From Vitrella brassicaformis CCMP3155 (Eukaryota; Protista; Chromerida): a stretch of DNA of 64,000 bases. How positions within the stretch are numbered: position 1 is the first letter of the stretch; every line of letters begins with the position of its first letter. Below the pieces are notes generated by a model, which saw only the letters and a list, made by a program, of their open reading frames with translations, had not been told where the DNA came from and searched no databases. The position numbers and the translations under genes are program-made. This document shows, one piece after another, positions 1-64,000 of this stretch. The stretch lies in assembly GCA_001179505.1 (NCBI GenBank), contig CDMY01000266.1, positions 1 through 64,000 of the forward strand. The letters run 5' to 3'.

Positions 1-96
1 ACTTTGTGGATCGGCTGATTGAGTGAGTGAATGTGTAATTATCGTCTTTGCCGGCGATCCACGTCCATACACAAACACGTACGTACGCGTTGATTC
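1..96. repeat. Left arm of an inverted repeat (partner 6069-6164); may extend past the window start
   Basis: 1-96 is the exact reverse complement of 6069-6164, read base by base; similarity continues a few bases after a 2-nt indel. Confidence 0.95.
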
Positions 97-594
97 ACTT
101 GTATTGATCTCATGGGCGCATAGGGCGTTTCCACTCTGTCCCTGACACCCTGTCTCAAGCAGCCGCGCCTTGGACGTGGACATTTGCGTGTGTAAGCCGA
201 CACAAAGTGCATTGATTGAGACATGTCCCGTCAGCATCGATCCAGCTTAAGGGCAGACAGACCTATCACGCACTCACACCCAACGGACGCACATACGCCC
301 TCCCTGCCTGCCTTGCTGCCTACACCCAAGCGGACACCAACCGATAGATGGACACATGCATGTGTGTGCACACCCACCCCCGTCCATCCGTCCATGTGTC
401 ATCGGTCGGCCGGTCGTGGACTACAAGGCCACCGAGCGACCGACCCGTCGTTGTCACTGACTGCATTGTCAGAACACAACCCTCAGCACCCAGCCAACAC
501 ACCAACACACGAAAAACTCACTCATCCATCTGTCCATCCATCCATCCATCCATCTGCCTTCGTTGCCCTGAAAAAGGCATTCACTTGTTCTCCC

Positions 595-3500
595 CTATCT
601 CCCCACGACCACCCGCATGTGTTTATCATGCCTCCCATCAGTCGGCCGCCTTCGTCGCCAGGTTTGCCGCTCGCACTCACTCACAGTCGCCTGTGCATCG
701 ACGAACAGGTCTGCCCACAGCGGGTCGGGCAGCGCCGTCAGCCCACGGCCGTCAGGTGGCACCCAGTGGGGCTGCTGGCCCCCAATGAACAGTCGTCTCT
801 TGCCCGGCTCCACCACCTGTTCGGCTGCATATGGGTTGGCCGCCTTGGCTTCTTGCTCGAGCACGACTGAGTGGAGGGCCGGGGCGAGAGACAGCCGGAC
901 GGTCGCCGTCTGATTGGGGCTCAAATGGACCTGACACGCATAAGGAAATAACAAATGTGTGTGGGCATGTGCTGTCATCTGCACTTCTCCCTCCGCCTCT
1001 CACGCACTCACCCTTTTGAAGTCGGCGAGTCGGATGTTTGGCCTTGGTGTGTTGGTTGGGCTGTCTGTCTGCTCGACATAGAGCTGCACAACCTCGTCGC
1101 CTTCCCTCCGGCCGACATTCCTCACGTCAACCGTCACGCCGATTTGCTCACAGGGGGCGTAGGTGGTCTTGTTGAGGCGCATGTTGGTGTAGGCGAAGGC
1201 CGTGTAGGAGAGGCCGTAGCCAAAGGGGATGGTGGGCGTGCCGTGGGTGTAGTATCGGTATGTGATGCCATAGGTGGGGACGGAGGGCGCCTCTGGCCGG
1301 TCGTAGGAGGAAGGGTAGAAGCTCATGCGGCCCATTGGCGGCAAGGACGTCGTGTTCTCATACCTATGGTCCGTCAACACACAGACACACAAATATGCAA
1401 CACATATAGGTGAGTGAAACTCGTTGCACTTGTCTCGTTTTCTCACCAAGTGACAGATGCCCGCCCAGCCGGGCTGGTGCTATTGAAACCGAACAGAGTG
1501 TAGGCCACAGCCAATCCACCAGCCTGACCCGGCAGCCACGCATCCAACACGGCATCGGCACTCCCCAACACGGGCGAGAGGGTGAATGTGCCCCCATGCA
1601 CCAAGACAGCCACGATAGGAATCCCGGTGCCCTTTGTGGCGGTCACCACCTCATCGAGCAGAGCGTACTGATTGCGCGGCAGCTCGTAGCTGGACCTGTC
1701 GTGCCCCTCTCGCTCGAGGGTCTCGTCCAGGCCCAGAGTGAGCACCACCACACTGCTGCCTTTCACCGCATCGCGCACCCTGTCGAACTGAGATGTGTCC
1801 AGGCACTTGACGTTGAGACACCCCAACACGGTCGCGACCTTGCCCCGGCCCAGCGAGCGCTCCAGGCCTTCATGGATTGATACCAGGCCGCGTTTTGGCG
1901 TGGTGGTGTAGCCGCCACACAGGCACCTCCCACACTCAGCAAATGGCCCGATCAACGCCAGTTTCTCGATCTTGGAGAAGTGGAGGGGCAGCACGGACTG
2001 GTGGTTCTTGTAGAGAGACATTGCCGACAAAGCGGCCTCAAAGGCCAGCTGTATTGACGGGTTCCAGAAGAGCGGGTCCATATGCGGGTGGTGCGGGGGG
2101 AAGTCGTCATGTGGAGGGAGGGGGGGAGGGGGGGATGGCGACCAGGGGATGTGCGGACCCAGGGGAGGGATTTGCGAGTTCCACGACACCCAGGAGGGCG
2201 GGTCCAGCATGCCCAAACGCAGTCGGACGCGCATCACACGACGCAACGCTTCGTCCACTTGACTGATGTTCAGACGACCTGCGAATACAGAAAGAGGACA
2301 CAGACGCCGATATAGTGGGCGGTTGTTGTTTGGTGTCGTGTGTCTGGCTGACTGACCTTCTTCGACGAGCAAAGGTATGTGTCTGATGACTTGCATGCCC
2401 CCGCCCTCCTGATCCATCCCTGCCTCCAGACCAAACACGGCAGCCGTCGCCCTGTCGGGTGCATAGTTCCAGGTGTCCTTCAGATTCCTCCACGCGTCAT
2501 AGTCACTGTCATGCACACCATATCACACACACAGAAGGGTGAATGTGCAAGCAGGTGAGCGATTCTGTGTGTGTGTGTGTGTGTGTTACGTACCTGACGA
2601 CGAATCCATCAAAGCCCCACTTGTCCCTTAGCAGGCCGTTGAGGAGCCGTGGCTCGGCACACGTGGGGATGTTGTTGATGGCGTTGTACGAGCACATGAC
2701 GTGCATGGCCTTGGCCTCCTTGACACACGCATGAAAGGCGGGCAGGTAGCTCTCAGCCATGTCACGGCCGTCTACACGAGCGTTGAATATCGTGCGATCG
2801 CGGGGGATCGTCTCTGCAAAGAAGGAGATGCAATGCGAATCATCTGCGCATGCATCTTCCATTGGCACCCACCCACTCACCGATGTCATATGCAGCGAAA
2901 TGCTTGCAGCAAGCGGCTGTGAGGGGATAGGATCTGCCCGAGGGGTTGCGGGCTGATGGCGACTGCACGCCCTTGACGTATGCAATGGTCAGCTGCGATG
3001 TCAGCAGTGGGTCCTCGCTGTACACCTCGTCGGCACGGCCCCACCTACATGCAGCCACACAGACACACAGACGGCACGGCTGGCGTTTGGTCTCCGTTGG
3101 TGTGTGTGGTCATTCATGAGACCGACCTTGGGTCTCGGACGAGGTTGATGTTTGGCGAGTAGATGGTGATGCCGCGGCCGTTCTGCTTCTTGCCACGGTC
3201 GCCCCGCCACGTGTAGTAGTTGTATGTGCCCCTCGCCTCCATGGCCATCCGACGCGCCACCCCGTGCACCAGCTCCCGGTCCCACGACGCGCCCAATGCG
3301 TTGCCATTTGGGAACGTTGTCGCCTCCTGCACACACAGGCAGCCATGAAAACGAGAGTGAATCCGATGCGGTGTGCGTGTGTGGCGATCGACGTGTTGCT
3401 CACCTCTGTCCTGACCCCATGCACGTCATCATTCAGCCATGCGTACGAGGGCAATGACAGGCGTGCGATCTCTGTCGCCTCGTTGGCGAGCTGGTAGGCC

Positions 3501-3988
3501 TTCTCGGTCACCGTTGCCACCCTCAGGAAGGCCGTGATGCGCCCCTCGTCACTCAGCGACCAATCGAACAGCGTCCCATTGACAGCTGCTTTGCAAGTCC
3601 GCAAGTAATCGCTCGGCGAGGACGCGCACACCTTCCGCCCGCCCGGGCACGCGTAGTGCTTGGCTGGACACTGCTTACAGGACAGACAAACTGTTGCCTT
3701 TGTCTGCTACTGGTGTTCTGTGGTCTGAGGGAGCAATCGTACCAGATCACAGTCGAGCTTTGAGAGCACGCAGCTGCCGATGCGGCCCTCTGCACATCTC
3801 TCAAAAGGCGGCAGGCAGTCGAGGTGTGTGAGAGGGTGCGGCGAAGGCGTAAGGAACCACAGGAGGGCACAAGCGGCAAGGATGACGCCGACCAGTGTCA
3901 GCAGCACTCCTACACACACAAAGACGCATCCGTCCATCCATCTCCGTGTGTGTTTCTTTCTTGATTCCGTGTTACCCAGGGCGGACAT
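595..3988 (-). CDS. Secreted glycoside hydrolase family 3 (beta-xylosidase/beta-glucosidase type), multi-exon
   Basis: Exon peptides carry GH3 motifs in order: YAWLNDDVHGV, ATTFPNGNALGASWDREL, YSPNINLVRDPR-WGRADEVYSEDP, ACCKHFAAY, VMCSYNAINNIPTCA, GFDGFVV-SDYDA (nucleophile Asp), GLDETLEREGHDR, DAWLPGQAGG, PFGYGLSYT and Fn3-like GDEVVQLYV. N-terminus MSALG-VLLTLVGVILAACALLW is hydrophobic. The 3' end is approximate. Confidence 0.93.
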
Positions 3989-4267
3989 CTTGAGGCCGCA
4001 GCAGATGATCTCCGCCAGCTGAAAATCAGATGTGTGCTCTCAGACTAGAGTGCACAAGTGTAGATCTCTGCCTGCGGCGGCCTGCCTTGCTTCGTTCCGC
4101 ATGTGCAAGCTTAGCTGCGAGCGCAGGGGAGAAGGCGCAATCCCTTCTTCGCGTTGTGCGAGAAAGCAGATCTGCGACGAGCTTGAGTTGTTGCAACGAT
4201 GGCACGCATAGAGGGCAGCTTGGGAGCCGATGGCGTCACGGTCAAGTTTGGTCAGCCGTCGGCGGCC

Positions 4268-5945
4268 ATGGCCTTCAGAAGCAGCTTCTCCGGCATGAGT
4301 GGTGATGCGCGGGCCAAACTCACATTCGCCATGGGCACTCTGGAGGAGCAATCGTCAAATGAGGTAGGATGGCCAGCGGACAGGAGGAAGCAACCACACG
4401 CGCAATGGCATGTTGCTGTTTTCAGATACGTGTGTATGAGGTGCCTCTCCCTGCCCCGAGTGGACGTCCGGTTCGCACGCTGCATAGGGACCCCCCTGCG
4501 GCGGTGGCCAGCCAGCCTGATCCTGTCACTCGCATCGTGTGGCAGCCTGACTTTGCGGTGAGCAAGACAACAATCAATGGAAGTCGATAGATGCTTCGCA
4601 GTCGGTGCTGTGCCCGTTGTGTTCAGAGGTCATCTGAGCGGCTGATTGCCTCTGGTACGAAGAGACGAACAGAGAGAGAGGATGACAACACATTCATTGT
4701 AGTGTTCTTTAGGTGAAGCGTTACGTCTATACGAGTACTCGGACGGCGGGGATGGCGCATCGCTGCGGCCGATACGCGTCTTTCGTCCTCCTCAACTCCA
4801 CACAGCCAACACAGAGGCTAGCTCAGAGGATTCGTTGCTCACGTCATGTGACTGGAGGTGGGCGTGATGAAGCGACACAACATGTGTGGGTGGCGGGGGA
4901 ATCGTCTGCATGTTGTGTGTGTGGTGGGTATGCAGCTGGGGCGAGTCGTGGAAGGCGGCTGCTTGTGCAGAGGAGGGAAACGTCACCTTGTTTGACCTCA
5001 ATGTAAGCACAACACGGGCAGATGAAACAAACAGATACGCGATTACCTGAGCGTCATTCTCGTCGCATCTCTGTCCTCCTGTGCAGCGCGGCGAGGCGGT
5101 CAGCACGTTCATCGCCCATCCAACGGGGGTAATAGGTGCACCCAATCATCACATCCACCAAGGTATGTAGGTGCAGCTTGCTTGCTTGTCTTCAGATGGA
5201 CGATGTGCGGTTCGGCAGTAGCAGTCTTCTCACTGCGGGCCGGGATGGCCAGCTCAGGCACTTCGACCTGCGGTAACTCCATCCGACACCCGGACAAAGA
5301 CATACAAACCGCACCGCTTACCCTCTTTTGCTCGTGTATTTGTGCAGCACCAAGCCGACGGCGTTCTGCTGCTTGTACAGCAATACAGGCCCCGACGCGG
5401 CCCCCAACTGTCGTGAGGGGCCCATCCTGCGCATAGAGACCAACCCACTTGACGAGAACTTTGTGGCGCTGATAGAGCGGGAGGACATGCGCGTGACGAT
5501 CGTCGATCTGCGCAAGGTCAACAAGCCATTCTGCGCGCGGTCAACAAGCTTCCCCACCGGCATCGCATGGCACCCTGCAAACAGGTGGGCGATTCGCTCA
5601 TGTACACGGCTCATTCGTGTGTTTGTGTGCCTGTCTGTCAGCAAGCGCTTGCTGAGCACTTACGAGCGCGGCCAGCTGATCATGTGGAGCATCGAGTCCA
5701 CAAAAGACGCGGAGCAGCACAGAACTAAGAGTGTCGGAGGTGGGGACTTGGTACAGACACATACAGCATGAGGCATTCATTCGAGTAGTTCTGTGTGTGC
5801 GTGTGTGGCAGGACTTGGACTCCGTGAGGAGGCCTTCGGTGTGCAGTGGAGCCGTGTGCACACGGACTGGAAGGCCCTCCAGCACATAGATTCTGTTGTG
5901 CTCACCAATGCGCTGGCCGACACAGACAGAGACATGGTGAACTAG
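4268..5945 (+). CDS. DCAF7: WD40 protein, DCAF7/WDR68/AN11-like (divergent)
   Basis: Spliced exons give FAMGTLEEQSSNEIRVYEV, PDPVTRIVWQPD, EALRLYEY, LLTSCDW, LLTAGRDGQLRHFDLR, PILRIETNPLDENFVA, VTIVDLR, GIAWHP, QLIMWSI and GVQWSRVHTDW, colinear with the DCAF7/AN11 blades. Confidence 0.8.
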
Positions 5946-6068
5946 ACAAACAGAGAGTGCGTGGCTGACAGGGACGGAGGGACCGTTGTGTCTGTCTGTC
6001 TGTCTGTCTGTATTTGTGTATTTGTCCATAGCTATCATATGTGTGAATCACCGTACAAGCTTAAGTGA

Positions 6069-6164
6069 GAATCAACGCGTACGTACGTGTTTGTGTATGG
6101 ACGTGGATCGCCGGCAAAGACGATAATTACACATTCACTCACTCAATCAGCCGATCCACAAAGT
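6069..6164. repeat. Right arm of the inverted repeat (partner 1-96)
   Basis: Exact reverse complement of 1-96; lies between the DCAF7-like stop and the ATG at 6247. Confidence 0.95.
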
Positions 6165-6246
6165 GACTGACTGACTGTCTTTGAAAGTGAGAGCCCTGAC
6201 AAATTCCGTTTACGGACATTCACTCGACACCAGCGAGGGGAGGAAG

Positions 6247-7164
6247 ATGTCGAAGGGAGGTGAGGTTGGGTCGGCGGGCGTTTGCCGCTCGTCGTGCGGC
6301 GTGGCCACATCCTCGGCTGGTCATTGCGCGTCGGAGGCTGACATGAAGGCCCTCGCCATCTACATGGACGAGAAGGTGAGCTGCTCCCGTCCGTCACCAT
6401 CGACGGATGGATGGATGGATGGACGAAAGAGAGACCTCTACAGTACACGGCTGCGGCGGATGGCTGCATCTCTGTCTTTGACGTGTCGTGCAGTTGACGC
6501 CGTTTGTGGACGATCTCATCCTCAAGCTGCTCAGAGACCAGCCGGACGACCCCGCCTATGAAGCCATGCTCATCTGCAAAGGTGATGGTCACACACACAC
6601 AGATGGATGGATGGATGGATGGATGGATGGACAGCCTCCCTCTGCTCTCTCTGTGTGTTAACGTTCAGGTTGTTCGTCCCGTGCTCAGATTGAGGGCGCG
6701 TTGGCTGCCCTCGAGCAGCAGCGCGTCAACGAGGAAAACGCCAGACTCAAGAAGGAGTGAGTCAGCTGGAGGGACACACACACAGACAGACAGACACACA
6801 CAAACACACAGCACCACTGCGTCTTTGTGTGTGTCTGTGTGTGTGCGTGTGGCTGTGTCTTGGAAAGAAACGCACAACTCAAGAAGCGCCTGGCCGCTGT
6901 GATGGACACCGTGGCCGCCAACACTCACATCACCGACACCGTCACACAGGCCAAGTCAGACACACACACACACACTCCCAGGAGATGGATGGCTGTCTGT
7001 CTGTCTGTGTGTGTCTGTTAGGTCGGAGTTCATTGCAAATATCAAATCGGAGGACAAGTGCGCCACACACACATACAAGTGGCCGCCATGGCCGGGTGTG
7101 TCTTGTGTGTGAATCTGGTGGCAGGTTGGTAAATGACAGTTTGGCCATCCATAGCAACAACTGA
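6247..7164 (+). CDS. Small protein with RIIa/Dpy-30-like dimerisation-docking motif followed by coiled coil
   Basis: Exons join in frame: MSKGG...DMKALAIYMDEK/LTPFVDDLILKLLRDQPDDPAYEAMLICK/GCSSRAQIEGALAALEQQRVNEENARLKK/ENAQLKKRLAAVMDTVAAN.../SEFIANIKSEDK/LVNDSLAIHSNN*. The Y..EK+...++.L+..LL..QP.DP pattern is typical of D/D domains. Confidence 0.65.
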
Positions 7165-7583
7165 CGCATGACACACACATAGACACATACACACAGAAGG
7201 TATGCAATCGACAGCCCGGCCCACCAACATGTCATGGATAATCATTGCAATGCCGCTGTGTGTCTGTCTGTGTGTGTCAGGTTCGCATCTCGTGTACAGT
7301 CAAGGCGGCCCATGCCATGGCAAGGCAGGACTCTGTCTGTGTGGTGTGGAGGATGAATATGTCAGTGAGTGCAGTGGATGGGCGGAAGCATGCCGACGTG
7401 CTGTCTGCTTGCTGGCTGAGTGCGTCTGAGACAGACACCGATGTGCTCGTGACTCTTGATCGAATGAATGAATGGATGAATGAATGAATGGTCCACACCG
7501 TCTCAGCACCACCTCAGCACCAGCAACACAGACACAAAGAGACAAAATAGTGTAATTCAGTACAGACCATCGCATAATGTCAG

Positions 7584-9703
7584 TCAGTCATAGCAAGCCA
7601 GGACAGCTTTGGCGTCAGGCGGATACTCGAAGCCCACCCGGAACTGATGCACCACAAACACCGCATAAGTGACCATCTCACACAATGTCTGTGCGCACCA
7701 GGTTGTCGACATTCACTTTCGTGTGTATGTAAGTGTAGTCCGCCTCCACACAAATGCTGCCATCGGCGTCGATATCGAAGGCAACCTCGATGAGCGGCGT
7801 GCCGCGCGGGGTCGGTGGGATGCCTTGCGAGTAGAAGCTGCAGAGCAACTTGTTGTCAGTGGTCATCGCCGCCTCGCCCTCGTACACCTACAGTACAACA
7901 CAGACAACACGCATACGCAACACACATATGTAAATCCAATTGCCACGGTGCAGCAGTGTGTTGTCCACCTGAATGAGCACGCTCGTCTGGTTATCTGAGT
8001 CTGTGGTGAATGTGCAGGTCTTTCTGGTAGGCATCGTGGTGTTGCGCTCGACGACCTTGGTCATGACGCCTCCCGCGGTCTCCACCCCCAGTGAGATGGA
8101 CGTGACGTCCAGCAACCGAATGTCCGCTAAGTGGGGCTCTTGCGCACCGGAAAGCATCGCGGCCATTGCCGCCGCACCGCGAACCACAGTACCGTCAGCA
8201 ATGGGTCCGATCGGCTGCTTGCCGCAGAAGAAATCCTGTGTATGTAAAACACAACACCACACGAAGGCGGAGGGGCGTGTGTCCTGTCGTAACATGCCTG
8301 TCGCCGCTCACAGCTCACACCACACCGTGCCAGCGCCTACCGTGATGAGCTGTTGGATCTTGGGGACGCGTGTGGATCTGCCGACAAGCACCACATCGTC
8401 TACCGACTGCTTGTCCACGCCGCCGTCCTTGAGCGCCTTGTCCATCAGCAGCAGGATGCGCCGGAACAAGCGCGCACACAACTTCTCAAAATGCGTACGG
8501 GAGATGTCCACTGAGTAGTCGACGCCCTGACGTCGCACACAGAAGATGGGGAAGGGCAAAGCACACAAGCAGGACATCATCACAGTGTTCCTCCCTCCCT
8601 CCCTCCCTCTCAATCTCGCCACCTTAAGGAGCTGGTTGAAAACACATCACGCACAAGACAGGGAAGGGCGAAAAAAACACACACACACAAATGACGTCAC
8701 CACATTTTGCAACCATCCATCCGTCCGTCCCTACCTCAGAAAGGAGCTGATCGATTTCGATGGTGACTTCGGTGACCGAGGAGAGTGCCCGCTTTGCTCT
8801 CTCGCATTCTGTGCGCAGCCGCAGCATTGCACGGCTGCCGGTGGTGAGGTCCCTGCCCTTGTTCTTGCCTTTGAAGTCCTGCACGCAAAACTCCACCAAC
8901 CGGTTGTCGAAGTCCTCGCCGCCGAGTGTGTCGCCCGCTGTGGCCTTGACCTCGAGGACGCCGTCCTCGATTACCAGCAGCGACACGTCACATGTGCTGC
9001 CGCCCAGGTCCAAGATGAGCACATTGCGCTTGCCCGTACTCGTCTCGCCCCTCCTGTCCAGGCCGTACGTTGAGAGGGCGGCAGCGGCGTGGTCATTCAT
9101 CACGCGCATGATCTTCAGACCGCTCCTCGTGGCTGCATCCTTGATGGCCTGGCGCTGCGACTGACCGAAGTGCCCCGGGACGGTGATGACGGCCTTCTTG
9201 ACTGTCGTGCAGAGGTATGCCTCGGCTGTCTCCTTCAGCTCGGTCAGCACCATGGCCGCCACATCTTCCGGTAAGAACGCCTTGATCTCGCCATGGTGGA
9301 TCCCCTCGATGATGGCCTTGCCGCCCTTCCCCTTGACGACCTTGAAGGGCCAGTGCTTCAGAGAGAGATGCTGCACAGAAGGGTCATCGAACTTGCGGCC
9401 AATCAGACGCTTAGCGGCGATGAGGGGGAGGTCTCTTTTGAACGTGGCCGCAGGCGAAAGGGTGGCGGGGTCATCCTCAGGCTGCTCGTTTGTGGTGACC
9501 TTGGCCTGACGCAACACAACCACACACATCCATCCATCGACTCACGAGTGCAGTTGCTCAGATCTGTCTACCGTGTTGCTTTGGAACACGGCGACGCGTG
9601 AGTGGGTGGTGCCCAAGTCAATGCCGATGGCAGGACCTGCAGCACCAAAGACAGACGAGGCGAAAGTGAGATGTCTGCCTTCTTCCTCACCCTCGGTGGT
9701 CAT
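7584..9703 (-). CDS. HSP70: Divergent, C-terminally truncated cytosolic-type Hsp70
   Basis: [121 protein letters not shown]. Ends soon after the substrate-binding beta domain, either at TGA 7678 or via a last exon [19 protein letters not shown] ending at 7584. Confidence 0.9.
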
Positions 9704-10207
9704 GGGGTGTGACGGCCAGCCACGACGATCGGCAATGAATGCGAGCTTATACAGGGAGATCCATCCACGACGGTTGTATCTCATGTGGACAGTCTGCTAA
9801 GTGCAGTGTTGCGTGGGATTCCATATCTGCTGAACGACTGACTTTCTGAACCAACGGTTGACTGGCAAGCTGTAAAGACGCAAAGGTGTCTGTCTGTCTG
9901 TCCAGGGCATCCATCCCTCTGCATCAGGCTCCACAACATACACACGCCTCGCGTGACGACCCAGGCCACACGCTCACTGCCCTATCGTTGCACCCATTCC
10001 ATCCAGCCGCCAGCAAACCCCTCGCCACGCCAACAACACCGATAAAGTGCTCTTTCTGATCGCCTCACAGTCAAAAAGCACCGACGCTACGCTTCTTATG
10101 TATCATCGGAAGGGCGAAAAATGCACACGACACGCGATGCGGCCGGACCGGACCGGACCCCACCGCACCGCATCGCATACATATCAACATCGACGGCCAG
10201 CTCGCTT

Positions 10208-13200
10208 CTATGCCGCCTCGGTGGTCAGAAAGTTCGACACGTCCTCCTCAGTCACCTGACAGCGCACAGCAATGGTATGAGGATCGTGCGGCCGCCTGGC
10301 CGTCGGCCCCCTCACTGACTGACTCACTTTGTGGTCTTTGTTGAGCTTCTCCCACATGACGTCCTTGCGCATCGACTTGCGCAGCTGAATGCCCAGCGAG
10401 GCGGCGTAGCTCAACAAGTCGTCCTTCTTGATCCTTCTTGCAGCCAACACACACACACACACAGACAGACACACCCCGATAGACCCGGCAGACACAAGTA
10501 CCTCTATCACACTCACCTGAGCCTCTTGGTGCCCCCCACAGTGGTCGCAGCGACCACTGTGGGGGCTGCGCCTGCCGCCGTTGTCTTCTTGCCGGCCAGA
10601 AAGTCCTGCAAAAGGCACACCCAGAGAGCAGATTCACCAGTATGGCCTGTCTGTCAATGGCATGCGACTGACCTTAATTGTTTTCCACATGGCCTTGTGG
10701 TCGGGGGCCATCCTCGTTTGCGTCGGCGGCGGGCAGACGTCTGTGGCCGCCAGGATGGCCTCGCGGAGCTGGTCAGCCCCGCCTGTGGGCATCACACCGC
10801 TGGACACCAGTGAAGCAACCAACACATACCTACTCACACACACACGCCCAGACAGGCACGGCACACAAGGATATGTTGATAGAAGGCATGATCCTCGCCC
10901 GTTTCGGTTCCCCACCAGTGGTGCAGGTGTTCCATCTTGAGGCCCCTCCCAGAAATCTCGATCCACTCGGGAGATGTGGACGGGCCGGATGGCGGACTGT
11001 GCAGCACCATCTCGGCCACAAGTGTCGGCAGCTGTGGCCAGTGGAGGGCGTGCTCCAGCTCAATGCAGCTTGCTATCAGCCAACGGGCGTCCGACAATGG
11101 GAGCTGCATACATCGACAGGACAAGCGAGAGTGTTGAGATGAGCACATCGAAGGTCGCATGGACCTTCATGGCCACCTGGTGGAAGTGCGGGAGTGTGGC
11201 GTGCAGGGCCGTCTTGGCCAGAGCGAAGTCCTTGTGGGGCGCGAGGGCGCCCCACTGGTGCAGCGACTGCACAATCAGCAGAAGATCCGAGGGGGACAGA
11301 CCACCCTCCAGCAGAGCCACCATCCCGTTCGAGTCCCTGAAAAGCAAACCATAACGAAGGCATAGAACACCCACACGCGCCGTCCGTCCCCCATCACCCT
11401 CTTTCCTCTGTTGTGTAAAAGCTTACACGTCTCTCTGGTCCACCAGAAGGCTCAGCGCCTTGCCGGCACACGTCTGCAGTGCCGCCCGGTCGGCCTCCCC
11501 CCCTCCCACCACCCCACTCATGGACTCATCCACTCGATCCACGCCACGCAGGAAACGCAGCACATCTGTCAGCGGCACACCAGGCTCATCCATGGCCCTT
11601 GTGCCGTCCTCTGTGCGGCTGGTCTTGGCGGCGTCCATGTCGATGTGTGTGGCGGTGGAGAGCATGGCGGCCGCTGACTCGAGGGCTCGTGTGCGGAGGG
11701 CGGTGGGCGGCAGCGCGCTCGCCGCATAGATGCCCAAGATATCCCCTACCTCGCCCAGTGTGAACTCGTCGATGCGCAGCAACAGGTGGCTCCCGGCCAA
11801 CCTGCACACACCAATAGACAGACACAGAGAGAGAGGACTCTCGTGTGATCCGGTCCGTCTGGTTGCCTGTGGGGTTGGTGTAGTTTACCCACCTGAGCAC
11901 TTTAGCGTCGAATGTCCGCCACGTTTCTGGTTCGTAGCCGCTGTCCTCAATCACGTGTGGGAGGCAGTGGGTGAGGCCCTCCACCAACAGCTGAGGCGGC
12001 GCATTGGCGGCCTCGACAGCCAGCTGACATGACAGACAGACAGACAGACAAACACGAGAGCAAAGGATTTCGAGCAATGTGTGTGCTGGTTCGGCTGGTG
12101 TGTGGTGTGTGTCATTACCCTGGCGAGCAGCGTCTGCCTCATTGTGTATGAGAGGGTCACTCGGTGCTCGTGGAAGGCTCGCAGCAACAGCGTCACATTG
12201 CCAGCGGATATCTTGCACCACCCACAAACCAATGTCATACGAACACCAAACACGTGTCACGCACGTGTTATCGCGATGTCTGTCTGCCCACCTCAGGAAC
12301 TCTGTCCTCGAGCAGCTCCTCTATCAGCCGGAGGTAGACCGCAAACGGCCCCTGTGAAGCCAGTCGACTTGACCCGCCCGGCACCCTCTCGCCAGCCAGG
12401 TGCATCTGAACATCCCATCCACACACCGACACGGACAGGGACACGGCCAGGACACCCTCATGTGTGTGCCCCAATAGTTGGTTGCTCCCTGGCTGTCCGA
12501 CCTACCAGTCTGGAGTAGAGGAGTGTGGACCCGATGATCTCGTCGGTGGTGTTGGCGGGCGAGGGTGGCGTGCCGATGGCCTCGTATACCAGAGGCTTGT
12601 AGGCGATGCCGTGGTGTTGGGCCACTGTGTCCATGATCCGCACCACGCGCCACATGTCGCTCCTCAGACGATCCCGACGCAGCAACGTGAACTGAAGGGA
12701 AGGCCCACAGACAGACAGACAGACAGACACAGATCTCCTCTTCCTCCCGACTGACTGACTCATCCCTTTGCCCATACATACGTCGAATAGCTGCAGAATG
12801 TGTTCCTTATTCCCCAGCCCCGCCTCGCACAGGTCCTCAATGACGGTCATGACGCTGTCCCAGTCCAGGTCCACCAGCCGCATCCTCGCCATGCACCGCG
12901 CCATGCTCGCCCCCATCTGCCACACCCTCGCCGCTATGGCGTCAATCAGCTCCTCCAGCTCGCCGTCTTCATCCTCACCATATGACTCAGGGGGCACCAG
13001 GGGGCGACTGGGGAGATCCAGGTCGGCCGACAGCTGACGCAGAGTCTGAGGGAGGGAAGACGCGGAGACAGAGAGGTATGGTGTGTGTCTGTGGGAGTGG
13101 TGCCGTGTGTGTGGGCTGCTCCCTCACTCCCTCACTCACCCTGGCGACGTGTTTCATTTCGTGCATGTCGTCTTGGTCGAATTCGGTGGGCAGCATCTCC

Positions 13201-14672
13201 AGCAGATCCAACACAAAATGAGAATCCGCCATGTCTGCACACCACATCGTGTCCAAGGCAGGGCATACATGAGTGTCCTCTCTAGGGAGGGAGTGTCATA
13301 CTACCAGCTCTGATCCAGGCATCGATGATGGAGGTGAGTTCCGACACAGTGGCCCCATCGACGTCCACAATCCTGTCACCCACCGCCTCCAAAAAGTACT
13401 CGGGGTCCGTCAGCTTCCAACGCACACACGACTGGGACAGAATGCTCGCTATCTGAACACACACACACACACACACACACACTGCCCCATAACATGATGG
13501 GATGACACTCCCACACGACCCCTTCCTTCTGTCGTGCTGTCAGACCTCAGCTGAGAATCGCTCTCGTTGGCTCATGGTCCTCTCGAGTGTATCCCACAGC
13601 TCCGCCAGCCGCACGTCAGTCTTGAGGTCATCGCCACTGAGGGCCTCCTCCAGCCTGTCCCGCCGCCGCCGACGGCCGCGGTCGTCACTGTCGGTGGCGT
13701 GGTACCGCTTCCTCTCCTCCGACACGATGTCCAGGTTGAGCAACGTGCTGATGGCGTACAGCGTGTTGCGCCAGTCAAATCCCTCCGGCACTTGCTCAAA
13801 CACCTTGATCGAGAAACAGGAGAGTAGAGGGGAGGTGTGTGTGTGTGTGTGTGTGTGGCCACCGCCTGATGCGCCCACCCACCTTGAGGACGTCTTCAGG
13901 GACCTCGCACCTCTCGAGCTGCCGCATGACCATGCCGAACTTCTGCGTGGCCGCCTCGGCCGCCTCCCTCTCCTCGGTCTTGTGGTCCGGGAAGAGCTCA
14001 TCCATCGTAGCCGCCCGTGAGCCAGGAATGCTGTCAGCCAGAGGCAGCACCGGCGACTCGGTCGGCCACAGGCGATCCTCCTCGCCCCACCACCCCTCCT
14101 CGGGTGGACCAGATGGGCCCCTCCGGCCGATGGGGAAGCCGTCCTGCGCCCCTGCCATGGTGTCCTCCCATGACAGCGCCGCTGTGTCTTTGCTGAAATC
14201 TGGCGAGAGCTTCGACACCGCCAGCAGGTGGGCATCGTCAAACAGAGAGTCCTCCTCATCCAAATCTGCAGACACCGACCGCACCCATTCAATTCAACAC
14301 ATGCTTCGTTGGTGGCCTGGCTTGATTACCAGCCACAAGGTCCTGCCATCTGCCTCCCGACGTGGCGAATGGCGGCGAGACCATCTCCTCGGTCTCCTCG
14401 TGGCCCTCTCCCTCGCCGGGCGGACCGGGGCGGCGGGAAGGCATCCGCAGATCCAGCCGATACAAATCATCGCCCGGCACCTGGGAAGAGTGTGCAATCA
14501 ACGCGCTTGGCCGCCGCATCCGTCTCGCGGCCAATGGTCGAGGGTGTAGGAAGGAGGGCAAAGACAGTGAGTGGGGCGAGAGGCGGAGGGATGACGACAG
14601 ATGGGACGCTGACGATGCTGCTGCAGCGAGGAGCATGATGCACAGCTGCTGCAGGGCTGTTTGATGAGTCAT
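10208..14672 (-). CDS. Large alpha-helical (HPR/FASTK-like?) protein with bipartite signal+transit-like leader and C-terminal Rho-N/HeH-like motif
   Basis: A chain of minus-strand exons: leader MTHQTALQQLCIMLLAAAASSASH-LSSSLRLSPHSLSLPSFLHPRPLAARRMRR; helical segments such as LTDPEYFLEAVGDRIVDVDGATVSELTSIIDAW and LLLRIDEFTLGEVGDILGIYAAS; terminal IKKDDLLSYAASLGIQLRKSMRKDVMWEKLNK. The family assignment is inference. Confidence 0.55.
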
Positions 14673-14686
14673 TGATCTGGCTGTGA

Positions 14687-15839
<1,153 letters not shown>

Positions 15840-17149
15840 TTCATGACCGATCCACACACAGACAGACATCAGACGGTGTTGTTTCCTTTTCCGACGTGTG
15901 AGTGAGTGTGTGCATGGCTGTGTGCGTGGGTGTTTGTGTATGGTGTGGTTTTGTATACGGCCGTGTGATGCGAGACGATTGACTGCCTTGAGACTGCGCT
16001 GGCCAGCCGGGAGAGTGACCGATGGTTTTAACGATGAGGTGCAACGTGATGCTGTTCACTCTCTCTGCGCGAGGTCCTTCAATCTACTGCCTCTCTCTTC
16101 TTTGCGACACCCACACCTCCCTCCCTGTCTTTGCTGTCTTTTGGCCAATGCTTCTGCGGTTCGTCATCCTCTCCGAGATGGCTTCACTGGGCATATCTTA
16201 TGGAGTAGATGGCGGGCGGGAGGTAGACTGGCAAAAGGCGCGGAGACAGGGGGTGGAAGGGAGCACTTGACCGATGCGACGCGATGCGATTCCCTGCCCA
16301 CTTGCTCGTATGTATTGTGTCTTCGTGTTACCCGGGTGATGGATGGCTTTGCCCTGCTGGTGGTGGGTGTGTGATCCTGATCCCATTCTCACAATGGAAA
16401 TGGGAACAAGTTCAACCACCACGACCGGCAGGTGAAGTCATCCGCAAGGGGCATGAAAGCGATGACACGGTTATCGCCTGCCTGCCTGCCGAATGGCTAT
16501 CTATCCTTTTTGGCCAGGCCTGTGAGCGCCTTTTTCCACCGATGGCGCAGTGACGACGATGAACCATCCCACCCTTCCTGGTGTGCATTCATTCATTCAC
16601 GCGTTGATGGATTGACTGATTGAACATGTGTATGTCCTGGTGGCTGGGTCTCTCTCACTAGTGACTGCACCACACTCGATGATCATCTTTCACTCACTAA
16701 CGCCAAAACCACCACCATCAACAAAAACAACCATATCCATCACACACAAAGCCTGCCGACATAACATGAGGCCAATCTATCTATCAGTGTGCCTTCCCTA
16801 TTTGCTCTGCGCCCTTCTTGTCAACAAACTAGGCAATCACTCAGTCAGTCACTCCATCACCCCCACAGTCAGTCAGTCCACCACTAGCTAAATGCCCCCG
16901 CCATGCCCTCCCTGAGTCTCGTTCGTGTACATGTGTGTTACAGACGCATGATTGCAATCGATGCAGAAGAAGAAAGGGGCAAAGGAAAAAGAGAAAAAAG
17001 AGTGAGTGGCGAAATAAAAAGGAAGAAGAAATGTCAGTCAACATAGATATCAGACCCTCTTGAGTGACACGAGTGACACATCAGACCATCGCCCTGCTCG
17101 CCATTCCCCCAGATGGATGGACGTGTGTGTGTCAAGGATGCCGTCGTGA

Positions 17150-18773
17150 TCAACTCCTGAGGGCACTGATGTTGCCGGTCAGTGTGCCCAGCGCCACAGA
17201 GCCCTTGGTGAAAAACACTACCTGCAGGTCGATCAGGTCCGCCATGCGGTCGTTGAGGAACCTACTCGCACACAGATACACACAGGAGAGGCGTGAAGCG
17301 CATATGGGCGTGTGGTGCTTCCTCCCTCTCTCTCGATCTCTGTCCGACTTACTTGTTTCGTTGTGTGAGCAGGTGGTTGAGCTCATCGGCGCACTCCTGG
17401 GTCAGCACATTGAACTCCTCCTCCAGCTGATCCACACAGATACACACACACACACTCACACACTCACACACCGCACACCACACACCCAGACGAACGGACC
17501 GTGCGTACCTGTGTGAGTTTCTGTTCGGCTTCGTTGGTGGCAGCCCTGGCAGGCTGCTCGGCTGCCGGGTCGGCGGGCGGGGCGGACGGGGCCGATGAGG
17601 ACTTGCCCTTGTTGTTGTCCTCCTTGAGCTTAAAACGCTCACACTAAACCAACACACACATGCATCGATAGCTGGACGGATGTGCTGTGGCGGGCGTTGA
17701 CCGACTGGCATACCACAGCGTGTTGGTCCTGCATGAGCTTGTAGGCCTTGTCGCGCTTGTCCAGCTTCTTCCTCACTGAACCAACCAACGAACCAACAAA
17801 CTCTGCCCTGCCCATGGCATGGCTGAGTGTCTGTGTGTTGTGTGTGCTGTGTAGCTACGTACCGTTTTGGATGAGCGCCTCCCGGTTGGTAAGTTCGAAG
17901 GCCAGCTGCTCAGCCTTGGTGTGCACATCTTGACCTGACGTGAGAGGCGGCAACATGCACATGCATCTGGCGTCTTGTCCGGCCGTCTGTGGCTTACGGT
18001 CGGTGCCCAGGGCCACATACGCCTCAGCATACTTAGCAGCAGCCACATCCAGCTCGTTATTGGCTGATCCACCACAGCAACACAAGACAACGCAAGGCAA
18101 CCTCGTGTGCGTGTCTGTGTGTTGGGGGTCACCCACCTTTGACGAGGTTGAGTGCCGTGTGCAGCCTGGCGGGCTGCATCTCGCCCGACGCGTTCATGAA
18201 CTTGGTAAACAGACCCGACTCGAACTTGAGTGCGGCAAGGGCGCCCTCGTAGGCCACCAGCTCCTCTCGCTGAGGACTCAACACATCGTCCTGCATCCAT
18301 CCCATGCCATGCAGCCACACAGACCAACACCGATGAGCGCACAGCCACACCGTCTCTCTGTCTGTTGGTGTGTATGGGTGGTGTGGTTGGTGTCTGTGCT
18401 ACAGGCAGGACTCACTCACCGGCACGGGAGGGAACTTGCCCGCTAACTTCTGCTCAACTGCAGGCAGAAAGGGGATGACACGACACACACCCGGTGTGGT
18501 CTCCTCTGTGTTGTGTGGCATTCCTTTCTTACCGACTTCCACGCCCTTGTGGACGGCCTCATCGATTTTCTTGCCGGTCTCCTTGCCCCATTCCGCCGCC
18601 TTGCTGCCGGCTTTCTGCAGACAGACGAGATGCGTGTGCGCAGACAGACACAATTGTGACCACTCACTAGCTGCCTCTCCCCCTAGTCTGGGAGTGCGTG
18701 TGTGGTACCCATCCCTACTCACCTGCAGCCCCTCCCTGGCCTTCTGCAGCCCTTCCTTGAAGTTGAGGTTCAT
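17150..18773 (-). CDS. BAR-domain-like helical protein
   Basis: Exons MNLNFKEGLQKAREGLQ/KAGSKAAEWGKETGKKIDEAVHKG..., REELVAYEGALAALKFE, ELDVAAAKYAEAY, VRKKLDKRDKAYK, QLEEEFNVLTQECADELNHLL/FLNDRMADLIDLQVVFFTKG. The three-helix pattern and K.R....Y motif resemble BAR domains. Confidence 0.55.
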
Positions 18774-19041
18774 CGATGAATGTCGGGATGTACCAGAGGG
18801 TGAATGATACCGTGAGAGTTGGAGCGCCCCTTTTCTTCGCGCCAGATCTGCAAAAGCTCGCCTCTGAGCTTGCGCTTTGGAAGAACGCGAAGGCATCACG
18901 CAGCCATGGGACCTTGTCATCGCTCGACCTTCGACAGATCTTCCTTCTTCTATAGCCACAAGCACCACTTTGCGACGTCCTTTGCGTATCCGGCTGAGCC
19001 GATGAGGTGATGCCAGGCGGCAGAGAGCCTCGGCGTCACTG

Positions 19042-20605
19042 ATGGAGCGTCATCCTCTCCCAGCTTCTGTGGAGCGACTGAAGGAGAGAGCCGCAGCGCT
19101 CCCCGACAAGGCAGCGCGACTGGCAAGGGGCCGACAGCTGCTGGTCAACTATCGCCGGAGGAAGGACCTGCGGCTCCTCCCGGCCGACCTACGAGATGAC
19201 CGCGACGCCCTCTCCAAAATCCTGGACCGCTATCGGCGCGTTTCGCCCCGCGCATCACCGGCGCCCTCACCCACTGCCGACCACCACCCCCAGTCCGACA
19301 GAGAGGGTGGGAGTCCCCAGACGACGGCCGAGCTGTCCTCGCCCCCTCCCCCCATCCACGTAGAGGACAGCGTGTCGCCGGTGTCGGCGTCTTCGCGCGA
19401 CAGGAAGAGCACCGATGGGCCGCAGACGTCTGACACCAAGGCCGCTAGCGGCAGCAAGATGACGGCGAGCGACGACTCTTCCTTCGGCGGGGGCAGGCGA
19501 GTGAGTGTGGGCGGCTCTCCGCTGGCGACTCGTCTGGAGGAGCTGCAGCTGAAGCTGGCGGTGACGAGGGAGAGAAACGCCTTCCTTGAGCCATCCCTCG
19601 AGCAGGCGCAGGAGACCATGAAGAAGCTCACGGAGGAGAGGGAGGCCCTGGCAGCTCAGGTCAAGCAGCTGACGGCAAAGGTCGACAACCTGCACGCCGA
19701 GAACCAGCGGCTCCACGCCGACCTCCGCGACCGGAAGCTCACCGAGTCGCAGAGCAGCAGCCAGGCGGCAGTGCTGTCACACGCCGTCAAGGACATCTCC
19801 TCCTACTTCGCCATCGCACACGGCTCCCCACCCTCATGGAGCCGGCAGACCTCAGCAGCCACGCCCGGACAGCAGCGGGCGGATCACGGCAGAAGGGGTG
19901 GCAGCGATAGATGGGACAAGTTGGACAGTCTCGTGAGGGGTGCGTTGCGTCACAGCGAGGGCGTGCCGCTGCTGAGGGCGTCGCTGGCTGCGGCGCAGAA
20001 GGAGTTGGAGGCCATGAGGCGCGAGTGGGAGGAGGCTGTGGGGACGGGGGGGAGGGCGGGCGGTGTGAGAGATGGGCCTACTGCCGACGATAGCCAGCTG
20101 CGGCAGGAGATGGAGGCCATGCAAAAGTGAGATACCTGCACAAGCGGGAGGGTACACATTCTCACACGCATCTATGGATGGTTGGATGGATGTATTGGGT
20201 GTTGTCGTCACGGTGTGTTTCTTAGGCACATAGCCCGTCTGGAGGCCAAGATGGATCTGCACCGCAATGAGATACGGCTGCTGAGCGAAGAGAACGAGAG
20301 ACTCAGGACAGCAGGCAAACAGACAGCCAAGTAGACAGACAGACAGACGGACGGACGGGCCATGTCGGGTCCGTCTCGTCTCTGTGCATACATACCCAGC
20401 GATGTTTGAGTCCATGGTGTGTATTTGTGGGATGCTGACGAGTGGTGGAAGGAAGATTCAGCTGTGGTCTGATGGGCTGGTTATTACCGCTGACACGTGC
20501 ACGGCGTCCGTTCGGGAATGGAGCCATTCCCTATCGGAGACCAGGTGCTGTGACGGTGGAAGGTCTGCGCTGCCTGCCCTGGACAATGGCCGTCTCTCAG
20601 GATGA
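19042..20605 (+). CDS. Coiled-coil protein of unknown function
   Basis: 362-codon first exon with Ser/Pro-rich linker and heptad segments (RLEELQLKLAVTRERNAFLEPSLEQAQETMKKLTEEREALAAQVKQL), followed by short exons. The 3' end is approximate. Confidence 0.7.
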
Positions 20606-20765
20606 GCTAACTGTGCACGCCGTTCATGGCACGCATGGGTGGATCGATAAATGCATGGGCTGAACGCACAAGATCCACACACACTGGCTTCATCATCTCC
20701 ATCCATACCACACTCACGGTCAGTCACCACATGCACTGCACTGCCTAACCTCACTCACTCGTCAG

Positions 20766-23596
20766 TCATTCCCCCTTAATTGCTTTCGCCGCCCCCGTGT
20801 CCACAGCGAGCAGCTCACGCAGCGCCATGGTCAGGTAGGCAGAGGGCGGCAGCACGCACTGCATTATCACTGCACCCTTACCGTCCAACACATCACCCCC
20901 ACCCGTACCCCTCGCCATCTCCTGCCTCTCTCCAGGGCCGTCAGCTGCACCATCAGCACCAGCAGGGGCAGGGCTGTTCGTGGAGGGCAGCAGTGTCTGG
21001 TCCGCTCGCCATCTGCCGACCTGCCGATCGACGGCAGACGTCAGCAGGGGGACGGACGAGTCACCCACCTGCTCATGAGCAGCAACACGAACACCGAGGA
21101 GGGTGATGCCTGCCTGTGGCTGGATGTGTGTGAGTGCGTCTGTCTGTCCCACTCACTCGCTGACCTTAGGCACGTAGAGCCACTTGAGGTCTCGGGGCTT
21201 GACGCAGATGTGTCGATAACCGCCAGGCAGATTTCCCCACATATGCGCAATCTCCTGCACCACACACACACATCCATCACATGACACGTGCAATCCTGAA
21301 ATGCCAACACGCCCTACCCTACCCACCTTGAAGTCTTCCAGGTCCAGCCCCAGCTCTTCCTTGACCACTCGCCGATACTCGCCCTCCAAGATGGTGGGGT
21401 ACCGCACTGACGACCCTGGCAAGGGCAGCACCACCTGCTCCAGGCTACAGGACGCCGCTGCGTCAGCCGTCGACAGAGGGGTGACGTCTTGGGGGGCAAA
21501 CGACTCATTCTCGTCAGTCTGAGCATCGTCCTCACCTGCAGGCAGCAGCCGAGGGGGAGGATTGGATTGCACAGAGACAGACCCATGCGCTTTCTCCCGT
21601 TCTCATACCTTCCTCCTGATCAGCATCGTTGTTCTCATCTTCGCCATCACGCCCCTGCTTCCTCCTGAGCCGCTCTGCACGCGAATCAAAGGCACTTGTG
21701 GCCCCCACGAGGTCGCCCACCACTGGCCGCTTCCCATGCACACGGATGCGGTAAGACAGCAGCTTGTTAAATACCAACGATTGCACGCTGTGGACGTAGA
21801 GAGATAGGGTGTGCCTTGGCAGCTTCTGCAGGCACTCCAGGAGGGGCCGGTCGGCCGCCAGCTGCTGCAGCAAAGTCCGCTCGATGTGCAGGTTGGGGGG
21901 GAGGGATGAGAGGTCCGCCTTGGCGCTCTCGGGGGACTCATCAGCCAGGTATGCTGTGGCGGTGAAGTGACCGAGGGCCTTGGCGTCGCTGTCGAGACGT
22001 CGCTTCTTGGCCGACGGCTCGGAGGCACCATCAGCACCATCCTCTGACACCACCATCTGCACACAGGAAGCAAGCACCACACGCCCTATGCAGTCAGCTG
22101 GGGTGTGCTCCTTCCTGCCCTGCACACACCAACCATATCGTGATCTCCAAGTATGAGCCGGACCGCCCTCCTCCACTGCTGCCCCAGCAGCGCCACGCCC
22201 ACGTGGTGTGTTCGGATGTGGGCAGACGTCCCGAACCGCTGCAGACCAAAGTAGTTGAGGAACCCCATAGTCTGCAGCTCCTCGAAGGCCTGCTCGATGG
22301 GCGGCGGGGGGCTGTTGGCGTTGGGTGAGGGCGGCACTCCTCGCAGGACGACGCGGAAGAGGTTGCCCTGGAGGTCGCCAAGGCAGATCTTGTTGTTGGT
22401 GTAGGAGAGGTCGCCGATGCGAAGGCGGGAGTCCCACCTGAGTGAAGCCAGATGCCGGCATCGGCCTGTGCTGTGCTGTCTGTGTTTTGCTGTGCTGTCC
22501 GGTTTGTGTGTTTGGCTCACTCACTTGCGGTGGAGGATGGCCCTCTTAATCTGCTCGATGGTGACGCCCCGCACCGCCACCCTCTGCACCGTGATGGCCC
22601 GCCGGTCCTTGGTGCCAGCGAAGCCACACTGCTTCCTCTCACGCCCAACGCACTGAGCCAAGCAGCCGATGGCCTCTGCCGTGTCCCTGTTCTCCTTGTA
22701 CAGCGACAGCTGCACCCACTTCCCCTCAGCACGCGATGACCTCCTCTCGCCAGCCGACTGGAAGACGCTCGGTGCGCTGCTGCCGCCTCGGTGGTCCCTC
22801 CCCCTCCCCCTCCCTCCCCTCCGCTGGAACTTCTCGCGCTTTTTCTGCCTGTCGGACATCTCCTGCACTGGCGCGTCTTGCTCATCCGCCACCTGGCACT
22901 CCCTCGGCACCAGAGCCCTCAGCAGGGCCGGCTTGGGCGTCAGATCCACCTCCAGGCTGTCTGACCGCCCGCTGGCCGCATCGCTGGCCCGCACTGTGTC
23001 GCTGTTGATGAAGGGCAGATGCTCGCGAACCAGACGATGGCACTCCTTGCGGACCTCTTTGATTGCTGAGTCAGATGGTTCACTACCACTATCACCATCA
23101 GCAGTCGACTTTGGTGAGTTGAGGGCGATGCGGCAAGAGGGGACTATCTGTCGTTGTGTGGCTTCGTCCCGGGGCAGGCCTTGATGGAGGAGAGAGGGGA
23201 AGGAGCGGATGAAGGACGTCAGGCTGGCGAGGCTGGCGGCCGTCACGCCGATAGACGAGAAGGCGCCCTCCGCCTGCGGGCTCAGCTCGTACGCCTCGAA
23301 ATCGACACCTGCAATACGCAGAGATGCATTAACGGACGCCTCTCGCTTTGCTCTCTTCTTCACTCACTCACTGACGCACCTCTGCCGGCCTCAGCGTCGC
23401 CCTTGTTGGTGAACTCATCCACCACCGCCTTCCTGTCCAGCAGGTCGTTGAGCCACAGCGTCCGCCCCTCCAGGTCAATCTCGTGAACGTGGAAGTCCTC
23501 GTACCGGTGCTTAAACACACCTGGGAACCCCTGGTGGCTCCGTAGCTGCTCGGTCATGCCCGCATCTCTCTCTCTGACGGCTGTCGTGCCGTCCAT
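20766..23596 (-). CDS. PUS7: Pseudouridine synthase 7 (TruD family)
   Basis: GFPGVFKHRYEDFHVHEI, LSLYKENRDT, GFAGTKDRRAITVQ (catalytic Asp), LGDLQGNLFRVVLR, GFLNYFGLQRFG, LYVHSVQSLVFNK, LPLPG, LPGGYR and LPPSAYLTMALRELL. Confidence 0.97.
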
Positions 23597-24407
23597 TGTG
23601 AAGGGGGAGGGCCGCTGAGAGCACTGGTGTCGACGCACAGGACGAACCTGCGGAGATCCCTGCGCCAGGCGCACAAGCCACCGATGAAGGGAACGAATCT
23701 TTCAAAGCCTTGTGACAGAGATCTGGCCACTATAGATCATCCAGGCACAGTCCCGCAGAAGATCTGCCCTCGACCCAAAGCTCGCATTGCAGGTGCTCGA
23801 GAGTGCTTCCAGCGGCGCGTTAATGTTCTCGTCGGACGGCTGTTGGTGTGTGCTGACGATTCTCAACAGAACTCAGTGATTTGATGAGTCAATGCAGTGC
23901 TGTGTATGTGAGTTCGCAGCATTCGACACTCGAAGCATCAAGTTTCAGAGCATCCACTGAAACATCCATCGTCTTTGTCGTAGTCAGTCGCATCGATGCA
24001 CGATGAAACCCCATGCACGCCACGCACACAAGACGATTTACCAATAAGTCACGCACAGGTGTGTGTTGTGCTCTAGCTGCAGCTGTGTGGCGGCGTCGGT
24101 TCTGTCTGTCGACATCAAAACCGCCATCAGCCGCCATCCTCCGCCGGGCCATTGACAGAGACAAAATACACACACCCAGCAGCACATACCCATGAGCACC
24201 GTCAAAGACTAAACTCGACAAAAGGTTCATCTCATCGACCAACCCAGACACTTAGTTAGTAGTTGAGGCATGCCGTCTCTCTCCCTCTCTCTCTCTCTCT
24301 CTTCCATGCCATCCATCCATCCGACAATCACATGCAGCACAAGCAAGCAGCTATGCACACAAGCTTGACAAACAAAACCGAGCCAGCAATACGCTGACTG
24401 GGCGTAT

Positions 24408-25545
24408 TCAGAACCACCCCCTGCGGCCGCTGAAGCGTGATCCCCAGCCGGTGCGACCGATGTGCCGGCTGCTGGGACGGCTGAAGATGCCGCCACTGAA
24501 CCGGGACCGACTCCTGCTGCCCACACGGACTGCCAGCACACACCAACCAAACCACCGGCCAAGAGAAAGACAGTCGCGCGTTAGGACAGTGCATGTGTTG
24601 GTGTCGGTGGCTGCTGCTTACATCCTCCCCCGCCCATCACGAGGCCCAGGCGGCGCCTGCTTTCGTCGTCATCGGCATCTCCGGCCTCCTCATATTCGAA
24701 TTCGCCACTGTCGATGACTGCGCCCTTCTCGTCGACCAACGAAAACTCGCCTGAGTGAACGGATGCCAGAGAGGAAGTGCGTGTCGGTCTGAGTGTATCT
24801 GTGGCTGGTGTGTGTTCGCTCACCAGGCTTTGTGATGAGTGTGTGTCCGAGTGAGAGGTGGAGCTCAGTCGTGTTGGTCGTCAGATCACGGAAGACGCCC
24901 TCAATGTTGTAGACACGCTCAGGGGCCCTGTCACCCAGCTGACAGCAAAAGGGAGAGGGACACGGAGAAAAAGGGATACCCATCCGCCACTCAGTGTGGT
25001 GTGTGCCTTCCATGCCCACGTTGATGTGGAGGGACTCCATCTTTTGGATCTCGTCGAGCGGGAGGAAGGCGAGGCCCTCCAAAGGCACACTGTCGAGTGC
25101 CTCGCTGAACCTCAAAGGCATGCTGTCCTTGCGGCTGACCAGCTGCTCGTCGTCGGACACCGTGATCTCCTTCGACACTGACAGACACACACGGCACACA
25201 CACACACAGATGGACGCCACATCCCTCCCACTTGCTGTCTGTGGCTGCGTACGCTGGATGGCGGCCAGCATGAGGCCGAACACACACGCGGCGGTCAGGA
25301 CGATGGCGCCCACGACGGCCAGCACTTTGAGTGCGGTGATGCGCTTGGGCTTCTCGGTGGCCAACGACACCTGGGGGGCCTCCAAATCACAAACCTGCAC
25401 ACACCAGCAGCACACAGACAGACAGACAGATAGGCAGACACACAGGAGGTAGGGATGGTGGCGGTGGGCATCAGGTTGGGTGAGAGAGCCATGTGTCAGT
25501 GGTCACCTTGCTGCCGATGGGCTGCTGGGCGGCGGAGTGGGCCAT
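24408..25545 (-). CDS. Type II membrane/secretory precursor with acidic spacer, RRRL site and cationic Gly/Arg tail (paralog 1)
   Basis: Six exons join in frame (~240 aa): MAHSAAQQPIGSK/VCDLEAP...KPKRITALKVLAVVGAIVLTAACVFGLMLAAIQ.../...EIQKMESLHIN/LGDRAPERVYNIEGVFRD.../GEFSLVDEKGAVIDSGEFEYEEAGDADDDESRRRLGLVMGGGG/FRVGSRSRSRFSGGIFSRPSSRHIGRTGWGSRFSGRRGWF*. Confidence 0.8.
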
Positions 25546-25757
25546 GGCGACAAACAAACGAGATGGCTGACGAGGGGAGGGACCGACAGCGACTTCGGGC
25601 AGAAGAGTGCTTGGCTGGGATTGAAGGCAGAAGTTGGTTTGAACCACAAGGAATGGGATGACAGGAGGATGGCGGCGGCTTTGGCGAGGCGGAGGGGAGG
25701 CGTTTGGGAGGGGTAGATGGCGTTCAACCCTTCAGCCGTTGATCGACCGTTGCTGGC
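24720..25757. repeat. Segmental duplication, direct orientation (partner ~51995-53077)
   Basis: Exons, most introns and ~200 bp upstream of the ATG are nearly identical between the two loci. Confidence 0.95.
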
Positions 25758-25986
25758 CGCGGCCAGCCTGCTCGAGAGTAGCGAGTTTCCGGCAACAACA
25801 CTTGATGTCATATGTACAGTCGCATACATACGAGTCACTCCCACACGCACGTCCACATCACGTAGGCATCCAGTTGGATAGCCCTTTGTTTAGATAGCCA
25901 CACGAAGGCGCGGGCACACAGTCACAGACACACACACGAAGACCTCTCACCTTCCTTGCTCATAATCAACAACACGAAGAGCAGGA

Positions 25987-26041
25987 AGGAGCGTATCGAC
26001 AAAACGACGGCCGCAGGAGCGTATCGACAAAACGACGGCCG
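25987..26041. repeat. 28-bp tandem duplication (aggagcgtatcgacaaaacgacggccg x2)
   Basis: Directly visible in the intergenic region. Confidence 0.9.
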
Positions 26042-26220
26042 GCACACACGTCAAAGACTTTCACACCTCTCTCGTCGTCTCTATCTATCTTCCTCAGACA
26101 GACAAGACACAACACGACGAAAAACTTGTCTATCGCATCGGGGCATCATCGCACGCCAGTCGCCCTCCCTGTCCTCTCCTGTCCTCCATATGCCGCGTCG
26201 TCGTTGGGTCGGCTCTGTCG

Positions 26221-26966
26221 TCATCTCCTAGACTTGTTTGCGCCGAGGATGTCTTTGCCCGAGGTGGGCTTCGGTATGAATTTTGGGGGTCGGGGCCGCT
26301 TGATAGGCACAGCCGGGCGAGTGTTGCGCGGATCTGACAAACACACACAGACGATAGAAGCCATCGGCTTGTGCGTGCGCCCCTCCCTCCCTCCGTCCCT
26401 CTCCCCGGATTGCGTACAGCAGGTGAATACTCCTCGTGTGCTCCACTTGCACTCGCCCGAGCAGCACTGTGAGGTGAGTTCGCATCGGCCCCCGGTGGCA
26501 GTGCAGGCCGGGTTGCGCGGGTCAGGGACGTCCCGCGGCAAGGTAGGGGACGGAGGGGCAGCGGGGCTGTCGCCGCTGTCGGAACCTGCACACACATACA
26601 CACACACACACACACACAAGTGCAACCAAGACTGCAGTGGCCACACGTGTGGCGGGGTGGGCCGGACAGGCGGTACATTGCTGCCTTGGTGTTGGCGCAC
26701 CTTCAGGGCAGAGGAGGCATGACGACGCAAGGCAGCTCTGTGTGCCGCTGGTGCAGTACTCGACGACACCTGCGATCACCAAACGGACAGGCACAGTCAC
26801 AGTCAGCGGACCTGCGGCGGTCACCGTTGTGTGTACCTGAGCAGAGTCGGCCTGTTTTGCACTTGCAGGCCGCCTCGGAATTGGTGCACGTCTGCTGCGC
26901 CTGGGCCACCAGCACCCAAGCTGAAGTGGCGAGGACCAGAAGCAGGAAGGCCTTGCCAGTCACCAT
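26221..26966 (-). CDS. Small secreted cysteine-rich protein with a knottin (C-C-CC-C-C) module
   Basis: Four exons: signal peptide MVTGKAFLLLVLATSAWVLVAQA, an 8-Cys domain, a Pro-rich linker, CTATGGRCELTSQCCSGECKWSTRGVFTC and a basic Pro-rich tail YPRNTRPAVPIKRPRPPKFIPKPTSGKDILGANKSRR*. Confidence 0.8.
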
Positions 26967-27538
26967 CTTGGCCCTGCGGACGAAGGGACGGCTGGACGGA
27001 ACAAGGGCAGCACGGAGGGGCCGGGGGGAAGGGGAGAAAGATAAAGGAGGAAAAGACTGCAAACGACCGAACAAACGGCTGATTCGATCCACGAGACACG
27101 ACTTTTTCAGTGCTGGGAGCTGGCACCCACGGGCACAGAATCATCTGCATCCGGCCACCACTGCGGATCATATCAGCCGGCTGCAGGACCGAATGCGTTC
27201 ATTTGCAAAGCCTGACGAGTCTTTCACCTTTTTGAGGGCTGAAGACGACAACTGAGGACTGCAGCACTCACCGCGGGCACTCGAGGACGCCACAGATGGT
27301 TCAAGAGGCAACTTGAATGCGCGGGAGTCGTGTGAACGAACGAACGATCAGTGCGAGCTTCGTAGCGACAGTTTTTGACTTTCGCGTTGCTTTTGCTCGT
27401 TTCTAGGCAGCGGGCTCTTTGCAATCGCTACCCGTTCCGCTGTGCTTCCGCGGAGCTGCTGCATGCCACCCGGCCAGAGCCTCAGAATTGTGCATTCTCT
27501 CGTGTGAGTGAGCCGTCGAGGCATCCCATCCGTCAGTC

Positions 27539-28367
27539 ATGTCGGCAGGGGAACTGGAAATGGGCTGGTCACAAGACCCGACCATGTACACCAAGTACCA
27601 CGTGTTGACGACGCTCGGCAGCGGAAGCTACGGCAAGGTGGTTGAGGCCGTCAAGAAGGCGGCACCGGGAGCTGCCGGCGATGGCGCTGGTGCCACCGAA
27701 GGTAGCGCTGCGTATGGCAGCACCAAGAGCAAGAAACACACTGAGGAGCACAGGGCCATCAAGCTCCAGGTAGGTACAGACGCACACAGGGGGAGGCCGA
27801 GGATGGGATGCATGCGTTGACATGACGGGGATCATGGGCTGGTTCTTCTTCTCTGCCGTTTGTGCTGCCTGCAGGACTTCTCCACTTCTCGCCCTGGAAT
27901 CACCGAGGAGCAGCTGCGCGACGTCGTAAGCCGACCCACCACACACCACTCAGACAAATCAATTCACACCACATCAGGCACCATCCCCCATCCCCCACCC
28001 CTGTGTTGTGTGTTGTGTGATGTGTTGGTGTGGTGGTGCAGTCGATGTTGCAGATGATGGATCACCCCAACGTGGTCAAGGTGTACGAGTCATGGCTCGA
28101 TGCTGAGCAGCGCCGATTGTACATGGCCATGGAGCTGGCTGCACACGGCGACCTCTACCGCTTCATGCGCAACGTCCGCAACGTACCCGACCCCGACAAC
28201 CCAGGACAGACCGTAACCACACACACACAGACAGTGGGCGGACGGATGTGAAGATGTGGTGTGGTGTGTTGCAGATGGAAATCTACGTGCGCAAGGTGTT
28301 GAAGCCCAAGCAGGTCAAGCGTTTCATGTTTCAGGTAGGTGACGACCACCACACCACACCATACGTC

Positions 28368-28400
<33 letters not shown>

Positions 28401-29134
28401 CAGATTTTGTTGGGTTTGGCCTACATGCACCTCAAACGTGTGGTGCATCGCGACCTCAAGGTGGGTCGCTCACACAACACAAGACAAGACCCACACACAG
28501 GATGCCACACCCCTCACACACATGTCCCCTCCTCCCGTCTTGATGCTGTTGGTGCGTGCAGCCTGCCAACATCCTGGTGGCTGGCAGGAAGGGCCGGTAC
28601 GCACGCACACACACGCGCGCGCACGCACCCCAAACAGGAAGCCTGAGATCATTCAAGTGCTCCGGTTGCTGTGTGTGGTGTGGTCGACAGTGAGTTGCTG
28701 AAGTTGACGGACTTCGGTCATGCCCGGCAGATCGAAGGCTGGCCACTCATGAACCACTCGGTAGGTACACATGCCCACTCCACCACTCACTGAACACCAC
28801 AGACGCACCAAAACCCCGTGTGTGATGGTGGTTCGTTTGTGTCAGGACCCCAAGTATTTGGGTACGTCAGGTTACCGCGGCCCTGAGTTGATCCTCGGCA
28901 TGCGAAAGTACGGCGGCGGAGGCGACATCTGGGCCGCTGGTAGGTAGACCCTGACTGACCCACACACCTACCCACAACACTTCACCTGCCCACACACGCT
29001 TCGTTTGTGTGTTGTGTGTTGTGCGTTGTGTGTCAGGGTGCATCTTCCTGGAGTTGGCGACCGGCGCGCGGCCCTTCCGCGTAGGCAAAGACACACACAC
29101 ATGCGCAGAAGGCCGGTGTGTGCATGGTCCATCC

Positions 29135-29167
<33 letters not shown>

Positions 29168-29882
29168 TGTGTGCAGGACAGCACCGAGTACGGTTCGTTG
29201 ATCAAGATGATTCGCGTGTTAGGTTTGCCGCCTAAGGAGGAGTTGAAGAAGCTCAACATGGAGACGTACAACCGCATGGTAACTCCCTACTCACCTGCAC
29301 ACACACACACACAGCCATCCATCCATCCATCTCTATCTCTCTCTCTCTGTGTGTGTTGCGTTGGATGTGTGTGCATTAGTGTCACACGTTGCCGCACGTG
29401 GCCCAGAAGCCCCGCGATGAGGTGAAGACCGCCCTGCGTGAGGTCATCGACGACGTGCGGGTGCCAATGCCCGACGACGAACAGTTCAGCCTACTCTTCG
29501 AGTCCGTGAGCCCCCCCCCCCGCCCCTCCCCCACANNNNNNNNNNNNNNNNNNNNNNNNNNNNNNNNNNNNNNNNNNNNNNNNNNNNNNNNNNNNNNNNN
29601 NNNNNNNNNNNNNNNNNNNNNNNNNNNNNNNNNNNNNNNNNNNNNNNNNNNNNNNNNNNNNNNNNNNNNNNNNNNNNNNNNNNNNNNNNNNNNNNNNNNN
29701 NNNNNNNNNNNNNNNNNNNNNNNNNNNNNNNNNNNNNNNNNNNNNNNNNNNNNNNNNNNNNNNNNNNNNNNNNNNNNNNNNNNNNNNNNNNNNNNNNNNN
29801 NNNNNNNNNNNNNNNNNNNNNNNNNNNNNNNNNNNCCCCCGCCCCTCCCCCACACACACGCACCACGCATCACTGTCCCTGT

Positions 29883-29917
<35 letters not shown>

Positions 29918-30347
29918 CTGTGGCGTTTCAACCCCAACGAGCGTTTGACGGCCCACGAGGCACTCAACCACCCCTACTTCGATGACCTAGACAAATCCGT
30001 AAGCACGCAACACACAACACCCCACAGACAGACAGACAGACAGACAGCGACCCAGCCCAACACACCTTTATTTGACACACACACCTTCCCTCCCTCTGTG
30101 TGTGCAGGAGTTCACTCACTGGGGGCACGACCTGGGCTTCACCTTCAACCGCCCCACCCCGGACGCCGAGGCGGACAAGCCGCGCTACGAACTCCGCAGC
30201 CGCAAGGTGCGCAAGGCCGACCAGGAGCTCCAGCGCCCCAGCAAGAAAATCAAGATCGAGACCGAGGAGATCCACCTGGGCAGCGCAGCCGCATCCTCCA
30301 TGGCCAAGCCCAAGGACAACCACCGGAAGAAACGCAAGGCGCACTGA
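27539..30347 (+). CDS. Ser/Thr protein kinase, divergent CMGC group (CDK/GSK3/MAPK-like)
   Basis: LGSGSYGKV, RAIKLQ, DHPNVVKVYE, LYMAMEL, VVHRDLK/PANIL, LKLTDFGHAR, GTSGYRGPELILG, DIWAA/GCIFLEL, IRVLGLP, RFNPNERLTAHEALNHPYFD and a basic tail (RKKRK). An N gap lies in an intron. Confidence 0.93.
29536..29835. other. Assembly gap (300 N)
   Basis: Run of N flanked on both sides by the same C-rich string cccccgcccctccccca. Confidence 0.99.
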
Positions 30348-31339
30348 CTGACTGACCGGCCGACCATTGGATGCGGTGCGGCGCGGTGCGGCGTGTGCGT
30401 GAGTGAGGTGTGCGTGAGTGGCTTGTCAGGCGTGTGCTGATGGGGTGTGTGGTGGTGGTGGTGGACGGATGTAGCAATCTGATAGCTGAGAGAGGCCACA
30501 CAGACAGACAAGACAAACAAGACAGACAGACGACAGACACGCCACGGCACGCCTAGAGAGCTGCCCAGTGGTCGGTAAGTCGGTCCGTCAGTCGGTCGGC
30601 TGATTCCTTCCTTGGTTGGTCGAGCTGCCTGCCTGCCTGCCGGAGGAGTGGGATGCGTTCATGGGTGCATGGTGTGGTGGGTGTCTCGTCTCTCTCGTGC
30701 GTTGGTGCATGGTGGGCGTACCTTACATACCTGCTGCAGACATGGATGGCGTGGAGTGGAGGGGGCGAGCGGAGCCAGTGACACACCGGATGATTGGCTG
30801 ACGGACTGACGGACCGGCTGCTGGCTGGCCACTGGGCGGACTGGCTGGCTGGGCGGGGTGTGTGTGTGTTTGATGACGTGTGCGCTGTCGTGTCGTGAGT
30901 GAAGTGGACTAAGTGGCCTGGCCGACCCCCTCCCCCCTCCCCCCCTCTCTCTATCTCTCTCTCTGTGGCTCTACTCTCCCTCTCTCTCTCTCCGCCCTCT
31001 CTCTCTCACTCTCTGCGGTGCTTAGCTTCGAGATGTGTGCCTCAGCCGCCCTCAGTCTGCTGATGGTTGCGCTGGTACACACACAGACATCCACACAAGA
31101 CAGACAGACAGACGTAGCGACAGACAGACAGAGATAAAGACCGACCGACAGACAGACAGACTCTCTCAGAATTCGTGCAGGCCCGCCCGCTTTCCCCTGC
31201 CTGCCTGCCTCTGGGTGTCGTGGATGGCACCTGTACATAATATTCTAGTCAATTGCGTGTTTGTGTGTGTGTGCAAATGGATGGTTTGGCTGGCTCGGTC
31301 CTGGCTGGCTGTGCGGGCTCGTAGTACATCAGATGGATG

Positions 31340-32360
31340 GATGGCGTGTATGGAGCGAGGGGGGAAGGGACGTGTATGTGTGTGTGCGTGGTGGACGGAT
31401 GTGTGTGTCGGTTGTCTGGTTGGCCTGGCCGAGTGGTGGCATGCGGATGCCTGGATGGATGGATGGATCTGCTTGTGCTCACGGAATGGCTGGCGTGTCA
31501 GTTGTCTGTCATCCATCTTCTTTTTGGAGAAGGAATGGCTGTCGTGGTTTGTCGGTCGGTCTGTTTTCTCACCGCAGCGCATTCCCTCGCCAATCAGTCC
31601 ACTGCTGCTCTGACCTTGCCGTTTCTCAGAAGTAGCGGGGGATCGATGGGCAGCGGTGGACGGGCCGGGCGGGGCAATGCAATCCATGCATTGCGTGTCG
31701 TGTTGTGTTTGGGTTGATTCGATTCCCCCCCACCCGTCGTACTACAGTCAGTCAGCCCATCACTGCTTTTTGCCTTCCTCTGGCCGCTTCTTTGAAGAGC
31801 TGAGGAGAGGGCAGTGATGCACACAAATACAGTCGGTCGGATGGAGGGAGGGACGGTTGGGTGGTGTCGTGGGGGTGGGTGGTGTCGTGGGGTTCTCTTC
31901 TGTCGTCGTCGGTCGATCGGTCCGTTTCTCCGTCTTTTGTTTCTCATCGGGCGGGCTGTCAGTCAGGGGATCGCAGCGTGTCAGTTTTTCTTTTTGCCAT
32001 TTTGTCGACTGTGTTGGTACCTCCCCACACCGCCTTACTACAGTCAGCCCGTTACTGCTGTCTTCCTTCTCTGGCCGCGCCGTCGGCGAGCTGAGGAGAG
32101 GGGCAGTAATGGAGACAATGCACGGGGAGGGGAGGGGGTTGGTCGGTGGGTCGGATGGAGTGCCGCGTATGGTGTCGTGGGGTTCTTTTTGTCGTCGTGA
32201 CCGATCGGTTCGTTTCTGCATCTTTTGTTTGGCGTGTGTGCAGCGAGGGGGGAAGGGACGTGTGTGTGTGTATGGTGGTTGGATGTGTGTGTGTTGGTGT
32301 GGTTGGCCTGGCCGAGTGGTGGAATGCGGATGCCTGGATGGATCTGTCTGTGGTCACGAT
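31340..32360. repeat. Degenerate interleaved intergenic repeats (A-B-B-A)
   Basis: Unit A (gcgaggggggaagggacgtgt...ggttggcctggccgagtggtgg.atgcggatgcctggatgga) at ~31345 and ~32235; unit B (actacagtcag...ctgaggagagg...ggtgtcgtggggttct...tcttttgttt) at ~31740 and ~32037. Confidence 0.8.
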
Positions 32361-32975
32361 GGATGGATTGATGGACGGATGTGTGTGTGTGTGGCTGATG
32401 GCCGGTGGGTGACATTGATTCGGACACACCAATGGGACTCTTAGATAGAAGATGACGTGAACCAGACCAGCTCTCCAGACACATACATAGCCAAGTACTC
32501 AATTAATGTCACTAATGTCCATCCATCCGCGAATATAAAGGGGCCTGCAAGGCAACTCTAAGCCACAAGTGCCACACACTCTGAACAAATGCATCTATAG
32601 AGAGAGAGAGAGACATAATCTGTCTGACACCCACAAATCGATCTTGTTTGTATAGACACCCACAAATCAGTCGATCGATGCCTTCTGGCACGCCAGCCAC
32701 ACGTGGCTGCAGACAAACACTTTGGTGTACGTGGGGTGGACGTGGCCGTACGTCAATCTATCTACTGCTACAGTACAGTACAAGGGTTGCTCTGGCCGGA
32801 TATCGAATCAAGTGAGTCACCATGCCATGCGCCGCTCTTGTGCACGCGACAGATAATCCTTGAGTGAAAGCGCCGAGGCACACATAATCTATCTGACACC
32901 CACAAATCCAAAGGTCCCTCCATCTCACATGAACGTAATGGAGACAGACAGCCATCTTCGTTCGTTGTCATTAAT

Positions 32976-35755
32976 TCAGTCCAGCCACCATCGGTGGACC
33001 ACTTCTTTCTCCTCGCCCCACTGGGTGGTCTCGAGCACATAGTTGGGGTGCAACGGAATGTGCGGCACATGCCAGCTCCCCGCATCTGCACACACACACA
33101 CACACACACATCTATTCATCCGGTGTCTGTCTGCCGGCCTGCCATTTGCCACATAAATACATACCACACATGGCGTATATTGCCTGGTTCTCCCCGACGG
33201 TTCCTCCCTTTTCCGTCTTCTCTGGCCGCCCCGAGCCGTCCACGGCCCCCCACCTCATGAGCCCAAACTCGATGGCCACCCAAGTGCCCTCGCCATACAG
33301 CCGGTGCTTGCAGTACGGATCGCTCTCTACCTGAAAGACACACACGAAACACAAGGAGGGAGGGAGGGAGGGAGGGAGGAAGGGAGGAGACATACCTTGG
33401 TTTGGGCGTGTGGGTTTCTGCGAGGCATCCGTCTGCCCTGCCAGCAGTTCCACATGTCGCAGCAGCCCGGCCCCCAGATGGCGAATAGGTTGGCCATGGG
33501 GAACTTGTTCTTGCCGACGTTCTTCTCGAACAGCTTGCAGGGCGTCCCCCACGGCCCCCCCACACTGGTGGTGTCCGGTTTCTCCCGGAACATGTCCACG
33601 AAGCGGGAGCCCTTGATTGGGCCAGAGGCCTCATTGAAGGGCATGGGCTCGGGGGCAGTGGCGTTGAGCAGAGCTATGAGCTCCTCCTGCTCTTCCTGTA
33701 GCTTCGCGAGCCTCTCTTGATACTCGGCATACTTATCTGGACTGATCAAGGGGTTCTTTAGCATCTCTTTGACGCGCTCCTCCTCCTGTCTTGTGGCCTT
33801 GAGCTGAACGCCGTGGAGCCGGCGCTTGAAGGAGGCCTTGCTCTTTTCCTGTTGCTTTTCCTTACCTGCATCATTTTTCCACCAGTCCTCCGGCAATGGG
33901 CTGTACTTGCTCTCCTCAATGAACGCAGCAGGCTGACCATGAGCACCAAGGGGTGTCCCATCTGAAGAAGAACTGTAGTAGGTCAGGATGGCACCCCTGC
34001 TGCTGCTGCTGCTGTCGTCCTCGTCGCCATGTGTCCACTGTGAGACGGTGTACCCCAGCTCTGTCGTGCCCTTGACCAGCAGCCTCACAGGCGTTGGCGC
34101 CGTGTGCAACGCCATGCGGGCAGTAGACAAGGGCTCAAGGATCGACGCCTCCTGGCCAAGAACCACTGTGCGGGTCCGCTTGCGCCCCGGTGTGGCGGTC
34201 TCGAAAAGATAGTCAGGCTCCATGTCTCTGTCTGGTGTCAACAGATCGGGAGACGCAGAAGGGCCGCGGCCATGCTGGACCATCATCTCGCCACTCAGCA
34301 GCAGTAGGGGAGGCGTCTCTCCCGCGTCATACTGTGAAGTCGACGAGCCACTTGTTGTGGAAGGGGGTCCGTGATGGCGCTTGACGTGGTCGCGTATATA
34401 CCGGAGCTCGCGAAGGACGGCGTCAGGCGGCATCATGTTGGCCGCCACAAGGGGTTGCGACGGCGCCGCCACCTCGACAAGGATCGGGTGCTGGAGATGG
34501 GGATGGACGCGGTCGGCTCTCGCGTTCATAGATGCGAGACGGCGGCTCTCAACCTGGCACGATGCCACCCTTCCTCCTCCTTCGGCCAGATGTCGTCTGT
34601 TCGCCTCCTGTGTCTCCGACAGGTGGACGGCCAGCACCAGTGCAGCCACGGGGGGAGGGGAGGGGGCAGAGGCAGAGACGTTCGTATTGTGGGTGGAGGC
34701 CCGTGAGACCTCCTTGTCGTTGCAAATCCACACATCCACGAGTGCGTCGTTGATCTGGGAGCCGAAACCAGCTACGGGGGCGAGCCGACGGCCCTCACGG
34801 TCTTCCACGAGGGCAAGAGCCAATTGGGAGGAAAGTGGCTGTCTCTTGTCGACGGGCATTGGGACAGGCGGCCACTGGACCATCTCCCGGTCAGGCGCTC
34901 TCCGTCTCTTTCTTCCTTTTTCTTTTGTAGGTCTCTCAGCCACAAAGACCACACCCATGGGAAGCTCCGAGGCGTTCTCGCTGCTCGACAGCAGCTGAGG
35001 CAGCATGTGTCTCTGCCACAAGAGGCCGTGTGTGGTGTTCGCCACTTGCTGCTGTGCCTGGAGCGCCTCAAGGGTCAGCAGCGGCACCGTGCTGCGAGAC
35101 AAAGCCGACAAAGACGCGAGGAACGGCGGCATTGTCGACCCACTATGCACCGGGGGCTCTGCCGGCGGTCCATCAGCCTCGTTGATCGGCGCTGGCATGG
35201 CCTCTGCTCTAACATTGCTGTGACGGGCCCCTGTAGAGCTTTCCCTTGGTCGTCGGCTGTCGATCTCCCTCTCGACATAAGGCAACAGATCCAGGGGGCC
35301 GCCATGGGGCGTCAGAAAGGGGGAAAAGAGCACCACCGGCGTCAGGCTGACCCACGGGCCTCCTGCTGCCGTCGGCTGCGGCGCACCACCCCGAGACATT
35401 TCCGTCTCGACATAGGTCCGTTTGGCCTTCTCGATGGCCGCTGATGGGGCAGCTCTCGTCTCGGGTGCCTGGCAGTCACCCTGTTGCTGGCCCCAGGGCG
35501 CACTGGCGCAGGTGGCGTTCATGTGGCTGGGGTGGGCCGTGTGCTGTGAATCCGAGAGCTGAAGGAGGCTAGGTGTGGCGCCGGTGGCTTTGAAAAGGCC
35601 GGAGTTTTTGTCGCACCCAGTGGCTGCTGGTGTGCTGTTTGCGAAGACCCTCTCCTTCAGCATGGGGCTGTCGTATATGTTGAAGGACCCCGTGCACCCA
35701 GCTGCAATGGCATGGCATGGCATGGCATGGGATGGGATGCAGCACATCTGCGTCA

Positions 35756-35806
<51 letters not shown>

Positions 35807-38800
35807 ACGTCTGCATCTCAGCTGTAGGTCGCTCCACTTGCCGTCGAGGCAGCGCAGCTCGCCGATCTGTCCCCCGTGGTATGTGTCGTAAAACATGGTG
35901 GGATAGTCCTCCGACATCCGGGGTGCGAACCGGGCACGCCAGTCGCATACCACCACATGGATATCACCAGGCTGCAAAACAGACAGACAGACAGACAGCC
36001 ACACCCCACACAAAATCTCTTGATTCGCATTGCTATGACGGCAGGCGAGGCGCACCTTTCGGGCAAACAAGTGTGTCTCTTCGGAGTCGACTTCGGCAAA
36101 GCTCTTGCCCAGAGCCCTCTCCGTTGCTGTGTCCGGCTGGAATATCGACTGCAGGATGCGGTAGGGCGAGAGGGCGCCCCACATGTCTCTGCACGCCTCA
36201 CGCGCACAGTACCTGAGATCAACCTGACTCACGGGCCTGGAGGGGCTCAGGGGCTTCATCTCCGCCACTCCCTCCACGAACGCAGTGGCGGTATTGTTGG
36301 AGTCCTTGCCATAGAGCGCCGCCGTGTCTTCGGGGTACTTTTTCTTGTAGCCTTCAATGATCTCTTTGTCCGTCTCTGTCGCGTTTGGCATCACCTCTCG
36401 CTCAAATTCCTCTGTGTTGTTGGGTTTGGTGCCTTCGAATTTCTGCTTGAAGCGGGCGGGTGCGGGGGCGTCCCCGACACGCCTGCGTCGCTCGGCGGCG
36501 AATTGTGTGAAGGGGTAGCAGACGTCTTCTTTGTTGTTGGGCGAGAGGTTCTCGTGGTACTCTTCGCAGAGCTCCTGCAGCTGCTTCCATACCGGCGGAC
36601 ACACATCTGCAGACAGACGCCCATCCCATCCACCCGTCGAGAAGGCACACCCCACCTGTATGTGTGTGTCGCATTTCTGCTCACGCTGGCACTTGAGTGG
36701 TGGTGCGGACCAGACGCCGTCTCTGCACGTGACTATGGCGTACTTCTCGTCTGTCTGGGAGTCGGTCATTACGCCCTCGGCGTCGATCGCCCACCATCCC
36801 CTTCGGTGACCCTTGTACTCACCAGCCAGATCACTGCACGCGCACACATACGGGTCACAGAGACATCAGCCACCACAAACACTGGCGCCGGTACCGTTTC
36901 GCATTGCAGAAGAGCCTTCTCGTCACGCCATGGGGCAGCGTGGCGGCTCCCTCCTCAGTACGTGCCCCCCGCTGGCTCATGGCGGTCTGTATGACGGCAT
37001 GCTTCGGGATGTCCACCTCCAGCATGTGAGCCTCTGGCGGCCTGGGCTTCAGGAACTCGGCACACTTGCCTGCAGAACAAACAAGACAGGAGCCATGCAT
37101 GTCTCGATGGATGTATGTGTGTGTGGATGTTTTGGCTGGCTGACGGTAGCAGTAGAGTTCTCTGCCGGACCAGTGCCCGTCTTCGCATACGACGATGTCC
37201 ACTGGGTCGATCTTGAACCAGTCGACCTCTGTGTTGTCGCCCTCCTCGCCCACCCAGGGGCGGGTGAACTCCTCTTCGGGACCCGACAGACGCTCCACTT
37301 GCTGACAAATCGACACACGGACACACACACAGGTGATGGAGACACACACGTGTCTGTGTGTGTGTGTGTACTGCCGAGTGTGTCTTTTGGCATTTGAATC
37401 GCCGCTGTGTGCCGTGGTAGACGACCGCCTGGTCGTTGGTGAGCTCCTCCTCCTGCAGAGCATACCCCCCGCCGGCAGTCATGTTCAGCTCCAACCGCAC
37501 GTCGTTCAAACACGCCTCTGCGCCAAACAAGACAACACACACAGGTGTTCATCACCCAAGCTTGCGGCAAGCAGTAGCAGCTGATTACTTTTGCAGCTGA
37601 GAGGCATCATGTTGGTCTTCATGATAGATGGGACAGTCCAGTTGCCGTCGTAGCAGACGAAGGTCATGCGGGCCCGGGGGTCCCCGTTGTGGAAGTACAT
37701 GCGGTCGGTGCGGCAGTCTATCTCCACTCGCGCGTTGTGCACCGCAGGAACCTCCCACTTGTGCAGACGCACCTCCGCTACAGCTGCACACACACACACA
37801 CACACACATCGACACTCTCCATCCCTCTCTCTCTCTCTCCCTCTCTCTTTTCTTGAGGTTACGTGTGAAGTTGTAAGGCTGGCCCGGCACGGTTGCGGTG
37901 CAATTCTGGTCATCAGGGTCGCCGAATAGGAAGAAGCCCTCGGTGTTGACCTTCACACTGGTGCCGGGGTTCCCACCGTGCGGCAGTCCACCTTGTGGTC
38001 GGCGTAGTTCCAGGAGCAGACGTACTCGTAGTCGGTCGCATTCAGCACATTCTTGGTCGTGGCTGTGTGGTTGCCACTGTCGCCCCCTCCTGCTAATGCG
38101 TTGTGCGCCTCCCTCCCCTGTCTGTGCAGCAGCCCGCATTGTTCAGTGGGGGGTGGTCTTGCGCTTGTGGATGCGTGTGGTGTTGCACTCGGTGGTGTCC
38201 CACAGGGTGATCATGGTCTCCTCCCCTGTCTCCGTCACGTTGGGCAGCATGAGGGTGGTGCAGGTCACTGTGTGGTCGGAGTAGCGGAACTCACACCGCC
38301 ACTCGTGGCTGAGCGTGTCGTTGGCCCCGTGTGTCGCCTCTTTGCACCGTGGACGCACCGTCGCATGGACAAAGAAGTCCTCCTCCTTACCTACAGAAAA
38401 AGAGAGACAGTCCGTGTGTGTGTGTGTGTGTGTATGTGTGTGTCAGGTGAGTGACCTGTGTGTGGGTCTGATCCACCCGGTGGCTCCCATGCCGATGGGC
38501 AACCCCTCAGGGGCTGTCTCGTTGGTGCCCTTGATGGGCTCGTCGGGCGGCGGCGTGGGGATCACCGGCTCCGCGTCTGAAAAGCACAACATGACACGAG
38601 AGACACGAGGCCCTCTCTCGTGCTCGCCGTGCGGTGAGAGGGTTGTGTTTACCCTGTTTGTCGAACCAGTTGTAGCGCTCAACGTCGAGGGATATCACCC
38701 GGTCCGCACGGGGGCAATTTTCTGAACACATAATCACATCAGGAGCTCGGAATACTCACCACCACCATGGACGGGACGTGCTTTGATCTGCTTACTGAAG

Positions 38801-41800
38801 CATCCGAGATCGAGAGCCTCCCACTTGCCGTCGTCACAGTAGAGCTTGGTGCTGTGCACCTGCACCCCCAGGCCCGCGTCGTACCCCTCGGCACACTTGA
38901 GCTTCCGCCAGTCGCCGTGAAGCTTCCCCTCCCCCTCGATCTCATACGCCCACGCCGGCACGGGAAGCGGGAACTCGGGACAATCACCTGCATTAAGAGC
39001 ATTAACATACACACAAAGGGAAAGAGTACACCATTGTTTCTCTGTTGTGCCTGCTGACCTTTGCAGTCGAGCAGAGTTTCGGTCCAGATGCCGTCATCGC
39101 ATTTGATGACGTCGCGGCCGTATGGCGGCCCCGATGCGCTCGACATGCCCTCCTGGCACCTCACATGCACGAGTGTGTCGGGGGGAGACGTGGCCCCGGG
39201 GGGGAACCCCTCGTCCGTCACGTACACATAACGCTCCGGATTCAGCACCAAAGGGCCACACTGCTCTGCGATGCAGAGGCACACAGAAAAAGGAAGGCAT
39301 CCATTCATCCATCCGCCCACGCTGTCTGTGTTGGCATGGCTCACGTCGGCAAAAGAGGTTGACGGCGGTGAAGTTGCCCTGCTCGCAGTATACGGTGGTG
39401 GGCTGGGCTGTCCCCAAGACCGGCTGGGTGGGCCGCCCAGCGCCGGGGAGGCCCCGCGAGGCCTTGTTGGCCACCCCACACATGAGAGTGACGCACCCCC
39501 CAGAGGGGAAGGTGTCGGGGGTGGAGGAAGGGTCGCTCTTGGCCAGGATGTAGTACCCGTCACTCGCTTTGAGCCACTCACGCATGTCGTTGTAGTCACA
39601 TCTCTCTGAGACAAGCAAACACAAAGAGAGAACACACAGAGAGAGGGAGAGGGATGGATGGAGACACATGCATGGTGACGCATAAGTACTCACTCTCGCA
39701 TCCGAGGGTGACAGCGGTGAAGGTGCCGTTGATGCAGGTGATGTGCTGCCTCCCCTCTCTCAGCTCCTCGGGCGCCTCCCCGTACATCATCTGCAAAGCC
39801 TTCCGGTGCTCAGCGTCCACGTCGGCGTCGATGTCGCACAGGTGACGCACCCCTGCGTCGCTCGAGCAAGACACCCGTAGCTGCGTGCCGTGGGGGAAGG
39901 TGCTGCTGAGCAAAGCCTGCCAGGCCACCGTCTGGCCCGCTGCATCGACAAGGGCTTCAGATGGGGCGGGCGGGGGCATGATGCCTCCCCTGTCCTCTGC
40001 TGTCTCTTCGGGAGTTTTCTTCTCCACAAAGGTCAAGGAAGGCATCCGCTGGATGAGCGCCTCTTTCGTGCACTCGCCTGAGTGAGAGATATAGACAGAC
40101 AGCCGAGAGAGCAACCAGCCAGCCGCTGGTTGTCTTTTGTGTGCTCTGCTCGCTCACTTACGTCCGCATCTCAGCCATATCTTCGACCAGGACTCGTTGA
40201 TGCATTTGGTGGTGGTCAAGTCGGTCTCGATGCCCGTAGCGGGGTGCCACGACTCCCCAGCCACGTCAGACGACCGGCACTTGAGCTTCACCTCCGTCTT
40301 GTGCCGGGGATATGCGCTCCAGTCGATCCCACCGGTCGTCTCGTTGACTATGAGCGTGGCGTTGGGCCCGGCTAGGACCTTTGCTGCGTCTTGGGGTTCG
40401 GCTGGCTCGTACTGATAGGCAATGGGGCAGAGCATGTGTTCGAGCGGAGGGGGCGCATCGGGGTGTGGGAGGAAGTAGAGCAGAGGGCAGGCACCTGACG
40501 AGCAAAACCAACCAACCACAGCAACCAGCCACAGCAGTGGACGCATTGCATTCCCTCTCCACCCTCCTTGGCGTACGTCTGCACACGATGGCGAGGAACG
40601 ACCAGTTGCCTTCGCCGCACACGACAGCGGCCGAGTTCTGCCCCGCCACAGGGAAGAAGCCGTCCTCCGTCGCACAACGGACGGACCGCAGAGTGCCCGA
40701 CTTGAGGGGCCTGGCGTAGGGGAACGGGGCGAATGGCGGCTCGGACGTCACCACATATCCCGGCTTAGCAGTGTACTCGCGGGGACAGGGACCTGACACA
40801 GTCATGAGGTCATTTTGCAGGTCTTTGGTGTTTGGTGTGCGTCCGTTGGTACGTTTGCAGATGAGCGTCTTGTCGGTGTAAAAGCCGTCGAGGCACCGGA
40901 TGACCTCCCACTGGATCAGCGTGTCCACGTCCGGGGTCCGCCCCGCCGCACACGTGACGTTGATCTCTGCCCCGTGGTGCCACGCCACCTGACCGCCGCT
41001 TGGCGGGCGGATGAAGGTCGTCACATACGCCGGACCCAGGTGTGGAGGCCCCTCGCAGTTCTCTGCAAATAACGGAGAGACAATTGGATGAAGTCCGTGC
41101 GTCGCTCGCTGCCTCCCCTTCTCTCTGCCTGGTTGTTGTATCCCTCTGTCACTCACTCACTCACTCACTCATGCAGACGAGTAGGAATGGTGTCCACCTG
41201 CCATGGCTGCAGGTGATCCGCTCGGGTGTCTCTGCCTGCGCGGGATAGTACCCGTCACGACACGAGAGCTCGACTGAGAATAAAAGCCTCAAAACATTGG
41301 TCAGTGAGGGAATACATGAACTTCTGATCTTACAGGTGCTGCCGTGCGACCGCTCCCGGTACGCCACATGGCCGGTGCCCTCTTGGGTCAGCTCCAGGCG
41401 ATACCGCTCTCCGGAGAAGGACGGCAGGGGGTCGCAGTACTCTGCAAAAGCCACCCACCCAACACCCATTTGCAAGCTGGTGGAGGTCGATGTCTCTGCT
41501 CGCTCACTGGCACATTCGAATGTGTGGGCGCTCCATCTGCCGTCGACGCAGTAGACGTCCTCAGTTGTCACATCCCGGCTCGTGGGGCTGCCCGCTCCCA
41601 GATCGCATGACAATCTCCGCCTCGACCCATGTGCCAGTCGTCCGTTGCTAGGAAATGACTCGACGTGATAGAGAGAGGGCAGCGCGGGAAAGGATGGGCA
41701 GTCCGCCGCACAGTCAAGTGTCCGCTGATCGAAGGACCCAAACCTGCACTTGAGCAGGTCAGCGGCCGCTGTATCCACCCCGGGCCCCTCTGTGCCGTTG

Positions 41801-44800
41801 ACAGCCATGGGAGACGCACCAGGGGCGCACTCCAGCCGCACCTCAGAGTTGTGATACACATACGGGGGGATGCCCCGCCACCCTCTCGCCACGTTCTGGT
41901 TCTCGAGGGGCTTGGGCGCTGGGGGCGGGTTGATGAGCTCCTGGTAGGTTGGCCTGAAGGATGTGTGGCCGATGTCTGCGGCGTAGGTCCACTCCTGTGT
42001 GTATCGGGGGTTGCGCCCGAGCGTCTTGAAGAGGTCTGTGGGGCAGGAGGGTGCGCACTCGAGGTTGGCGAGCTCCCACTGGTCGATGGGGTTGACCGCG
42101 CCCACACAGGTGATGTTGACGGCCTCGTCCGATGGATGTCGCACGTCGAGCGACACACTGTGGTAGCCGAGGGACCTGTCGCACCTACGCACAATACAAT
42201 ACCATGCACGAGACTGCACACAGAAATGAACAACGTCGCCGACTGACCTCACAGTGACAACGGTGAGAGGTCTGAATGTGTCGGGGTAGCGCTCGGGGTT
42301 GTCGGGGTCTGGCAGCGCTGGCGACCAGAGGGAGTAGTTTGCTCGCCGGAGAGCCACCAGGTAGTCGCTGTCACACGTGCCTGCATGACAACGTGATATG
42401 CATGCCACACACTGCGAGAAGGCCTTCAAGGAAACGCTCACGTCGACATTCGAGCGTTCTGGCCGTCCAGTGCCCCTCAAGACACGTCAGCACATCGGTG
42501 TCATGAGCCGTGATGGCCTCAAACGACTGTGCCGTGTCGCACGCAATGGTCCGGGTGGCCCCGTGCGAAAGGTCCAGGCGGTCGCCCTCAAACACGTAAC
42601 CCTCATAGGGCAGGAAAGGCTCCTCCGTACAGGAGGCTGACACACACACACAGAGAGAGAAGCCGTGTGTGCAGGAGAGGCAGGCAGGCAGGCGGACCTT
42701 TGCATGTGAGCTTGGGTGTCTGGTATTCCGACTCGGCGCACAGGATCTGTTCGGCGGTGGTGTTGGGGGTGATGGACATGTAGCCCTCTGCGCACTCGAC
42801 CCTCGAGACGTCCCCGTGTTTGTTGCCGCCGTAGGTGACCTTGTAGCCCTTCCTCTCAGACATCGGCAGCTCCGCCTCACCTGGACAATGCTCTGATATG
42901 CAAACACACACACACGCACACACACATACACAAGAAATAGTGGGTAGAAAATGGGCAGAGACACCTACAACCCACCGATGCATTGAAGGGTGAGTTGCGG
43001 CGTCCAGTGTCCCGACACGCACCAGACCATCTGTGTGGCCTCTGAGCACTCCTCCCCCCGGTTGCGACAGAAGGGCACCGCCTCCAGTGGGTTGCACCCG
43101 ATCTCGATCCAGTCCCGGTTGGCCACCACGTCCTGCAGACGACCGCTGCCCTCTGCCGTGTGGGAGGTCCGCAGAATCAGATAAGGGGAGGGAGGCGGCT
43201 CGTACGGCGGACAGGGGCTGTCACAAAGACAGACAGACAAACAGGTGTGAGCCAGCCATTGTGTGTGTCTCTTCGTTTGCTGTGCTGACTTTCGCATACA
43301 AAGTTGAGAGGGGTCCACTCGCCGTGTAGGCAGTAGACAATGGCGTACTGCGCGTGGCTGCTGGCGGCGTGTGGCTCCACACAGCTGATGTTGCGGTAGG
43401 ACATGTGCTCCAGCGACTCCAGGGATCGCGGCTTGACACCGGCGGGCAGAGACACGTGATACAGACTGTCACCCAAGTCGGGATACTCTGGGCACTTGTC
43501 TGTCACACACACGCGCGCGCATTGGGTGCACTGAAGCCCTGTTGTGTCTCTGTGGGGGTACCAGACCTTCGCAGTGCAGTCCCGGTTCGGTATATTGCCC
43601 ATCGACACAGGTGACAGTCCGCTCGACGGGCGGTATGCCCAAGGTGACCTCTGCGCCTCCCTTGCACCTCACCTTGACCACCGTGCCGTGGGCCTTGTCG
43701 TGCGTCTCGGGGCCCGACACGGCATACGGCAGGCCCTGACGGTTCACCTCTTCCATGTAGGGACGAACGCAATCCTCTGACAGAGGGAGACAAAGAGAGA
43801 ATTGGGATTGGTCCGCTCTGTTCGTGTGGCGGCCGAACTTTTGCAGACGGTCTCAGGCGGCATCCACTGGCCGTCGCTCTCGCAGTAGATGATCTCCTTC
43901 TTCCGGTACCGCCTTGTCGACGAGTACCCCCGCTGGCACGCCAGCACACGGTAGTCCCCCGCCGCGCGACCCTCTGTGCCCTCGTCGTACTCCGTCGTCA
44001 AATGCCTCTCGTTGAATTTGTACTTTTCGATGTACCTGCCCCACGCAGGACACAACTCTGAGGAAGAAGACAGAGAGAGAGGGAGAGATGCGCGCAGGGG
44101 TGGGGCTGGGTGTGTGCTCTGTGTGTGTGTGTGTGTGTTTGCTGACAGCTGTTCTGACTTCTGCAGTTGCATGCGCAGTTGGTCTCGGCTTCCGTCTTGT
44201 CGCCCCCATCGCACTCCTCACCAGACTCGACTATGCCGTTGCCGCATATGGCCGTCCGGCCTGCACGAAGACGATCCACAGCACAAACACACACACATGC
44301 GTCGTGGTGGGCATACAGGACGTTGTACTTGAACTGTATACCTAGAATGTAGTTGAGGTCTCTCACGGCTTCGGGCATCTCCTTTTCCGGCTCGAATGTG
44401 CGGAAGGGGATGGCCGCCAGCCGCACGTCACCTGCAGCCATCCACATGAAGCATGGGTGGACGTGCTGGTGAAAGAAATGGGCTGGCTACCCAACCGTGG
44501 AAGCAGTTGAAGTCGTCTGCGTCGCATCCGATGGATAAACCTGCCAGTCTCGGTCAGATTGGCCGTCGTCCCCTCGGTCGCCAGCAGACGGCCCCCTGCC
44601 GGCGTCAGCTCCTTCTCCTCGCGAAACACGTGCACCTGCACGCATCAAAGCTCTTGACGTCACCCATCGTGTGTGTCTTAATTATACACACATACTCGGT
44701 AGTTTCCATCGGCAGTAGGCGCGATTGTGAAGCCATACAGCTGCGGGCGGCCCCAGCAGGCGCTCACCATCACGCTCTCCCGCGACATGGGGACATCTAC

Positions 44801-46068
44801 CGCCCCCTCAGCCCCCTGGAACCGTCTCTCCAGCTGCCCGTCCCTCTCCACCAGCACCACGCGCCCACTCGTCCTTCGGCCCTTGTGGTTGTTGCTCTCC
44901 GAAAGCGATCCGAAAGCCCCAGCGGTGTCTCTCCGCCGCCTGAGGCTGCCGTCCTCTTCCGCCATTGCCGTCACGCCACCTCCTCCCTCTTCACTCGTCG
45001 TCTCGCTGATGACGGGAGCCAGTGGGTTGGCCTCCACTTGCACGCCGATTCTCATCTTGCCGATGGCCCTCAAGGGCCAGGGCTCGATTACTATCTGGAA
45101 ACGGCTGTCTGTCCCGCTGTCGAATAGAAGTGTCCGGCGTGCGGCTGTCTCGCCGTCCACATCGACGTAGATAAAGAAGCTCCAGCCGGGCGCTAGGGTG
45201 GCCATGGGGTTGATGGCCGGGGGCGGCATTATGGACAGGCGCGACACATTTGAGCGCAGCAGCGGCCCCTCGACGCCACGGTCTCCGCCGGAGAAGCGAA
45301 GACCAAAACTGTAAGTACAGAACACACAAATAGACGCAGACACATCTGTGGCTTTCCCACGTATGTGACGCACGAATGCACACATTACACTGACCCTTCG
45401 ACGAGCTGTGGCGTCTCCTCGGTGTTTGGCGGTACGAATGCGACAGGGAGTGTCTTTGGGGATAGTGCGTCTCGCCAGCGTTTGACGTCCCGCGTGTCCC
45501 CCTGCACCGTGACGAACTCCCGCAGGCCGATGAGGGTGGTGCCCTGGCCGTACATACGCTCGCAGGCCTTGATCTCCGCTGCAGATGACACTGCACAAAG
45601 AAACACCTAGCCGTGAACTGCTTTGCACTGGACTCGGTTGTTACCTGGTGATGGTGATGGTGTCTGCCTCTGTGCGAGGGTGAGCATTTGCGCCTGCCTT
45701 TGCCTCAGGTGCTGCAGATGCGACGCGTTGACCTGTGTGAAGCCTCCCGTGGCCATCTGGCTCCCCCACACCGTCCTCGATGCCTCCAGCATCTCCAAGT
45801 CTGTCAGGCCGCCACTGCTGTGCACCATCCTGTCTTCGCCCTTTTCGCTGGCCGTCATGTGCAGCATAGAGGTGGCGTCGTCGCCGCCATCCAGATCAAC
45901 GCCTTTGAGTAGGGTGACCGACGTCACGGTAGATATGTCCGCAGAGGAGATCAGAGTCGGAAAGCCGGTGACCGCAAGAGCGGCCATTGCAAATGCGGCT
46001 GGGAGAGCTCTCTTTCTCAGCAACACTTGCATCTGCATCATCTCCGGAGAGAACAGAGGAGCATCCAC
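32976..46068 (-). CDS. Giant secreted multi-sushi/CCP-like protein with a Cys-rich CGNG..E.GEECD motif
   Basis: Hydrophobic leader (ALPAAFAMAALAVTGFP), multibasic sites, ICGNGIVESGEECDGG, then ~22 modules of form C-P...HG...(V/I/L)xC...xC.DG.W....L.C, e.g. DCPEFP...HGDWRKLKCAEGY...YCDDGKWEALDLGC. Many short repeat-rich introns and one 2.3 kb exon. A single-gene model is inferred, and there is an apparent frame break near 37955. Confidence 0.75.
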
Positions 46069-46118
46069 CCCTGTGCGAGCTCGTGCCCCCGGCAGCCCCC
46101 AGTCTCACCCGTCTCACA

Positions 46119-47522
46119 ATGCGTCTCCTGGCGTTGTTCGCTCTCTTCCAGGTGCGCAGGGGTGCGGGTATGTGTGTGCCAGTGCACCCAATGCTCTCTA
46201 TTTGGTTTGTTCGCTCAGGTCTGTTCGTTGTCCAGCGCCTATGAAGGCGAGGAAAGCGTCCACGATGCCGTGGAGGCCTCTGCATCCCTCGACAGCTACA
46301 TGGCCAGCGTCATGGAAAAGGCCAAGGCGGGCAAGGGGTATTGGATGAGGATGGGTGAGCTCCGCGCCATCAACCCCCAATGGGTCAGCCCATTCGTCGA
46401 GGTGACCGGGGGGCTGTTCGGCGTCCGCAACACCACGCAGAACGTCATCAACGACTACATCAACTACATCGCCAACGGCACCTTCGACTCGCGATTCGGC
46501 ATCATGTACTACCACCACCGAGACATGCTCCCCGAGTGCACCGACGACGCCAGCGTGTGTGTGTACCTGTTCGAGCAGACGGGCGGCGACGGTCACTCGG
46601 GGCGCTACAAGGCCTTCCCCGCTGAGCAGTGCAGGGGGTGTTGCGAGTTCTCAGGCATCGGCGGCCACGAAGCAATGTCACTTCGGATACAAGTCAGCCC
46701 CACCCTACCGACCGATGAATGAAGACACGCCATACGGCATTCTCTCTGCGTTGTATGTCATGTCTCAGGGTGTGGCCAATGTGACGCTATTTGAGCTGCC
46801 GGGGTGCGAGCCAAACCGCCTGAATGAGGGTGCGTGGCAGCTGCCGGAGCCAGCGTATCGGTGGCACTTTACACATAGCGACAGGGAGCGCGACGGCATC
46901 TTTTTTGACCTCACCGAAGACACACTGTGTGCGGAGCCGACCCTCGTGGTGATCGGCCGGACGGGCGGGCAGGTCCACAACCTGTGGCCGCTGCCAGACG
47001 ACCAGGAATACGCGTAGGCATCCATTTCTCCATCTGCACGCACAGACACATACATGCGCACCATCGTGTGTTGTGTGTGATGTCTCAGGCGGCTGTGGCG
47101 AGACATCAACAATGACCTGAGCGAGGAGAGCCTGGCTGACGTGCTGCAGCCTGATGCTGTCTTCGAGAGCAGGGTGCTGCCCACACTCAAGGAATGGTTC
47201 CACCCAATCGTGCCGCTGTCGAAAGTCGGTCTGCACCACACAGACACGCACACACACACACACACCACACGGGACAAATTGCATTCCTTCTTCTCTGTCC
47301 GTGTGTGTGTGTCAGGAGTACTTCGAGCGCACTCTGAGCAACGTGATGAAGGACACGACGTCCACCCAGGCCAAGGCTGAGTTCCAGAACTATGCATTCG
47401 ACAGCCAAAACCAGCGCATCCGCTACTATGCCATGCGGTTCCCCAAGTGCACTGTGCCGTGTGACGTCGACTGCCGCCCGGCGAACCTGGGCTTCAGGTC
47501 CCTGAGGATCACTGTGCCTTGA
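46119..47522 (+). CDS. Secreted protein of unknown function
   Basis: Signal peptide MRLLALFALFQ/VCSLSSA, then five in-frame exons (…YWMRMGELRAINPQWVSPF…CRGCCEFSG…CTVPCDVDCRPANLGFRSLRITVP*). Confidence 0.75.
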
Positions 47523-47758
47523 TTGACAGATAGGTGCTGCCATGGGGGGCTGGACTACATAACTACCATTATGCTTTAGATAGATATACAGGACATGTAC
47601 AGGACATAACATAACACATAACACGCATGTGTCTTGACACACGGAGGAAAGTGAATGGCCGTTCGGGGCACCACACACCAACAAAGAGCGCCACACACGC
47701 ATGGATGCAGCCTCCCTCGCCCATCCATCCATCCATCCGTCCACTCATCGTCTATACA

Positions 47759-49326
47759 TCATGTGAGCAGCTGTTCAGCTGAGTTGTAGAGCGAGCCGAT
47801 AGTGTAGCCAGCGAAACGGGAGAACCGCAGGCCTGCAGGGGAGGGAGCGAGGGAGGGAGCGAAACAAGTTGTGGATGGATGGATGGCTGGATGGATGTGT
47901 GTGTGCGTCCGCTGTTGTCTGTCTGTCGTACCTGCACTTCGTGCGTGGTTGCCTTTCCGGTCGGTGCCGGCCCATGTGATGAAGATCTGCACGCACCACG
48001 GCACACACACAGACATACATCAATGGTGACCTGCCCGCTATGGGACGATAACAGCTGGCCACCTTGAGGTTGTCCGATTTGTCCCAATTCTGCCCACACA
48101 TTCCCTGAGACGCCCTGATGAAGGCACGCACGCATCACATGCACACGGGAGACGCATATATGCAACCCAACACACACGCCTCAGCTTGCTCAATCAACTG
48201 TCCGGTCACTCACCTGCCCCCTGTCTCAGTGAGCGTGAAGTTTCCAATTGATGGCTCTGGTGGGTCGTCATCTAGCTGCTGAAAGAAGACAGGCGACTCC
48301 CCCGGAGCAACGTCCCTCGACACGCTCCCCTCAATCACGTCGAGACCTTCATCTTCTTCGCCAACCGGCGCCGCGGTCGTCACGTCAGTACCCTCTTCTT
48401 GCAGCCTTCTGCCGGATGCGGCTGTGTCAGTAAGCGTGATGACGTCCGCAGACTTGAGGCACTCCTCAGAGTTGGAGGCGCAGGGCGAGTAGCATCCGTT
48501 GTCCCATACGATGGAGGTGATCTTGCCCTTGTCCAGGTTGATCACGGCGTTGACGAAGGGCGCGACGTACTTGTCGGTCGCCCAGATCTGCGGACACGAC
48601 ACCCTCTCCCGCCGCCGGTCAGTGTCGCTGTTGCACTGAGAGAGGCGCGCCGACAGAAAACAAAGAGGGAGGCATCTGTCTGTCAGATGTCGTGTGTTGG
48701 TGGTGGGGTTGTCTTTGAACTCACTTTGTAGGGCGACGCATCGTCGATTTTGAGGGCCATCCACGTGTACACAGGTGTCACTGCTGTTCTGTTCCCGTCG
48801 GGCACGCTCTCTATCAGGGCCTTCTGGGCTGCAGCACAGCACAGCACAGCACAGCGCAACACAACGCAACGCAACGCATCACAACGCACGGACAGCCGGT
48901 CGCCTTGATGCCTTCCTTCACAATGGATGGTGTGTGTGTGTGTGTTGTGTTTGTCGGCCTTACTTCCTTTGAGCACCAGACCAGTGTATCTGTCCACTTG
49001 TACTTCGAAAGCCATGAGCTGTGGGAAAGGATGAGTGCTCACAAACACACACAGCTGCACCTTGTCGCCCTGCACACAGACAACACAACACACAGAGGAC
49101 ACCAGTGCACTCTCACTGACATGGGCTGATCTCGTTCATCTCCTACATCTCCTACATCTCATACCAGCAATACGCTTCCTGCATCCTTGACTCTGCAGCT
49201 GAAGCTCAATTGGTCGGGCTGGGTGTTGTTTTGGGTGTCGTTGTTCTGACCCATGCATCTCCACAAACACCCGAGAGCCAACAGCACATACAGGAATATC
49301 CTCTTCGTTGCTCGTGTGAGCGCCAT
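47759..49326 (-). CDS. Secreted protein of unknown function with an internal RRLQ site
   Basis: Signal peptide MALTRATKRIFLYVLLALGCLWRCMG; exons incl. VAPFVNAVINLDKGKITSIVWDNGCYSPC, GRRLQ plus an acidic stretch, and terminal VQIFITWAGTDRKGNHARS/AGLRFSRFAGYTIGSLYNSAEQLLT*. Confidence 0.75.
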
Positions 49327-49552
49327 GTTCGCTGCCGATAATCTCCACGCCGCGGCCATCGAAGATGCGAGCTCAGAAGATGGTCGACCCCGAGCTCGCA
49401 CTAATGATGGGGGACAAAGTGTCCCAGCTGAATTGGGTCAAATCTGAGCTCGCCTTTGGCGGGAGAAGTGAAAGGGAAGGGAAGAGGAATTCACGGCAGA
49501 AAGCCGTCCAAGAACACACACCACATGTCCAACATAGCTACTGCGATTCACA

Positions 49553-50860
49553 TCAAAGAGAGCTCGGATGCCTCATCGGGCCCTGGCAAGCTCGCACACT
49601 CCGTCGTATGCACAAAGTCCCCCGGCTTATCGTGGGCCTTTTTCAGGTGCTGGCCAAGGTATTTGTACGATTTGCCGCAGATCTTACAATAGTACTCGCC
49701 ATCACTGCGTACCCATTGCACACATCACACAGGTGATGGCTGCGTGCGCGTCTCCTGTGCATTCTGCCTACCTGTTGGGACGGCCCCACATCGACTTTTT
49801 GGTAGGACTGGCCCTCATCCCACCACGCTGCATCATACACATCATGTGTTCAGTTAACACGCTCTCTTGTGTCTCCGTTTACCTTCTGCATCGACTTTCT
49901 GTAGCCCTCATCGCCGTGCTTCCTCCTCTGGGCGTCACAGCTTTTGCTCGCAACCTGACACACACACATACGCCGTCCATGTCTCTCTCTCTCTGTTTGT
50001 GTGTGTGTGTGTGTGTTGGTATGTCGGTGTCTTTCGACCGTGCTCATGTGCGCGCAGAATGCCGCCGGCCCGCCCAGGTTGGCTATCTGTGTTTCGATGC
50101 CGATGGGGCCGGCGATGAGGCCGCCGGTGCGGCCAATCTGACCCACACACACCACACACACGAAACACACAATCCATCTGTCTGTCTGTCTGTCTGTATG
50201 TGGGTGTCTTTCGACCGTGCTCATGTGCGCTGAGAATGCCGCCGGCCCGCCTAGGATGGCCATCAGATTGGCGGCGCCGGTGTGGCCAATCTGATCCACA
50301 CACACACCACACACACACACCACACACACACACCACACACACAATCCATCCATGTCTCTCTCTCTATGTGTGTGTGTCGGGGGTGTTGTGTGTCAGCTGA
50401 CATTGGAGAAGTGCTGGTGGATGGCCGCCGGCCCGCCCAGGTTGTTCATCAGATTGGCGGCGCCGATGGGGCCGCCGATGCGGCCGCGGTGGGTACGCAA
50501 GTCGCTCAGCAGCTCCTCACCGGAACTCCAGAAATATCCCTCGCCGGTACGGAAGACGGGCATAACGCGGTGCGGCACCGTATAATTCGCTGCGTATAGG
50601 GCAGAGCAGATGGCGAGGTTTTTCTCGTACTCCTTCAGCGTGTCGCTGTCCTCCAACAGCGGGAATGACATCACGCGCTTGATATAGCCGGGATGAAGGG
50701 TCCGCCCAGAACGCATCCCGAGCTGCAGTGCCGCAGACAGATATAGACGCATCTGGATGCTATGTATCTTACCTACCTTGTCGAATATAGGCTTTGTGTG
50801 TTTCTCTGCGTCTTCGCCGACGAGCAAACCGTAGCGCCTCAGGTGTCGGTGTGCCCTGGT
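49553..50860 (-). CDS. Protein with exon-encoded Gly-rich repeats and a C-terminal C2H2 zinc finger (5' end not resolved)
   Basis: In-frame splicing gives …GRIGGPIGAANLMNNLGGPAAIHQHFSN/IGHTGAANLMAILGGPAAFSAHMST/IGRTGGLIAGPIGIETQIANLGGPAAFCAHMST/VASKSCDAQRRKHGDEGYRKSMQK/RGGMRASPTKKSMWGRPN/SDGEYYCKICGKSYKYLGQHLKKAH. Confidence 0.7.
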
Positions 50861-51559
50861 GAACTCTAAAAGAGCTTATGAATTGGATATGAGTCAATGG
50901 TACTTGTGACATAACAACAAACTTCTCAATCTGTTCAATGCTGAACCACTGGTTGCTTGCATCATGATAACGTAACCTTCATTTCATTGACCACACAGAG
51001 CCTGTTGTGTTCGCCATCGCATTGTGCGTGCGATAGCACTGCATTCATTCACCGCATTCGGTATCATCCACCCCACCAGTCAGTCCCTCCCATCCCCCCG
51101 ATCCGATCCCCGTGATCGACGCTGTGCTGTGCTATGGTGCGATGCTGTCTGTCCTATCGACACACATCCATCCAAACTTGACGGAGGCAGGCACAAGAAA
51201 AGCACACACCAGCATCCATCACATACATCAAGACACTTGTGGGTGGGTGGCGACGGATGGACACCGTTGTGACATGTACGCCCACGCCTCGCTCGATTGC
51301 TCGTCAAAACCCGACGGACACCGGGCCAGAGCCAGCAGCCTCTCTGCACACTACACTACTAAAGGCACAGATTAGGTCTCTCTCTCTCTCTCTCCCTCCC
51401 TCCCCGCTACCCTGACCCGACCTTGCCTGCCTATCGACATCATTCCCACTCATATACACACACGTACACAGACAGATGTGCACACGATTGATTCACAAAG
51501 AAGGCTCGGTAGATACAACGTCGAGCAATGCAATTCAGTGCAATGACTGTATGATGTCA

Positions 51560-52846
51560 TCACCACCAGCCCCTGCGGCCCCAGCCACGGCGGTATCCCC
51601 CGTGGCCCCAGCCGCCGAAGCGCCGGTATCCCCCGTGGTAGCCCCTGCCGTAGAAGCGCCGGCCGTAGTAGCCCCGGCGGCCGAAACGAGAGCGGCCGAA
51701 ATAAGAGCGGCCGAACATACCGCGGGAGCGTCCGAGCTTCAGACCACCAACTGACGAGCACGCAGACACACACAGAGAGGCCAAGATGAGCCACAGGCGA
51801 TGCTGCTTGGTGGTCTAGCTGATGACTGTCTGTGTACTCACATATGCCGAAGAGGCCCAGTCGGCGTCTGCTGGCCTGCTCGTCGGTGGCGGCCTCATCG
51901 TCATCGTCATCGGCTGTGTCGGCCTCCTCTTTGCTGAGCTTCTCGACTTCCTCGTCGGTGAGGAACTCGTATTCGTAGTCGCCGCTGTGGATGACCGCAC
52001 CCTTCTCGTCGACCAACGAGAACTCGCCTGAGTGAATGGATGGCCACAGACATACAGAGGCACGGAGAGTGCGTGTCGGCCTGCGCCTGTATGTGTGTGG
52101 TTCGTGGATTGCTCACCAGGTTTGGCGATGAGTATGTGTCCGAGTGAGAGGTGGACCTCAGTCGTGTTGGTCGTCAGATCACGGAAGACGCCCTCAATGT
52201 TGTAGACACGCTCAGAGGCCCTGTCACCCAGCTGACAGCAAAAGGGAGAGGGACACAGAGAAAAAGGGATGCCCATCCGCCACTCAGTGTGTGCCTTCCC
52301 CCGTGGCTCGCTTACGTTGATGTGGAGGGACTCCATCTTTTGGATCTCGTCGAGCGGGAGGAAGGCGAGGCCCTCCAAAGGCACACTGTCGAGTGCCTCG
52401 CTGAACCTCAGAGGCATGCTGTCCTTGCGGCTGACGAGCTGCTCGTCGTCGGACACCGTGATCTCCTTCGACACTGACGGACACACACACACACACACAC
52501 AGATGGACACCACACCCCTCCCACTTGCTGTCTGTGGCTGCGTACGCTGGATGGCGGCCAGCATGAGGCCGAACACACACGCGGCGGTCAGGACGATGGC
52601 GCCCACGACGGCCAGCACCTTGAGTGCGATGGTGCGCTTGGGCTTCTTGGTGGCCAACGACACCTGGGGGGCCTCCAAATCACAAACCTGCACACACCAG
52701 CAGCACACAGACAGACAGACAGACAGACAGGCAGACACACAAGAAGTAGGGATGGTGGCGGTGGGCATCAGGTTGGGTGAGAGAGCCATGTGTGTGTCAG
52801 TGGTCACCTTGCTGCCGATGGGCTGCTGGGCGACGGAGTGGGCCAT
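51560..52846 (-). CDS. Type II membrane/secretory precursor with acidic spacer, RRRL site and cationic Gly/Arg/Tyr tail (paralog 2)
   Basis: Same six-exon structure as 24408-25545; ends …SGDYEYEFLTDEEVEKLSKEEADTADDDDDEAATDEQASRRRLGLFGI/FGGLKLGRSRGMFGRSYFGRSRFGRRGYYGRRFYGRGYHGGYRRFGGWGHGGYRRGWGRRGWW*. Confidence 0.82.
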
Positions 52847-53077
52847 GGCGACAAACAAACGAGATGGCTGACGGGAGGAAGACCGACCAGGGACTTCGGG
52901 CAGAAGAGTGCTTGGCTGGGATTGAAGGCAGAAGTTGGTTTGAACCACGAGGTTGATGGAGATGGGGAGGAAGGCGGCGGCCTTCTGGTGGGAGGGAGGG
53001 GAGGGGAGGGAGAGGGAAGGCGTTGGGAGGGGTAGATGGAAGGCGTTCCGACTTTTGCCCTCCGACCGTTGCTGGCC
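51995..53077. repeat. Segmental duplication, direct orientation (partner ~24720-25757)
   Basis: Near-identical exons, introns and upstream region. Confidence 0.95.
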
Positions 53078-53404
53078 AACTTGACCGTTGCAAAAGTTCC
53101 TGGCCGGGATGCTTGTGTGTGAAGATGAATGCACGTCAGGCCCAGTTTGGGACCCAGTCCGTGTTCTGACGATCCACTGCACACCAAACGATGTCACTCA
53201 CAGAGTCTGGCTGCATGGTGTGGTCCTGGCGATTTCCCTCTCCAGCCACTTCTGACACAGCAGCCTGACTGAGTCTGAAGTGCTGCCGAGGCACCGCGCC
53301 AGCGACACACCAGCCAGCCCGCCACTCAGACATTCAGTGGCTATGGCGTATGTACGTACGTATGTATGCACGGCTGTATACAGTAGGTAGCACTATCTAC
53401 GTAT

Positions 53405-56400
53405 CTATCCGAGTATGTACATCAGAAGGGGGATTACCTTCACCATCGACAGGTCCGCAAACAGCACATCCACCTCACTCTAAAAGACACACACACACAC
53501 AGCCTTCTATCTGTGTGTCTGTTCTGTGCGTCTTCCTTCCTTGTGTGCAGTGCACACCCCACGCCTACTTCGCCCACATACCGTGTGTATGACTTTCATG
53601 ATCTGGTGCTCCCGCCATGCGAGTATGGCCACGGCGAGGAGGGGCAGCAGGTCCAGCCGGTCGTACCCGATGATCCGGTCCCACAACCAAAACACCTGGT
53701 GGTTGGCACAGAAATCAATAGGCACTCACGCCACCCACGTGTACGTTGCTTGCTGCGACTGACTATGTGCCTCTTGTGCGTCATTTCTGGCTGACCTCAT
53801 CACTCACCTCTGTGGGCGGCAGGACACCGATGAACCCCTGCACACCACACATCCAATTCGACCCATCCATCGGTGTGTGGGTGTGCTGTGCTGTGCCTGC
53901 ATATGTGTGTGTCTGTCTGTCTGTCTGTCTGTATCCCTGCCTGTACGATCCACGGGAAGACGAGCTTCAACGGACAGTACTCGAGAGCACACAGGCGATG
54001 ATACACCCCCTGCACCCCACCCATGCCATCCCATGCGCACCGCACACACATCCACCCAGCATAACTATGTCACGATTAATGAAGTCCTACTGGTATGGTT
54101 GTCGCCGCCAGGCCCTCAAACAGACCGCACAAACCAACAAGCGTGCTGTCCACCTCCCTGTCCAACACGCACACACACACACACACAGACAGACAGTGAG
54201 GAATAGAATGTCCTCTCTCCCTCCCTTGTTCAAATCCATCCACTCACTCACATGTGGCCACTTGCCATTCTCGTCTCTCCCTCTCCGCCCACCAGGTGGC
54301 ACACAGCAGCCCACGACACACCGTCCCCGCTGCTGCTGCTATCAGGCTGTCTTGTGCCGCGATTGTCTCTGAACAGGGAGGCCGCATGCGAGAAGAGAGA
54401 CGCCGGAGGGCTTATGGTGTGGAAGGGGGAGGCTGGGTGGTGCTGGTGCTGGCGCTGCTGGTGCTGCGGCCGACATGGGCAGAGTGTGTGGAGGCGGATG
54501 AAGTAGGTCGAGTAGACGGCGCGGAACAGGGGATACACCTCCGTCAGCTGCAATCAGTGAATGACACAGACAGGGAGGGAGGGCACATGTCTATCCAATG
54601 AGATGACTGACCGAGATATGGCTGCCCTGCCTGCCTGGTATCTATCACTCTCACCGACTCTGAGAGGAAGCTGAATGGCGCGGCATACAATGCGTAGCCT
54701 GACATGAATATTCATGACATCATCACGGCCGGCAGGACGCCCACAGGCGAACGAAGATGCATGGACTGGACGGCTCTTCTCTCTGATGCGATTCGAGTCA
54801 CCCTTGAATGGCAGCACGCCGCTGGGCGGCACCAGCACCGTCCCTTTTGCGTCGTTGGCGGGGGATGTGGCCATCACAGGGGGGTAGGGCAGGAACTGAC
54901 GTGACGTGAGAGGCGAGTGACGTGACAATGGCAGCCAGGCGGGTACATACCTGGCTCATGGGGGGGATGGCAGGGTCACGCGTCAGTGCCAGCAGCTGCA
55001 CACACATACACACACACACACACACACACAAGCCAGATGAGCACCTCTGAATGGCGCATTAGTATGCACAGGTGTGTGCGTGTGCGTCATGTGTATACGC
55101 ACTAGATGCTCTATGAGCTGCTCAAATGGGAAGTAGTGAGAGTCCCCAGTCGACTCCCCGACGTCCAACCGATGCTACACACACACACACACACACACGC
55201 ACAGGGCATCAGCCAAATCACCCTCCTGGTCATCCATGTCCTCTCTCACCACGTCATCCAGTATCCACTCTCTCGAGGACAGGTCGACGGCGAACTGCTG
55301 GAGGTACCGCCGTGCATCCTCACCCTGGTCGCTGCTGACCAGTATGGTGCGCCACACGGCGAAGCGCAAGGACGGGGGGACCCCCTGACGAGCATACGCC
55401 CGCAGTGAGGCGCGATCGCCCTGCACACCATACATACAAAGCAAATTTGGATGGATGGATGGATGGTGGGTGCAGTGGAAGGGGGCCAGAGAGGTATGTG
55501 TGTGTGGTTGGCACCTCACCTTCTGTATGAGTTGTATGCCTTGCTGCAGGTGCTCCTGCTCGCTCCTGGGGGTGTTGACGCCTCCCAACTGCATACACAT
55601 GCATGGACAAGCACACGGCCAACGGAACTCAGAGATGGGGAGCTCTCCGTGTGAATGCAATGCACCGTCTGACCTGACTGACTGACTGACTGACCTGTGG
55701 GCTCGTTCGCAGAAGATCAGCATAGATCTCGCGATAGTACTCCAGACCCCCTGCAAACCCAAGAACCAGCAAATGACAAACCAAACCACCGCCACCATTG
55801 ATCCTTCCTCACTCTGCTCAAGCGCCATAGCAGCCGTCAGTCCGCCATGATGCCCACACACAGCCTTGGCCGTCTTTGGTTTGGTTGCTGATGGGCTGGG
55901 GGGGCTGGGTGGGCACCGGAGAGTGCCGTGTGCGAGAGGGGGTGGCAGGGGAGGGTGGCCCGGGATGTTGGGATGGCGACCTTGGCCGTCATCCCCCTCC
56001 TGGCCGCTGGCAGTGGCCGTGCAGAGGTCCATCACCTGTTGGTACAGCTCGGCAAGGTCGACGAGGGGTCTCGTTTCGACCTCCTCCACATAGCCCCCGC
56101 CCGCATGCCTCATCGAACACCCACCATCGTTGTTGCTGCTGCTACCTGTGGGCATCAGGCATCATGGAAAACTCACTCATGTGTCGATCTGTCGGGCGTG
56201 TGAAGGCATTGATCTAGTGGTCGATTGCATCACCCACCTTGGGTGGATAGCGAGTCGGATGATGGCGACTGTGGGCGGCCGGTGGCCGCCTGCCGGATGT
56301 CCTCATCCCCCTCACGCACCCTGACACACAGACAGACAGACAGACAGACAGATGGGACGACACAGACATGGCACCGCGTCCCAGTGAGATCCCTCCTAAG

Positions 56401-57372
56401 CCCCATCCATCTATGTGTGTACTTGAGAATGGCCTGTTTCTGCTCGTGAGAAAGAAGACGCAACTCCTGCACACGGCAGTGCAGGGCAGGGCATTGTGCG
56501 TCCATTCATTGTCCGTTGACGTGCTGTCTGTGCCCATCTGTGTACCTTACCTTGAGCATGCGCCTGCTGAATCTGTGGGCAATTCGGACGAGAGATGGGT
56601 GCGCAGAGGGCGAGGGCTCGTAGTAGCTGCCTGTGGCCCCCGGTGACAATGACAATCCGTGGCATCCTGGGATGGGCGGAGGCGACGGATAATCTGCACA
56701 CACACACACACACACACGTACGGCCGGACAGACCTTGAACGCGTCAGTCACTGGCACACAGCAGCCAGCCACTCACCCAAAGCCCTCCCTGCGACTCACC
56801 TTTGTGGCACAGCCTGGCCATGTCCTTGTGCCGAACATCCATCCGCTTCAGCGCATCCATCGCCCACTCTCGCAGCATATCCGCAAAGGTCCTCCCCCCT
56901 CTCCCTCCCTCCCCACCTCCATCACACGCAGGCCCGCCTCCCGTCGTCCTCGACGCCAGCACCCTCGCCACCAGTGCAGCTGGGCTCGGAGCCTCACCTT
57001 CATCCGCCTCTTGTGAGTCGGCCGGCAACTGCTCAGGTGTGTCGGGGGAGGTGGGCGGACTTGCTGCTGTCGTGGTTTTGCGGATGCTGACCACGGGAAT
57101 GGACGGCTGTGGCGCACACATGATGCTCCGCGAGGCGTCGGCTGAAAGAGAGCGAGAGATCTTTGGGTGAAGCGTGTTGGCATACACTGCAGCCCTTGCC
57201 TACCTGTGTGGTTTTCTGCCGTCCTGGGCGCAGAGTCGCCGTCGGTGCCGTGATGGTCATCGTTGAGTTCGTGCTGCAGGCGGGCGATGAGATCTCTGAA
57301 GCATGAAGGCGGGGCTGAAGCCGCAGACGGCCCGCACAGCTCACTGATCAACGCATCCACGAGATCATCCAT
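53405..57372 (-). CDS. TBC1D19: TBC (Rab-GAP) domain protein, TBC1D19-like
   Basis: RQGVPPSLRFAVWRTIL, DSHYFPFEQ…LLALTRD, GVLPF/…GYALYAAPFSFL, LFRAVYSTYFIRLH, PLKLVFPWIV, QVFWLWDRIIGYDRLDLLPLLAVAILAWR and final LFADLSMVKVIPLL. The start codon is uncertain. Confidence 0.85.
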
Positions 57373-58076
57373 CTCCTTCGTTCGCCTCCGCCATCTAGCT
57401 CGCCAATGGGCACCGATCTCGAGATCTAGGCCACACTTCGCTCCGCGAATGCAAGTCGACAGTTCATCGCAACGCAACATGACATGCGACAAGTGAATCG
57501 TGACTCGGTCCGTCCCATTCCATCGCAGTCAACCAACACATGAAGGTTCGACATGTGAATGCACTCACTGTCATGTCCATGCAGAGAGACTATACAGTAT
57601 CAACGTGGTCAACTATACAGCTCCCTCACCCGACCCGACCCGTCGGCCGGCAAAACCCTCACATAACTAACACTAACACTGACATACACACACTGACTGC
57701 ACCACTGCACTGCACGCATTCCGTGAGTGAGCATCACACTCGTGCGTCACTCAGTAAGAGGCCCGCACAGACACACCACACACACCTCACACAAGACGCC
57801 ATCCTCTCACTCAGTGGAAAGAGTGAGCCCTTCACAGACACACACGTAGATAGACAAATGCACACACACACACACACACACGCACAGACAATGTTATATC
57901 ATCCGCTTAGCCCATCGCTCCCTCGCTCCCTCTCTGCGTGGCCCCAGGCACTTCATGCAGAGGGCAGCCATTCAACACACAAACACACACACACACACAT
58001 ACGCATTCACGCGCACGATCGCGCCAACCCACACAATGCGACGACTGCGCTTCCCACACTCTCACTCTCGCCCCAC

Positions 58077-58376
58077 NNNNNNNNNNNNNNNNNNNNNNNN
58101 NNNNNNNNNNNNNNNNNNNNNNNNNNNNNNNNNNNNNNNNNNNNNNNNNNNNNNNNNNNNNNNNNNNNNNNNNNNNNNNNNNNNNNNNNNNNNNNNNNNN
58201 NNNNNNNNNNNNNNNNNNNNNNNNNNNNNNNNNNNNNNNNNNNNNNNNNNNNNNNNNNNNNNNNNNNNNNNNNNNNNNNNNNNNNNNNNNNNNNNNNNNN
58301 NNNNNNNNNNNNNNNNNNNNNNNNNNNNNNNNNNNNNNNNNNNNNNNNNNNNNNNNNNNNNNNNNNNNNNNNNNNN
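58077..58376. other. Assembly gap (300 N)
   Basis: Run of N flanked by short C-rich sequence. Confidence 0.99.
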
Positions 58377-58407
58377 CCCACCCCATGCATGCAGGATTGA
58401 ATCAAAC

Positions 58408-60141
58408 CTAAAACGAGCCACTGAGACTTCCGCCGTCAGGCCACTTTGGTGTCATTTCCTTCTTTGTCTTGGGCAGCCGCTCCATGAGGCTGTTGAGGAC
58501 GGCGAGTCCTTTGATGAATATAGTCGAGCAGGTGGCCGTGATGGCGACGACCATCGTGACACGGTCCGTCATCCCCGGGCCGTACAGGATAGTCATGACA
58601 AGGATGGGGACCTCGAACAGCGACGCCGCGAAGAGGCAGGCGTGCTGCCGCAGGGTGGCCCTTTGTCGGATGAAGTAGGCGACGATTGCACTCAGGTTGT
58701 CCACTTGGCAGAGGATCAGTATCGACACCCCGGGCCACACCAAGTCATGCTGAATCATGCCCATTCCCACAACTGCAATCAACGCAACAAAGCACGGCAA
58801 CAGCAGTAGGTAGGTAGTGGGTGTCTGGTTGGCTGAGAGGTGGCGCGGCGTGGCGTGTGCAGCTGAGCTACCTACCGAGGTCAGACATGAAGTCCACAAT
58901 AGTGAGCATGTAGGCGATGTACTTGAGCAGCTGACAGAAGTCCAGCGCGTCCATGCCCCTCATCCAGGGCACACACTTCCGAATCAGAGGGAATAGCCGG
59001 TTCTGATCCGCCCACACATGCCCCGAGGCCGTCAGCAGACGCGTACAAGGGACATCCACCAGGCCGTACAAGCTGGACACACGCGAGAGCCACCGACTCC
59101 CATGCAGCCTCTCCAGCGCATGATCCTCGTCTGTGAACAATCGTGGCTGGGCGTTGAGAGCAAAGCAGGGCGTGACGAGGCCCATATAGATGCACAGCAC
59201 TAGCAAAGTGGCCGCATACCCGAACGCTGCACGGACACGGCAGGAGGTTGCAGGGAGTGCATTGGTCAGACTGTCTGTCTGTCTGCTCCCATCCTTTGTT
59301 TTGTTGTTCCTTACGTGTGTAGACCAGGACGCAGGCCGTCACCAGGACGCCATATATGAGTGCCACGACCTGGACAGCCAGATTCCTGTACGTCCCGTAA
59401 GGATATAGCAAGTTGACGGTGGCCAACAGCATGGGATCTCCCACTTCAAACATGCAAACAAGCAGGGTCACCAAACAGTCAAGGAGGCAATAGCTCAGGG
59501 GAAGTCAAGTCATTGCGCCTACCGATTCCACTCATGGCGTACATGCTGGCCCATTTCGATTCAGGCACAAGGACAATTGTGATCGCTGCTATCAGGAACA
59601 GCCAGAAGCCCCCGAGGACTGCACACACGCGTCCGCCAAGACAACAAACAAAACAGACAGCACGAGTGGCTTTTGGCTCCCGTCAGTAGTCAGGACGGTG
59701 CCTTGCCTCCTCATTCTTACACGACAATGTCCAACAGAGTCCCATCTTTGCCGGCACATCAGGGAGATAGAATCGCAGCCTTCGCTCCCGCCCCCAGACG
59801 TCGGCCACAAGATCCATTACTAGGTACTTGCCGGGAGGCTGTGCAGCCGCCTTCTTGGCATCGTCATTGACAGAGCCAGACGGGCTGGGGCTCCGGTCAC
59901 CCGCAGCAACACACACCTGACTTGAGCGCTGGGAGGGAAACAGGGGGCCGACGCCGCCGCTCGAGTCCGCCGTTGACGCTGCACTGGCAGGCGTTGCCGA
60001 GCCCAGCACATCAATTACGACAGATCTCGGTGACACAGCTGTTGCTGACGAGGCTTGGGAGGCGGTCGCCAAGAAGGAATGGCATGCTGACCACGACGAG
60101 ATCTCGTCGGAGATGGGCGATAACATCGCAGACGAGCACAC
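58408..60141 (-). CDS. Multi-pass membrane protein of unknown function (5' structure uncertain)
   Basis: Several hydrophobic exon peptides (LAVQVVALIYGVLVTACVLVY; MLVLCIYMGLVTPCF; LLKYIAYMLTIVDFMSDL; LLLLPCFVALIAVVGMGMI; LFAASLFEVPILVMTILY; VTMVVAITATCSTIFIKGL). Linkage to the Ser-rich ORF at 59683-60141 is inferred. Confidence 0.5.
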
Positions 60142-60505
60142 AGCCGACAGAGCTCATTGGAGGCAACATTCTATCTCTCGAGATCTATCCCGAGAGAAGG
60201 ACTGTGATGGAGAGGCCGGAGAGCAGTCGATCCCGGAGTCAAACCCATCCACCATCATCCATCTCCTTTCTCTCGCGGGGGTCACGCGACGGGCGAATGG
60301 CCCTACGCCCTCAGGATTCCGCAGGGATTCCCCTCGCCAGCGAATTTCCCTCGCGTCTGCGCTGCGAGCTTAGCTTGCAGACTTAAGAAAACTTGAGAGG
60401 AAACGCTGCAGCTCAAGGAAACTCTGCACCGATTCTGACTCGTGGATGTGCAGATCTGCCTCGGCGATGAATGGAATATTCATCGCCCCTCTGCCTGCAC
60501 CCGCC

Positions 60506-63500
60506 ATGAGGATCTCCGTTCGGTGCTTTGCGGGCGGCGTGCTGCCACACGGTGGCGCTGTGCAGCAGCCCAGGAGCTTCCCCTTCCTCGCAGGAATGGG
60601 GTAGGAACATGAGAGCAAAGAAATAGCGACACTGAATGGACGCGTGTGTTGTGTTGTGTTGATTGGTGACACATTTTTCAGGATCAACAGCCAGCAGCCT
60701 GCTGCCAGTGCAGCCATCCCGGAAGACCAGTATCTCACGATGCGGCAGCGGCTGCGGAGGGCGCTCATCCTCCCCGACGTCTGGAACTACCTCGCCAGCA
60801 GACTCATCGGTGTGTACGCGCCAACCAGACCACACGCACACGTGTCATGGCTGTCTGTGTTTCTGTGTGCCTGTGTGTCTGTGTGTGTGGCGTACCGTCC
60901 GTCCACACAGGCAAGCCCAAGACGAAACAGATGCGTCGCTTGCTGTACTTCAACAGGAGGCACAAGAAGTTCGCCCCCGTGTTTATCGACCAGCTCAAGC
61001 CCAAGATGAAGTGGGCGGCCTCCGCGCTCGAGGAGTCCCAGCTGCCCCTCCCACGGCTCCCAGAGGTCGCATTTGCAGGCCGCAGCAACTGCGGCAAGTC
61101 CACCCTCCTCAACGAGCTCGTGGGGCGCTCCAACATCTCCAAAGTCGGCAGAAGGCCTGGTGAGTGGCTGGCAACTCACACCAGATGAGATGAGCACTCG
61201 TGACGTTGTGGTGTGTGTCGTGTGTGTCGTGTGTGTGGATTAGGTACGACGCAGGAGCTGCAGTTTTACGCCATCGGCAAGCCAGCGTTGCTGTGTATGG
61301 TGGACCTCCCCGGGTACGGCCACGCTGAGGTCAAGGAGGAGAAGAGGCTGCAGTGGACAGAGTTCACCCTCTACTACATCAAGAACAGAAAAAACCTCAA
61401 AAAGGTCGGTGTCTGGTGCCAGAATGGTCTTGAATGGCCATCCTTCTGTGTGTGTGTTGTGTGTGTAGGTGATGGTCCTGGTGGATGCCCGTGTGGGTCT
61501 CAAGAATGCGGATCGCGAGCTGCTGTCCTTCTTGGAGCGGCATGGCGTCAAGTGGCAGATCGTCATGACCAAATGCGACCTCGTCGGCATCAAAACAGCC
61601 TGCAAGAAAGTGGCACTCGTGAGTGAGCCGAGACAGACAGAACATAGATGCCAGCCACGACAGCACAACACAACACACGAATGAATGCACTGCGGTTGCT
61701 GTGAATGTGATGCTGTGCAGTTGCGCGAGGAGCTAGTTCGGTTCAAGGGCCAGGCAGGCCCTGTGCTGCCCGTCAGCGCAATGCACAGACAGGTCAGTAC
61801 CCACACTGCAGTCTGCAACCAACCAGACGTCCACACGTTCACTACGTGTGTGCGTAGGGTTTGGATGACGTGCGTCGCGAGGTGGGCAACGTCAAGCTGG
61901 CCAAGAAAATCGTTACCGACGGCATCAGGCAGCGGGTCTGCGACCTCATCGAGGCACAGAGACTCAAGCGACTGCAGGAACAAAAGAAGAAGTGGTCAGG
62001 CTGGCTGACACAGCACACACACGGCTATATCGTGTGTATGGGTGTGCTGTGTACGTGTTGGTGTGTCGGTGTTAGGGAGGAGAAGCGCGCCAAGGCGATT
62101 GAGGAGGGGCAATCTGAGGCTGATCTGGACAAGGAGGGCGACCCCTTTGTCGGCCGCCTGGCCGTGCAGAAGGCCCTCAAACGCTGGGGACTCATCGACG
62201 AGACCGAAGAACATGAAGACAATATGGATATGCCCCCCCCTGGTGCCACTTCCCCGGCCACTCATCCATCGGCTGTGGATGAGTCATCGGAGCAGAAGCT
62301 GATGATGTCCCTCACCACACACCCACTCGACGACCGTGACTGGATCAGAAGCCACACCCTCGTACAAGACCTCGCAATATCTCTCGGCATCGCACACCAA
62401 GACCAGCAACACGAGCAGCAACAGGAGCAGCCATCCACTCCTCCGTCGCCCTCTCCTCCGTCTGTCCACCACCTGCCGTCGATGGAGGCTGCCATGGCTG
62501 CCCTGCCGCCCACATGGGACTCTGAAGCCGACCTCGGCAGCACCACCGACATGGTGCCCGAGAGCGACATGGACGATGCAGACGGGGGGAGGGACAGGCG
62601 ACTGACGAGAGGCCGGGTGATCGGCCGACGGAGGATGAAGGACAAGAAAAGGCATGTTGCTGCTGCTCTTGGTGATGGTGGCGCTGCTCGTGGCGGTGGT
62701 GGTGAGCATGAGCTCGCGAGACGGCTCAACGAGGTGGACCTGACTGAAGCAGACAAAGAAGACGCAACGGACCCTCCATCGTCGCAGAGGCGCAGATCCG
62801 ACAGTCGGACAGCCCTTCTCCGTTCCATGTCAGCAAGACGGCACCATGACCATTCCCAACCCACCCAACACCATCACCAAGACAACGCAGATGAGTGGCA
62901 ATGGGACGAGTCGGTGCCTGAGGCGACCAAGGAGCAGCCTACAAGCCGCTTCCCCTCTGCGAGGGCGGCCTCTCACGGCTACGAATACGACAGCGCCCTC
63001 TCGTTCGAGCACATCCCGCTGGTGGGCGGTCTGACGCGGACAGGCGACATGGGCAGGGGGGGCCGAGATGGTGTTGGTGACAGGGGTGCGAGGAGACAGC
63101 AGATGAGACTCGATAGCCAAGTGGCAGCGCTGGAACAGGTGCGTGCGGGGGGGTGGACAAAAGACGATTGACGCCTCTCTCTCTCTCTCTCTCTCTGCGT
63201 GTGTTCTGTGTGTTAGGGTGAGGACATCTCCGACGCTCGTCCAGTGCACCCGCCCTCTCATCAGCATCGGCCGGCCATCCCTTCAGCAGTGGACGACTGG
63301 CGCGCCGAGCCGATGGGTGCCCGAGGGCTGGCCTTCGACCTCTCCATGACACCAACCGACAGACACGAGCCGGCCCACACAGAGACACCTGGGTCGGCTG
63401 CTGCTGCCGGGAGGATGCCATCACTGCCGCCAGCTGGTGGTGGTCGCAAGTCGTCTTCTCACTCACGGCGGGTCCGTCAGGACACTTTCCTGGAACATGA

Positions 63501-64000
63501 AGACCTCATGAGCAAGGTGACGTCTTCACACGCTCAGACGCACACGCATGCACACATGGGTGTGGGGGCGTCCGTGCCTTCTTCGCTCGTCGTGTCCTGC
63601 AGGCCGAGTTGATGTCTGGGAAGCGGAAGCCGATGCTGCGCCACGCCAAGCAGGGCACTCAGCTGTCGGACCCACCTGACCGCACGCAGTACACCGGTGG
63701 GCGGATGTTCCCACCACACACACTCAACATGCACACCAAGATGTTTTGGTGTGTGTGTTGGTGTGTTGTGTGTCGCGTGTTTGGTGTGGCATGTAGGAAC
63801 GTATGAGAGGGATCTGCGTGGCGGCTACGAGCGCAAGTGGCGGATGGAGCTGGACGAGCTCGACGGATCCAAAGCTCAACACAACCTCAAACAACTCACT
63901 GCCCACAAAGAAGGCACGTGCCATTCCCCTCCCTCCCCCTCCCCCCCATACACACACACACACCCACTTTTGTGTGGTGTGCTGCAATGGACGGTATGGA
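60506..64000 (+). CDS. engB: EngB/YihA/YsxC-family GTP-binding protein with long C-terminal extension (runs off the window)
   Basis: G1 EVAFAGRSNCGKSTLLN, G2 RP/GTTQ, G3 MVDLPGYG, VLVDARVG, G4 MTKCD, G5 PVSA. N-terminus MRISVRCFAGG resembles a mitochondrial leader. The start is uncertain (60467 or 60506). Confidence 0.92.

What the first reader, a model, noticed from the sequence alone, without database searches (positions are those of the whole stretch)
24408..25545. Antimicrobial-peptide-like precursor, paralog 1: acidic spacer, RRRL, +10 peptide
Seen: signal anchor, ~110-aa conserved luminal domain, acidic spacer DSGEFEYEEAGDADDDES (10 acidic residues), RRRL, then a predicted 48-aa peptide GLVMGGGGFRVGSRSRSRFSGGIFSRPSSRHIGRTGWGSRFSGRRGWF with 10 Arg and no acidic residue. 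Established: acidic pro-pieces that neutralise a cationic mature peptide released at a multibasic kexin/furin site are the hallmark of defensin, dermaseptin and similar precursors. Inference: a secreted Gly/Arg-rich defence or adhesive peptide in a protist; I recognise no described family.
Basis: partly seen in the sequence, partly recalled or inferred. Interest (0 to 1): 0.8.

Follow-up and report, generated by a model that had tools for sequence, protein, structure and literature searches.

The report
Membrane-anchored precursor with Arg-x-Leu site
This transcribed gene of the alga Vitrella, a free-living relative of malaria parasites, encodes a membrane-anchored precursor whose acidic linker and basic glycine/arginine tail are separated by an Arg-x-Leu motif that is invariant from Vitrella to Toxoplasma. 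That motif matches the cutting site of the parasites' export protease, not a furin-type site, but no cutting has been shown.

Summary
All five introns are seen in spliced transcript contigs from three public runs.

A profile search plus one word search found about 20 relatives, none matching a Pfam family. They come from Vitrella (at least 7 genes), Piridium, a blastogregarine, a gregarine, Toxoplasma/Neospora/Hammondia and uncultured organisms. All share the same layout: membrane anchor or signal peptide, small beta-rich domain, acidic linker, R-x-L, low-complexity tail.

In a 15-sequence alignment (identity to P0001 down to 22%) only five columns are invariant. Two of them are the R and L of R-x-L. 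The extra arginine that makes the site "multibasic" occurs only in Vitrella and Piridium.

Vitrella has a plasmepsin V/ASP5-type protease gene. No kexin P-domain was detected. Outside Vitrella the tails are Tyr/Gly/Pro-rich and nearly neutral, so a wall, matrix or adhesive product fits better than a classical antimicrobial peptide. Neither cleavage nor function has been tested.

The scan noted the same design before: paralog 2 in this window (s1-215937) and other R-x-L-fenced families in this genome.

The parts
24408..25545 (-). Coding span of the gene: 6 exons, 234 codons plus the stop at 24408-24410. The product is P0001.
   Evidence: Splice junctions from transcript contigs.
25507..25545 (-). 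Exon 1 coding part (aa 1-13). The transcript extends 5' to at least 25620.
25253..25394 (-). Exon 2 (aa 14-61): the end of the cytosolic N-terminus, KPKR, and the membrane anchor (aa 33-59, 25257-25337).
   Evidence: AlphaFold models a helix at 35-64. Basic residues before the anchor and acidic ones after it indicate an N-in (type II) orientation.
25020..25177 (-). Exon 3 (aa 61-113): first half of the conserved luminal domain.
24824..24938 (-). Exon 4 (aa 114-152): beta-strand core of the domain. It contains an NTT sequon at 24867-24875.
24622..24750 (-). Exon 5 (aa 152-195): last beta-hairpin, acidic spacer (24659-24712), RRRL (24647-24658) and the first 9 tail residues.
24647..24658 (-). 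RRRL. R184 and L186 form the family-invariant R-x-L, the proposed cleavage site (cut after Leu).
24408..24529 (-). Exon 6 (aa 195-234 plus stop): the Gly/Arg/Ser/aromatic tail. It has no second copy in the genome. The 3'UTR runs to about 24312.
51560..52846 (-). Paralog 2 of the same family. It is 90-100% identical to paralog 1 through RRRL, introns included. From there on the tail is unrelated at DNA level.

Best explanation
The gene encodes a type II membrane-anchored pro-protein of an undescribed family found in chrompodellids and Apicomplexa.

Proposed mechanism:
1. The N-terminus stays in the cytosol. The small beta-rich domain, the acidic spacer, the R-x-L motif and the tail face the lumen of the secretory pathway.
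2. A plasmepsin V/ASP5-type aspartyl protease, which the Vitrella genome encodes, cuts after Leu186 of R-R-L.
3. The cut frees the 48-residue Gly/Arg/aromatic tail (P0001:187-234) for secretion. The anchor, domain and spacer stay behind in the membrane.
4. Before the cut, the charge-matched acidic spacer keeps the sticky polycationic tail neutral and soluble, and the domain acts as carrier.
5. The released tail most likely is a self-associating extracellular matrix, wall or adhesive component (Arg-aromatic and Tyr contacts) rather than a classical membrane-lytic peptide.

Shown here: the gene model, its transcription, the family, the invariance of the motif, and the presence of the protease gene.
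Inferred: the topology, the cleavage itself, the role of the spacer, and the function of the tail.

I put the cleavage step alone at about 0.55 and the whole chain at about 0.4.
For: 1. The gene model is exact and transcribed.
2. In the 15-sequence alignment (identity to P0001 down to 22%) only five columns are invariant, and two of them are the R and L of R-x-L. The same result holds in the 19-row and the 9-row alignments.
3. R-x-L marks the spacer/tail boundary in all 21 proteins inspected. In most it is the only R-x-L behind the domain; P0005 and P0048 have further ones. In P0007 it uses the only Arg of 86 post-domain residues. In P0016 it uses the only Leu of 136. The chance of at least one R-x-L in all ten lineage representatives is about 3e-8 by shuffling.
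4. A profile-profile comparison of the Vitrella core against the apicomplexan group gives probability 99.2% and E 1e-19, and aligns RRRL onto the RRL of Toxoplasma TGME49_282020. That site reads RRLEQ, a textbook TEXEL/PEXEL.
5. The motif sits in a linker that varies in length and is poorly modelled (pLDDT below 50), so a structural role is unlikely.
6. The Vitrella genome encodes a protease whose best solved relatives are P. vivax PM5 (4ZL4, E 4e-39) and plasmepsin V (8TYF). The next hit is at 3e-7. DTGS and DSG catalytic motifs are present.
7. ASP5 requires R-R-L, cuts after Leu, ignores P1'/P2', and works near a C-terminus in MYR1 (PMC4764566).
8. One relative (P0051) has a cleavable signal peptide instead of an anchor, which places the domain and tail in the lumen.
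9. Spacer and tail charges mirror each other in the five core paralogs, and the recent pair P0001/P0002 changed both together.
10. Tails elsewhere are Tyr/Gly/Pro-rich. In the apicomplexan group they include a conserved module of about 40 residues (C-x-Y-G-C ... Y-Y-R-P-F) that is better conserved than the domain, so the tail is the functional product.
11. R-x-L is also the pro-peptide cleavage site of diatom wall proteins such as silaffins and cingulins (PMC5647440).
12. The Toxoplasma orthologue's array signal is higher in sporulating oocysts than in tachyzoites (d0 4.66, d4 6.06, d10 5.47, tachyzoite 3.88; PMC3278417 Table S2).
Against: - No peptide or N-terminus data exist. Cleavage has not been shown for any family member.
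- The Toxoplasma orthologue was not found in the ASP5-substrate or hyperLOPIT supplement text that is held. That text is incomplete, so this is absence of evidence only.
- The Plasmodium-type P2' E/Q/D is missing in the Vitrella proteins.
- The site lies about 125 residues behind the anchor, unlike a classical PEXEL.
- P0001's own tail has no Tyr and is strongly cationic, which fits a defence peptide as well as a matrix peptide.
- Outside the Vitrella core the charge correlation is weak (r = -0.47, not significant).
- The specificity of the Vitrella protease is unknown.
- The oocyst expression signal in Toxoplasma is small, and the identifier mapping 082020 to 282020 rests on my own knowledge of the ToxoDB renumbering.
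Confidence: 0.4

Rival explanations
1. Same processing at R-x-L, but the released Gly/Arg-rich tail is a host-defence (antimicrobial) peptide. The acidic spacer then works as the neutralising pro-piece, as in defensin precursors.
For: - The tail carries +10 net charge, has no acidic residue, and is Gly/Arg/aromatic-rich.
- Spacer charge tracks tail charge in the paralogs.
- The tails of the near-identical gene pair are unrelated at DNA level, which could reflect diversifying evolution.
- The segment just after the site is hydrophobic (GLVMG / GLFGI type).
- From general knowledge, glycine-rich cationic antimicrobial peptides do exist.
Against: - Paralog P0004 has a Gly/Tyr tail with only 2 Arg. 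Relatives in Piridium, gregarines and coccidia have near-neutral Tyr/Pro/Gly tails, one group with a conserved Cys-containing module. The family product is therefore not generally a cationic killer peptide.
- The tail shows no marked amphipathic helix: 48% is Gly, Ser or Pro, and the maximal helical moment is 0.46.
- No activity data exist.
Confidence: 0.17
2. The protein is not cleaved. It is a resident single-pass membrane protein whose disordered tail acts while still tethered, for example in surface adhesion or wall anchoring. R-x-L would then be a sorting or binding motif.
For: - No cleavage evidence exists for any member.
- The membrane anchor is conserved in most members.
- In Plasmodium the R-x-L element also carries sorting information (general knowledge).
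Against: - One relative has swapped the anchor for a cleavable signal peptide, so tethering is not essential.
- Conservation is strict for only two residues inside an otherwise free linker. The only well-documented readers of that pattern in this lineage are the proteases PMV and ASP5.
- Charge-neutralising spacers are typical of pro-pieces that are later removed.
Confidence: 0.22
3. One reading: a kexin/furin-type convertase cuts behind the multibasic RRR and releases an antimicrobial peptide that starts at Leu186.
For: RRR is present in all seven Vitrella genes inspected and in Piridium. Dibasic processing of precursors is widespread in eukaryotes (general knowledge).
Against: - Family-wide, the first Arg is not conserved, and RQL, RNL, RYL and RTL variants have no dibasic pair. 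The Leu that a convertase would not need is invariant.
- No P-domain (PF01483) match was found in the six-frame genome search. This is a weak negative because exons are short.
Confidence: 0.08
4. Reverse topology: the tail is cytosolic and acts as an RG/RS-type nucleic-acid-binding or condensate-forming tail on a membrane protein.
For: SRSRSR and RG/RGG-like runs in the tail resemble cytosolic and nuclear low-complexity domains.
Against: - The positive-inside rule applies: KPKR precedes the anchor and acidic residues follow it.
- A relative with an N-terminal signal peptide puts the whole chain in the lumen.
- Conserved Cys pairs occur in the tails of several relatives.
Confidence: 0.03

Closest known systems
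TEXEL/PEXEL substrates of Toxoplasma ASP5 and Plasmodium plasmepsin V (for example GRA16, and MYR1 with its C-terminal-proximal RRLSE)
   Same: A secretory-pathway protein with an R-R-L / R-x-L motif in a disordered stretch. The motif can lie far from the N-terminus, as in MYR1. The matching protease type is encoded in the genome. The Toxoplasma family member reads RRLEQ.
   Different: The organism is free-living and has no host cell to export into. The precursor is membrane-anchored (type II). The Vitrella proteins lack P2' E/Q/D. The part behind the site is a short low-complexity tail, not a folded effector. Cleavage has not been shown.
Cationic antimicrobial-peptide precursors with an anionic pro-piece (alpha-defensins, dermaseptins)
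   Same: An acidic segment whose charge balances the cationic C-terminal peptide, with a conserved processing site between them and a variable mature part.
   Different: There is a signal anchor plus a conserved domain of about 110 aa instead of a short pre-pro region. The site is R-x-L, not dibasic. There is no sequence similarity to any antimicrobial-peptide family. The tails of relatives are neutral and Tyr-rich.
Diatom biosilica and wall protein precursors processed at RXL (silaffins, silacidins, cingulins, SAPs; PMC5647440)
   Same: R-x-L acts as a pro-peptide boundary in the secretory pathway. The products are low-complexity, strongly charged or aromatic-rich wall-matrix peptides. Membrane-anchored members with C-terminal RXL sites exist (SAP1/3).
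   Different: There is no homology. Diatom products are Lys/Ser-rich and silica-associated, and Vitrella is not known to silicify (my own knowledge). The diatom protease is unknown.
Tyrosine-rich wall-forming precursors of coccidia (Eimeria GAM56/GAM82, Toxoplasma Tyr-rich oocyst proteins) and plant glycine-rich wall proteins
   Same: Gly/Tyr-rich low-complexity secreted segments: paralogs P0003 and P0004 have 22-23% Tyr. In Eimeria such precursors are proteolytically matured and then cross-linked (cited in PMC3261165). The Toxoplasma orthologue shows an oocyst-biased array signal.
   Different: Homology to the GAM proteins was not tested. P0001's own tail has no Tyr. Wall localisation is unknown.

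Membership tests
PEXEL/TEXEL-type substrates of plasmepsin V / ASP5 | Entry into the secretory pathway, with the motif on the luminal side | tested here: inconclusive
   Sequence evidence only. A hydrophobic anchor with KPKR before it and acidic residues after it predicts an N-in orientation. Relative P0051 has a cleavable signal peptide. No experimental topology exists.
PEXEL/TEXEL-type substrates of plasmepsin V / ASP5 | R-x-L (ASP5: R-R-L) with Arg at P3 and Leu at P1 | tested here: met
   R184 and L186 are invariant in the 15-, 19- and 9-sequence alignments. RRL occurs in 16 of 21 proteins. The shuffle test gives about 3e-8.
PEXEL/TEXEL-type substrates of plasmepsin V / ASP5 | P2' E/Q/D (Plasmodium PEXEL only; dispensable for ASP5) | tested here: not met
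   The Vitrella proteins have GL, GF, IV, DP, WA or MP after Leu. The feature is met only in Toxoplasma (RRLEQ). Per PMC4764566, ASP5 does not need it.
PEXEL/TEXEL-type substrates of plasmepsin V / ASP5 | The cognate clade-D aspartyl protease is present in the same organism | tested here: met
   For G000:C688 (L033:1300-2463:-) the best solved relatives are 4ZL4 PM5 (E 4e-39) and 8TYF plasmepsin V, and the next hit is at 3e-7. The reading frame shows DTGS and DSG motifs and a Cys-rich insert.
PEXEL/TEXEL-type substrates of plasmepsin V / ASP5 | Demonstrated cleavage after Leu | not testable with these tools
   This needs N-terminomics or an in vitro cleavage assay.
Kexin/furin-processed cationic antimicrobial-peptide precursors | A conserved dibasic or multibasic site (K/R-R, or R-x-K/R-R) | tested here: not met
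   The Arg before R-x-L is absent outside Vitrella and Piridium. RQL, RNL, RYL and RTL variants lack a basic pair.
Kexin/furin-processed cationic antimicrobial-peptide precursors | A proprotein convertase (subtilisin plus P-domain) in the genome | tested here: inconclusive
   PF01483 gave no match in the six-frame search of G000. Short exons could hide it, and S8 subtilisins were not surveyed.
Kexin/furin-processed cationic antimicrobial-peptide precursors | An anionic pro-piece that balances a cationic mature peptide | tested here: met
   The five core Vitrella paralogs show -10/+10, -16/+17, -8/+8, -5/+4 and -10/+7. The relation is weak in distant relatives.
Kexin/furin-processed cationic antimicrobial-peptide precursors | Antimicrobial activity of the mature peptide | not testable with these tools
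   This needs the synthetic peptide and MIC assays.
Tyrosine/glycine-rich wall-matrix precursors (GAM56/82-like, plant GRP-like) | A Tyr- and/or Gly-rich low-complexity secreted segment | tested here: inconclusive
   P0001's tail has 27% Gly but 0 Tyr. Paralogs P0003 and P0004 have 13-14 Tyr in about 60 aa. Relatives have 7-15 Tyr per tail.
Tyrosine/glycine-rich wall-matrix precursors (GAM56/82-like, plant GRP-like) | Localisation in the wall and dityrosine/DOPA cross-linking | not testable with these tools
   The only indirect hint is the Toxoplasma orthologue's probe set, which is higher in d4/d10 oocysts than in tachyzoites.
WG_beta_rep (PF14903) proteins | A significant match to the repeat model | tested here: not met
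   Bacterial WG-repeat proteins matched profile positions 81-126 and are PF14903 members. No family member itself scores against Pfam. The resemblance is limited to a single hairpin.

The most novel reading that the evidence does not exclude
This family is an ancestral, pre-parasitic substrate class of the plasmepsin V/ASP5 protease. On this reading, R-x-L cleavage arose in free-living myzozoans (and perhaps more widely in the SAR group, given diatom RXL sites) to release sticky wall, adhesive or defence peptides from charge-neutralising carriers. It was only later recruited for effector export in Plasmodium and Toxoplasma. Toxoplasma would still keep one member of the original family, TGME49_282020 (RRLEQ).
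Probability: 0.33. Interest if true: 0.8.

Novelty: new variant of a known kind. Interest (0 to 1): 0.62.

Why it matters
What plasmepsin V/ASP5 did before the export of parasite effectors evolved is, to my knowledge, still open. This family offers a conserved candidate substrate shared by a free-living alga and by parasites, including a gene in the tractable Toxoplasma (TGME49_282020). That makes the question directly testable with existing knockouts and inhibitors.

The family also shows a modular "constant carrier, swappable tail" design. In that design the charge of the acidic spacer tracks the charge of the tail, which is of interest for how cells handle aggregation-prone, polycationic secreted peptides.

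If instead the tails prove to be antimicrobial or adhesive, they would be a new peptide class from a coral-associated alga.

Tried and rejected
- **Pfam.** Scans of the raw frames, of 15 family members and of the Toxoplasma and P0051 proteins gave nothing.
- **Structure.** The AlphaFold model of full-length P0001 was poor (pLDDT 53). The domain-only model with 19 rows was moderate (pLDDT 67; beta core 80-85).
- **Fold searches.** Foldseek against PDB gave no match at E 0.001 or better. The ESM Atlas gave TM 0.43 or lower. VIA-align wide gave a best Z of 6.5, within background. No fold was assigned.
- **ESM Atlas feature search.** P0001 and P0056 gave no usable hit.
- **Word-based search with the full 15-row alignment.** It was swamped by low-complexity words and returned only known members.
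- **Bacterial WG-repeat hits of the profile search.** I judged these a one-hairpin resemblance, not homology.
- **Other pepsin-like loci.** L014 and L022 are ordinary pepsin/cathepsin D or plasmepsin X-like genes, not plasmepsin V-like.
- **Tail exon against the whole genome.** No second copy was found.
- **Literature on TGME49_282020.** No main-text mention was found. It is absent from the held supplement text of the ASP5 N-terminome paper, the ASP5 eLife paper, hyperLOPIT, one oocyst proteome and one cat-stage study. It appears only in an oocyst microarray table.
- **Woo et al. 2015 and the Babesia aspartyl-protease paper.** Neither states whether chromerids have a clade-D enzyme.
- **Joined models.** No hand-joined spliced model was sent to any search tool. 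Searches used unspliced window frames by reference or database protein ids. The joined translation was only compared with P0001 inside a local script.
Full report
**1. Organism and gene model**

The window is contig C266 of a 72.7-Mb, 1064-contig assembly. The proteins it encodes are filed as Vitrella brassicaformis CCMP3155. Vitrella is a photosynthetic chromerid, a free-living relative of Apicomplexa.

The finding lies on the minus strand. Reading the three frames gave a six-exon model. The database holds exactly this product as P0001, 234 aa, an 'unnamed protein product'. A local script confirmed that the following exons translate to P0001:
- 25507-25545
- 25253-25394
- 25020-25177
- 24824-24938
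- 24622-24750
- 24408-24529

All introns are GT..AG. No hand-joined model was sent to any search tool. Searches used unspliced frames by reference or database ids.

**2. Transcription**

Contigs of three public runs (X1, X2, X6; two studies) lie on the locus with zero mismatches. They skip exactly 25395-25506, 25178-25252, 24939-25019, 24751-24823 and 24530-24621. The DNA run X3 is colinear with the genome.

The contig that carries the last three exons includes the tail exon, which has no second copy in the genome. It therefore belongs to this paralog. Contigs cannot rule out rare isoforms.

**3. Protein anatomy**

| Residues | Feature |
|---|---|
| 1-32 | polar N-terminus ending in KPKR |
| 33-59 | hydrophobic anchor |
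| 61-168 | conserved domain |
| 165-182 | spacer with 10 acidic residues |
| 183-186 | RRRL |
| 187-234 | tail: 13 Gly, 10 Arg, 9 Ser, 5 Phe, 2 Trp, no Asp/Glu |

Basic residues before the anchor and acidic ones after it predict an N-in, type II orientation. That puts the domain, site and tail in the lumen.

AlphaFold models the anchor as a helix. It models residues about 109-168 as an antiparallel beta sheet (pLDDT 77-85) and everything after 170 as disordered. No fold or Pfam family could be assigned.

**4. Paralogs in Vitrella**

A six-frame search of the genome found the window's second copy (51560-52846) and copies on C243, C238, C13, C376 and C562. Five have database models, P0001 to P0005. 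A sixth, more distant one is P0008. A seventh, on C562, reads acidic stretch, then RRRL, then MPSF.

RRRL is invariant in all of them. In the C243 gene the spacer, RRRL and the whole tail lie in one exon. The domain-site-tail order therefore does not depend on any splice prediction.

Spacer and tail net charges mirror each other: -10/+10, -16/+17, -8/+8, -5/+4, -10/+7. With a slightly different spacer definition the five core genes give r = -0.99. These genes are related, so the number of independent contrasts is about three. All three go the same way.

Tails are Gly/Arg/aromatic. P0004 is an exception, being Gly/Tyr with only 2 Arg. Four of the five tails end in Trp or Phe.

**5. The two genes in this window are mosaics**

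Their DNA is 90-100% identical from about 150 bp upstream of the ATG through exons 1-5, including introns 1-3. Identity then falls to background a few codons behind RRRL. So a homogenised or recently duplicated 'carrier' is joined to unrelated tails.

**6. Relatives elsewhere**

A profile of the Vitrella domain was searched against 1.84 billion representative proteins. It found single-stretch matches of the same length class. By their source names these are from Piridium sociabile, the blastogregarine Siedleckia nematoides, the gregarine Polyplicarium translucidae and unnamed metagenome or transcriptome assemblies.

A word search seeded with the Siedleckia protein reached Toxoplasma gondii TGME49_282020. 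It also reached the Neospora and Hammondia orthologues and further transcriptome proteins.

A profile-profile comparison of the Vitrella core with this apicomplexan group gives probability 99.2% and E 1e-19 over 138 columns. None of these proteins has a Pfam match. This is an undescribed family spanning chrompodellids and Apicomplexa.

**7. The conserved site is R-x-L**

In the 15-sequence alignment (identity to P0001 down to 22%) only five columns are invariant. Three are leucines of the beta core. The other two are R184 and L186. The 19-row and the apicomplexan 9-row alignments give the same result.

At the spacer/tail boundary of 21 proteins the motif counts are:

| Motif | Proteins |
|---|---|
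| RRL | 16 |
| RQL | 2 |
| RNL | 1 |
| RYL | 1 |
| RTL | 1 |

The residue before it is Arg only in Vitrella and Piridium. In most proteins it is the only R-x-L behind the domain; P0005 and P0048 have further ones. In P0007 it uses the only Arg of 86 post-domain residues, and in P0016 the only Leu of 136. Shuffling each post-domain region gives a joint probability of about 3e-8 for ten lineage representatives.

The hhalign alignment places Vitrella RRRL on the RRL of Toxoplasma. There the site reads RRLEQ, which satisfies both the TEXEL rule (RRLxx) and the PEXEL rule (RxLxE/Q/D).

**8. Which protease**

Coffey et al. (PMC4764566) showed the following for Golgi ASP5:
- It needs Arg at P3 and P2 and Leu at P1.
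- It cuts after Leu.
- It does not care about P1'/P2'.
- It also works close to a C-terminus (MYR1).

Plasmepsin V accepts R-x-L.

The Vitrella genome has about ten pepsin-family loci. One of them, on C688, matches the nepenthesin-type N-lobe model over its full length. Its best solved relatives by far are P. vivax PM5 and plasmepsin V (E 4e-39, against 3e-7 for the next). Both catalytic motifs are visible. Two other loci that I checked are ordinary pepsin- or plasmepsin X-like.

A search for the proprotein-convertase P-domain found nothing. This is a weak negative. I therefore favour cleavage after Leu186 by the plasmepsin V-like enzyme over a furin/kexin cut.

**9. What the tail is**

In the apicomplexan group the tail carries a module of about 40 residues with 24 invariant positions (C-x-Y-G-C ... 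P-Y-Y-Y-R-P-F-F-G ... G-Y-G-G). This module is better conserved than the 'domain'. The tail is therefore the functional product and the N-terminal part the carrier.

Across the family the tails are Tyr/Gly/Pro/Ala/Val-rich and nearly neutral. The strongly cationic Arg-rich versions are a Vitrella speciality.

The P0001 tail is 48% Gly, Ser or Pro and has no marked helical amphipathicity. This composition, with Arg plus aromatic 'stickers' in Gly/Ser spacers, fits self-associating matrix, wall or adhesive peptides.

It also recalls two known systems:
- diatom wall precursors, which are likewise processed at RXL (PMC5647440);
- the Tyr-rich wall-forming proteins of coccidia (PMC3261165).

The only functional hint is weak. 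The Toxoplasma orthologue's array probe (old identifier 082020) reads 4.66, 6.06 and 5.47 in day 0, 4 and 10 oocysts, against 3.88 in tachyzoites and 4.09 in bradyzoites. The d10-versus-tachyzoite ratio of 2.0 is significant. The gene is absent from the tachyzoite hyperLOPIT text that is held. An antimicrobial role for the Arg-rich Vitrella tails is not excluded.

**10. Earlier notes of this scan**

After my first look, the scan's notebook showed that paralog 2 in this window had already been read as a membrane-tethered precursor cut at Arg-x-Leu. It also showed that several unrelated Vitrella precursor families are fenced by R-x-L. I took these as leads and tested the claim independently for this family (sections 6-8).

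- the exact transcript-backed model of paralog 1;
- the statistical test of the motif;
- the plasmepsin V-type locus;
- the link to Toxoplasma, Neospora, Hammondia, gregarine and Piridium proteins.

**11. Verdict**

The precursor idea is well supported by comparative evidence. The proposed protease type and the antimicrobial label are probably wrong or at least unproven.

The best reading is a charge-neutralised, membrane-anchored carrier that delivers a sticky low-complexity tail. The tail would be released at an ancient R-x-L site by a plasmepsin V/ASP5-like protease. All biochemical steps remain inferred.

Noticed in passing
window 51560-52846 (-) versus 24408-25650 (-): The two paralogs are 90-100% identical from the promoter-proximal region through RRRL, introns 1-3 included. 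Just behind the site identity drops to background. This suggests gene conversion of the 'carrier' part, or a swap of the tail exon.
   Followed up: partly
G000:C688:132600-133750 (L033:1300-2463:-): A plasmepsin V/ASP5-type aspartyl protease gene of Vitrella. The best solved relatives are 4ZL4 and 8TYF (E about 4e-39). DTGS and DSG motifs and a Cys-rich nepenthesin-like insert are present. It is the candidate enzyme for all the R-x-L-fenced precursors noted in this genome.
   Followed up: partly
G000:C266:97566-98795 (L014): An ordinary pepsin/cathepsin-like aspartyl protease gene lies on the same contig, about 33 kb beyond the window's end. It is not plasmepsin V-like.
   Followed up: partly
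G000:C562, L010 around nt 2022: A seventh, divergent Vitrella family member. It again shows an acidic stretch followed by RRRL and then a Gly/Arg-containing continuation. I have not seen an annotated protein for it.
   Followed up: no
window 24680-24712 (aa 165-175) and the same position in the paralogs: A conserved Tyr/Phe-acidic motif (E-Y-E-Y-E, E-Y-D-F-E, E-Y-D-Y-E) sits directly behind the domain. It looks like a tyrosine-sulfation consensus. This is untested.
   Followed up: no
C-termini of P0001-P0004, P0016, P0041, P0007, P0015, P0023: Almost all tails end in an aromatic residue (W, F or Y), often as GW[WF] or Y-Y. The C-terminal aromatic is conserved although the tails cannot be aligned.
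   Followed up: no
P0001 aa 141-175 (profile positions 81-126): The last beta-hairpin of the domain resembles one unit of the bacterial WG_beta_rep repeat (PF14903). This produced many multi-stretch bacterial hits in the profile search.
   Followed up: partly
P0002 versus window 52700-52846: The JGI transcript model P0002 carries paralog 1's N-terminal residues. The window's paralog 2 differs at aa 5 and has TI where P0002 has IT (aa 32-33). Transcript assemblies probably collapse the near-identical 5' halves of the two genes. A loose end at 25651 in runs X6 and X3 fits this.
   Followed up: no
P0056 (Toxoplasma TGME49_282020), P0055 (Neospora), P0063 (Hammondia): These are uncharacterised 'transmembrane proteins' with an RRLEQ or RRLEP site and a conserved Cys/Tyr-rich tail module. 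The array signal is higher in sporulating oocysts than in tachyzoites or bradyzoites (PMC3278417 Table S2).
   Followed up: partly
window 25181-25211, 25406-25445, 24280-24300; N runs 29536-29835 and 58077-58376: Introns and the 3' flank carry (GT)n, (GTCT)n and (CT)n microsatellites, which made the read tool skip these stretches. The window also holds two 300-base assembly gaps.
   Followed up: no

What the first reader, a model, noticed from the sequence alone, without database searches (positions are those of the whole stretch)
51560..52846. Paralog 2: longer +17 Gly/Arg/Tyr peptide with a matching longer acidic spacer
Seen: after RRRL a predicted 68-aa peptide (16 Arg + 1 Lys, no acidic residue, rich in G/Y/F/W, internally repeated GRS.F and HGGYRR, ending GRRGWW like paralog 1's GRRGWF). 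The spacer has grown to 18 acidic residues and 2 Lys (net -16). Spacer and tail charges therefore match in both copies (-10/+10 and -16/+17) although their sequences differ. Inference: compensatory co-evolution, which supports intramolecular masking of a toxic or condensing cargo peptide.
Basis: partly seen in the sequence, partly recalled or inferred. Interest (0 to 1): 0.8.

Follow-up and report, generated by a model that had tools for sequence, protein, structure and literature searches.

The report
Membrane-tethered peptide precursor cut at Arg-x-Leu
This alga, a free-living relative of malaria parasites, transcribes a gene for a membrane-anchored precursor in which an acidic stretch balances the charge of a very basic glycine/arginine/aromatic tail; between the two lies an Arg-x-Leu site conserved across relatives, the motif parasite proteases cut.

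Summary
Window 52846..51560 (minus strand) is a six-exon Vitrella brassicaformis gene. All five introns are seen spliced in contigs of three runs, so the tail frame stands.

The 276-aa product has these parts:
- a short N-terminus and one membrane helix;
- an orphan beta domain of about 100 aa;
- a 43-aa spacer (net -16);
- RRRL;
- a 68-aa tail (16 Arg, 1 Lys, no acidic residue).

The charge match extends to three further close paralogs: -16/+17, -10/+10, -8/+8, -5/+4, -10/+7 (r = -0.96, n = 5). It fades in 16 distant relatives (r = -0.28).

An exhaustive profile search found the family in many more Vitrella genes and in Piridium, Siedleckia, Rhytidocystis and Polyplicarium. The only invariant luminal column in 21 sequences is the Arg of an R-x-L motif, and the Leu is at least 90% conserved. 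The RQL, RNL and RHL variants exclude a dibasic convertase site. They fit PEXEL/TEXEL (plasmepsin V/ASP5) or diatom RXL processing.

Best reading: a charge-neutralised, membrane-tethered precursor that releases a polycationic peptide. I lean slightly to a defence role over a wall-building role. Cleavage and function are untested.

The scan had already flagged RxL-fenced precursors on other DNA of this genome, and paralog 1 in this window.

The parts
51560..52846 (-). Paralog 2 coding region, six exons: 52808-52846, 52546-52687, 52316-52473, 52117-52231, 51842-52027, 51560-51750 (stop codon 51560-51562)
   Evidence: Model built. All five introns are seen spliced in contigs of X1, X2 and X8; DNA run X3 is unspliced.
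52550..52630 (-). Membrane helix (residues about 33-59), read as a signal anchor with the N-terminus in the cytosol
   Evidence: AlphaFold helix 33-64. The N-flank is net +3 (KKPKR) and the C-flank net -3, read from the translation. The topology is inferred from the positive-inside rule.
51999..52473 (-). Conserved luminal beta domain (residues about 61-161, exons 3 to 5a), including an N-T-T sequon invariant in the five close paralogs
   Evidence: Alignments A1 and A2. In the model on 21 sequences the core strands have pLDDT 86-93. No Pfam or NCBIfam hit and no clear fold match. Sequon count.
51870..51998 (-). Acidic spacer, residues 162-204: 18 Asp/Glu and 2 Lys, net -16, partly helical in the model
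   Evidence: Counts; helix 176-190; 6-nt x 3 repeat encoding the Asp run.
51858..51869 (-). RRRL (residues 205-208), the proposed R-x-L cleavage site
   Evidence: Invariant in the five close paralogs. R206 is the only invariant column and L208 is at least 90% conserved in 21 luminal sequences. R-x-L sits at the aligned column in 16 of 17 distant complete members, against 5.1 expected to hold one anywhere.
51563..51857 (-). Tail peptide, residues 209-276 (interrupted by intron 51751-51841): net +17, Gly/Arg/aromatic, ends GRRGWW
   Evidence: tandem DNA repeats; pLDDT below 50, so probably disordered.
51966..53024 (-). Block shared with paralog 1 (24689-25724). Identity is 96-99% from exon 1 to exon 3 (introns included), falls to 73-80% in introns 3-4, and is nil beyond the start of the spacer
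   Evidence: blastn; per-segment identities.
24408..25545 (-). Paralog 1 (= public protein P0002, 234 aa): same architecture, spacer -10, RRRL, tail +10

Best explanation
The gene encodes a single-pass membrane precursor with its N-terminus in the cytosol and the rest in the lumen of the secretory pathway. The luminal part has four pieces: a conserved small beta domain, an acidic spacer, an R-x-L site (here RRRL), and a disordered 68-residue Gly/Arg/aromatic tail.

Proposed mechanism (inferred, not shown): an R-x-L-specific endoprotease cuts after the Leu and frees the tail. The candidate is the plasmepsin V/ASP5-type aspartyl protease of this lineage, or the still unidentified RXL endopeptidase type known from diatoms. 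The anchor, the domain and the spacer stay on the membrane.

Before the cut, the spacer cancels the tail's charge, so the whole protein is net about 0. This would keep a very sticky polycation from binding membranes or polyanions, or from condensing, inside the cell. Spacer and tail both change by tandem-repeat slippage, and in this subfamily their charges track each other.

The freed peptide would act outside the cell as a polycation. I lean slightly to a defence (antimicrobial-like) role for this subfamily, about 45:35 over a wall or matrix-building role.
For: Shown:
- The gene is transcribed, and the splicing fixes the tail frame.
- The architecture is shared by five close paralogs.
- It is also shared by about 17 distant relatives, in Vitrella, Piridium, Siedleckia, Rhytidocystis and Polyplicarium.
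- The Arg of R-x-L is the only invariant luminal residue, and the Leu is at least 90% conserved.
- R-x-L is at the aligned junction in 16 of 17 distant members. Composition alone predicts 5.1 with any R-x-L, giving P about 1e-9 if the sequences are treated as independent.
- RQL, RNL, RHL and RTL variants show the site is not dibasic.
- A 21-nt island encoding S-R-R-R-L-G-L, with only synonymous differences, is the sole DNA likeness left between the 3' halves of paralogs 1 and 2.
- Charges match in all five close paralogs.

From papers:
- TgASP5 needs Arg at P3 and P2 and Leu at P1, cuts after Leu, and also works far from the N-terminus, as in MYR1 (PMC4764566).
- The diatom Sil1p precursor has an acidic domain followed by basic peptides ending RRIL or RRNL, and RXL is taken as a general cleavage motif there (PMC4557024).
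- Charge balance between propiece and mature peptide is an established idea for defensins and frog peptides (PMC7073735).
Against: - No peptide-level evidence of cleavage exists.
- Whether Vitrella has a plasmepsin V/ASP5-type enzyme was not tested here. The only pointers are an unchecked scan note and the inclusion of Vitrella sequences in a published aspartyl protease tree (PMC8540915).
- The P2' position is not E/Q/D in this subfamily, so it is not a classical PEXEL.
- Charge matching rests on five related genes and is not significant in distant members.
- The topology is inferred; no signal-peptide predictor was available.
- The conserved domain has no known fold or function, so its role (escort, chaperone or sorting) is guesswork.
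Confidence: 0.55

Rival explanations
1. Wall or matrix-building precursor. The freed Gly/aromatic/Arg peptide is a structural 'sticker' polymer. It would condense with polyanions or be cross-linked through Tyr into the thick sporangial wall, like Eimeria GAM56/GAM82 tyrosine-rich peptides or diatom silaffins. Antimicrobial action plays no part.
For: Tails of distant relatives are near neutral and Tyr/Pro/Gly-rich, often with a Cys pair, and some tail motifs are conserved across species. P0003 and P0004 tails are 22-23% Tyr. The family occurs in lineages that build resistant cyst walls. Vitrella has oocyst-wall-protein domains (PMC4501334). GAM56/82 are processed to small Tyr-rich peptides that are cross-linked (PMC2726925). 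Silaffin precursors combine an acidic domain, RRxL sites and basic peptides (PMC4557024).
Against: Paralog 1's tail has no Tyr at all, and P0006's has only 3. Tails of close paralogs share almost no sequence. Several tails start with short hydrophobic or amphipathic heads, for example in P0004, which look more like membrane-active peptides. No localisation data exist.
Confidence: 0.3
2. Uncleaved membrane protein. The tail stays attached as a surface-exposed low-complexity adhesive or wall-anchoring region, and R-x-L is conserved for a structural or binding reason.
For: Cleavage has not been shown. The N-terminal half is highly conserved, and some relatives carry a cytosolic EF-hand. That suggests the anchored part has a function of its own.
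Against: A three-residue motif that is the single most conserved luminal feature, placed exactly at the border between an acidic linker and a hypervariable tail, is typical of a processing site. The same motif is a proven cleavage site in related organisms (PMC4764566, PMC4557024).
Confidence: 0.15
3. Kexin/furin-type dibasic processing. Cuts after RRR and after the many internal RR pairs would chop the tail into several short peptides, as in a neuropeptide-like polyprotein.
For: RRRL contains a dibasic pair. The paralog 2 tail has five internal RR pairs.
Against: Relatives have RQL, RNL, RHL or RTL at the aligned site, with no dibasic pair. The Leu is at least 90% conserved. None of the internal RR pairs of paralogs 1 and 2 is followed by Leu.
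Confidence: 0.08
4. BRICHOS-like system. The conserved luminal domain is a chaperone of the BRICHOS type that guards an aggregation-prone C-terminal peptide, as in Bri2/ITM2B or worm arenicin precursors.
For: The overall layout is the same: an N-terminal membrane anchor, a luminal domain of about 100 aa, a basic cleavage site and a C-terminal peptide. The comparison is from my own knowledge of Bri2 and BRICHOS antimicrobial precursors.
Against: There is no Pfam BRICHOS hit. The domain has no Cys, whereas BRICHOS has a conserved pair. No BRICHOS structure appears in the fold searches, whose best matches are Z 6.2-6.4 to unrelated small beta proteins and Foldseek E >= 0.02.
Confidence: 0.05

Closest known systems
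PEXEL/TEXEL substrates of plasmepsin V (Plasmodium) and ASP5 (Toxoplasma)
   Same: A luminal R-x-L (here R-R-L) motif in a secretory-pathway protein of the same wider lineage. Arg at P3 and Leu at P1 are the most conserved positions. ASP5 substrates can carry the site near the C-terminus (PMC4764566).
   Different: The host is a free-living alga with no host cell to export into. P2' is not E/Q/D in this subfamily. The precursor is anchored by an N-terminal membrane helix. Neither cleavage nor the protease is shown here.
Diatom silaffin Sil1p and other RXL-processed biosilica proteins
   Same: An acidic pro-region is followed by strongly basic peptides that are delimited by RRIL/RRNL-type sites. 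RXL is taken as a general endopeptidase motif (PMC4557024).
   Different: There is no sequence relation. Silaffins are Lys/Ser-rich repeats behind a cleavable signal peptide and serve silica formation, whereas Vitrella is not silicified. Here there is a single Arg/Gly/aromatic tail behind a folded domain.
Charge-neutralised antimicrobial peptide precursors (alpha-defensins, frog dermaseptin-type, cathelicidins)
   Same: An anionic propiece balances a cationic C-terminal peptide. The pro-region is conserved while the mature peptide is hypervariable. The net charge balance idea is described in PMC7073735.
   Different: There is no homology. A membrane anchor replaces the cleaved signal peptide, and R-x-L replaces KR or elastase-type sites. 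No activity data exist.
BRICHOS precursors (Bri2/ITM2B, proSP-C, arenicin/alvinellacin)
   Same: The domain order is the same: anchor, luminal domain, basic site, C-terminal peptide.
   Different: The domain is not BRICHOS by Pfam, by Cys pattern or by fold search.
Eimeria GAM56/GAM82 tyrosine-rich wall-forming proteins
   Same: A conserved N-terminal part is joined to a divergent Tyr-rich part that is processed to small peptides for a resistant wall (PMC2726925). The organisms are related.
   Different: There is no homology. This tail is only 10% Tyr, paralog 1's has none, and it is strongly cationic.

Membership tests
PEXEL/TEXEL-type substrates (plasmepsin V / ASP5) | R-x-L (TEXEL: R-R-L) motif in the luminal part of a secretory protein | tested here: met
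   RRRL at residues 205-208, downstream of a membrane helix. R is invariant and L at least 90% conserved in 21 sequences.
PEXEL/TEXEL-type substrates (plasmepsin V / ASP5) | E/Q/D at P2' (classical PEXEL R-x-L-x-E/Q/D) | tested here: not met
   In the five close paralogs the residues after Leu are GL, GL, GF, IV and DP. Some EF-hand relatives have RQLQE-type sites. ASP5 itself does not need P2' (PMC4764566).
PEXEL/TEXEL-type substrates (plasmepsin V / ASP5) | Cleavage after Leu by the clade D aspartyl protease, and presence of that enzyme in the organism | not testable with these tools
   No proteomic data are available and I had no referenced ASP5 or PMV sequence to search with. The only pointers are the unchecked scan note s1-201876 and the inclusion of Vitrella in the tree of PMC8540915.
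Anionic-propiece antimicrobial peptide precursors | Propiece net charge balances mature peptide net charge | tested here: met
   The pairs are -16/+17, -10/+10, -8/+8, -5/+4 and -10/+7, with r = -0.96. The relation is not significant in distant members.
Anionic-propiece antimicrobial peptide precursors | Cleavable N-terminal signal peptide and sequence membership in a known AMP family | tested here: not met
   A 32-residue N-terminal region is followed by a helix of about 27 residues. No Pfam or NCBIfam family matches.
Anionic-propiece antimicrobial peptide precursors | Antimicrobial activity of the released peptide | not testable with these tools
   This needs a synthetic peptide and MIC assays.
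BRICHOS precursors | BRICHOS domain (Pfam model, conserved Asp and Cys pair, BRICHOS fold) | tested here: not met
   No Pfam hit, no Cys in the domain, and no BRICHOS chain among the fold matches.
Diatom RXL-processed silaffin-type precursors | Acidic pro-region, RXL sites, basic product | tested here: met
   compared with the Sil1p description in PMC4557024. This is a likeness of layout only.
Diatom RXL-processed silaffin-type precursors | Lys/Ser-rich repeat units and association with biosilica | tested here: not met
   The tail has 1 Lys and 3 Ser in 68 residues and is Arg/Gly/aromatic. That Vitrella is not silicified is from my own knowledge.

The most novel reading that the evidence does not exclude
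This family is a set of native substrates of the ancestral plasmepsin V/ASP5-type protease in a free-living photosynthetic relative of Apicomplexa and in early-branching apicomplexans. R-x-L cutting would then have arisen to mature secreted wall or defence peptides from charge-neutralised, membrane-tethered precursors, and only later have been recruited for host-cell export in parasites.
Probability: 0.3. Interest if true: 0.8.

Novelty: new variant of a known kind. Interest (0 to 1): 0.62.

Why it matters
The origin of the PEXEL/TEXEL processing pathway, which malaria and Toxoplasma parasites need to remodel host cells, is an open question. This family is an unnamed protein family shared by a free-living alga and early-branching apicomplexans. 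Its single invariant luminal residue is the Arg of an R-x-L motif, at the border between an acidic linker and a hypervariable tail. That gives a concrete, easily testable substrate set for asking what this cleavage did before parasitism.

It also offers a natural series of five paralogs in which an acidic linker and a polycationic Arg/aromatic/Gly tail change charge together. Such a series is useful for studying how cells carry sticky, condensation-prone or membrane-active peptides safely through the secretory pathway.

Tried and rejected
- **Family libraries.** Pfam and NCBIfam gave only sub-threshold noise. This held for the exon pieces, for an uninterrupted ORF spanning exons 1-4 and for the public proteins.
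- **PDB sequence profile search.** Nothing.
- **Fold searches on two models.** The best matches were Z 6.2-6.4 to unrelated small beta proteins and weak polo-box rows at Foldseek E >= 0.02, all below the noise levels the tools state. BRICHOS was rejected on this basis.
- **ESM Atlas feature search.** No usable hit.
- **Metagenome contig scan with the family profile.** No confirmed locus.
- **Third word search with the 22-sequence alignment.** It was swamped by low-complexity words and added nothing.
- **Neighbourhoods of P0003 and P0006.** No further paralogs within 10 kb on either side.
- **Source lookups for P0007 and P0010.** They gave only sample codes, no organism.
- **Bacterial WG-repeat proteins.** They hit the last beta hairpin of the profile. 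I treated this as short-motif likeness, not kinship.
- **Plasmepsin V/ASP5 in Vitrella.** I could not test for it, because I had no referenced query sequence.
- **Joined spliced model.** It was built only inside local scripts for translation, charge counts and one local comparison against the window. It was not sent to any database search. Those searches used exon references, the uninterrupted ORF or public protein ids.

Full report
**What is there**

The window is GC-rich eukaryotic DNA with short GT..AG introns. Protein hits identify it as Vitrella brassicaformis CCMP3155, a photosynthetic relative of Apicomplexa.

On the minus strand, 52846 to 51560, I built a six-exon model of 831 nt and 276 aa. 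Contigs of three public runs from two studies (X1, X2, X8) carry exactly these joints:
- 51750|51842;
- about 52026|52116;
- 52231|52316;
- 52469|52546;
- about 52685|52806.

Each skipped stretch has GT..AG ends on the minus strand. A DNA run (X3) carries the unspliced sequence. GC3 is highest (0.81) in the coding frame of exon 6.

**Anatomy of the product**

- Residues 1-32 form a short N-terminal region ending in KKPKR.
- Residues about 33-59 form a hydrophobic helix. Flank charges of +3 before and -3 after predict the N-terminus in the cytosol and the rest in the lumen. This is an inference.
- Residues about 61-161 form a conserved domain. With a 21-sequence alignment it models as a six-stranded antiparallel sheet plus a helix, with core pLDDT 86-93. 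It carries an N-T-T sequon that is invariant in the close paralogs.
- Residues 162-204 are the spacer: 18 Asp/Glu and 2 Lys, net -16.
- Residues 205-208 are RRRL.
- Residues 209-276 are the tail: R16, K1, no acidic residue, G23, Y7, F7, W4, ending GRRGWW.

Tandem DNA repeats underlie both variable parts. The tail holds a 36-nt unit x 2.1 and two 15-nt arrays x 2.6. The Asp run of the spacer holds a 6-nt unit x 3.

**Paralogs and the charge test**

Paralog 1 lies at 24408-25545 (= P0002). The two genes share a 1.06-kb block. It is 96-99% identical from exon 1 to exon 3, introns included. Identity falls to 80% in intron 3 and 73% in intron 4, and nothing alignable remains from the start of the spacer onward.

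This gradient suggests gene conversion of the 5' half over older, freely diverging 3' halves. Downstream, the only remaining DNA likeness is a 21-nt island encoding S-R-R-R-L-G-L, with only synonymous differences, and the last codons (G-R-R-G-W-W/F).

Word searches found three more close Vitrella paralogs, P0003, P0004 and P0006. P0003 and P0004 are also seen as transcripts.

| Gene | Spacer net | Tail net |
|---|---|---|
| Paralog 2 | -16 | +17 |
| Paralog 1 (P0002) | -10 | +10 |
| P0003 | -8 | +8 |
| P0004 | -5 | +4 |
| P0006 | -10 | +7 |

- Pearson r is -0.96, and only 4 of 120 pairings do as well.
- Whole-protein net charge is between -4 and +2.
- Both sister pairs (paralog 1 with paralog 2, P0004 with P0006) differ in the matching direction.

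The sample is five related genes, so this is suggestive and not proof.

**The wider family and the R-x-L site**

Pfam, NCBIfam, the PDB sequence search and the fold searches left the protein open. I therefore ran the exhaustive profile search.

It returned about 17 distant relatives with the same order of parts: membrane helix, the domain, a spacer, then a low-complexity tail. They come from:
- further Vitrella genes, including a subfamily with a cytosolic EF-hand;
- Piridium sociabile;
- the blastogregarine Siedleckia nematoides;
- Rhytidocystis pertsovi;
- the gregarine Polyplicarium;
- unidentified transcript assemblies.

In the alignment of 21 luminal parts, the only invariant column is Arg206, and Leu208 is at least 90% conserved. 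R-x-L sits at the aligned junction in 16 of 17 distant complete members, usually as the only R-x-L after the domain. Shuffles predict that 5.1 members would hold one anywhere. That gives P about 1e-9, ignoring relatedness.

The variants are RRL, RQL, RNL, RHL and RTL, so the conserved element is not a dibasic convertase site. It is the P3-P1 pattern of PEXEL/TEXEL. TgASP5 strictly needs Arg-Arg-Leu, cuts after Leu, and also acts far from the N-terminus (PMC4764566). Diatoms use RXL, including RRIL and RRNL in the silaffin precursor, which also pairs an acidic domain with basic peptides (PMC4557024).

Earlier notes of this scan had flagged several R-x-L-fenced secreted precursors on other DNA of this genome, and one unchecked note reports a plasmepsin V/ASP5-type gene. 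I reached the R-x-L reading from papers and the alignment before I saw those notes. They are leads, not support. The silaffin comparison came from them, and I checked it in the paper.

**Limits of the charge idea**

In the 16 distant members the spacer/tail relation is weak (r = -0.28, not significant). Clear mismatches include -3/+14, -10/+4 and -9/0. Their tails are mostly near neutral and Tyr/Pro/Gly-rich, often with two Cys, and some tail motifs are conserved across species.

Strong cationic charge with a matched acidic spacer is therefore a derived trait of the five-gene Vitrella subfamily. What the whole family shares is the tethered domain, the R-x-L site and an aromatic, low-complexity tail.

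**How it most likely works**

*Shown:*
- the gene is transcribed, and the spliced frame is confirmed;
- the architecture is shared across the family;
- the R-x-L site is conserved;
- charges match in the subfamily.

*Inferred:*
- the luminal topology;
- cleavage after Leu208 by an R-x-L-specific protease;
- release of the 68-residue polycation;
- neutralisation by the spacer before cleavage.

The principle of a charge-balanced propiece is known from defensins and frog peptides (PMC7073735).

What the freed peptide does is open. Three points favour a defence role:
- the tails are hypervariable behind a conserved pro-region;
- the composition is Arg plus aromatic residues;
- several tails begin with short hydrophobic or amphipathic heads.

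Three points favour a wall or matrix role:
- the tails of distant relatives are Tyr/Pro/Gly-rich;
- the host lineages build cyst walls, and Vitrella has oocyst-wall-protein domains (PMC4501334);
- GAM56/82 (PMC2726925) and the silaffins are precedents.

I lean about 45:35 to defence for this subfamily.

**Comparison and novelty**

The protein is not a member of any named family:
- it is not BRICHOS, because there is no Pfam hit, no Cys pair and no fold match;
- it belongs to no known antimicrobial peptide family;
- it is not a silaffin.

It works like a charge-neutralised propeptide precursor and carries a PEXEL/TEXEL-like site. I rate it a new variant of a known kind. The family, the membrane tether with an orphan domain, and an R-x-L conserved from a free-living alga to early apicomplexans all appear undescribed; every public record reads 'unnamed' or 'uncharacterized'.

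The joined spliced model was assembled only in local scripts, for translation, charge counts and one local comparison with the window. Database searches used exon references, an uninterrupted ORF reference (window:52106-52846:-) or public protein ids. The joined-model search step was left out.

Noticed in passing
window 51815-53197 (minus): Introns 1-3 of paralog 2 are in frame and free of stops. A mechanical 460-aa ORF therefore reads through them. P0005 (ENA, 160 aa) looks like such a read-through model of a P0003-like gene.
   Followed up: partly
window 51966-53024 versus 24689-25724: There is an identity gradient between the two paralogs. It is 96-99% in exons 1-3 and their introns, 80% in intron 3 and 73% in intron 4, and nil beyond the start of the spacer. 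This pattern is expected from gene conversion of the 5' half. The public transcript protein P0001 joins paralog 1-type 5' variants to the paralog 2 3' half, probably because the assembly collapsed across this block.
   Followed up: partly
proteins P0014, P0022, P0039, P0043, P0032, P0033, P0035 (Vitrella, other contigs): A subfamily carries a cytosolic EF-hand before the membrane helix. It is followed by the same luminal domain, an R-x-L-Q site and a short tail with a Cys pair. This hints at calcium-linked control of the anchored half.
   Followed up: no
proteins P0020 (Siedleckia), P0010, P0013; and P0007, P0009, P0023: Outside Vitrella the tails are not random. One group shares a YGCG...PYYYRPFFGYGYPLVGT block and another shares MTC(I/V)NCGLYYGG. 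Tails are therefore conserved within subfamilies across species.
   Followed up: no
proteins P0015-P0018, P0021 and others: Bacterial WG-containing beta-repeat proteins (PF14903) match the last hairpin of the family profile in 5-8 stretches each. This is probably a short beta-hairpin motif likeness.
   Followed up: partly
window 26419-26505 and 32976-44290: Between the two paralogs, first-stage notes list a knottin-like secreted peptide and a giant array of about 22 sushi/CCP-like modules. The region is therefore rich in secreted-protein genes. I did not examine them.
   Followed up: no
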